Notes: generated from the sequence alone by a model not told the origin. A DNA stretch of 33,977 bases from a virus (IMGVR_UViG_3300025018_000080:1-33977), one strand, 5' to 3'. Counted from the stretch's first letter, positions 1 to 33,977 are shown. Numbers and translations: made by a program.

Positions 1-127
1 CTACTCTTACTCTTGAAATTAAAAGAGGGGATATTGAGCAAAAGGCATATCCTAATGCGGTGATTGAAAATTTAAAAATATCATCTGCTGTTAATCAATA
101 TGTGATGTTTGAGGCTGACATCAGAGC
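1..127. repeat. terminal direct repeat copy 1 (identical to 33851..33977); circular-assembly overlap
   Basis: All 127 nt at the left end recur exactly at the right end. An ORF reads straight through the join. Confidence 0.95.
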
Positions 128-638
128 CAAGACTGGTGAAACTGCAAGCAACTCTCCGAGTTATGTTGTAGAGAATTACTTTTTAGCAAAAGACATTTCG
201 GTTAAATTGGCTGACGCCTATGACGACCTTGGAAGTGCCGAGGCTATTGATGTTAAAAGTGTTGATATTGAAATTGCTAAAAACATTGAGGACGATGATG
301 TTTTGGGAACTGACGGACCAAGTGATTTTTTAAATAAGCAAATGGTTATTGAGGGGACTATGGTTTTAAACTTTGCCACGATCTACGAAAAGAATTATAT
401 GCTTGACGGAACTACTAAGGCGATGAGGATTGCAATGGCAAATACAGATGTGACTATTGGTGCTACTTCAAACCCCGAGTTAGTTGTTGACTTGGCTAAA
501 GTGAAATTTAGTGAGGCCCCGATTACAGGAGGCAATAATGATATTGCTCAAATAGAGGTTAAGTTTAAAGCCTTTTACTCAAGCGATGAGGCATTTAGTA
601 TTAAGGCGATACTTACTAACCTACAAGCAAGCTACTAA
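1..638 (+). CDS. major tail (tube) protein, 3' portion; same gene as 33514..33977 after circularisation (about 324 aa in total)
   Basis: Frame 3 is open from base 3 to TAA 636-638 and is in frame with ATG 33514 through the repeat. It sits directly upstream of the frameshifted chaperone pair and tape measure, and a hairpin terminator follows it. Confidence 0.7.
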   Translation, partial: TLTLEIKRGDIEQKAYPNAVIENLKISSAVNQYVMFEADIRAKTGETASNSPSYVVENYFLAKDISVKLADAYDDLGSAEAIDVKSVDIEIAKNIEDDDVLGTDGPSDFLNKQMVIEGTMVLNFATIYEKNYMLDGTTKAMRIAMANTDVTIGATSNPELVVDLAKVKFSEAPITGGNNDIAQIEVKFKAFYSSDEAFSIKAILTNLQASY

Positions 639-644
639 GATAAC

Positions 645-677
645 GGGCCCTGCTCTCAATCGGGGCGGGGCCCTTTT
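645..677 (+). terminator. rho-independent terminator after the major tail gene
   Basis: GGGCCC (645-650) pairs with GGGCCC within 667-673, followed by TTTT at 674-677. Confidence 0.65.
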
Positions 678-697
678 AAAAATTAAGCAAAGACTAT

Positions 698-1009
698 ATG
701 CCAGTATTAAAAGATTTTAGACAAACAAAAAAAATTAGTTTAAAAGAATATCCCGAAAGTGAGGTGGAGATTTTTAACTCTGTCTTGGCGAGGGACGGAG
801 ATGTGTTAATGGAGTTGCAGAAAAATCCCGAAAGCATTGCCAAGCTAATTAAGGTATTACCTAAATTTATAAAGTCTTGGAATTTTCAAAATGATAAAGA
901 GGAATTATTGCCAATTACTTCTGACTCAATCAATTTGCTTTCTTTTGAGGCTCTGACTGAAATTGTGGACGGGGTCAAGGAGTTTAGCGATAGTCTAAAA
1001 AAAAACTAA
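698..1009 (+). CDS. tail assembly chaperone, short form (gpG-like)
   Basis: 103-aa ORF between the major tail and tape measure genes. It ends in a 9-A slippery run. Confidence 0.7.
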   Translation: MPVLKDFRQTKKISLKEYPESEVEIFNSVLARDGDVLMELQKNPESIAKLIKVLPKFIKSWNFQNDKEELLPITSDSINLLSFEALTEIVDGVKEFSDSLKKN

Positions 1010-1143
1010 AAAATGAGGCGGTGCTTTGCATTGAGCTCGGTTGGACTGAAAAAATGTTGAGAGAGGAGAACACACAGGATTTTTTAGAGGCTATTTTGTG
1101 GGTCTATGAGCAAAGACGAAAAAAGGCAAGATTTAATAAATAG
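698..1143 (+). CDS. tail assembly chaperone, -1 frameshifted long form (gpGT-like)
   Basis: The -1 frame (frame 1) is open from 994 to TAG 1141-1143. The slip site is A AAA AAA AAC at 997-1006. This is the canonical position for the conserved G/GT frameshift. Confidence 0.6.
997..1006 (+). promoter_or_regulatory. slippery sequence for programmed -1 ribosomal frameshift
   Basis: Run of nine A at 997-1005, immediately before the zero-frame stop TAA 1007-1009. Confidence 0.6.
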
Positions 1144-1149
1144 AAAAAT

Positions 1150-2613
1150 ATGGCCGAAAATAATAAAAGAGTTACAATCATAGTTGACGGAGTTGATAAT
1201 ACTAAGGACGCACTTAATTCCGTTCAAAAGAATTTAAAAGACACCGAGAAAAAATCGGAAAGTCTTGGCGATAAACTTGGCTCTTTGGGCAAGAACTCTT
1301 TTAATGCAGGAAAGAAAATGACTTTATTTGCTACTACACCTATTGTCGCTATGGGTGGTTTTGCTGTTAAGAGTGGTGCAGAATTGGCGAGTTTAGAGGA
1401 TAGTTATAAAAGGTTATCAGATAATACGGGAATAGCAGGAGATGAAATGCTTAAAAAAATGCAAGATGTTAGTATGGGGACGATCGGCAATAAGGATTTG
1501 ATTTTGGCCGCTAATAAAGCGATGAGTTTGGGAGTTGTTAAAGATGTTGACGGAATGGCTACGATTATGGAGGTTGCCCGTGTTAAGGGTCAAAATATGG
1601 GATTGAGTATGACACAAGCCTTTGATGATTTGGTTACTGGTTTGGGTCGTGGCTCTGCTATGATTTTGGATAACTTAGGAATTACTGTAAAGGTCGGAGA
1701 GGTTAATGAAAAATATGCCGAGTCAATCGGAAAGACTGTGCAGGAGTTAACTGCAGAGGAACAAAAGCAAGCATTGGTTAATGCTGTTATTGGTCAAGGA
1801 AAAGAGGAGTTGGAGGCTATGGGTGAGGTGCAAATAACCAATAAGGAAAAAATGGAAAAGTTTACCGCCTCTATGACAAACTTAAAAGATGAACTCGGAA
1901 AAAAATTATTGCCAATAGTCACATCGCTTATTGAAAAGGCTACTGTATGGATTGAGAAATTTAGCAACCTTGATGATAGAACTCAAAAAATTATCTTGGT
2001 AGTTGTTGGGCTTGTGGCCGCTATTGGCCCGTTGCTTATGATACTGGGAACTCTTGGAATGGCGATACAGGGAATAGGCATTGCTTTCACTGTTATGACT
2101 GGGCCCGTTGGCTTGGTTGTTTTGGCTATTGCAGGGCTTATCGCTGTTGGTGTTTTGCTTTGGAAAAATTGGGATTTAATAAAGGAAAAGGCGAGCCAGT
2201 TTTGGCAATTTTTAAAAGATGTATTTGGTGACGGGGTTGATTGGGTTAGTGATAAGGTAAATAAAATGATTGGATTTTTTGATAATTTAATAGAAAAAAT
2301 TAAAAGTGCTTTGGAGTGGTTAAAAAAATATTCGGGATATAATGCTGTTAGTGGGGCTGTTGGCTCTGTATTCGGTGGAGGAAAGGCCACAGGTGGCTTT
2401 GTGAGAGGTGGAACGAGCTATTTAGTGGGAGAACAAGGGCCAGAGATGTTTAGCCCGTCACAGTCGGGTTATATCACCCCTAATAACAGAATGGGGGGCG
2501 GTGGCTCAAGCATAAATGTTTATGTTAATGGAAATACTTTATTAGACAGACAAGCAGGAGAAAAAATTGGCGATCAGATTATTCGCAAATTAAAATTGGT
2601 TACTAATATTTAA
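1150..2613 (+). CDS. tail tape measure protein
   Basis: 487 aa, located after the G/GT pair. It has a roughly 60-aa hydrophobic core (IILVVVGLVAAIGPLLMILGTLGMAIQGIGIAF...) and a C-terminal LVGEQGPEMF motif typical of tape measures. At about 1.5 A per residue this predicts a tail of roughly 70 nm (inference). Confidence 0.8.
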   Translation: MAENNKRVTIIVDGVDNTKDALNSVQKNLKDTEKKSESLGDKLGSLGKNSFNAGKKMTLFATTPIVAMGGFAVKSGAELASLEDSYKRLSDNTGIAGDEMLKKMQDVSMGTIGNKDLILAANKAMSLGVVKDVDGMATIMEVARVKGQNMGLSMTQAFDDLVTGLGRGSAMILDNLGITVKVGEVNEKYAESIGKTVQELTAEEQKQALVNAVIGQGKEELEAMGEVQITNKEKMEKFTASMTNLKDELGKKLLPIVTSLIEKATVWIEKFSNLDDRTQKIILVVVGLVAAIGPLLMILGTLGMAIQGIGIAFTVMTGPVGLVVLAIAGLIAVGVLLWKNWDLIKEKASQFWQFLKDVFGDGVDWVSDKVNKMIGFFDNLIEKIKSALEWLKKYSGYNAVSGAVGSVFGGGKATGGFVRGGTSYLVGEQGPEMFSPSQSGYITPNNRMGGGGSSINVYVNGNTLLDRQAGEKIGDQIIRKLKLVTNI

Positions 2614-2616
2614 AAT

Positions 2617-4104
2617 ATGGATTTAGCAATCACAATCGGAGGAGTAGATAAAACAAGCCTTATTGAATGGCCAAGTTTTACTATTGAGGATAATGCTAAT
2701 GAGCAACCTGACATCTGCTCTTTTATAATTAAGGTGCATACTGGTCAATCTTACAAGCCCTCTGCCAATGATGAGGTGATTATTATGGACGGGGCTACTA
2801 AAATATTCGGAGGACGGATTTTAAGTATAAGAAATTATTTTGAGGGAGATGTAATTTATTATGAGATTGAGTGTAAGGACTACACTACTGAATTAGATAG
2901 AATTAGAGTAATTGATAGTTTTAATAATGAAACTGTTGACGATATTATTGCTTATATCAATACCAATTATTTATCGGGTGTTACTGTTACTAATGTTGAT
3001 TGTGATATTGAGATTACTAAAATTACTTTTAATCGCAAGACTGTCACAGAGTGCCTTAATGATTTGGCTAAACTGACTAATTATATTTGGTATGTTGATT
3101 ATGACAAGGATATTCACTTTATGGCCAAGAACTCGGAGAGTGCCCCGTTTGCGATCAGTGATGACAGTGATTATTTAATTGGTGATAGTTTAGAATTGAT
3201 AAACGATTTGAGCCAGTTGAGAAATGTTGTGATTGTTAGAGGTGCTGATAAAGTCGCTACTAATACAAGAGATAAAACTCACACAGGTGACGGAGTGCAA
3301 AAGACTTTCAATACTGATTATAAATTTGCGAGCAAGCCGACTGTTACTGTTAATAGTGTTGCTCAAACCGTTGGGACTGAAAACATAGACACAACTGGAT
3401 TTGATTGTTATTGGGATTATAACCAAAAATATATCAGATTTGAAACAGAGCCGACTGATACTCACCCGATTGTTATTACTGGATACCCATTGATACCTAT
3501 AATCGTGCAGGTTGAGGATTTGGGAAGTGTTGCCACTTATGGGAGGTTTGAATTTTCAAAAGTAAATAAAGATTTAAAAAGTTCGGAGGACGCACAACTT
3601 TATGCTCAAGCTCAATTAGATAGTTATGGCCAATCAGTTCGGGAGGGTGGATTTAGAACTTATGAGAGTGGCTTAAAATCGGGGCAGACTATTTCAATCA
3701 ATTTAACTAATATCGGAGTTGCTGATGACTTCATTATTCAAAGAGTTAATTTGAGAATGATGAGCAGAACAAAAGGGGAGTGGAGTGTTGAATTGGCTAC
3801 TACTAAGACAATGGGAATTATCAAGTTTTTACAAGACCGATTGCTTAGTGCTGATAATATTGAGATGAACGAAAATGATGTTTTGGAAAAATATTATAGA
3901 GATACTGCAAGAGTAGTTGTGACAGAGGAGATTGAGTTGCTTGATAAAAAGGAGGATTACCAAAATGTTGAAGTTACCGAGGAGATTGAGAAAGACCCGT
4001 TTGGCCCAGGAGTGCCCCCCGATTTCGTTTTATGCCCCTATATACCCACATCAAACAGTGACCCAAAGAGAGAGTTTTTTTTGGACAGGGGGACTTTAGG
4101 ATAA
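2617..4104 (+). CDS. distal tail / minor tail protein
   Basis: 495-aa ORF immediately after the tape measure gene, the synteny of siphovirus Dit-type proteins. No catalytic motif recognised. Confidence 0.5.
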   Translation: MDLAITIGGVDKTSLIEWPSFTIEDNANEQPDICSFIIKVHTGQSYKPSANDEVIIMDGATKIFGGRILSIRNYFEGDVIYYEIECKDYTTELDRIRVIDSFNNETVDDIIAYINTNYLSGVTVTNVDCDIEITKITFNRKTVTECLNDLAKLTNYIWYVDYDKDIHFMAKNSESAPFAISDDSDYLIGDSLELINDLSQLRNVVIVRGADKVATNTRDKTHTGDGVQKTFNTDYKFASKPTVTVNSVAQTVGTENIDTTGFDCYWDYNQKYIRFETEPTDTHPIVITGYPLIPIIVQVEDLGSVATYGRFEFSKVNKDLKSSEDAQLYAQAQLDSYGQSVREGGFRTYESGLKSGQTISINLTNIGVADDFIIQRVNLRMMSRTKGEWSVELATTKTMGIIKFLQDRLLSADNIEMNENDVLEKYYRDTARVVVTEEIELLDKKEDYQNVEVTEEIEKDPFGPGVPPDFVLCPYIPTSNSDPKREFFLDRGTLG

Positions 4105-4123
4105 TAAATTTAATTTTAAAAAT

Positions 4124-4708
4124 ATGGAACTAAATACAAATGTTAAGGTCTTGGGAGAAATTACCGCTAAGGCTTATGACCAATCTACTCTTAAAGGGTG
4201 GGAGAAAAAAATAAATAAAATAATTGAATGGGCTAAAACCGAGGCCCCGTTTTTCGTTCGCAAATTCGTCAATAAAAATTTTCTTAACCTTTATCGGTTT
4301 GGGGAATTAAAATTTATTGATGAGCATAAGAATGTTATTTGCAATGCTGGGTTTAATGCGATCACCCGTTTGCTTGTTGGTGATGTTACTTATACAGGAG
4401 AGATTAACAAGGCTCTTTTGGGAACTGGTGCGACTGGCTCTGCCTCTGCGAGTGATACTGCTTTGGAAACCGAGGCTTATAGAAACGATATTGCGAGTGC
4501 GACTGCAAGCTCTAATATAGCCTATTTAACTGCCTTTTTCACCGAAGGAGAGTGTAGTGGAACATTTACAGAGTTCGGAAATTGTATTGATGGGACTGGA
4601 ACTGCTGACACAGGGCAACTGTGGTCACACCTCAAAGGACTAAATTGGGTTAAGGATAGTTCTACTGCTTTGGTGGTGAGTTGTAAATATACTTTTGCAA
4701 GTGCATAA
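4124..4708 (+). CDS. tail/baseplate-associated structural protein (function unknown)
   Basis: 194-aa ORF in the tail module. The call rests on position only. Confidence 0.35.
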   Translation: MELNTNVKVLGEITAKAYDQSTLKGWEKKINKIIEWAKTEAPFFVRKFVNKNFLNLYRFGELKFIDEHKNVICNAGFNAITRLLVGDVTYTGEINKALLGTGATGSASASDTALETEAYRNDIASATASSNIAYLTAFFTEGECSGTFTEFGNCIDGTGTADTGQLWSHLKGLNWVKDSSTALVVSCKYTFASA

Positions 4709-4720
4709 AGATTAAAAATG

Positions 4721-4729
4721 TGCTATAAT
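4721..4729 (+). promoter_or_regulatory. extended -10 promoter element TGcTATAAT (member 1 of a conserved motif family)
   Basis: TGCTATAAT at 4721-4729 lies inside the motif AAAATGTGCTATAATATAATTAT. The -10 hexamer ends 8 nt before ATG 4738. Confidence 0.55.
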
Positions 4730-4737
4730 ATAATTAT

Positions 4738-4992
4738 ATGGCGATTAAAATAAACGAAAACTTAAACAAAAAAAAGACAATCCTTGTTGAGGTTGAGGTT
4801 AATGATGATATTGAGGCTTACCAAGTTGTTAGCGAGTTGGCTTTTGAGTTTAATGTTTTGAGTGCTACATACGGAGAATATAAAGAAAAGTTTAATAAGA
4901 ACAATACACCTTTTCATTTTTTGAAAGAGAATAAGAAAAATAAAAAAGTTTTTAGGGATATTCAAAAAGAAAGGTTAAATAAAAAAGTATGA
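4738..4992 (+). CDS. small Lys-rich protein, moron-like insert in the tail module
   Basis: 84-aa ORF that is visibly more AT-rich than its neighbours and has its own promoter motif. Its stop overlaps the next start (ATGA at 4989-4992). Confidence 0.5.
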   Translation: MAIKINENLNKKKTILVEVEVNDDIEAYQVVSELAFEFNVLSATYGEYKEKFNKNNTPFHFLKENKKNKKVFRDIQKERLNKKV

Positions 4993-5306
4993 GTTTAGAC
5001 AATAAAAATTCGGGCGATAAGTGGTTTGCCTTTGAACTAAATAATATTTTAAAAGAGTTGAGAAGTATTGTGCTCAATATTTTAACCTTGAATGAAAATA
5101 GGCATTGGGATTATTTAAGCAGTGATACTGGAACATCTTTGACTGCCCCCGAGGATGCCAATTTTGGAGTTATAACAACAAATGAGGGAGATATGATAAT
5201 TGCAAGAGAGGGCAAGACATCGGGTGCTACTGGAACAATAACAGCCTCTTGGTCGGGAGATACAATCACGATCGGCTCAAGTAAAACTATTTATTATTAT
5301 ACTTAA
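4989..5306 (+). CDS. hypothetical tail-module protein
   Basis: 105-aa ORF translationally coupled to the upstream gene by an ATGA overlap. Confidence 0.45.
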   Translation: MSLDNKNSGDKWFAFELNNILKELRSIVLNILTLNENRHWDYLSSDTGTSLTAPEDANFGVITTNEGDMIIAREGKTSGATGTITASWSGDTITIGSSKTIYYYT

Positions 5307-5310
5307 AAAT

Positions 5311-7044
5311 ATGTTAGCAGAATTATTTGGAATAAAAATTGAAAGATTTAAAAATACCGACCTTTATGATGATTTAAAGGACAACCTTACTGCTCAAGCA
5401 AACTCGGGTCAAGTAGTTGTTAGTGTTGGGACTGGTGCAAACTTTTCTGTTGGGGAGTGTGTGATTATTTTTGACCCATCAACTAACAATTTTGAAACAG
5501 CAACAATCCAATCAAAAAATACAAATGCCTTGACGATGACAGCAAATCTTACAAATACATACGGGGCAGGTTCGTTTGTTGGTAAATACATCGGATACTT
5601 GGATACAGCAAGCAGAAAATTTAAAAGAAAAGTCGCCCCCGATTTAGGAACTGGTGCTGACGGTGCTTTTGTCAGTTCTGGAAATGCTACTTGGTCAACA
5701 GAGAAAAATTTTACATCAGTCACAATCCAAAACGGTCACACAATAACAGTCAACGGAGATTTTGAAATAAAATGCCAAGGTGCATTTACGATCAACTCGG
5801 GCGGTAAATTATCCGCAAAAGGACAGGGGCACGCAGGTGGTGTTGGTCAGGTCGGGACTGGATATTGGGGTGCAAGACAAGGAACAAGTGAGCTTGGTGC
5901 AGGTCTAAACAATAGAAATGCGAATGGTGGTGGCGGTGGTTGTGCAATAACAGACCAATCCGCAAATTATAGAGCCGGTGGTGGTGGCGGTGCATTTGGA
6001 ACTAATGGCTCTAATGGTGGTGCTTATTATGGGGCATATGGATATGGCGGGGTAGCTTATAATGACGCAGGAATGACAAATGATACTGTCGGATTTAGAA
6101 AAGGCTCTGGCGGTGGTGGTGGGTGTTATTATTATGGCGGAAGCGGTGCGGGTGGAAATGGTGGCGGTATTATTCGCATTAGTTGCTTGTCTTTATCTAT
6201 TGCAGGAAGCATTGATTGTGACGGAGATAATGGCGGGAATGCTTATGAACAATACGGAGGCCAAGGAGTTGGTGGCGGAGGCGGAGGCGGTGCAGGTGGA
6301 TCAATCCGTATTCTTTGCCTTGGTTCTGCTACTATCGGGACAGGTTTAATCCACGCCTCGGGTGGAACTGGTGGAACTGGATACAATAATCAGGCATATG
6401 GAGGAAATGGAGGGGCGGGTCGAGTTAGGATTGAGGCCTCCGCAATTAGTGGCACAAGCACACCAACCCTTGCAAGTGGATACTCAACAGGATACACCGC
6501 TTACACAAAGTATGGCTTTTACTTTACACAAAAAATAACAACCGGAAGTCCGGCAATAACTGTTAATGCTTATATTCGCCAAGATGTGGTTGTTAATGAG
6601 TTAATCGGTGCCTCGGTTAGTGCGGGTCAAAAAAATTGCCAAGTTGCAAACGGGGCTAAATATGAAATTGGCGACAAGGTGGTTGTTAAAGAGGGGACTA
6701 AGTTTGAGGTCCATACTATCGCAAGTAAAAATACAAATGTCCTCACGATGACAGATAATTTCGCAAACTCTTTCACAACCTCCGGTAAAGTCTTTCGCAT
6801 TGATTGTGTTGGATATTGCAGTTTACAGCCCACTGGGTCAGGGGAAAGCCAAGAGGAAATGACATTAAAAGAGATATTTTTTGAAAACTCCGATACAGTA
6901 ATGCTTTTGGTTTATTCAAAGACTATTAAGGCGATCAATGAGGATAGTGAGGGAGTGGAACTTGTCGGAATGGTTAGGTTAAAAGATGTTGCCTCAAACA
7001 CAAATGCAGTCGCAATGAGAGAGGTTAATTGGGAATACTTTTAA
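5311..7044 (+). CDS. glycine-rich tail fibre / minor tail protein
   Basis: 577 aa. The core at about aa 170-375 is full of GGGGG/GGxGG tracts with recurring GG-x-IRI...I-x-G rungs, flanked by two homologous domains of about 60 aa (SKNTNALTMTANL and SKNTNVLTMTDNF). It is the last gene of the tail module. Confidence 0.65.
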   Translation: MLAELFGIKIERFKNTDLYDDLKDNLTAQANSGQVVVSVGTGANFSVGECVIIFDPSTNNFETATIQSKNTNALTMTANLTNTYGAGSFVGKYIGYLDTASRKFKRKVAPDLGTGADGAFVSSGNATWSTEKNFTSVTIQNGHTITVNGDFEIKCQGAFTINSGGKLSAKGQGHAGGVGQVGTGYWGARQGTSELGAGLNNRNANGGGGGCAITDQSANYRAGGGGGAFGTNGSNGGAYYGAYGYGGVAYNDAGMTNDTVGFRKGSGGGGGCYYYGGSGAGGNGGGIIRISCLSLSIAGSIDCDGDNGGNAYEQYGGQGVGGGGGGGAGGSIRILCLGSATIGTGLIHASGGTGGTGYNNQAYGGNGGAGRVRIEASAISGTSTPTLASGYSTGYTAYTKYGFYFTQKITTGSPAITVNAYIRQDVVVNELIGASVSAGQKNCQVANGAKYEIGDKVVVKEGTKFEVHTIASKNTNVLTMTDNFANSFTTSGKVFRIDCVGYCSLQPTGSGESQEEMTLKEIFFENSDTVMLLVYSKTIKAINEDSEGVELVGMVRLKDVASNTNAVAMREVNWEYF

Positions 7045-7057
7045 CTGTTGATAGGGT

Positions 7058-7066
7058 TGTGGATAA
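7058..7066 (+). promoter_or_regulatory. perfect DnaA-box 9-mer (TGTGGATAA, complement of TTATCCACA)
   Basis: Exact consensus 9-mer in an intergenic region, about 30 nt upstream of the iteron array. Confidence 0.5.
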
Positions 7067-7095
7067 AATGTTGTTAATGTTAGCATAACAGGGGG

Positions 7096-7163
7096 GGGTA
7101 TGGACATTTTTGTCCATAGGGTATGGACATTTTTGGGGAGAGGGTATGGACATTTTTGTCCAC
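7096..7163. repeat. three tandem 23-bp iterons GGGTATGGACATTTTTG(TCCA)
   Basis: Units start at 7096, 7119 and 7142. Units 1 and 3 contain the palindrome TGGACA-N5-TGTCCA, and unit 2 is degenerate in its right half. A G8 run at 7091-7098 precedes the array. Confidence 0.85.
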
Positions 7164-7172
7164 TAAATAATA

Positions 7173-7195
7173 TAACTTAATAATCTAACTTAATA
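7173..7195. repeat. AT-rich direct repeat TAACTTAATA x2 (period 13)
   Basis: Copies at 7173-7182 and 7186-7195, directly downstream of the iterons. Confidence 0.6.
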
Positions 7196-7200
7196 CATCT

Positions 7201-7410
7201 ATGTCGGAGATTTTAAAATCAGTCACTAAAGTCGTTTTATTGGGAATGATTATGACCCTTTGTGTGGTCTATGCTGTTGCCATTATTAAAGCGGTATTGA
7301 GTGGCCAAAATGTTTTAGACCAAATACCTTTTAAAGAGGTTATCCTACTCGTGGCAGGGTTTTTCTTTGCCTATAAAGGAGATAACAGCCAACCGTATGC
7401 GGGCAAGTAA
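7201..7410 (+). CDS. holin-like membrane protein (2 predicted TM segments)
   Basis: 69 aa with hydrophobic stretches VVLLGMIMTLCVVYAVAII and VILLVAGFFFAY. It lies upstream of the lysin candidate. Confidence 0.55.
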   Translation: MSEILKSVTKVVLLGMIMTLCVVYAVAIIKAVLSGQNVLDQIPFKEVILLVAGFFFAYKGDNSQPYAGK

Positions 7411-7528
7411 AATAATCGGGAATGTTCTATGCGGAACATTTAGGGTCGTCTGGTTCATTTTAAATTGCCTCGCTTGGTTGAGCCTTGGTTTTATTGCTTG
7501 GGTGTTAATTGAATTTAAGTTTTTTTAA
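7397..7528 (+). CDS. small membrane peptide (43 aa), absent from the ORF track
   Basis: ATG 7397 to TAA 7526-7528 encodes MRASKIIGNVLCGTFRVVWFILNCLAWLSLGFIAWVLIEFKFF, with one clear TM segment. It overlaps the upstream gene by 14 nt. Confidence 0.4.
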   Translation: MRASKIIGNVLCGTFRVVWFILNCLAWLSLGFIAWVLIEFKFF

Positions 7529-7532
7529 ACCT

Positions 7533-7652
7533 ATGGAAATACTAAACACTATTGCTCAAACGATCGTGACATTCCTTGCTGGTGTTATGGTGGGGGGAAC
7601 ATTACAGCACAAATATCGTTGGCTTGATAAGTTGGTCAACATACTATCGTAA
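7533..7652 (+). CDS. small membrane peptide (39 aa), absent from the ORF track
   Basis: ATG 7533 to TAA 7650-7652 encodes MEILNTIAQTIVTFLAGVMVGGTLQHKYRWLDKLVNILS, with one TM segment followed by a basic tail. Confidence 0.4.
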   Translation: MEILNTIAQTIVTFLAGVMVGGTLQHKYRWLDKLVNILS

Positions 7653-7668
7653 AATAAAAGAAATCATT

Positions 7669-7866
7669 ATGCCGGAGGAAAAGAACGGAAAGCACGCAAT
7701 GAAGTGGTTTGTCACTATCGTCTCCTCTTTATTGCTCGTCTTTTCAACAATCAAAAGAGCGATTGACGGGCAGGGGGCAGATGTCACTCTTTGCACGGTT
7801 TTTGTGACGATCTCCGGTCTTGTGTGGGGTGCAAACATCGCTGATTACTTTAAAAAAATAAAATAA
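7669..7866 (+). CDS. holin-like membrane protein (2 predicted TM segments)
   Basis: The internal ATG 7669 of track ORF 7576..7866 is preferred because the track start is TTG and overlaps the 39-aa ORF. The product is 65 aa with FVTIVSSLLLVF and VFVTISGLVWGA. Confidence 0.5.
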   Translation: MPEEKNGKHAMKWFVTIVSSLLLVFSTIKRAIDGQGADVTLCTVFVTISGLVWGANIADYFKKIK

Positions 7867-7873
7867 CAAAAAT

Positions 7874-9004
7874 ATGGCGGAAAAAGAAAATTTAGCGGAG
7901 GGAAAATTTGGAACGGGTGCATTACCTCAAGTAGAGGACAAGAGAGATATTGCTTTTGCCTCGGTTGCCCCGTTTGATTGGGAGTTGGGATTTGATATTG
8001 AGCTATTGCTCGGATACCGGGCACAATGCTCGTCAGAGGCTCAATTTTGGGGTCAAGGTGGCCGTCAGGCGTGGGGAGTGACCCGATATAGGGAAATTGT
8101 CGCAGAAGTCAAAAAGAATGGCATACCTGCCTTTAAAATCCCAATAAAGAACCAAGGGGCCTCAAGCTCTTGCACAGGACAAGGATTGAGTTACTATTTA
8201 GAGGTTTTGAATTTCATTGAAACAGGCAAATGGGTCAAGATTTCGGCCCGGGATATTTATGCCTACATATCGCTTGGGAAAGGACAAGGGGCTTATTTGC
8301 GTGACGCATTGAAATTGGCGTGCGATCGTGGAATAGGCACGGAGGAATTAGTGCCGTGCTATCACAGGCAGGTCGTTAATGGCCGGGAGTTCGTTGACCC
8401 GTTCACAGAGGACGAATACTTGGTCAAGCCAGAGGAAACAGAACCATTGAAAGCGATCAGGTTAGCATTACAAGGAAAGGAATATCAACTCGCAGTTACC
8501 GAGTGGGGGTTGGAGAGAATGGAAAAAATGGCTTGGCAGATGTTGCTCGGGTTCGGTTCTTATTTTGCGGTTGACGGAGAAAACAACGGGACTTGGTCAA
8601 GTGAATACCCACAACCTCCGGTTAGCAGGAAATGGGGACACGCCCTTTTTGCCGGTGTTGCCAAGTTAGATAAAGACGGAAAACCCTTTGTTGGATTTCC
8701 AAACTCTTGGGGGAACATCGGTGTTAATGGGTGGCAAAAGTTAAAAGCAAATTATTTTGAGGCCAATGGCGTAATTTCGCCTTGGACTTTAATTGATAAA
8801 GATAATAATTGGAACAATATGACAAAATCAAATGTTAAGATAATCAAGGACGAGAATAGCCCGGCAGTCGGGATTTGGTTGCCTGCCACAAGCCCACAGG
8901 CTCTTGAAAGCTATTGTCAGAATTTCGGGCTTGAAGTGCCAAAGAAAGCGGACGGGTCGGTTGATTGGGATAAATGGATACAGGGCACAATGAGACTTAA
9001 ATAA
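7874..9004 (+). CDS. papain-like (C1 family) cysteine peptidase in the endolysin position
   Basis: IKNQGASSSCTGQG supplies Gln94 and Cys100, WGHALFAG supplies His256, and PNSWGNIGVNGW supplies Asn277. These match the papain motifs KNQGxCGSCWAF / HAV / NSWGxxWGxxG. It is the last gene of the late operon, after the holin-like genes. Confidence 0.7.
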   Translation: MAEKENLAEGKFGTGALPQVEDKRDIAFASVAPFDWELGFDIELLLGYRAQCSSEAQFWGQGGRQAWGVTRYREIVAEVKKNGIPAFKIPIKNQGASSSCTGQGLSYYLEVLNFIETGKWVKISARDIYAYISLGKGQGAYLRDALKLACDRGIGTEELVPCYHRQVVNGREFVDPFTEDEYLVKPEETEPLKAIRLALQGKEYQLAVTEWGLERMEKMAWQMLLGFGSYFAVDGENNGTWSSEYPQPPVSRKWGHALFAGVAKLDKDGKPFVGFPNSWGNIGVNGWQKLKANYFEANGVISPWTLIDKDNNWNNMTKSNVKIIKDENSPAVGIWLPATSPQALESYCQNFGLEVPKKADGSVDWDKWIQGTMRLK

Positions 9005-9081
9005 TAAACCCGAAAGGGATTATTATAACGGACACATTAAAGGTTCACTCCGCCTTGATGTGGCCATATCGCCATAACAAG

Positions 9082-9109
9082 AACACTCTTTTTGGGGTGT
9101 TTTTGTTTT
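9082..9109 (+). terminator. weak hairpin plus T-run
   Basis: AACAC (9082-9086) pairs with GTGTT (9097-9101), followed by TTTGTTTT. Confidence 0.35.
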
Positions 9110-9211
9110 GACTGAAACAGATACGATCATAACAGAAAGCAATTACTAAAAGCCTTATTTTACAGGCATTTGAGAAGTTATTAACTTTTTCCTGTTTGTC
9201 GGTCGGTGTGC

Positions 9212-9220
9212 TGTGGATAA
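9212..9220 (+). promoter_or_regulatory. second perfect DnaA-box 9-mer (TGTGGATAA)
   Basis: Exact 9-mer in the same orientation as 7058-7066, in the other large non-coding region. Confidence 0.5.
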
Positions 9221-9247
9221 GTTTATAAAGCGGTTTATGTGATATTT

Positions 9248-9274
9248 AAAAAGCCCTAAAAATAAGGGCTTTTT
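9248..9274. terminator. rho-independent, potentially bidirectional terminator
   Basis: AAAAAGCCCT-aaaaata-AGGGCTTTTT: a perfect GCCCT/AGGGC stem flanked by an A-run and a T-run. Confidence 0.7.
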
Positions 9275-9291
9275 ATGTGTATTATGGGGAC

Positions 9292-9320
9292 TTGTAAAGG
9301 TTTATAAAATGGTATACAAT
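9292..9320 (+). promoter_or_regulatory. sigma70-like early promoter
   Basis: TTGTAA (9292-9297), a 17-nt spacer, then TACAAT (9315-9320). Confidence 0.5.
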
Positions 9321-9350
9321 GCTAATATAAGAATTAAAAAACCAAACATT

Positions 9351-9641
9351 ATGAAAATCACAAGAGCAACTTTAAAAAGTTTTATCAAAAAAAATCAAGA
9401 TAATTTGTTCGTAAAAGTAAAATCAAGTTTTGACGGAATGACTGACTGTGTGCAAGAGGTTGAGGATAATTTCAGAAAGGTGGCAAGTGTCGATTTCACT
9501 AATGAGCATAACCTCGGAATAAATGGTCTTTGGTTGGTCGGTCAAAGCAGAGATTACTTAAAGGAATGGGAAAACGATGATTACAGAGGCATTGAGATTT
9601 ATAATTGTTGCGGGACATCAATAATCGCAGTTAAGAAATAA
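9351..9641 (+). CDS. hypothetical early protein
   Basis: Start ATG 9351 is preferred because the track start 9309 lies inside the predicted promoter spacer. 96 aa. Confidence 0.5.
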   Translation: MKITRATLKSFIKKNQDNLFVKVKSSFDGMTDCVQEVEDNFRKVASVDFTNEHNLGINGLWLVGQSRDYLKEWENDDYRGIEIYNCCGTSIIAVKK

Positions 9642-9643
9642 TT

Positions 9644-9841
9644 ATGAGCAATGAACAAATCAAACAGGGGGCCTACGAGATAAAGAGAAAACTGCACACA
9701 GGCCTCCTCTCCTATGAGGAGGCGATAAAGAGCCAAGAGTTGCTGGCTTATGAAAGATTTTATAACAAGGTTGGAAAAGAGATTGCAAAAAAACACGGGA
9801 GAACATTTTACCCGTTTAATAAAATAAAATTTTTAAGATAA
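9644..9841 (+). CDS. hypothetical early protein
   Basis: 65-aa ORF, tightly packed with its neighbours. Confidence 0.45.
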   Translation: MSNEQIKQGAYEIKRKLHTGLLSYEEAIKSQELLAYERFYNKVGKEIAKKHGRTFYPFNKIKFLR

Positions 9842-9845
9842 CAAT

Positions 9846-10124
9846 ATGAGTGAATTTAATCACGATCAGGAATTAGAAAGACGATACCACCCGGAAAACT
9901 TTGACGGGTCAATCGCAGAGGCCGAGAGGGAGGCCGAGGGAAAAGAAAGGCAGGAGGATTTAAAAAAGCAGTTGTTTAAAGATTTATACGGGACAATGAT
10001 TGATGAGAAGTATTGCGAACTGCCGGACGAGGAAGTCGCAAAAATCGCACTTGGGGTTCTAACTTTATTTAAAAATAAATATCTTGGTTATGCAAAAGGC
10101 ATTGACTTGGAACAGTTACAATAA
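9846..10124 (+). CDS. hypothetical acidic early protein
   Basis: 92-aa ORF rich in Glu and Asp. Confidence 0.45.
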   Translation: MSEFNHDQELERRYHPENFDGSIAEAEREAEGKERQEDLKKQLFKDLYGTMIDEKYCELPDEEVAKIALGVLTLFKNKYLGYAKGIDLEQLQ

Positions 10125-10128
10125 AAGT

Positions 10129-10740
10129 ATGTTAAACAAAAAACAAAAACAAAAAAGAGAGAAGTTTAAAAGACAGATTTACATTTTAATAATAGCGGTC
10201 TGCGTGGCAAGTTTAGTTGTGAATTGCTTTGCAATTCGCTTGGGTCAAGACATCAGCAAAATTACACCCGTTGAAATTACTATCAATCGTCAAGAACCTA
10301 AACCGGAAACATTAAAGCAGGAGATTGAAAAGGTTGAGGAGGAGGAGTTGGCCGGTATGGAGTTGGCTATCAGAAATGCAAGCAAAGAGTTTAATGTCCC
10401 GGAGTGGCTGATTATCGGGATTGCTAATGCCGAGAGTGGATTGGGAAAATACTTTGCTGTTGATTACGATCGGGATAATTGCCATAACTGGTGGGGACTA
10501 AAGGGCGGTAATATGACCAAGAGAGCGGACGGAAGTTATTTGAGATGTTTTGTGAGTGATGAGGCAGGTGCAAGAACTGTTGCAAAGTCTTTAAGAAATT
10601 ACTATTTAGATGAGGGCCGAGATACCCCCGAAAAGATTTGCCAAAAGTGGATTGGCGGGAAGTTCGCGAATAAGGTTGAAAGCAACGGGAAAACCCATTG
10701 CGAAAATTGGGTCAACAATGTTAATAAATATAAAAAATAA
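10129..10740 (+). CDS. membrane-anchored peptidoglycan hydrolase-like protein (lytic transglycosylase / glucosaminidase-like)
   Basis: ATG 10129 is preferred over the track start. It has an N-terminal basic stretch plus TM segment (IYILIIAVCVASLVVNCFAI), and WLIIGIANAESGLGKYF resembles the catalytic Glu-Ser motif of SLT/glucosaminidase domains. Confidence 0.5.
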   Translation: MLNKKQKQKREKFKRQIYILIIAVCVASLVVNCFAIRLGQDISKITPVEITINRQEPKPETLKQEIEKVEEEELAGMELAIRNASKEFNVPEWLIIGIANAESGLGKYFAVDYDRDNCHNWWGLKGGNMTKRADGSYLRCFVSDEAGARTVAKSLRNYYLDEGRDTPEKICQKWIGGKFANKVESNGKTHCENWVNNVNKYKK

Positions 10741-10744
10741 TTTT

Positions 10745-10963
10745 ATGAAGTTAAAGGAAAAATTGGCCTACATAGAAAAAAATCATTTTGGGGAATGGTT
10801 TAAAATGAGGCAGGTGGTTGAGGCAGAGATGTCCGACAAGCAATCAATAATGTGCGTTTGCGGAAAATTGGCGACAGGACTTCACGAGGGATATTGCCAA
10901 AGATTTAAGGCAAAGGTAAATTCGGAAACTTTAAAAAGACTAAGTCACTTATTTAAAAAATAA
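10745..10963 (+). CDS. hypothetical small protein with a Cys/His cluster
   Basis: ATG 10745 (MKLKEKLAYIEK...). The upstream part of track ORF 10610..10963 overlaps the previous gene in another frame. Contains CVCG...H..YC. Confidence 0.45.
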   Translation: MKLKEKLAYIEKNHFGEWFKMRQVVEAEMSDKQSIMCVCGKLATGLHEGYCQRFKAKVNSETLKRLSHLFKK

Positions 10964-10967
10964 TTTT

Positions 10968-11507
10968 ATGGCTAAAGTAAAAATACCAACCAATGACGAG
11001 ATTTTAGCGGTCCTCGTCAAAGAGTTCGGAGTTGAGAACATTGATGTCAAAGACTGCTTTGAGATTGAGAGAATGATTGAGAAGTTGTCGGACGAAATGC
11101 TTATCAGCTATGACTATGATGTGATACAGAACACGGGGTCAAGTTGGCAACAGATTGCGGTTTATTCAAGCGACCTCGGGACGCTAATAACAGACGAGAG
11201 AGTAAAGCGTGATAAATTGGCTAACACTTGCCACGGGAAGTCAATCATTTTAGACGGGGACGCAGTCGGAGAGTTTGATGACATTGACTCTTTTATCGGG
11301 CAAGTTATCAGTTGGGAGATTGAGGCGAGAGAGTTGCTTGATGTTTTAAAGGTTGCGGTTAGCAACTCAACAAGCCTCGGGGTTATTTTAAAGAATGACG
11401 AAGTTTTAAGAGATGAAATAAAAAGGCGGGCGGTTGATTGTGTGGTCGGAGAAGTAACGGAAAAGCTACTTGCAAAAAAGATTGCTAATAAAATTTATAA
11501 GATTTAA
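10968..11507 (+). CDS. hypothetical acidic protein
   Basis: 179-aa ORF. Confidence 0.45.
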   Translation: MAKVKIPTNDEILAVLVKEFGVENIDVKDCFEIERMIEKLSDEMLISYDYDVIQNTGSSWQQIAVYSSDLGTLITDERVKRDKLANTCHGKSIILDGDAVGEFDDIDSFIGQVISWEIEARELLDVLKVAVSNSTSLGVILKNDEVLRDEIKRRAVDCVVGEVTEKLLAKKIANKIYKI

Positions 11508-11511
11508 TTAT

Positions 11512-11874
11512 ATGGAATTTACAAAAAGACAAGACTTAGAAAATTTGCCGGACAACATCTTGATGAGGGAGGCCGATTTGATTATTCAGTTTATCAACCA
11601 AGCCCGGGAACAATTAAAGGTTATCAAAGAAGTCGCAGACAAGAGAACCGCAGAAACTGGTCGGGAACTCTATGAGGGGGATTTGATTATGGCCTCCGAT
11701 CGTGAATTGTTGAAAGAGGCTATTGAGTTGTTGGTCGCTCTTGATGAGGTCACGGAAAATAAGTTGCCGGAGTGGCACAGTCAAGCAGATTTGATTTTGG
11801 AGGTTGGTGATTTCTACAACAAGGTTGAAAATGATACGGAGTTGAGGGAATGTTTAAGCCCGAAAGAGTTATGA
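11512..11874 (+). CDS. hypothetical protein
   Basis: ATG 11512 (MEFTKRQDLENL...) is preferred over the overlapping track start. 120 aa. Confidence 0.45.
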   Translation: MEFTKRQDLENLPDNILMREADLIIQFINQAREQLKVIKEVADKRTAETGRELYEGDLIMASDRELLKEAIELLVALDEVTENKLPEWHSQADLILEVGDFYNKVENDTELRECLSPKEL

Positions 11875-12038
11875 TTTTTTACTGTAAGCATAAAAAGGGC
11901 GTAATTGTCCGTGGCAAGGTTATCAACTATTGCCTAAAAAGGAATTGTTGGGCATTGATGATGTTTAGCGGAAAGACAAAATTGGCTCAATTTATGAGGA
12001 AAGACAGGGCTTGTAAGAGTTTAAAAAAAGGTTTATAA
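11871..12038 (+). CDS. hypothetical small basic protein
   Basis: ATG 11871 overlaps the upstream stop (ATGA). 55 aa. Confidence 0.35.
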   Translation: MIFYCKHKKGVIVRGKVINYCLKRNCWALMMFSGKTKLAQFMRKDRACKSLKKGL

Positions 12039-12075
12039 TATCAATACGACAATTAAGAAATAATCAAAAAAATTT

Positions 12076-12330
12076 ATGGCTAAAAAAGCATATCTACCAT
12101 TGACGGAAAGAGAGGAGGAAGTATTTGCATATATTCTCGGTTACATCGTGGACAATGGCTATTCACCTACCCGTCAGGAAATAGCAGACCATTTTAAGTT
12201 TACCCCTCCGGGTGCTCAAAAGTTTATTCAATCATTGGAGGACAAGGGCAGAATTATCACGATCAAGAATGACGGGAAAAGAATTAACCGAAATATCGTG
12301 ATAGTTGAAAAGCGGACTTTAAGAGGTTAA
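12076..12330 (+). CDS. LexA N-terminal-like winged-helix DNA-binding protein (no peptidase domain)
   Basis: LTEREEEVFAYILGYIVDNGYSPTRQEIADHFKFTPPGAQKFIQSLEDKGRI aligns by eye with E. coli LexA [53 protein letters not shown]. The protein is only 84 aa. Confidence 0.7.
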   Translation: MAKKAYLPLTEREEEVFAYILGYIVDNGYSPTRQEIADHFKFTPPGAQKFIQSLEDKGRIITIKNDGKRINRNIVIVEKRTLRG

Positions 12331-12340
12331 TAAAAAAGTG

Positions 12341-12346
12341 TATAAT
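12341..12346 (+). promoter_or_regulatory. candidate -10 hexamer TATAAT (AAAAAGTGTATAATTAAAAC)
   Basis: Perfect TATAAT in the 44-nt gap upstream of ATG 12375, in a context resembling the promoter family. Confidence 0.35.
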
Positions 12347-12374
12347 TAAAACATTATAAATTTACCTTAATTTT

Positions 12375-13250
12375 ATGGCGAAAAAAAAGGAAGTTGCAAA
12401 GAAAGCAATTAAAAAAACTACCAAGACCAAAAAGGAGGAAAAGGTCTTGAAACCAAAACAAGAGGCTTTGAGTGGTGACATCGTGGTTCACAACCCCACC
12501 AATCCGACACAGGAGTTTGTCGTTGCCTCGGAGTTTGCCGATGATGAGGCCATTGAGGCCGAGTTAATGGGCAGAGCAATGGAACACTATGTCTATTCGT
12601 TCAAACAGGACGGAAAGCAAGTGACAGGAATGACCGTTGCCGGTGTAAATGAAATGAGCCGACAACTAACCAAGAAAAAAGACAGTGGAATTAAAATTCG
12701 CATTGTCCCTGATAGCATTAAGATTGAGAGAGATGTTGAGGAGGGCGGTGTCAAAGGCGTGTCAGTCATTTTATTGGCCGAGAATATGTTATCGGGGGAA
12801 ACTGCGATCGGGGCAAAGTTTGAGCCCTATAAAAAGACAGGTCGCAATGGTGAGTATGATAACACTTTCGCATTGGAAAAGGCGGTCAGCAAGGCCGAGA
12901 GAAATGCCAAGCGTAAGTTAATCCCGGAGAAAATGGCGATTGAGATGATTAAAAAGTTCGTCAAGCAAGGCAATGTCCAAGCATTGCCACCCGCTAATCA
13001 GCAACCGGCACAGGTTCAAGCCCCACAGAATAACAATGTTGATTATCTGTCAAAGTTAATCACTATGCTTGCAAGAGAGGCTGGTGTTAAAATAAGCGAC
13101 AAGACGACTGAAAGGGAGTGGCGTGATATTTTAAACTTGTTTAACGAATATACAGGGCTAAACATTAAGTCTTTAAAGGTCAATCAGCAAACTGCTCAAA
13201 AGTATTTAATGGATTTCGTAAATTGCCCGATAATGGTTAACAAAAAATAA
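12375..13250 (+). CDS. putative ssDNA-annealing / recombination protein
   Basis: 291 aa. The call rests mainly on position upstream of the PD-(D/E)XK exonuclease and SSB. The N-terminus is Lys-rich and no diagnostic motif was recognised. Confidence 0.3.
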   Translation: MAKKKEVAKKAIKKTTKTKKEEKVLKPKQEALSGDIVVHNPTNPTQEFVVASEFADDEAIEAELMGRAMEHYVYSFKQDGKQVTGMTVAGVNEMSRQLTKKKDSGIKIRIVPDSIKIERDVEEGGVKGVSVILLAENMLSGETAIGAKFEPYKKTGRNGEYDNTFALEKAVSKAERNAKRKLIPEKMAIEMIKKFVKQGNVQALPPANQQPAQVQAPQNNNVDYLSKLITMLAREAGVKISDKTTEREWRDILNLFNEYTGLNIKSLKVNQQTAQKYLMDFVNCPIMVNKK

Positions 13251-13251
13251 T

Positions 13252-13386
13252 ATGTTAATCAATAAAGCAGACCAAATCTTGATGAACGAGGCCCGAAAGA
13301 TACGATCTAAAATTGACCACAAGAAAAAAGAGATTGTTAAATTAGAGGCCGAGTTGAGAGAGATTGAGAAAAGAATTAAAAAATAA
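13252..13386 (+). CDS. small coiled-coil peptide (44 aa), absent from the ORF track
   Basis: ATG 13252 to TAA 13384-13386 fills an otherwise empty 150-nt gap. Confidence 0.35.
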   Translation: MLINKADQILMNEARKIRSKIDHKKKEIVKLEAELREIEKRIKK

Positions 13387-13400
13387 TAATAAAAAGTTTT

Positions 13401-14186
13401 ATGGCGAAACTTAATGCAGTCCCAACAAGGACTTTTGAAAAATACAACGGAGAGGTCGTGATTGATTTTTATGAGAAATACGGACGATACAATCACATCT
13501 ACATTAGGCGTGACAATGGTGAGTGGTTAAAATCTGTCACAAAGGCCACGGGGATTTTGGACAAACCGGCTTTAATCCCTTGGGCCTGTAAGGTAATGGC
13601 AGAGAAGTTGGTTGAAATTGCTACACAAAAGGGAAAGCTGGTGATTACCGACATTGAGGCCTCAAAATCCGCTTGGAGAGAAAAGCGTGACAAGTCTGCG
13701 GAGAAAGGCACAATTATTCACGATCTTGTCAGTCAATACATCAATTTTAAATTGGGAGTAAACAAGAAAGCACCTGCAATGCCTAAAGATGAACAGGTGG
13801 AAAATGCTTATTTGGCATTTAGAGATTGGGAGGCAGAACACAATGTCAAATTTATTGCTACCGAGGTTTTGGTCTATTCTAAAAAATACAATTTTGTCGG
13901 GACATTGGATTGTATTGCCGAAGTCAATGGAGAATACTGCTTGATTGATTTCAAGAGTGGCAATGGTATTTATTGGGATTATATTTTACAGGTTAGCGGT
14001 TATGGCATAGCCCACGAGGAGGAAACCGAGAAACCTTTTGATAGATGTTGGATTGTCCGGTTTGGACAAAATGACGCTAATTTTCAGGTCAAGGATTTCA
14101 CAATCAGCCAAAAACTTAATAAAGCATTTTTGTCTTGTCACTACCTTTCGTCTATACAGTCGGAGGTTGAGGCAATCGTGAAATAA
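13401..14186 (+). CDS. PD-(D/E)XK (RecB/Cas4-like) exonuclease
   Basis: The motifs GTIIHD, VGTLDCIAEV, CLIDFKSG and LQVSGY match the D...(D/E)xK...QxxxY architecture. Confidence 0.65.
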   Translation: MAKLNAVPTRTFEKYNGEVVIDFYEKYGRYNHIYIRRDNGEWLKSVTKATGILDKPALIPWACKVMAEKLVEIATQKGKLVITDIEASKSAWREKRDKSAEKGTIIHDLVSQYINFKLGVNKKAPAMPKDEQVENAYLAFRDWEAEHNVKFIATEVLVYSKKYNFVGTLDCIAEVNGEYCLIDFKSGNGIYWDYILQVSGYGIAHEEETEKPFDRCWIVRFGQNDANFQVKDFTISQKLNKAFLSCHYLSSIQSEVEAIVK

Positions 14187-14187
14187 T

Positions 14188-14595
14188 ATGAACAATAATC
14201 CATTGACTGATTTAGAGCAAAAAGCATTGGATATTATCCGGGAAAGACACGCAGGGAAAGAGGTGACCGGTGGGCAGTTGTCGTTAATCCTCGGAGTTAA
14301 AGACAAGGACGGAAAAGCCGGTGCGAATATGCGATCAGTGATAAACACATTAAGGGACAAGGGAAAAGTCGTTTGTGCGAACAGCAGGGGGTATTATTAT
14401 CCACGAACAGTTGAGGAGTTGGCTGAATATGTTGACCAGTTCCAAAATCGGATTAACGAACAACAAAGGGCTTGTGACATTATGAAAGAGAGGGTCAAGC
14501 AGTGGTTTGATATTAACTTGGCAAAGATTGAGCAGGAAAAACAAAAAAAACCCGAACAAAACCAATTATTCAAAACTAATAATTTAAGATATTAA
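14188..14595 (+). CDS. putative winged-helix DNA-binding protein
   Basis: 135 aa. LTDLEQKALDIIRE...GGQLSLILG...VINTLRDKGKV has a wHTH-like pattern. Confidence 0.35.
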   Translation: MNNNPLTDLEQKALDIIRERHAGKEVTGGQLSLILGVKDKDGKAGANMRSVINTLRDKGKVVCANSRGYYYPRTVEELAEYVDQFQNRINEQQRACDIMKERVKQWFDINLAKIEQEKQKKPEQNQLFKTNNLRY

Positions 14596-14606
14596 ATTTA
14601 AAATCT

Positions 14607-15041
14607 ATGAACAAAGTAATGCTCATCGGCAATTTAGCAAAAGATGTTGAATTGCGAACCACCACCAACGGAAAGGCGGTTGCCACCTGCTCAATCGCTA
14701 CCAACAAAAGGTATAAAGACCAAGCCGGACAAGTTCAATCGGTTGTGCAATTTCACAACTTAGTTGTTTGGGGAAACCCCGCAAACACATTTGCTCAATA
14801 TCTGCGTAAAGGTTCAAAGGTCGCAATCGTGGGAGAACTACAAACCCGTGATTATATGACGAAAGATAATCAAAAGCGTTATGTCACGGAGGTCGTGGTC
14901 AGTGAGTTTGAATTTTTGACACCTGCTAATCAGGGTCAACAAAATCAAGGTCAGCAAGATTATTCACAACCCGAACCGGCAAATGATTGGTCACAGGGAG
15001 AGCCGGAGGAGGAGATTAAGGTTGAAAATATACCATTTTAA
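14607..15041 (+). CDS. ssb: single-stranded DNA-binding protein
   Basis: MNKVMLIGNLAKDVELRTTTNGKAVATCSIATN is an OB-fold signature. It has a Gln/Gly-rich linker and an acidic C-terminal tip ending ENIPF. Confidence 0.9.
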   Translation: MNKVMLIGNLAKDVELRTTTNGKAVATCSIATNKRYKDQAGQVQSVVQFHNLVVWGNPANTFAQYLRKGSKVAIVGELQTRDYMTKDNQKRYVTEVVVSEFEFLTPANQGQQNQGQQDYSQPEPANDWSQGEPEEEIKVENIPF

Positions 15042-15052
15042 ATTTTATCAAT

Positions 15053-15706
15053 ATGGCGAAAGCAAAAAAAATTGAAACAAGCGAGAGTGAGATGATTATT
15101 TGCGGTCAATCGGAGGCCTCAATCCGTAAAGCATATTTTGATAATGAACTCGTGCCCCTGTTAAACAAAATACAGGGGTCGGGGAAATACGATGTTGGTG
15201 AGGTTGAAAAGTTGGGGTTATTTTTAGAGAGTTTGAGAACCGAGGGAAAAAGTATGATTGACGATCTGCTCAAGGTATTCGGCGGAAAGATTATTGATGA
15301 GGGCGTGCCCCCTACTGTTGATGAGTTAAGGGACGGGGCAGACGATAGGGTTTGGCGTGAAAAAGCGGACAAGGCAATTATTTACATTGAGGAAACCTTG
15401 AACAAAATCCGGGACGGGATTGCGAACAAAAAACCATTTGCCTCGGGGTTTTGGAGTGATACAGCAATGACATTCCTTTCAATGCAGGATTTGTTGGACA
15501 AGGATTTGATTTACAAGAGGCAGTTATACAAAGCCCGTTTGACTAAAATCATTGACGATCACGGAGTAAGCAGGAAAGAGGCGGAGGAGAGAGCAGAATT
15601 GACCAAGGAGTATTTTGATTACAGGGCTCTTGATAAGTTGGCAAAGAGGTTAGAGGAATTTTATACATTTGCCCGGAGGAGAGATGATGAAACAAATCAC
15701 CGCTAA
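15053..15706 (+). CDS. hypothetical protein
   Basis: 217-aa ORF. Confidence 0.45.
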   Translation: MAKAKKIETSESEMIICGQSEASIRKAYFDNELVPLLNKIQGSGKYDVGEVEKLGLFLESLRTEGKSMIDDLLKVFGGKIIDEGVPPTVDELRDGADDRVWREKADKAIIYIEETLNKIRDGIANKKPFASGFWSDTAMTFLSMQDLLDKDLIYKRQLYKARLTKIIDDHGVSRKEAEERAELTKEYFDYRALDKLAKRLEEFYTFARRRDDETNHR

Positions 15707-16025
15707 AAATATGACATTGACAATTAAAGACTTCCAAAGGGAGGAATTGGGAGAGGGTAAGCATTACTTATCGGCAAAGTTTGGAGATTATGAGATTTGC
15801 CTTGAGCCTTGCTTATCCGGTTATTGTGTCGGGATTTATAAGTTTGGCCCCGATGAAAAGATTGCCGGATTGATTACAGGAAAGAAATGCACGGACTTCA
15901 AATTTAAGAGTAGGGAAAACCGACTATTGTTCGGGGTTGACGGACTTAAAAAAGGCGAGGCAAATATGGTAAAATTGCGTGCGATGAAATTCGCTAACGA
16001 ATTTTACAAATCTTTTATAAACTAA
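15684..16025 (+). CDS. hypothetical protein
   Basis: Tandem ATGs at 15684 and 15687 are preceded by GGAGGAG (15675-15681), one of very few SD-like sequences in the genome. The track start 15669 is TTG. Confidence 0.45.
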   Translation: MMKQITAKNMTLTIKDFQREELGEGKHYLSAKFGDYEICLEPCLSGYCVGIYKFGPDEKIAGLITGKKCTDFKFKSRENRLLFGVDGLKKGEANMVKLRAMKFANEFYKSFIN

Positions 16026-16034
16026 TTTGTTTTT

Positions 16035-16778
16035 ATGGCGACAGAACAAAAGGCCGTTAAATTGGCCGAAATTCAAAAAAGCACAAATGACCTTGTGCCT
16101 GTGGTCGGGAATATGACGATCACGAGTGAGAGTGAACAAAAGGGTGCTATTGACTTGAGCAACCAAATCAAAGCGAGGATTAAGAGAGTTGAGGAGTTGA
16201 GGAAATTTTTTGTTGAGGATTTAACCCGAAAGGTTAATGAAATCAATGCGGAGTTTAGAGCAGTCCGAAAACCATTGGAGGATATGCTTGAGCAGATTGA
16301 CGGAAAATTGCTTGATTGGAGAAAAAAGGAAATGGCACGGATTGAGGCAGAAAGAAAAAAAGAGGAGGAACGAAAACGCAAGGAGTTTGAAAAAGAGCAG
16401 GAGAAGTTGAGGAAACAGGCTGAAAAAGAGGCAGAGGCTGAAAAGAAAAGACTTGCAAAACTTGAGTTGAGTAAGAAAGAGGAAAAGGCGGAGTTGAAAC
16501 GGATTGAGGAGGAAAAGGCGGCCAAGATTGAGGAGGCTAAACAGGACGATTTTGTTTTTGATGATAGTGATTTTAAACAGTCAAAGACAGTCCACTCCGA
16601 AACTGGGTCAGCAACCTTCAAAAAGACTTGGGATTTCAAAGTCATTGACCCGTTGAAAATTCCGAGAGAGTATTTGCAGGTTGACCTCGTTGCGATCAGA
16701 AAGGCAGTTAAGGACGGGGCAAGGGTTATTCCGGGAGTGGATATTTTTGAAACAGAAGTGATTAACAGAAAAGTTTAA
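16035..16778 (+). CDS. coiled-coil Lys/Glu-rich protein (function unknown)
   Basis: 247 aa with a central KKEEERKRKEFEKEQEKLRKQAEKEAEAEKK tract. Confidence 0.45.
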   Translation: MATEQKAVKLAEIQKSTNDLVPVVGNMTITSESEQKGAIDLSNQIKARIKRVEELRKFFVEDLTRKVNEINAEFRAVRKPLEDMLEQIDGKLLDWRKKEMARIEAERKKEEERKRKEFEKEQEKLRKQAEKEAEAEKKRLAKLELSKKEEKAELKRIEEEKAAKIEEAKQDDFVFDDSDFKQSKTVHSETGSATFKKTWDFKVIDPLKIPREYLQVDLVAIRKAVKDGARVIPGVDIFETEVINRKV

Positions 16779-16787
16779 CTTAATTAT

Positions 16788-16946
16788 ATGGACACCTTAG
16801 TCACAATCTACATTTTGTTAGCGGTAGCATTGGAGGTCGTTGTCGGGGTTGTCTTGATTAACGGGTGCAGTCGCAGAGTTGGAAACAATTTTGCGATTGC
16901 CTCGTTTATCGTGGCAATTCTTGGAATGGCACTTTTGATTTTATAG
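16788..16946 (+). CDS. small membrane protein (52 aa, 2 TM segments), absent from the ORF track
   Basis: ATG 16788 to TAG 16944-16946 encodes MDTLVTIYILLAVALEVVVGVVLING...IASFIVAILGMALLIL and fills the gap exactly. Confidence 0.45.
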   Translation: MDTLVTIYILLAVALEVVVGVVLINGCSRRVGNNFAIASFIVAILGMALLIL

Positions 16947-16947
16947 T

Positions 16948-17316
16948 ATGCGACCAATACCGATGAAACTAAGAACCGAGATTGCCAAAGACCCGTTTAT
17001 GGCTCGGTGCATTTACTGCGATTTAAAAAGACAAAATGAGTGTCGTGGCAAGATAGAATGGGAACACGCTTGGATTTACGCAGGGAAACAGATTAACGAG
17101 AAATGGGCGATTGTGCCAGTTTGCACTTACCACCACAGAGGGAATGGCCTTGATAAGGGCTACAACCAATACAGGGCGATTATCAGGGCAGACATTAGCG
17201 ATCTGCAAATGCGTATGCCAAAAAGAGATTGGGTTCAGATTAAAAAACATCTTGTTGAAAAATACAAGACAAATCAGGTGGTTGATGTGGTTGAGTTCAC
17301 GCCACCAAAACTTTAA
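16948..17316 (+). CDS. HNH-like / zinc-finger nuclease candidate
   Basis: CIYC...EWEH...N...VCTYHH spacing is compatible with an HNH (beta-beta-alpha-metal) fold. Confidence 0.35.
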   Translation: MRPIPMKLRTEIAKDPFMARCIYCDLKRQNECRGKIEWEHAWIYAGKQINEKWAIVPVCTYHHRGNGLDKGYNQYRAIIRADISDLQMRMPKRDWVQIKKHLVEKYKTNQVVDVVEFTPPKL

Positions 17317-17355
17317 AATTTAATAACCTAAACGATTTAGGTGCTTGTCAATCGT

Positions 17356-17820
17356 ATGGTGGAAAAAAATTTCCAAACGCTATTTAGTGCTTGGGCAATA
17401 AAAAATAAAAGTTATATCAAAACCAAATTCGGAAAGTGTGCGGTTTTTGAGTTGAAGTTAAGCAAAACAAAGTCAATAAGGTTTGACGAATTAAGGGAAC
17501 ATCAGGGAGTTGCTTTGACAGAAGTGACGGGGGTTGGTTGTTATCATAAAATAACAGACCAACCGGTGTCTTGGGGGGCTGAAACAAAAATCAGGTTTAC
17601 CGCTAAAAAACCTTTTGACTGTTTTTTTATTTCAGAGAGCCCGGCATTTGTTGTGGTCTTTTTTTATGTCAAGGGACAGAGAGCAAAAGACAGGGAGATG
17701 ATTTTTATTAGGATTGAGGATTGGCTCAAGGAATGGAAAATCGCAGAAGCAGAGGGTCGCAAGTCAGTCCGGGAGGAATACTTACGATCAATCGGAATAG
17801 TGGAAAAACTGGGGGATTAA
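17356..17820 (+). CDS. RecU/VRR-NUC-like Holliday junction resolvase candidate
   Basis: AVFELK(x12)ELREHQGVAL resembles the RecU ExK...HQ motif. ATG 17356 is preferred over GTG 17341. Confidence 0.4.
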   Translation: MVEKNFQTLFSAWAIKNKSYIKTKFGKCAVFELKLSKTKSIRFDELREHQGVALTEVTGVGCYHKITDQPVSWGAETKIRFTAKKPFDCFFISESPAFVVVFFYVKGQRAKDREMIFIRIEDWLKEWKIAEAEGRKSVREEYLRSIGIVEKLGD

Positions 17821-17826
17821 ACAGTC

Positions 17827-17855
17827 TTGCAGTTGTTTAAAAAATAGTTTATAAT
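17827..17855 (+). promoter_or_regulatory. sigma70-like promoter
   Basis: TTGCAG (17827-17832), a 17-nt spacer, then TATAAT (17850-17855). The -10 hexamer ends 6 nt before ATG 17862. Confidence 0.6.
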
Positions 17856-17861
17856 AACAAT

Positions 17862-18587
17862 ATGGAGTGCAAAGAAACTGAAATTTTAAAACCAAGTTTT
17901 TGGGCGGTTATTCCGGCAACTGTTCGTTATGACGAAAAGGTCGGGTCAACGGCCAAATTGCTCTATGCGGAGATAACTGCTTTAAGCAATGCTCAAGGTT
18001 ACTGTTGGGCCTCCAATGAGTATTTTGGGAAGTTGTTTAACATAACACCAAAACAAGCAAGTCGGTTGATTGCCGATTTATGTGAGAGAGGATTTTTAAA
18101 AAGTTATATTGACGGACAGGCGGGAAACCAAAGGAAACTTTACCCGCAATCAACTGTTGAGAATGAACCAATGCCGGACACAAAGAGGGTCAAGACATTG
18201 GCAGAGAGATTTGAGGAACAGGTCGGGCCGGTAGTCACGGAGTTGGCAGATGAAAAAAAAGCATTTTTGGATTATTGGACCGCAAAGAATGACGGAGGAA
18301 AAAAAGAGCATTGGCAGAAACAGACAACTTTTGCGATGAGGCAGAGGTGGGCTACTTGGAAAAGAAATAAAAGGGATTGGAGTAAGCCAAGCCAAAAGTT
18401 GCCGACTGATGATGAGTTGAGAAAGAGTGCAAAGAGAGAGGCGGACAGAAAAGGACGAGAGGAGGCGGAAAGAAAAGAAAGAGCAGAAAGGGATAGACCA
18501 AGGACACCCGAGGAACAGGCAAGAATAGATAAGCAGTTGGCAATAGTGAGAGAAAGTTTAAAAAATAAATTTAGTATAAAACAATGA
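17862..18587 (+). CDS. replisome organiser / replication initiator-like HTH protein
   Basis: FWAVIPATVRYDEKVGSTAKLLYAEITALSNAQGYCWASNEYFGKLFNITPKQASRLIADLCERGFL is the typical N-terminal wHTH of phage replication organisers. The C-terminal tail is Arg/Glu-rich. Confidence 0.5.
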   Translation: MECKETEILKPSFWAVIPATVRYDEKVGSTAKLLYAEITALSNAQGYCWASNEYFGKLFNITPKQASRLIADLCERGFLKSYIDGQAGNQRKLYPQSTVENEPMPDTKRVKTLAERFEEQVGPVVTELADEKKAFLDYWTAKNDGGKKEHWQKQTTFAMRQRWATWKRNKRDWSKPSQKLPTDDELRKSAKREADRKGREEAERKERAERDRPRTPEEQARIDKQLAIVRESLKNKFSIKQ

Positions 18588-18796
18588 ACGCTAAAACATC
18601 AAAGAAAATCCGCAAAGGCACTAAGCACTCTTTTATAATCTTTTTAAGAAAGAGGCCCCGATTTATGCCTAAATGGATTTATAGATTAGCCGCCTTGATT
18701 ATCTTTAATGATGACGGGATTGAGTTGATTGGTGCTCTTTATGGATTGAGAAAATCTGTAAAGTTTAACGGGGTTAAATACAAAATAAAGCAATAA
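18584..18796 (+). CDS. hypothetical basic protein
   Basis: 70-aa ORF with an ATGA overlap with the upstream gene. Confidence 0.4.
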   Translation: MNAKTSKKIRKGTKHSFIIFLRKRPRFMPKWIYRLAALIIFNDDGIELIGALYGLRKSVKFNGVKYKIKQ

Positions 18797-18800
18797 CTTT

Positions 18801-19247
18801 ATGGATATAAATAAAACAATAAAAAGAAACCTATTTTTTAAAGTAGATTTTGACGGGAGGTATAAAAAAACCAAGAAAGGAATTAAGCAGGAAGTTAAAT
18901 TTTATTTGGTCGGGAGTGTGCCTGTTGTTATTGAATATGAGGACGAGAGCAAAGAGAGGTCAATTATAAATATACCTGTTGAAGTTAAACAAGACCCGTA
19001 TTTGAGGCTTATGCACGGGGCCAAGTATGAACACTTAAAAGATGTTAAAAAGGCGATCAAGGAAAAATTTAACCTTGATGTTGATTACAAGAAAGAGGCT
19101 GATGAGGTTGTTGGGAGGGCACAGAAAGCAATTAAGCAGGTGATTGATAAAGGTGAATTTATGGGAAAGAAAATCAAGAGCCTTTTAATAATTAACATAG
19201 GCAAACAAGAATATGAGCAAACTAAAAATAATACAAAAAAAGGTTAG
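18801..19247 (+). CDS. hypothetical protein
   Basis: 148-aa ORF. Confidence 0.45.
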   Translation: MDINKTIKRNLFFKVDFDGRYKKTKKGIKQEVKFYLVGSVPVVIEYEDESKERSIINIPVEVKQDPYLRLMHGAKYEHLKDVKKAIKEKFNLDVDYKKEADEVVGRAQKAIKQVIDKGEFMGKKIKSLLIINIGKQEYEQTKNNTKKG

Positions 19248-19818
19248 TGAGTTAAAGCCTGCGGAGTATAACCCCCGCAAGATTGGCACTAAGGAAAAAA
19301 TGGAATTGACGAAGTCACTTAAAAAGTTTGATTTTGTTGAGCCCATTGTTATCAATGTTAATCCGAAAAGGAAGGACATTGTTATTGGTGGACACCAAAG
19401 ATTAAAGATTGCTAAGGAGTTGGGAATGGTTGAAGTGCCTTGCGTTGGTGTTAATCTTGGGCCGAAAGAGGAGAAAGAGCTTAATTTAAGATTGAATAAA
19501 AACAAAGGCGAGTTTGATGTTGATTTACTTGCTGGCCTTGATGAGGATTTGTTAAGGGAGGTCGGATTTATGGAAAAAGAATTGAGCAAAGTTTTTGCTG
19601 ACGGATTAGAGAATGGAAAAGAGGAGGAGTTTAGCAGTGAGGTTTTAGAGGAAAATAATTATTTGGTTTTTACTTTTAATAATTCGGTTGATTGGTTGGC
19701 AATCTCCGATTTTTTTAAATTAAAATCTGTCTTGGCAAAAGACAGTAAGACTGATTATAAACGCAAAGGGGTTGGCCGTGTATTGGACGGCTCTGCTCTT
19801 TTGGATTTAATTAAATAA
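19213..19818 (+). CDS. ParB-like nuclease (ParB N-terminal / sulfiredoxin-fold) domain protein
   Basis: VSELKPAEYNPRKI...IVIGGHQRLKIAKELG matches the ParB N-domain boxes (GxxR). Confidence 0.6.
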   Translation: MSKLKIIQKKVSELKPAEYNPRKIGTKEKMELTKSLKKFDFVEPIVINVNPKRKDIVIGGHQRLKIAKELGMVEVPCVGVNLGPKEEKELNLRLNKNKGEFDVDLLAGLDEDLLREVGFMEKELSKVFADGLENGKEEEFSSEVLEENNYLVFTFNNSVDWLAISDFFKLKSVLAKDSKTDYKRKGVGRVLDGSALLDLIK

Positions 19819-19900
19819 ATTTAATCTTATGGCAAAGGAAACAAAAATGAAATTTAAAATCCTTGCTTTATCTGCGAATGATAAGGCTATGGAGTAGGCT

Positions 19901-20266
19901 ATGAAAATTAAAAGCCCGTTTGGATTAACCGAGGCTAAATGCGGTTATTCAATTAACATCTCAATAGATGAGGAATATTTTGCTCAAAGAGTTGAGGAGT
20001 TAAATAATAAAATAAAAAATGCCGAGGCTAAGCCCGATATGTTTGAGGATTACAAGGGAACAATACAATCCTTAAAAGATAATATTAAGGGGGTTGAGTT
20101 GGATAAAAAAGAGGCCGAGGAGTTGGAGATTGAGGATTTTACTGCAACCGTTAGTCAAGTGGATTTTTCAAAAGATACTCTGCTTTTGGAAATACCCGAG
20201 GAGGTTGTGGCTGATATAATTAAACTAAGGCATAATGTTGAGGCTTATGTCGTTAACCTAAAATAA
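19901..20266 (+). CDS. hypothetical acidic protein
   Basis: 121-aa ORF. GGAG lies 6 nt upstream of the ATG. Confidence 0.45.
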   Translation: MKIKSPFGLTEAKCGYSINISIDEEYFAQRVEELNNKIKNAEAKPDMFEDYKGTIQSLKDNIKGVELDKKEAEELEIEDFTATVSQVDFSKDTLLLEIPEEVVADIIKLRHNVEAYVVNLK

Positions 20267-20267
20267 T

Positions 20268-20363
20268 ATGAACTTATTTAAAGCAGGAATAAAAATAACT
20301 ATGGGCTGTTTTGGATTGATTATGTTGATTGCTATTATTTTCGTATTAAGTGCTTTACTATAA
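20268..20363 (+). CDS. small membrane peptide (31 aa), absent from the ORF track
   Basis: ATG 20268 to TAA 20361-20363 encodes MNLFKAGIKITMGCFGLIMLIAIIFVLSALL. Confidence 0.3.
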   Translation: MNLFKAGIKITMGCFGLIMLIAIIFVLSALL

Positions 20364-20367
20364 AATT

Positions 20368-21108
20368 ATGTTTACTATTGCTATACCAAGTTATAAAAGA
20401 GCAAATGATTGTTTGACTGCTAAAAAATTTAGTCGGGGAGTTATTTTTTGCCACGAGTTTGAAGTTGAGGAATACAAAAAACATAACAAAAACAAAATTG
20501 TTGTGATACCCGATGAGTTGGCAGGTAAAGGTATGGCCACGATCAGAAATTTTATTTTAGACAATACGAAAACCGAGCAAGTAGTTATGCTTGATGATGA
20601 CATTAAGCAATTTGGATATTACGAAAATTTGCAGATGTTTATAATGACCGAGGGGGAAGTTTATGATTTATTTGAGAATAATTTTAGAATGGCCATTGAA
20701 ATAAAAACAAAACTTTGGGGGCTCAATTTACAGAGTGACAAAAAGTTTTATCGGGAATATAGCCCGTTATCACTCTCCTCTGTAATTTTGGGCCCCTGTA
20801 TGGGGATAATCAAGGACGAGGATTTGAGATTTGATGTGAGGCTTGGACTTAAAGAGGATTATGATTATTCAATACAGGCATTAAGAAAATTTAGAAAGGT
20901 TTTAAGATTTAATAAATATCACTACATTTCTGCTCACATAAAAAAGAAAGGCGGTTGTGCCTCTTATCGGACTATGAAAAAAGAGGAGGACCAAGCTAAC
21001 CTCTTTCAAAAGAAATGGGGCAGACAGATTGTAGAAATTAAAAGGAAAACTCAAGGGGGCAATATGAGCATTAACCCCGTTGTGAGGATACCGATTAAAG
21101 GGATATGA
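20368..21108 (+). CDS. GT-A-fold glycosyltransferase-like protein
   Basis: ATG 20368 is preferred over GTG 20350. FTIAIPSYKR is an N-terminal strand typical of GT-A enzymes, VVMLDDDI is a DxD-type motif, and KEDYDY is a second acidic motif. Confidence 0.4.
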   Translation: MFTIAIPSYKRANDCLTAKKFSRGVIFCHEFEVEEYKKHNKNKIVVIPDELAGKGMATIRNFILDNTKTEQVVMLDDDIKQFGYYENLQMFIMTEGEVYDLFENNFRMAIEIKTKLWGLNLQSDKKFYREYSPLSLSSVILGPCMGIIKDEDLRFDVRLGLKEDYDYSIQALRKFRKVLRFNKYHYISAHIKKKGGCASYRTMKKEEDQANLFQKKWGRQIVEIKRKTQGGNMSINPVVRIPIKGI

Positions 21109-21320
21109 AACAATGGGAAAACCTAAAAGAAAATAAATGCCCGACTTGTGGCGAGAATATCAAGAGGAGATACAATGAGAATTTTAAATGCGAGAGATGT
21201 GGCTTTTACTGCCGACTGGGTAGAGCAAGGGAAATATTGGGAGATTTAGATGAGAGAAATATTGACAAGGGGGCTGACGAGTTTTTAAAAAAGCATAATT
21301 GCTATATACCAAAATATTAA
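21105..21320 (+). CDS. zinc-ribbon protein
   Basis: CPTCG(x13)CERCG forms a four-Cys ribbon. 71 aa. Confidence 0.5.
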   Translation: MKQWENLKENKCPTCGENIKRRYNENFKCERCGFYCRLGRAREILGDLDERNIDKGADEFLKKHNCYIPKY

Positions 21321-21338
21321 CAAACTAATTATAAATTT

Positions 21339-22103
21339 ATGAAAATTGGAATTTTAGGACTTGGCGAAGTGGGCCAAGCAATCAAGGAAGTATATTTGAA
21401 TAACCCAAAAGGGAAAGAGTTTGAAATAGTCGTTTGCGATAAAGCTAAAAATCTTTATCAATTTGAAGTGCCAAACGATGAGGGAGATGTTATGCAATAT
21501 TTACATATCTGTTTACCTTACAATGAGAAGTTTGAGGATTTGGTTGAGGCAGTATGTAAAAAGTATAACCCAGGGATTACTATTATTCACTCTACTGTTA
21601 AAGTCGGGACTACTAAAAGATTAAACGATAAAGTCGGGAGAGTGGTGCATAGTCCGATCAGGGGAGTTCACCCAAAACTGTATGAGGGAGTTAAGACCTT
21701 TGTTAAGTATATCGGCTATGATGAGTTTGATGTTGGGAATATGATTGCTACTCACTTCTCCGATGACTTGGGGTTAGATGTTGGAATGTTTGAAAATTCA
21801 AAGACCACTGAATTGGGCAAATTGTTATCTACTACCTATTACGGAATGGCGATTGCTTTTCATAACTATACAAATAAAATTTGCAAGGAGAATGGATTGG
21901 ACTTTGATAAAGTGATGACTGATTTTAATGGGACTTACAATGAGGGGTATAAGAAACTCGGCAAAGAGAATGTTATTAGACCAGTATTGTATGCCCCCGA
22001 GGACGGAAAGATTGGAGGCCATTGTATAATCCCTAATGCTAAAATATTGAAAGAGCAATTTGGAGATAGCGAAGTTTTAAAAATGATTTTAGATTTAGAA
22101 TAA
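21339..22103 (+). CDS. truncated nucleotide-sugar (UDP-glucose/GDP-mannose family) dehydrogenase-like protein
   Basis: N-terminal Rossmann motif KIGILGLGEVG, a central helix TTELGKLLSTTYYGMAIAFHN, and the catalytic-Cys motif IGGHCIIPN. At 254 aa it lacks the usual C-terminal nucleotide-sugar-binding domain. Confidence 0.55.
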   Translation: MKIGILGLGEVGQAIKEVYLNNPKGKEFEIVVCDKAKNLYQFEVPNDEGDVMQYLHICLPYNEKFEDLVEAVCKKYNPGITIIHSTVKVGTTKRLNDKVGRVVHSPIRGVHPKLYEGVKTFVKYIGYDEFDVGNMIATHFSDDLGLDVGMFENSKTTELGKLLSTTYYGMAIAFHNYTNKICKENGLDFDKVMTDFNGTYNEGYKKLGKENVIRPVLYAPEDGKIGGHCIIPNAKILKEQFGDSEVLKMILDLE

Positions 22104-22105
22104 AT

Positions 22106-22369
22106 ATGAAGTTAACCAAAGAGCAAGCAAAAGAAATAAACGGACTAAGAAAGATTGCTAATAAGAGGGCGATTAAAATTTGGATTAGTGCTATATTTAT
22201 AACAGGGGCTATTATTCTTATTCAAGCGATTATCGGGAAATGGATTGTTAAGTTTATCGGAATTGAATTAAGTATGCTTGAGGCGATCATAGCAGTTATA
22301 ATTGCAAACTTTATAGCAGGGTTTTTAAAGATAGTTAAATATGCCAAGAAAAAAAGAAAACAAAAATAA
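22106..22369 (+). CDS. membrane protein (2 TM segments)
   Basis: 87 aa with IWISAIFITGAIILIQAII and AIIAVIIANFIAGFL. Confidence 0.45.
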   Translation: MKLTKEQAKEINGLRKIANKRAIKIWISAIFITGAIILIQAIIGKWIVKFIGIELSMLEAIIAVIIANFIAGFLKIVKYAKKKRKQK

Positions 22370-22895
22370 TGGATTGCCAGAGATTATTATAAAGGGCAAA
22401 AAAAAACCAATAAAAAAGAATGTTGGCAAGGTTAAGGTTGTTAAAAAGGTTGTAAATAAGAATAATAAACTTAACAAGCCTAAGGGGGGAAAGAAAGGGA
22501 GAGCAAATGAGAATTATGATGATACAAAAATACAGGAAAGAATTGCTAAAAAAAAGGCTTTGGTTTTAGAGGGGTTGAAAGATAGTTTTGGAATAGTCAC
22601 CAATGCAATCGCTAAGGCTGATGTGAGCAATGTGACTTTTTATACTTGGTATAGAGATGACAAAGACTTTGCTAAGGGTGTTGATGATATACAGGGGCAG
22701 ATTGAGGTTATTGTTGATGATAGAATTAAACAGGGCATATTAAACAATGACGGGGCAATGATTAGATTTTATGCCTCTGCCTGTATGAAAAAATATAGAA
22801 ACAAATTAGGAATTGGACAAGGTGAGGATTTAGAGCCTTTTGAGTTCATAATCAAGACTAAAAAAATAACCGATGACGAAAATGCCGAGGATTGA
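22341..22895 (+). CDS. terS: terminase small subunit
   Basis: Immediately upstream of and overlapping TerL. It has an extremely Lys-rich N-terminus followed by the HTH-like segment GIVTNAIAKADVSNVTFYTWYRDDKDF. Confidence 0.6.
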   Translation: MPRKKENKNNGLPEIIIKGKKKPIKKNVGKVKVVKKVVNKNNKLNKPKGGKKGRANENYDDTKIQERIAKKKALVLEGLKDSFGIVTNAIAKADVSNVTFYTWYRDDKDFAKGVDDIQGQIEVIVDDRIKQGILNNDGAMIRFYASACMKKYRNKLGIGQGEDLEPFEFIIKTKKITDDENAED

Positions 22896-24264
22896 ATGGG
22901 AACAAACAGAAAAACAAGAACAGGCTTGGCACTACCTGACTGATGATACTACGACCGAAGTTATATTCGGCGGAGGTGCAGGCGGTGCCAAGTCTTTTTT
23001 GGGCTGTGCTTGGATTATCAGAATGGCGATAGGGTATAAAGGAACTCGTTGGCTTATTGGTAGAAAGAAATTAAAGAGATTGAAAGAAACCACATTGAAA
23101 ACATTTTTTGAGGTTTGTGCTATGTGGGGATTAAAACAAAATAAACATTTTAAATATAATGCTCAAGACGGAGTTATTAAATTTGCTAATGGGAGTGAGG
23201 TGTTGTTGGCTGATTTGGCCCACCAACCAAGTGACCCAAATTACGATGAGCTTGGGTCGTTGGAATTAACAGGGGCTTTTATTGATGAGGTTAACCAAAT
23301 TACTTTTAAGGCGTGGGAAGTTATTAACTCCCGTATTCGTTTTAAATTAGATGAGTATGGATTGATACCGAAAATATTGGGAACTTGTAACCCGTCTAAG
23401 GGGTGGGTTTATACTTATTTTTACAAACCTTTTAAAGATAAATGCCAAGATGTTGGCAAGGCTTTTATTCGGGCCCTTGCAAAGGATAATCCGTTTATAT
23501 CTAAACACTACATCAATCAATTAAAAAGAATTAAAGACAAGGCAACGAGAGAGAGATTGCTAAATGGTAATTGGGAGTATGATGATGACCCAGCTTGCTT
23601 GTTTGAGTTAGATGTAATACAAGACCAGTTTACTACCAAGGTTGATGACAAAAAAGATAGGTGGATTACTGGCGATGTTAGTAGAAAGGGGCGAGATAAT
23701 ATGCCTATTGGTATTTGGCACGGATTACAATTAAAGAAAGTTATTGTTATACCTTATGATATTAGAAAGAATACTGCTAAGAGTGCCGAGTTTATAATCA
23801 AGACCGCACAGAGAGAGGGAGTGAGAAGTGGAAAGATTATTTTAGATGAGGACGGAGTTGGTGGTGGCGTGGTTGATAATATAAGGGGCTGTATTGGATT
23901 TATAAATGGCTCAAGCCCTGTTTTATCAAGACAAGAGCAGTTAGCTAAAAAGAGGGGAGAGCATTATACTAATTACGGGAACTTAAAAACCCAATGCTAT
24001 TTTAAATTAGCGGAAGTAATGGAGGCAGGAGATTTGGGGATTGACGGGGAGGCTTTTGATGTGCAGGCTAAAGATGATTACATTGAGGAGTTGGGACAGA
24101 TTAAGCAGAGAGATTTAGACAAAGACGGAAAGATTTATTTAGTTGGTAAAGATAAGATAAAAGAAAACATTGGACGATCTCCCGATTATTCGGATATGGT
24201 GATGATGAGAATGTTGCCACTTGTTAAGCCTAAGAGGGTGCTTGATATTATAACCCTTGACTAA
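22873..24264 (+). CDS. terL: terminase large subunit
   Basis: P-loop-like VIFGGGAGGAKSF, Walker B LTGAFIDEV, and a C-terminal nuclease-sized domain. 463 aa, upstream of the portal gene. Confidence 0.85.
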   Translation: MTKMPRIEWEQTEKQEQAWHYLTDDTTTEVIFGGGAGGAKSFLGCAWIIRMAIGYKGTRWLIGRKKLKRLKETTLKTFFEVCAMWGLKQNKHFKYNAQDGVIKFANGSEVLLADLAHQPSDPNYDELGSLELTGAFIDEVNQITFKAWEVINSRIRFKLDEYGLIPKILGTCNPSKGWVYTYFYKPFKDKCQDVGKAFIRALAKDNPFISKHYINQLKRIKDKATRERLLNGNWEYDDDPACLFELDVIQDQFTTKVDDKKDRWITGDVSRKGRDNMPIGIWHGLQLKKVIVIPYDIRKNTAKSAEFIIKTAQREGVRSGKIILDEDGVGGGVVDNIRGCIGFINGSSPVLSRQEQLAKKRGEHYTNYGNLKTQCYFKLAEVMEAGDLGIDGEAFDVQAKDDYIEELGQIKQRDLDKDGKIYLVGKDKIKENIGRSPDYSDMVMMRMLPLVKPKRVLDIITLD

Positions 24265-24298
24265 GGTGATGTTTTTTATTGCCGAGGTTTACAAAATA

Positions 24299-24307
24299 TG
24301 CTATAAT
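24299..24307 (+). promoter_or_regulatory. extended -10 promoter element TGcTATAAT (member 2)
   Basis: AAAATATGCTATAATAAAATTAC, 28 nt upstream of ATG 24336. Confidence 0.55.
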
Positions 24308-24335
24308 AAAATTACATAATAACTATATTAAAAAT

Positions 24336-26417
24336 ATGGGGCTATTAGATAAAATATTTAATCGTGGCGAGAAAAAAAGCGTGCCTTATTCGTTTTTTTA
24401 TAATTCGGGGATAATGTCAAACATTGTTACCCGTTCAGACGCCTTGGATTTTTACAAGTCTTGGGTTTATGCTTGTGTTACTAAGAGGTCAATGGGATTG
24501 GCTCAAATTGATTTCAAGGCATATAAATTAAAAGGCGATAAGGTTGTGGAGGTGTTAGAACACCCCGTTTTAGATTTACTTTACAGAGTTAACCCACAGA
24601 TGACTAAATTTAACTTTATTCAGTTATCTATTATTTATCGGGATTTGCTTGGTGCAAGCCCTTGGATTTTAGAGGGTGGAGATAAGAATGGGAAAAATCC
24701 TACTCAAATGTCTATTGCAAGACCAGAGTTTTTTAGAGCAGAAAGAGATAAGGACGGAAACATTACAAAATATGTTTATGAGATTGGAACTTATAAAAAA
24801 GAATTTTCTACTAATCAAGTTATTTTCTTAAAAAATTATAATCCGAAAAATCCTGACAAAGGGATTGGAGTTTTGGAGGCTGTAAGACAGACTGCTGAAA
24901 ATGATGACTATATGTTGCAGTCAAATAATAATCTTTTGAAAGAGGGTGCGATCTCAAGTGGCTTTTTAGAAACCGAGGAGATATTGGATAGCAAAGAAGT
25001 TAAGAGATTGGAAAAGAAAGCCAAGGCTAAAATGGCAGGATATGAAAATGCCCATAAAATTCAGATATTACAGGGAGGTATGAAATTTAAACCGAATGTT
25101 ATACCACCGAGAGATTTGGAGTTTATTGAGGGGAGAAAACTTAACCGAGATGAGATTGCTGGGATTTTTGGTGTGCCAAAATCTCTTTTGACTTTTGATG
25201 ATGTAAACAGGGCCTCTGCTCAAGCAGGAGAATATCAATTTAACAAATGGACTCTTGAACCTTTGGCTACTGAAATATGCGAGCAGTTGAATGAGTTTTT
25301 AGTGCCGAAGTTTGATGATGATGTTTGGTTAGACTTTGAGCCTCTTGCTAAGGAGGACGAGGAGTTGTCTATTAGGGGCAAGGAGGCAAGTGTTAATAAA
25401 TGGAAAACTATAAATGAAGTTAGAGAAATGGACGGATTGGGTGCTATATCGGGAGGAGATTATATTTATATGCCTTTTTCTACTTTGCCAATGGTCGGAG
25501 GAGAAAAGAAAGGAGTTAACGATGTTTTGAAAATCGGGAGTGCCCGTGCTAAAGATGAGGGCAGAGTTGATTTGAAAAAAGAGAGATACATTAAGAAAAG
25601 AATTTTAAGCAGAAATTATCGCAACAAGCAATTAGTCAATCGTGCCAGTAATAAGGCTAACGAATTGTTAGAGGGAAAAAAGAGAATAGTTTTGAAACTC
25701 GTTAACCAAAAGGCTGACGAGGTAAAAAAAAAATTAGGATTGACTGATGAGATGATTGACACTTGGTATAAAGCAAGAATGAAAGAGGAGGAAAGTTTAG
25801 AGGGGATTTGGAAAAATGGATTTAAAAAGTTCTTTAAAGAGCAAGAGAAAAGATTTATAACTGCTTTAGAGGAAAACAAAAAAGGAGTTGCTCAAGAGTA
25901 TGGGATTGATGTTGCAGAGGAGTTGGGGGCTACTGTTGAGGTTATAAGCCCGTTGATGTATGAAACAGTTATGCGAGGAGTTAACCAAGCAAGTGAATTG
26001 GTCGGACAACCTGCTATTGCAGACTTTGAATTTTTAAGAGAGTGGCTTAATAAAGTGGGAGAGGAGATTGGTGAGAATATCAATAACACCACGATCACCG
26101 CATTTGATGAAACAATCAGACAAGGACTTGCAGAGGGTGAGGGGATTGGAGAATTAAAAAAGAGAGTGAGTGAGGTGTTTGATTTCGCTACTGATACCCG
26201 TGCCGAGATGATTGCGAGAACTGAAACCGCAAGAGGTATTACCGAGGCCCACAGACAGACTTATGAGTATTATGGATTTATAGATGTGGAGTGGTTGTTA
26301 AGCCCAGGGGCTTGCTCGGAGTGTATTGCAAAGAAAGGGAATAGTTGGACCACTAAGAGCATACAGGGAGAGATACCAGTTCACCCAAATTGCAAATGCG
26401 ATTTTACACCATTATAA
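24336..26417 (+). CDS. portal protein fused to a Mu F / SPP1 gp7-like head morphogenesis domain
   Basis: ATG 24336 (MGLLDKIFNRG...) is preferred because the track start 24279 is TTG and spans the promoter. The N-terminal ~400 aa look like an HK97-type portal. The C-terminus ARTETARGITEAH...IPVHPNCKCDF is the Mu F signature (HPNC[KR]C). Confidence 0.75.
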   Translation: MGLLDKIFNRGEKKSVPYSFFYNSGIMSNIVTRSDALDFYKSWVYACVTKRSMGLAQIDFKAYKLKGDKVVEVLEHPVLDLLYRVNPQMTKFNFIQLSIIYRDLLGASPWILEGGDKNGKNPTQMSIARPEFFRAERDKDGNITKYVYEIGTYKKEFSTNQVIFLKNYNPKNPDKGIGVLEAVRQTAENDDYMLQSNNNLLKEGAISSGFLETEEILDSKEVKRLEKKAKAKMAGYENAHKIQILQGGMKFKPNVIPPRDLEFIEGRKLNRDEIAGIFGVPKSLLTFDDVNRASAQAGEYQFNKWTLEPLATEICEQLNEFLVPKFDDDVWLDFEPLAKEDEELSIRGKEASVNKWKTINEVREMDGLGAISGGDYIYMPFSTLPMVGGEKKGVNDVLKIGSARAKDEGRVDLKKERYIKKRILSRNYRNKQLVNRASNKANELLEGKKRIVLKLVNQKADEVKKKLGLTDEMIDTWYKARMKEEESLEGIWKNGFKKFFKEQEKRFITALEENKKGVAQEYGIDVAEELGATVEVISPLMYETVMRGVNQASELVGQPAIADFEFLREWLNKVGEEIGENINNTTITAFDETIRQGLAEGEGIGELKKRVSEVFDFATDTRAEMIARTETARGITEAHRQTYEYYGFIDVEWLLSPGACSECIAKKGNSWTTKSIQGEIPVHPNCKCDFTPL

Positions 26418-26506
26418 AAATTAACTATAAATATATGGCTCAAACAATAAGAGATATTAAAAAAAAGAACGGGGGTAAATAAAAGCCTTTATGAAATAGT
26501 TTAAAT

Positions 26507-26515
26507 GTGCTATAA
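26507..26515 (+). promoter_or_regulatory. extended -10 promoter element TGcTATAAT (member 3)
   Basis: TAAATGTGCTATAATAAAATTAT, 29 nt upstream of ATG 26545. Confidence 0.55.
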
Positions 26516-26544
26516 TAAAATTATTAAGATAAATTTACAAAAAT

Positions 26545-27378
26545 ATGAGTAAAAAAATTCAGACCGAGGCAAAGGCTGATGTAAAAATCAATATACCTGT
26601 TAAGTTTAAAATCATTGAGAGTAAGGCTGACGGGCAAAAGGGAATTATTGAGGCGTATGTGTCTATTTTTGACAATGTTGACCTTGTTGGCGATATTATC
26701 AAGAGAGGTGCGTTTGCTGAAAGCCTTGCAAAGAAATTGCCAAAAGGTGTTTGGGCTCATAATTGGGACGAGCCTATTGCTAAGACCTTGGAGGCCCGTG
26801 AGGACGAAAAGGGGCTTTATATTCGTGGACAGTTTATTGAGGGCGTGCAGAAAGCAGACGAGGCCTATAAACTGATTAAAGAGGGAGTTATTGACGAGTT
26901 TTCAATCGGATTTAGAATATTGGGTTATGAGTGGAGTGATGACGACCCCGATGTAAGAATTATTACAAAGGCCCGTTTATACGAATGGTCACCAGTTCTT
27001 GCAGGTGCTAATCCCGATACTGAATTGATTAGTATTAAAGACGATCAGCCGAAAGAGGAAAAAGAAAAGAAAGATGATGAGGAAAAAGAAACCGAGGAAG
27101 TAGAGGAGGAGAAAAAAATTGACTTCGTTAAGGTAGATGAAAAAAGTGGAACTATTAAATTGTTTTACAAGGACGGGGAGGAAAAGAAAACGGAAGTCTA
27201 TAAAATGAGTGATAAATTTAAAAAATATCAAAGTGAGTTAAAGGCTCACAAAACAAAGGTCGGCACTAATAATGGAGAGGGCGATAGCAACCCTAATAAA
27301 AAAATCCTCCGTATTAGACAAGTAGCAAAACAAAATCTTAAAGCAAGTCAATACTTGCTTAGGATTACTAAAAATTAA
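26545..27378 (+). CDS. HK97-family prohead protease with a Lys/Glu-rich C-terminal extension
   Basis: VSIFDNVDLVGDIIKRGAF, WAHNW (His) and EFSIGFRI (Ser) match the S78 prohead protease pattern. Residues from about 170 to 277 are charged and low-complexity (KEEKEKKDDEEKETEEVEEEKK). Confidence 0.8.
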   Translation: MSKKIQTEAKADVKINIPVKFKIIESKADGQKGIIEAYVSIFDNVDLVGDIIKRGAFAESLAKKLPKGVWAHNWDEPIAKTLEAREDEKGLYIRGQFIEGVQKADEAYKLIKEGVIDEFSIGFRILGYEWSDDDPDVRIITKARLYEWSPVLAGANPDTELISIKDDQPKEEKEKKDDEEKETEEVEEEKKIDFVKVDEKSGTIKLFYKDGEEKKTEVYKMSDKFKKYQSELKAHKTKVGTNNGEGDSNPNKKILRIRQVAKQNLKASQYLLRITKN

Positions 27379-27389
27379 CTTATAAACCT

Positions 27390-28436
27390 ATGGAAAAAGA
27401 ACAAGTGAAAGAGGTTACTATGGACGAATTAAAGTCTATAATGGCCGAGGGGGTTAAAGAAATAATCCCTGCTCTAAAAAGTGAAATTTTAGAGGAAATG
27501 AAAGGCAGTTTAAAAGATGAGGTTAAAGTTAATAGCGATGAGGAGAAAGTTGAAAAGTCCGCGGATTTTATTCGTAAGGCTTGCAACGGAGAACTTGAAA
27601 AGAAAGCTATTGACTCTACAACCGACTCGTTCGGGTATACAGTGCCTACCGAACTTAGTGACTTTATCTTAAAAGCCAAAGATAAAATTGCGAAAATGCG
27701 TAAATTGGCTTTCGTATTTCAAATGGCAGGAAATTTTGACCTACCAACCGAGGGAACTGGCGTGACTGGTTACTGGGTGGGTGAAAATGAAACCATTACT
27801 GAAAGCAACCCTACAATCGGCAAGAAAACTCTTGTTGATTACTATTTAGCGGCTCGTGTGTTAATCCCACGAAAGTTGTTAAATACCTCTGCTTATAACA
27901 TTGTGAACTATGTTGGTGAACTATGTGCTCGTAAGTTGAGAGATACCGAGGAAACTGCTTTTGTTGCAGGTGACGGTTCAAGCAAACCTACTGGTTTACG
28001 ATCAGCAAGTTTAACTGGCTCACAGGCTCAAGCAAGCACTTCTTTGGCTTATAACGATATAATCAATCTATTTTATGCTCTACCTGAACAGTATAGAGAA
28101 AATGCAGTTTTCTTAACTTCTGCTCTTGGTATGAAAGCGATTAGAAAGATTGTTGACGATAATGGTGTGCCAATCTTTGATTTGCGTGACCAAAAAATGT
28201 TTAATAGACCTGTTATTGAAAGCTCTGACATTCCTGAAAACCTTGGAAGTTCTGCCAATACTACTGAAATTTATTTTGGTGATATGTGGTATTACTGGAT
28301 TAAGGACGGGGAAAAAATGTTTGTGGATACTGACAAAGTATTGTCTAAACTACAAATTGAGTTAGTAGTTGCTCAAGCAGTTGACGGAGTTTACACTCTA
28401 CCTGCCGCTTGTAAGAAAATGACTGGCGTTAAATAG
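27390..28436 (+). CDS. major capsid protein, HK97 fold, with an N-terminal delta-like coiled-coil region
   Basis: Follows the protease gene. FGYTVPTELSDFIL...GYWVGENE...AFVAGDGSSKPTGL matches the Phage_capsid family pattern. 348 aa. Confidence 0.85.
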   Translation: MEKEQVKEVTMDELKSIMAEGVKEIIPALKSEILEEMKGSLKDEVKVNSDEEKVEKSADFIRKACNGELEKKAIDSTTDSFGYTVPTELSDFILKAKDKIAKMRKLAFVFQMAGNFDLPTEGTGVTGYWVGENETITESNPTIGKKTLVDYYLAARVLIPRKLLNTSAYNIVNYVGELCARKLRDTEETAFVAGDGSSKPTGLRSASLTGSQAQASTSLAYNDIINLFYALPEQYRENAVFLTSALGMKAIRKIVDDNGVPIFDLRDQKMFNRPVIESSDIPENLGSSANTTEIYFGDMWYYWIKDGEKMFVDTDKVLSKLQIELVVAQAVDGVYTLPAACKKMTGVK

Positions 28437-28442
28437 CCTTAT

Positions 28443-28468
28443 GGCTCATCTCCTTTCGGAGGTGGGCC
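28443..28468 (+). terminator. stable stem-loop after the capsid gene (terminator/attenuator or mRNA stabiliser)
   Basis: GGCTCATCTCC-tttc-GGAGGTGGGCC forms an 11-bp stem (two G-U pairs) with a tetraloop. Only a short TT follows. Confidence 0.5.
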
Positions 28469-28502
28469 TTGTAGGATAATTAACAAACTAAACTTTAATC
28501 TT

Positions 28503-28679
28503 ATGGCTAAAGCAAAAAATGAGGAAACAAACGAAAAATTGGACAAGGACATTGTTATCGTTCAATTTACAAAATCTTGGACACCCTATGTTAGAGGGGA
28601 AGTTGCGGGATTTAATAAGAAACTTGCGGAGAAGTTAATTGATAATGACATCGCAGAAGTTTATAAAAAATCTAAATAG
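28503..28679 (+). CDS. small capsid-proximal protein (58 aa), absent from the ORF track; paralogous to the N-terminus of the next gene
   Basis: ATG 28503 to TAG 28677-28679. IVIVQFTKSWTPYVRGEVAGFNKKLAEKLIDNDIAE aligns without gaps to KVLVKYIKGLETYVPGDIRAVDVKEYQELKKKGIVE in the 28686 product. Confidence 0.5.
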   Translation: MAKAKNEETNEKLDKDIVIVQFTKSWTPYVRGEVAGFNKKLAEKLIDNDIAEVYKKSK

Positions 28680-28685
28680 AATTAT

Positions 28686-30170
28686 ATGGCCAAGGTATTA
28701 GTCAAATATATCAAAGGCCTTGAAACTTATGTGCCTGGGGATATTCGGGCGGTAGATGTTAAGGAATACCAAGAACTGAAAAAAAAGGGGATTGTAGAAA
28801 AGACGGAAATGCTTGAGGAAGTCTACAACCCCGATGAGATTGAGAGAGATAAATTGAAAGGGCATAATATTCTCGGCAAAAAATACAAACTCGGAGTTGT
28901 TGATGTTGTTGTGCCTACTATGGACAAGAACGGAGTTAAGAGTTTAAAAGTTCTTAAAAAATATCAGAAACAAGGAAAGATTAGTTTTGAGTTAATGGAA
29001 AGAAAATTTAGCCAAGAGGTCGGAGGCTTTGCCAAGTCTTGTAATGACGGGGCTAAATTAAATGAGGGATTGGGAGAGTTTATTTTATTCTTGAATGATG
29101 ATGTTGAGTTATCAGAAAGCGGATTTTTTCATAACCTTATTAAGCCCTTTGAGGACGAGGAGGTGGGAATGGTTGGAACTTCCTGCTCTGAAACCTCTTG
29201 GGGCTTGAATGGGTCTATTATGTGTATTCGCAGAGAGTTGTTTGAGATGATTGGGGGATTTGATGAGAATTATTTTTTTATGTTTGAGGATAATGATTTA
29301 TGCGAGAATGTAAAAAGACGAGGTTATAAAATAGTTGTTAGCGAGGCAAAGGCCAAGCACGAGGGCGGTGAGAGTGTAAACATAGCCTCGGAGTTTTGGC
29401 GTAGTAATTACTACAATGGCCTCGCTTATTTTAATAGGAAATGGCGAGGAGATAAAAGAATTATTGGCTCTATTATTGCAGGGAACGAGGGTGACAGATA
29501 TATGAGCAGGGTGATTATTGATTTATTTAAAAGAAATTTAGTTGATGAGGTTGTGGTTGTGTGCGATCAGTCGGACAAAAAGACTGTTGATGAGTTAAAG
29601 GAATTACAAAAATATTATTTGGTTACAGTTCATTATCATAATTTTAAATTATTCGGAGAGGCTGAAAATTTATTGAGAGAGAGGGCGATACAATATGCGA
29701 TTTCAAAAAACCCGTTCGGGATTATACCGATTGATTGTGATGAGTTCTTTGATGAGGAGATTAACAGATATGCTTTGATGACTTTGCTTAATCAAGGAGT
29801 TGCGTTTGATTTCGTGTTGGCCCATTATTGGGGAGATGAGGAGAGTGTGAGAATTGACGGAGTTTTTGCTCATCAAAAGAATGTGCGTTTATTTAGATAT
29901 TGCCCAGAGCAATCACAGAAATTCTTTGATAGGAATTTGCATTGTGGCTCTGTGCCTAAATATGCCTATGAGCAGAGAAAGGATACCGAGTTTATTTTAA
30001 AACATTTCGGGTATGTAAATGCTAAAGATGTTAAAGACAAAAAGGAGAGGCAGATGAAACACGACCCGAAAATGCTTTTGGAAAACCCCGACCTTTATAA
30101 CAGAATGATGAAAGAGGGGGAGGTTGTGAAATTTAATAAAGTTAAGTTTATGGAGATATGGAAACGATAA
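28686..30170 (+). CDS. two-domain family-2-like glycosyltransferase with a small N-terminal capsid-proximal-type domain
   Basis: Domain 1 has FILFLNDDVEL (DxD) and GGFDENYFFMFEDNDLCENVKRRGYKIV, a classic GT2 block. Domain 2 has IIAGNEGDRYMSRVI...VVVVCDQSDKKT...IIPIDCDEFF, a second GT-A DxD. Confidence 0.75.
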   Translation: MAKVLVKYIKGLETYVPGDIRAVDVKEYQELKKKGIVEKTEMLEEVYNPDEIERDKLKGHNILGKKYKLGVVDVVVPTMDKNGVKSLKVLKKYQKQGKISFELMERKFSQEVGGFAKSCNDGAKLNEGLGEFILFLNDDVELSESGFFHNLIKPFEDEEVGMVGTSCSETSWGLNGSIMCIRRELFEMIGGFDENYFFMFEDNDLCENVKRRGYKIVVSEAKAKHEGGESVNIASEFWRSNYYNGLAYFNRKWRGDKRIIGSIIAGNEGDRYMSRVIIDLFKRNLVDEVVVVCDQSDKKTVDELKELQKYYLVTVHYHNFKLFGEAENLLRERAIQYAISKNPFGIIPIDCDEFFDEEINRYALMTLLNQGVAFDFVLAHYWGDEESVRIDGVFAHQKNVRLFRYCPEQSQKFFDRNLHCGSVPKYAYEQRKDTEFILKHFGYVNAKDVKDKKERQMKHDPKMLLENPDLYNRMMKEGEVVKFNKVKFMEIWKR

Positions 30171-30655
30171 ACAGAGATGATTATTTAAAAGCACTTTCAA
30201 AAGACGAATATTACCGAGGGAGGTGGGGATACTATGAGGCTGTAATTGATTTTATAAAGGGGATTGAGTTTGATAATTGCTTGGAGATTGGTTGCAAAAG
30301 TTTGCCAATTATCAAGGGCAGTCAAACTATGGATATTGAAAGAAAGGCGGGGCAGATTTTGACCTACGAATATAATGCGACTAAGTTGCCCTATGATTTC
30401 ATTAAGGACAAGCAGTTTGATTTATTAGTTGCCTTGCAGACCTTGGAACATTTACACCCCTTGCAAAAAGAAGTGTTTGGAGAGTGGAAAAGGATTGCTA
30501 AAAATATCGTTATCTCTTTGCCTTATATGTGGCATTGCCCTAATGATGTAATGCACCATAATATTACTATACCGATGATTGAGGAATGGACAGGAATGAA
30601 ACCCGATAAAATGATAATTTCAAATTGTAGAATAATATTAAAATATGGATTATAA
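30158..30655 (+). CDS. class I SAM-dependent methyltransferase-like protein
   Basis: CLEIGCKS resembles motif I, and FDLLVALQTLEHL...WKRIAKNIVISLP resembles the Methyltransf_11 pattern. Confidence 0.55.
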   Translation: METINRDDYLKALSKDEYYRGRWGYYEAVIDFIKGIEFDNCLEIGCKSLPIIKGSQTMDIERKAGQILTYEYNATKLPYDFIKDKQFDLLVALQTLEHLHPLQKEVFGEWKRIAKNIVISLPYMWHCPNDVMHHNITIPMIEEWTGMKPDKMIISNCRIILKYGL

Positions 30656-31292
30656 AAAAATACTGGTTATCACGATCACCTTTGACAGATTGGAAACCAC
30701 TAAACAATATTTAAAAGAATTGAAAGAAAAAGCAGGATACCCGTTTGAGCATATTGTGATTGATAATGGCTCGGAGGACGATACTGTTAAATGGCTCAAG
30801 GAGAATAATTATACTGTTATTGAGAATGGTGAGAACTTGGGAATTATCGGGGCTTGGGTTAAAGCATACAGATTTGCTCTTGAGAGTGGATTTAAGCCCG
30901 ATTATGTCTTGAAGTATGATAATGATTGCGAGATAGCCACAGAGGGCATTTTGGCTGAAATAATGAAGTTCTATGAGGAGAATGGCGATAAGTATATTAC
31001 TGCCCCGTTGGATTTGGAGATATTGCCCGACTATATACCGCACATAGTTGACAAAAGGGATAAACTGGGGTCTTTCTCGGTTAGGATATGCACACATACA
31101 GGAGGAATGTTTACGGTTATACCAGTTGAGGCCTTTGATTTAATGGTTAAGCAAAACAATGGGCAAGGAGTTGCCAAAGATATTGAGAGGGGTGGATTTT
31201 GGCGAAAGAATGGCTATTTAAGTGTTTATTTAAAAGATTTAAAAACTTATCATAGAGGCCAAGGAAAAGGCAACGGAAAATATAAATTTTAA
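30645..31292 (+). CDS. family-2 glycosyltransferase
   Basis: KILVITITFDRLETTKQYLKEL...EHIVIDNGSEDDTVKWLKE...ENGENLGIIGAW is the canonical GT2 N-terminal region. Confidence 0.75.
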   Translation: MDYKKILVITITFDRLETTKQYLKELKEKAGYPFEHIVIDNGSEDDTVKWLKENNYTVIENGENLGIIGAWVKAYRFALESGFKPDYVLKYDNDCEIATEGILAEIMKFYEENGDKYITAPLDLEILPDYIPHIVDKRDKLGSFSVRICTHTGGMFTVIPVEAFDLMVKQNNGQGVAKDIERGGFWRKNGYLSVYLKDLKTYHRGQGKGNGKYKF

Positions 31293-31301
31293 TTTAAAAA
31301 T

Positions 31302-31889
31302 ATGATTACTAAAACAGAGTTCAAAAATTTTATAGATTTAACTTCTACCGCTTACGATAGTGCGATAGATTTGATTGTGGCAGGAGTTAATAAGTTTGTT
31401 GAGGGATATTGCCAAAACAAACTGCAAGCAGGAGAAGTCACGGAATACTTTAACGGGGACGATATTATTGAGGAGGGTGACCAGATATTTTTAACGAATA
31501 GGGTTAATCTTTCGGGGGTTGCTGTTTATTATAATTCGGGGACAGAGGCGAGCCCGTCTTGGGTCGCAGAGGATAGAGATAACTATGCCTTGCTTTCTAA
31601 TGAGGGAATAATCAAATTGAATTTTACCCGTGAAAATTTGGGCGTTCAATCGGGTTATAATAATTACAAGGTTGTTTATACCGCAGGATATACTTTATCG
31701 GGTGACTCGGCTGATGTGCCAAGTGATTTGAAATTGGCTTGCTTGAAGTTGGCGAGTGGAGTTTATAATAAAAGAAAATCCGAGGGCGAAAGCTCGGAGG
31801 GATTGGACGGGGCTAATGTTAACTTTGTTACTGCTTTGAGTGATGAAGTTAAGGCAATGCTTAGTCCGTATAAAAGTAAAAATTTATGA
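31302..31889 (+). CDS. head-tail connector (gp6-like) protein
   Basis: ITKTEFKNFIDLTSTAYDSAIDLIVAGVNKFVEGYC is typical of gp6-like connector proteins. It is the first gene of the connector block. Confidence 0.55.
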   Translation: MITKTEFKNFIDLTSTAYDSAIDLIVAGVNKFVEGYCQNKLQAGEVTEYFNGDDIIEEGDQIFLTNRVNLSGVAVYYNSGTEASPSWVAEDRDNYALLSNEGIIKLNFTRENLGVQSGYNNYKVVYTAGYTLSGDSADVPSDLKLACLKLASGVYNKRKSEGESSEGLDGANVNFVTALSDEVKAMLSPYKSKNL

Positions 31890-32191
31890 GGTTTATTTTT
31901 GATAAAACAATTACAGTTCATCGGCCTAACCTTTATGCTACTTCGGAGGAATATGGAGAAGTCGGGACGATCAAGGGAATTATAATGCCCGTAAAGGCGG
32001 AAGATGTAATGCTGACTGACGGTGACCCAGCAAAATCTTTTAAATTGTATTGCGATATAAATGAGGATTTGAAAGAGGCTGACAAAGTGGTTGACGAGGA
32101 CGGAGTGGTTTATATTGTTAAAATTATTCGCAAGTTTAATTTTAAAAGTTTAAGCAGAATTGAGGCGTTTATCAATAAGCCTAATAATTAG
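31886..32191 (+). CDS. head closure / head-tail adaptor protein
   Basis: 101-aa ORF, ATGA-coupled to the upstream gene. Called from its position in the connector block. Confidence 0.45.
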   Translation: MRFIFDKTITVHRPNLYATSEEYGEVGTIKGIIMPVKAEDVMLTDGDPAKSFKLYCDINEDLKEADKVVDEDGVVYIVKIIRKFNFKSLSRIEAFINKPNN

Positions 32192-32192
32192 T

Positions 32193-32645
32193 ATGGCTTA
32201 CACAATAAAGATTAACAATTTGGACAGAGTGGTTGAGGAGTTTAAGAAAGCCCCAAAAGTGATTAACGAAAGATTGCAGATTGGAGTTAAAAATGCAGGA
32301 AAGACTATTTTGAGCATTGAGAAACAAGAGGCCCCCGTTGGGACTGGAAATTTAAGGCGTAATATACAATTTAGTTATTCGCCAATTAGTTCTAAGGTGT
32401 GGCCAAGTTCGGGATATGCGGTATTTGTAAATGAGGGGACTGGATTATACGGACCAAGAAAAGATTACATCAGACCAAAGAGAGCAAAGGTGTTGGCATT
32501 TAAAAAAGGAGGCAAGATGATATTTGCTAAAAAAGTTGCAGGACAAAAGGCTAACCCGTTTGTTGAAAGGACAAGGGACAAGGCAGAGCCTAAACTAAAT
32601 AAAATCTTTGACGATATGCTCAAAGAGATAACACAAAAAATATGA
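32193..32645 (+). CDS. HK97 gp10-like tail-attachment/neck protein
   Basis: ATG 32193 is preferred over the track start. LDRVVEEFKKAPKVINERLQIGVKNAGKTILSIEKQEAPVGTGNLRRNI matches the gp10-family pattern. Confidence 0.55.
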   Translation: MAYTIKINNLDRVVEEFKKAPKVINERLQIGVKNAGKTILSIEKQEAPVGTGNLRRNIQFSYSPISSKVWPSSGYAVFVNEGTGLYGPRKDYIRPKRAKVLAFKKGGKMIFAKKVAGQKANPFVERTRDKAEPKLNKIFDDMLKEITQKI

Positions 32646-33052
32646 GGAATGATTTAATAACTGCGATCTACAATAAATTAGACGGAATTAGTGGGATTAA
32701 AGAAGTCTATAAATACAATAAGGGGCATTTTACTAAATACCCCGTGGCTGTAATACTCGGCTCGGAAAATGAAAAAGTGAGAGAGAGTGTTAAAACCATA
32801 ATGAAAACTTACAAATTTAAAGTTCAGATATTACAAGAGGTCAATGAGGAGGCAAGAGGACAGGAGGACGGAGAGAACATTTTAGTTGGGTTGTCGGATA
32901 CGATAGACAATGCTTTTGATGAGGACGATACCCTTGGAGGTGTTTGCGATGATGTGAGTGTTAGCTCTGCGTTTATTTGGGAGGATAGAGAGTTGTTGAT
33001 GAGAGTTTTAGAGATTACTATTGAATGTAGAAAATTAAAACAATTAACATAG
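32642..33052 (+). CDS. tail completion/terminator-like protein
   Basis: 136-aa ORF, the last gene of the connector block. Called from position only. Confidence 0.35.
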   Translation: MRNDLITAIYNKLDGISGIKEVYKYNKGHFTKYPVAVILGSENEKVRESVKTIMKTYKFKVQILQEVNEEARGQEDGENILVGLSDTIDNAFDEDDTLGGVCDDVSVSSAFIWEDRELLMRVLEITIECRKLKQLT

Positions 33053-33074
33053 TTCTTTAAAAAAGGAGGTCAAA

Positions 33075-33263
33075 ATGATTATAGGTGAGGGAATTTTGCG
33101 AGAGTGTTGTGGTTGCTTTATTCTTATGGGGTGTTACCACCCCGATGACAATGAACAAAGTGACTGCTCTACCTGTAAACACAAGGCTTGCCCAGACACA
33201 GATGAAAAATCCCACGGGATTTGCCAAGTTTGTTTTGAAAGGGCAAGAAGTAAAAAAAAGTAG
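33075..33263 (+). CDS. Cys-rich small protein (9 Cys in 62 aa), moron-like
   Basis: It is preceded by AAGGAGGT (33063-33070), the only canonical strong SD seen in the genome. Contains CCGC, CSTCKHKAC and HGICQVC clusters, and a GGGAGG/CCTCCC hairpin follows. Confidence 0.55.
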   Translation: MIIGEGILRECCGCFILMGCYHPDDNEQSDCSTCKHKACPDTDEKSHGICQVCFERARSKKK

Positions 33264-33269
33264 AAACTC

Positions 33270-33291
33270 GGGAGGGGTTTATACTCCTCCC
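33270..33291 (+). other. hairpin GGGAGG-N10-CCTCCC after the Cys-rich gene
   Basis: Perfect 6-bp GC-rich stem with no T-run downstream. Confidence 0.4.
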
Positions 33292-33316
33292 TAACTTAAA
33301 TAATAATAATAAATAT

Positions 33317-33502
33317 ATGGCTATTAAAAAATTTGAGGACAAGTCACTAAGTCCTGAAAAAAAGGTGACAGAGGGACGAAAAAATGCTATAATAGAAATA
33401 AAGAAACAAAAACAAAAATACTGCTACCCACAATATGGGGTGACGGTTGAGGCTAACAGCCAAGAGGAGGCTGATGAGAAAGTTAAAAAAATTATTAAAT
33501 AA
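33317..33502 (+). CDS. hypothetical small Lys-rich protein
   Basis: 61-aa ORF. Confidence 0.4.
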   Translation: MAIKKFEDKSLSPEKKVTEGRKNAIIEIKKQKQKYCYPQYGVTVEANSQEEADEKVKKIIK

Positions 33503-33513
33503 CTTACAAAAAT

Positions 33514-33977
33514 ATGAGTGAAATTTTAAAAAGAAAATTTAACATCGGGATTGGCAAAGAAAGTGTTAGAGGGACTAAGGTTGCCCCCGCTATTTGGTTA
33601 AAGCCTACAAGTGAGGATTTTAATGACCAAGCGGAGGTCGTGGCCACAGAGAGGTCAATGGGAATTATTGAGGATAGTGATGACCAAGTTGTTGTTAAAA
33701 AATTTGCCTCGGGTGTTATCGGAGGAGAAATTTTTGACAAGTCTTTTGGTTACTTCTTGCTTGGTGCTCTTGGCCAAGTGTCAAGTGCTGAAAGTGCTGA
33801 CTCGGGTGTTTACGATCATACATTTACAGTTTTACAATCTGCACAACACCCTACTCTTACTCTTGAAATTAAAAGAGGGGATATTGAGCAAAAGGCATAT
33901 CCTAATGCGGTGATTGAAAATTTAAAAATATCATCTGCTGTTAATCAATATGTGATGTTTGAGGCTGACATCAGAGC
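33514..33977 (+). CDS. major tail (tube) protein, 5' portion; runs off the window end and continues at base 128 after circularisation
   Basis: ATG 33514 (MSEILKRKFNIGIGKESVRGT...) has no stop before the window end and is in frame with 60..638 through the 127-bp repeat. It is absent from the ORF track because it is unterminated. Confidence 0.7.
   Translation, partial: MSEILKRKFNIGIGKESVRGTKVAPAIWLKPTSEDFNDQAEVVATERSMGIIEDSDDQVVVKKFASGVIGGEIFDKSFGYFLLGALGQVSSAESADSGVYDHTFTVLQSAQHPTLTLEIKRGDIEQKAYPNAVIENLKISSAVNQYVMFEADIR
33851..33977. repeat. terminal direct repeat copy 2 (identical to 1..127)
   Basis: See copy 1. Confidence 0.95.

Follow-up and report, generated by a model that had tools for sequence, protein, structure and literature searches.

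A two-domain glycosyltransferase fronted by a copy of a small head-module protein: a candidate virion-glycosylation locus in an environmental phage clade

Genes at the capsid-connector junction

The window analyzed here is a 33,977-nucleotide stretch of viral DNA (IMGVR_UViG_3300025018_000080) that holds a complete, circular genome of 33.85 kb with a 127-bp terminal repeat. The phage lineage is Shine-Dalgarno-poor, and some relatives read TGA as a glycine codon. Pfam and PHROG sweeps over all ORFs of at least 60 aa detected no integrase in the complete genome; since no integrase/repressor module was found and all genes lie on one strand, the phage is probably virulent. The features discussed below are the following.

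20368..21108, + strand: TAGT-family glycosyltransferase (PF20691, E 5.7e-19; phrog_842, E 1e-26)
21339..22103, + strand: nucleotide-sugar-dehydrogenase-like protein, 254 aa, with Rossmann and central domains and a GGHC motif
27390..28436, + strand: major capsid protein (MCP), HK97 fold, 348 aa (PF05065, E 1.5e-49; phrog_10)
28443..28468, + strand: RNA hairpin with an 11-bp stem and without a U-tract, directly after the MCP stop codon
28503..28679, + strand: small58 (58 aa), a head-module protein encoded by a conserved ORF between MCP and cassette
28686..30170, + strand: two-domain glycosyltransferase (GT), 494 aa
30158..30655, + strand: methyltransferase-like protein, 165 aa, atypical; accessory, varying between relatives
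30645..31292, + strand: 215-aa GT2 enzyme (the short GT2), DND motif; PF00535, E 2.2e-14; accessory
31302..31889, + strand: head-tail connector (gp6-like/head completion protein; PF05135, E 1.7e-11; PF24163; phrog_442)

The three genes of the cassette overlap by 13 nt (494-aa and 165-aa genes) and 11 nt (165-aa and 215-aa genes), and the connector forms their downstream border. Their coordinates, the end of MCP at 28436 and the start of the connector at 31302 all agree with the original prediction, and the GT assignments of the 494-aa and 215-aa proteins are upheld by Pfam profile matches. The same prediction took capsid and connector to be normally contiguous and the cassette to be inserted between them, and on both counts it has to be revised: the conserved small58 ORF, which it overlooked, normally fills this junction, and the cassette is a conserved feature of the clade rather than a recent insertion. 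All three cassette proteins are soluble, and the absence of transmembrane segments noted earlier is confirmed by a maximum Kyte-Doolittle 19-residue mean of at most 1.12. The hairpin behind MCP (MFE -23.4 kcal/mol, z -4.3) was equalled in stability by 0 of 200 shuffled sequences and was not called by the terminator scan; it probably lowers the expression of small58 and the enzymes relative to MCP, or uncouples it.

Two sugar-related genes lie at a distance from the cassette. The TAGT-family GT is a firm profile match (PF20691, 69.3 bits against a cutoff of 27.5), and a link between it and the cassette is doubtful; its known relatives work on sugars attached to DNA, but no enzyme for the acceptor base turned up in this complete genome. 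The 254-aa protein, previously described as a sugar dehydrogenase, does match dehydrogenase profiles (PF00984, 27 bits, cutoff 25.4; TIGR03026, E 9e-10), but it is truncated: only profile positions 106-282 of 413 are matched, and it hence lacks the C-terminal UDP-binding domain. Among the surveyed relatives the gene was detected in L004 only. The proposal that about 4.1 kb, or one-eighth of the genome, serves carbohydrate chemistry is therefore weak, for the sum includes both of these genes. A uronic-acid-containing, methylated glycan is likewise weakly founded, because this sum pools the TAGT-family GT with a truncated dehydrogenase-like protein.

The core enzyme and its relation to small58

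The 494-aa enzyme consists of three modules, the first of which had gone unnoticed.

28686..28811, + strand: N-terminal module (aa 1-42), a small58 paralogue and proposed docking or substrate-recognition domain
28881..29450, + strand: GT2 (GT-A fold) domain 1 (aa ~66-255; PF13641, PF00535)
29451..30170, + strand: GmaR-like GT-A domain 2 (aa ~256-494; profile match to GmaR, 22ao_A)

Domain 1 is recognized over residues ~88-222 by PF13641 (E 1e-11, 45.8 bits, cutoff 27) and PF00535 (E 3.5e-9, 37.3 bits, cutoff 23.3), and residues N137-D138-D139, E201, D202, D204 and H225 are invariant in 36 homologues. Domain 2, with 15.5 bits against PF13704, stays below the Pfam threshold of 27.5, but a comparison of its profile with PDB sequences retrieves GmaR (22ao_A, E 5.1e-5, 25 bits), aligning query residues 255-462 with residues 10-201 of 204 and matching the IDADE and HYGY motifs; D350, D352, E353, H419 and H440 are invariant across the 36 homologues. 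The two GT-A domains previously assigned to this protein are thus backed by Pfam in the first case and by the GmaR profile match, the invariant D350, D352 and E353 and the AF2 model in the second. Judging from these residues, both catalytic motifs of the enzyme are intact, and sugar transfer by this enzyme and by the 215-aa GT is predicted from profiles and motifs. The AF2 model of the whole chain (pLDDT 90.5) places a floppy linker behind the N-terminal module, at aa ~41-60, where confidence is low (pLDDT 57 in block 41-50).

The relation between the N-terminal module and small58 is apparent at two levels. An hhalign comparison of the small58 family with the enzyme N-termini returns a probability of 98.7% (E 4.4e-16) over 39 columns, and the same beta-beta-alpha-beta elements are present in both AF2 models, the core of small58 being modelled with pLDDT above 90. 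The module is also retained by an enzyme whose gene has another location (L005/P0037). No Pfam family matches small58, and its family encompasses 1835 representative proteins at E <= 1e-3, present as single or as two to four tandem copies. Six unrelated contexts were inspected, and in each of them the family member is encoded between MCP and connector: phiE125 (gp7), Marinobacter AS1 (gp7), a Burkholderia-type context and the metagenomic L052-L054. The closest fold likenesses, through weak Foldseek matches, are to the N-terminal domain of ribosomal protein L9 (NTL9) and to the GINS B-domain. NTL9 is an rRNA-binding domain, and this likeness speaks against virion glycosylation. In one relative a small58-type domain is fused to a Rho_N/SAP-like DNA-binding motif (P0185).

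The gene position of small58 is that of lambda gpFI (MCP, then FI, then connector), and each of the two is a small domain bearing a flexible tail. Lambda FI is a DNA-packaging chaperone that links terminase-DNA complexes to proheads, and its C-terminal domain reportedly binds the head protein gpE. The fold resemblance to gpFI (2lsm) is nonetheless weak (TM 0.6, Foldseek E 1.0, rank 23), poorer than that to NTL9 and the GINS B-domain, and the two show no sequence similarity (hhalign probability 0.1% against the gpFI C-terminal domain). On these values the resemblance to the gpFI C-terminal domain is not significant, which weighs against virion glycosylation, and gpFI was rejected as a homologue of small58 and of the enzyme N-terminus.

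Conservation of the locus and variation of its accessory genes

The two-domain GT is held at the MCP-connector junction in about nine lineages, at 45-88% identity, and the order MCP, small58, two-domain GT, optional accessory genes and connector is shared by the window and its relatives (L002, L004, L007, L010, L012, L016, L017, L018, L039/41/45 and L044). All MCP relatives of at least 68% identity whose locus reaches past MCP show this order. The enzyme occupies the same junction in these lineages but not throughout: in L005 it stands away from the capsid genes, in the order ParB-GT-terS, and in L019 and L021 it lies upstream of the terminase. Both arrangements argue against virion glycosylation.

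The enzymes that accompany the two-domain GT are far less constant. The helper set may be missing altogether, may consist of the atypical methyltransferase-like protein and GT2 seen in the window, or may pair a canonical methyltransferase with a P-loop kinase-like protein; the helper proteins are soluble in every variant. The short GT2 (PF00535, 54.2 bits; acidic motif YDNDCE) is present in L002, L004, L010, L016 and L017 and absent from L012, L018, L007, L005 and L044, and 13 of its 14 homologues lie on contigs whose size is consistent with this phage lineage. Judged as a class I methyltransferase, the L010 orthologue of the 165-aa protein passes the PF08241 threshold with 25.5 bits, whereas the window protein, at 20.8 bits, falls just short of the cutoff (21.2) and matches in the motif II-III region only. 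The glycine-rich, SAM-binding motif I (E/DxGxGxG) is missing from the latter, which reads LEIGC-KS, 9 residues being absent in comparison with DFGAGLGKYG in L004, where the same slot holds a Methyltransf_23 protein (28.3 bits), and with DIGCNIGGMG in L016. This swapping of accessory enzymes suggests diversifying selection on the glycan.

Target of the glycosyltransferases

Because the front end of the enzyme copies a small head-module protein, the phage particle itself is probably what the virus coats with sugar. Late, cytoplasmic glycosylation of phage head proteins, in line with the virion glycosylation originally proposed, is the best-supported reading of the locus, with the target deduced indirectly, and we give it an even chance of being right. 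It is favoured by the conservation of the enzyme in the head module, its small58-like N-terminus and the relation of domain 2 to GmaR, and further by the invariant catalytic centres, the solubility of the three proteins, the lack of integrase and membrane Gtr-type proteins in the Pfam and PHROG sweeps, and the mycobacteriophage precedent. Domain 2 aligns end to end with the ~180-residue GT domain of Listeria monocytogenes GmaR, and the DxDE and HYGY motifs coincide. Flagellin is the protein to which GmaR attaches GlcNAc, and a separate TPR domain is proposed to recognize it (PMC9638930); by analogy domain 2 may act on a protein (Ser/Thr) acceptor. Both proteins combine a catalytic GT-A domain with a separate protein-interaction module proposed to choose the substrate. 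They differ in that GmaR bears TPR repeats and is also an anti-repressor, whereas the phage enzyme has one more GT domain and an N-terminal module of NTL9-like fold.

The process might run as follows. The N-terminal domain of ~42 aa, duplicated from small58 and flexibly tethered to the enzyme, would dock on the partner of small58, most plausibly MCP or the procapsid, which makes MCP the candidate glycan acceptor. The GT domains would then act in sequence, one attaching the first O-linked sugar to the acceptor protein, the other extending it. Where present, the short GT2 would attach another sugar; the methyltransferase-like protein, or the canonical methyltransferase with the P-loop kinase-like protein, would cap or decorate the glycan, so that differing accessory sets would yield lineage-specific glycans. 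The virion-protein acceptor, the order of the GT domains, the donor sugars and the pay-off, which might be shielding or adhesion, are all conjectural in this scheme. A further point against it is that the C-termini of MCP and of the tail-tube protein carry no obvious Ser/Thr-rich tails.

The TAGT-family GT in the same genome also tells against virion glycosylation, and it raises an alternative in which that enzyme, the two-domain GT and the short GT2 build an oligosaccharide on a modified DNA base as protection against restriction. The small58-like domain would then bind DNA or the packaging complex, in line with its NTL9-like (rRNA-binding) fold and the P0185 fusion, and the slot between ParB and terS taken by the enzyme in L005 is the one that the TAGT gene occupies in the window. 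In T6-like phages, members of the TAGT family (PF20691) attach a second glucose to glucosyl-5hmC (PMC13390438). The complete genome, swept with Pfam and PHROG over ORFs of at least 60 aa, is nevertheless devoid of any TET/JBP enzyme, thymidylate-synthase-like hydroxymethylase or DNA methyltransferase that could furnish the acceptor base, and L005 and L018, both of which carry the two-domain GT, showed no TAGT gene as far as they are sequenced. Moreover, in about nine lineages the enzyme gene lies in the late head operon and not among replication genes, and the sole solved sequence relative of domain 2 is a protein O-GT. We therefore deem DNA hypermodification unlikely.

A similarly low likelihood attaches to the view that the cassette acts in the cytoplasm on a glycopolymer of the host envelope (teichoic acid, LPS, capsule or S-layer glycan precursors) in the manner of prophage-encoded TarP, with the effect of blocking superinfection or of keeping progeny from adsorbing to debris. 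The soluble GT-A wall teichoic acid enzymes TarS, TarP and RmlT do appear among the Foldseek matches (ranks 38-49), the variable accessory enzymes recall the diversity of surface-glycan loci, and PHROG 841 (GtrB-like O-antigen conversion) weakly matches the 215-aa GT2 (E 1e-3). Gtr- and TarP-type GTs are phage-encoded GT-A enzymes that alter a surface glycan, but Gtr enzymes are membrane proteins and the others are carried by temperate phages near the integrase and att site, whereas the genes studied here sit in the head operon of a probably virulent phage and their products lack membrane-anchoring segments. Late expression from that operon would leave scant time for envelope remodelling, and an N-terminal domain derived from the head module would be left unexplained. 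A seroconverting, Gtr-type system in particular was rejected, given that there are neither transmembrane segments nor an integrase; Pfam and PHROG sweeps of the complete genome likewise revealed no membrane Gtr-type protein.

The N-terminal homology itself implies only that the enzyme shares a partner with small58 or associates with it, and the acceptor might accordingly be a protein other than the capsid (portal, connector, terminase or a host factor) or small58 itself, glycosylation having a regulatory or assembly role and not that of a surface coat. The bridging function of lambda FI at the same gene position and the SAP/Rho_N-like motif joined to a small58-type domain in P0185 fit such a role. 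A lineage-variable glycan made by three or four enzymes is, however, more typical of an exposed surface than of a regulatory mark, and nothing in the data points to any particular alternative acceptor, which renders this option improbable. Weaker still is the view of the enzyme as a bifunctional polysaccharide co-polymerase making an alternating disaccharide polymer, free or on some primer and possibly with GlcA supplied through the dehydrogenase-like protein encoded in the genome: two GT-A domains per chain are shared with K4CP (E. coli K4), PmHS2 (Pasteurella), LARGE1 and collagen LH3, and two-GT-A polymerases head the whole-chain Foldseek PDB matches (2z87, E 1e-12; 8vh8, E 6e-10), a point against virion glycosylation, but such matches are expected for any protein with two GT-A domains, TM-scores of 0.26-0.36 with rmsd of at least 12 Å suggest that the domain arrangement of K4CP-type polymerases is not shared, no common domain orientation emerges for the four proteins together (TM 0.21-0.36), the phage enzyme has an additional N-terminal domain and no membrane or export partners, the genome lacks export or priming machinery, and the dehydrogenase-like protein is incomplete and, among the surveyed relatives, was detected in L004 only.

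To our knowledge, virion-glycosylating phage enzymes have been demonstrated only in mycobacteriophages so far. As in the cassettes of Che8 (gp108-110 region), Corndog (gp35-38) and Myrna, the genes described here encode soluble GTs in or beside the structural operon, accompanied there by a methyltransferase and here by a methyltransferase-like protein, and the GT genes of the window are embedded in that operon. Corndog carries an O-methyltransferase and three GTs between portal and protease (PMC4351075). Glycosylated virion proteins are reported for these three phages, and capsid glycosylation is said, with reference to Freeman 2023, to protect virions from antibodies (PMC12363180). The parallel drawn earlier with mycobacteriophages is thus sound as regards position, but it does not extend to sequence: homology to the Che8, Corndog and Myrna enzymes was not found, which counts against virion glycosylation. 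A tblastn search of 50,697 phage records at E 1e-5 gave no match to the 494-aa protein, and the 215-aa GT2 matched only four unannotated faecal contigs among phage records. The present system differs further in joining two GT domains to a docking-type domain that is a copy of a head-module protein, and in belonging to another host lineage.

If virion glycosylation is confirmed, the presence of a conserved, non-homologous system in environmental phages of an unrelated clade would indicate that the sugar-coating of particles has evolved repeatedly. More tentatively, and at less than even odds, we propose that a copy of small58 has been turned into a targeting domain that brings the fused GT pair to the procapsid. 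No self-targeted enzyme of virion glycosylation would then have been described before outside the actinobacteriophages, and this one would belong to an uncultivated, Shine-Dalgarno-poor and partly TGA-recoded lineage. Such a fusion of a docking domain with two transferases would be a compact and testable design, and the homology of the docking domain to small58 opens an experimental route to the function of the small protein between MCP and connector in many siphophages. Were the targeting proposal true, it would provide the first functional handle on a very large, unannotated head-module family (the 1835 representatives mentioned above).

Two further observations, both in favour of virion glycosylation, concern the genes found with the enzyme. 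A BppU_N-like Ig-domain protein and a long fibre-like protein are additionally encoded at the junction in L002 and L010, which therefore collects genes for the capsid surface. The sets of GT, methyltransferase and kinase found in L016, L044 and L019 echo the flagellin glycan of C. difficile, which is reported to be GlcNAc carrying a phosphorylated N-methyl-threonine.

The head module of a complete phage genome

An exact direct repeat of 127 bp at the two ends of the window (1-127 and 33851-33977) identifies the contig as a complete, circularly assembled phage genome with 33,850 bp of unique sequence. All its genes lie on the + strand, and the tail-tube gene is divided between the window ends, with its C-terminal part at 60-638. 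The genome contains no tRNAs and no integrase or lysogeny module. A Shine-Dalgarno core 4-mer is found upstream of only 6 of the 52 genes, and a relative with 77% identity sits in an NCBI 'Bacteroidia bacterium' MAG (GCA_009930445.1); taken together, these observations fit, but do not prove, a Bacteroidota-like, Shine-Dalgarno-independent host. The head module is composed of the following genes:

22873-24264, +, TerL
24279-26417, +, portal-MuF fusion (712-aa ORF)
26545-27378, +, S78 protease
27390-28436, +, HK97-fold major capsid protein (MCP)
28503-28679, +, 58-aa ORF (small58)
28686-30170, +, 494-aa protein
30158-30655, +, 165-aa protein
30645-31292, +, 215-aa protein
31302-31889, +, gp6-like connector

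Here a single ORF holds both the portal and a Mu-F-like domain for head morphogenesis; in two relatives, L010 (3394-5483) and L012 (5600-7695), they are separate ORFs. Directly 3' of the MCP stop codon lies a very stable hairpin (28443-28468; -23.4 kcal/mol, z -4.3) without a U-tract, which may set the ratio of MCP to downstream expression or stabilise the mRNA; promoter and terminator scans over 26.4-32 kb gave signals at or below shuffled expectation.

The original prediction described a three-gene glycosylation cassette between capsid and connector. Its coordinates for the three genes and for the junction are correct, but it missed both the 58-aa gene and the modular make-up of the 494-aa protein. 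Overlaps of 13 and 11 nt link the cassette genes, which match the genome in GC content (37.1% versus 38.3%) and encode proteins without a transmembrane segment, as had been proposed (maximum KD19 of 1.12). The glycosyltransferase (GT) assignments also hold, domain 1 of the 494-aa protein being a GT2 domain by Pfam, while the 165-aa protein, read as a methyltransferase, scores just below threshold and is missing the Gly-rich SAM loop. PHROGs offers no family for the 494-aa and 165-aa proteins, PADLOC returns no defence-family matches for the cassette, and NCBIfam yields only generic, far sub-threshold GT matches (EpsD, MftF). A phmmer search of PDB sequences with the 215-aa GT2 retrieves only spurious designer-PPR matches.

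A head-module domain on a two-domain glycosyltransferase

By sequence comparison, a dedicated head-module domain is present as a copy in the 494-aa enzyme. Residues 4-42 of the enzyme share homology with the 58-aa product of the gene directly upstream (hhalign probability 98.7%, E 4.4e-16), and predicted secondary structure is identical for the two. The small58 family numbers 1835 representatives at E <= 1e-3 and is covered by no Pfam model. Among the best 150 of these, members are single domains of 50-100 aa or, often, 2-4 tandem copies with low-complexity linkers and acidic or basic disordered tails (P0208-P0221), and in a single fusion (P0185, from locus L052) the domain is attached to a Rho_N/SAP-like motif. 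In every context inspected (Burkholderia phiE125 gp7, Marinobacter AS1 gp7 and three metagenomic phages that differ in terminase and protease types), the small58 gene lies directly between MCP and connector. We infer from this that the enzyme's N-terminal domain docks on the capsid. What is new and testable is the fusion of a putative docking domain to a glycosyltransferase, and the link that it establishes with a huge, uncharacterised head-module family.

The family shows weak matches to DUF7210 and Gins51_C, and Foldseek likens its fold to two known domains, the N-terminal one of ribosomal protein L9 and the B-domain of GINS. The position between MCP and connector is also that of lambda FI, a packaging chaperone that connects terminase-DNA complexes with proheads. 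The analogy is a lead only, because gpFI homology of small58 was rejected at the level of sequence, where similarity is absent, and fold similarity is non-significant (Foldseek E 1.0).

Strong matches to the 494-aa protein comprise 46 homologues (41-88% identity, E 1e-93 or better), mostly full-length and, where contigs are long enough for judgement, located on phage-like contigs of ~20-36 kb. A tblastn search of 50,697 phage records found no cultured-phage relative of the enzyme, and the MCP matches cultured phages at 35% identity or less. AF2 models the enzyme with confidence (pLDDT 90.5, pTM 0.87): a small N-terminal unit of beta-beta-alpha-beta form (residues 3-39) is followed by a low-confidence linker and by two GT-A domains that are Rossmann-like. 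Across 36 aligned homologues, N137-D138-D139, E201, D202, D204 and H225 are invariant in domain 1, as are D350, D352, E353, H419 and H440 in domain 2. The latter matches Pfam PF13704 below threshold and, as a sole phmmer query, finds no match among PDB sequences; the family profile, nonetheless, matches Listeria GmaR over the full extent of the GmaR GT domain (E 5e-5), and the IDADE and HYGY motifs coincide. GmaR transfers GlcNAc onto flagellin, recognition of which has been proposed for a separate TPR domain (PMC9638930).

Conservation of the junction and its accessory genes

Some nine lineages, 45-88% identical, share the order MCP, small58, two-domain GT, connector (the window, L004, L010, L002, L044, the L012 group, L016/L017, L018 and L007). 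Homologous cassettes hence do occupy this junction in relatives, but three loci carry the enzyme elsewhere: in L005 (47% identity) it lies between ParB and terS, with a small58 homologue remaining behind MCP, and in L019 and L021 it is found with a methyltransferase and a kinase upstream of the terminase. In L052, a relative sharing the head module, the junction lacks the enzyme. The two-domain GT is encoded by all MCP relatives of >= 68% identity in which the locus continues beyond MCP; it is therefore a clade-wide feature and not a recent insertion. The genes that accompany it vary among lineages.

Accessory sets accompanying the two-domain GT
None: L012 group, L018, L007
Methyltransferase-like protein and 215-aa GT2: window, L004, L010
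GT2 alone: L017
GT2 and extra head-surface genes: L002
Canonical ~205-aa methyltransferase and ~155-aa P-loop kinase-like protein: L044; L016 (with GT2 too); L019/L021

Between GT cassette and connector, L002 (8130-11129) and L010 (10666-13016) encode a BppU_N-like Ig-domain protein and a fibre-like protein of 590-655 aa, both candidates for head fibres or decoration proteins that might therefore serve these phages as alternative glycan acceptors. L007 has no separate small58 gene, and a frameshift splits its two-domain GT (9645-11098) in the poly-A/Lys-rich tract that separates GT domain 1 from the N-terminal domain; misassembly, a pseudogene or programmed frameshifting could account for this. 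The relatives in L019 (9884-11308) and L021 (1981-3405), on contigs of 30% GC, are intact only if TGA is a sense codon. Database translations of P0042, P0043 and P0045 give W at conserved Gly positions, pointing to code 25 (TGA = Gly); the hosts of the L019/L021 phages would be of Gracilibacteria or Absconditabacteria type. In the window itself, TGA terminates 7 genes.

Candidate acceptors and competing readings

In the best-supported mechanism, to which we would give an even chance, a self-targeting enzyme would glycosylate a head protein late and in the cytoplasm, the glycan being elaborated in a lineage-specific manner. A head protein is the candidate, if unproven, target, and no Ser/Thr-rich acceptor tails were seen on MCP or tail tube. 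The cassette would thereby work like the virion-glycosylation systems of mycobacteriophages (PMC4351075, PMC12363180), but by tblastn it shares no homology with their enzymes. Two further carbohydrate genes bear on the alternatives:

20368-21108, +, TAGT-family GT
21339-22103, +, nucleotide-sugar-dehydrogenase-like protein (254 aa; Rossmann and central domains, GGHC motif)

The TAGT family adds, in T6-like phages, a second glucose onto glucosyl-5hmC in DNA (PMC13390438). That the window enzymes might likewise hypermodify DNA seems unlikely, as the genome lacks any enzyme making the acceptor base: a whole-genome search revealed no TET/JBP, hydroxymethylase or DNA methyltransferase. The TAGT protein, without match among PDB sequences by phmmer, is indeed a carbohydrate gene, as originally proposed, but should not simply be added to the cassette. 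The sequenced portions of L005 and L018, both of which encode the two-domain GT, gave no TAGT match. The predicted sugar dehydrogenase is dehydrogenase-like (phmmer against PDB sequences giving only a marginal Cap5O match, E 0.09), yet UDP-GlcA production is uncertain because the C-terminal UDP-binding domain is absent. The window also encodes, at 19213-19818, a stand-alone ParB_N-domain protein that aligns with PADLOC 'MTase_II' in the N-terminal part of the latter (E 3e-19) and has no methyltransferase domain; in L005, a ParB_N-domain protein lies directly upstream of the two-domain GT.

Modification of the host envelope is likewise improbable, being a poor match for a phage that is apparently virulent and for a head operon that is late, and it appears quite unlikely that the enzyme modifies a non-capsid partner of small58. 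Whole-chain Foldseek places the two-GT-A enzymes K4CP, PmHS2, LH3 and LARGE1 first and also retrieves the peptide S-glycosyltransferases ThuS and SunS, but TM-scores of only 0.2-0.36 indicate shared domain content alone, which makes a K4CP-like polymerase very unlikely. In BFVD, the model matches uncharacterised multi-GT proteins from uncultured phages and giant viruses.
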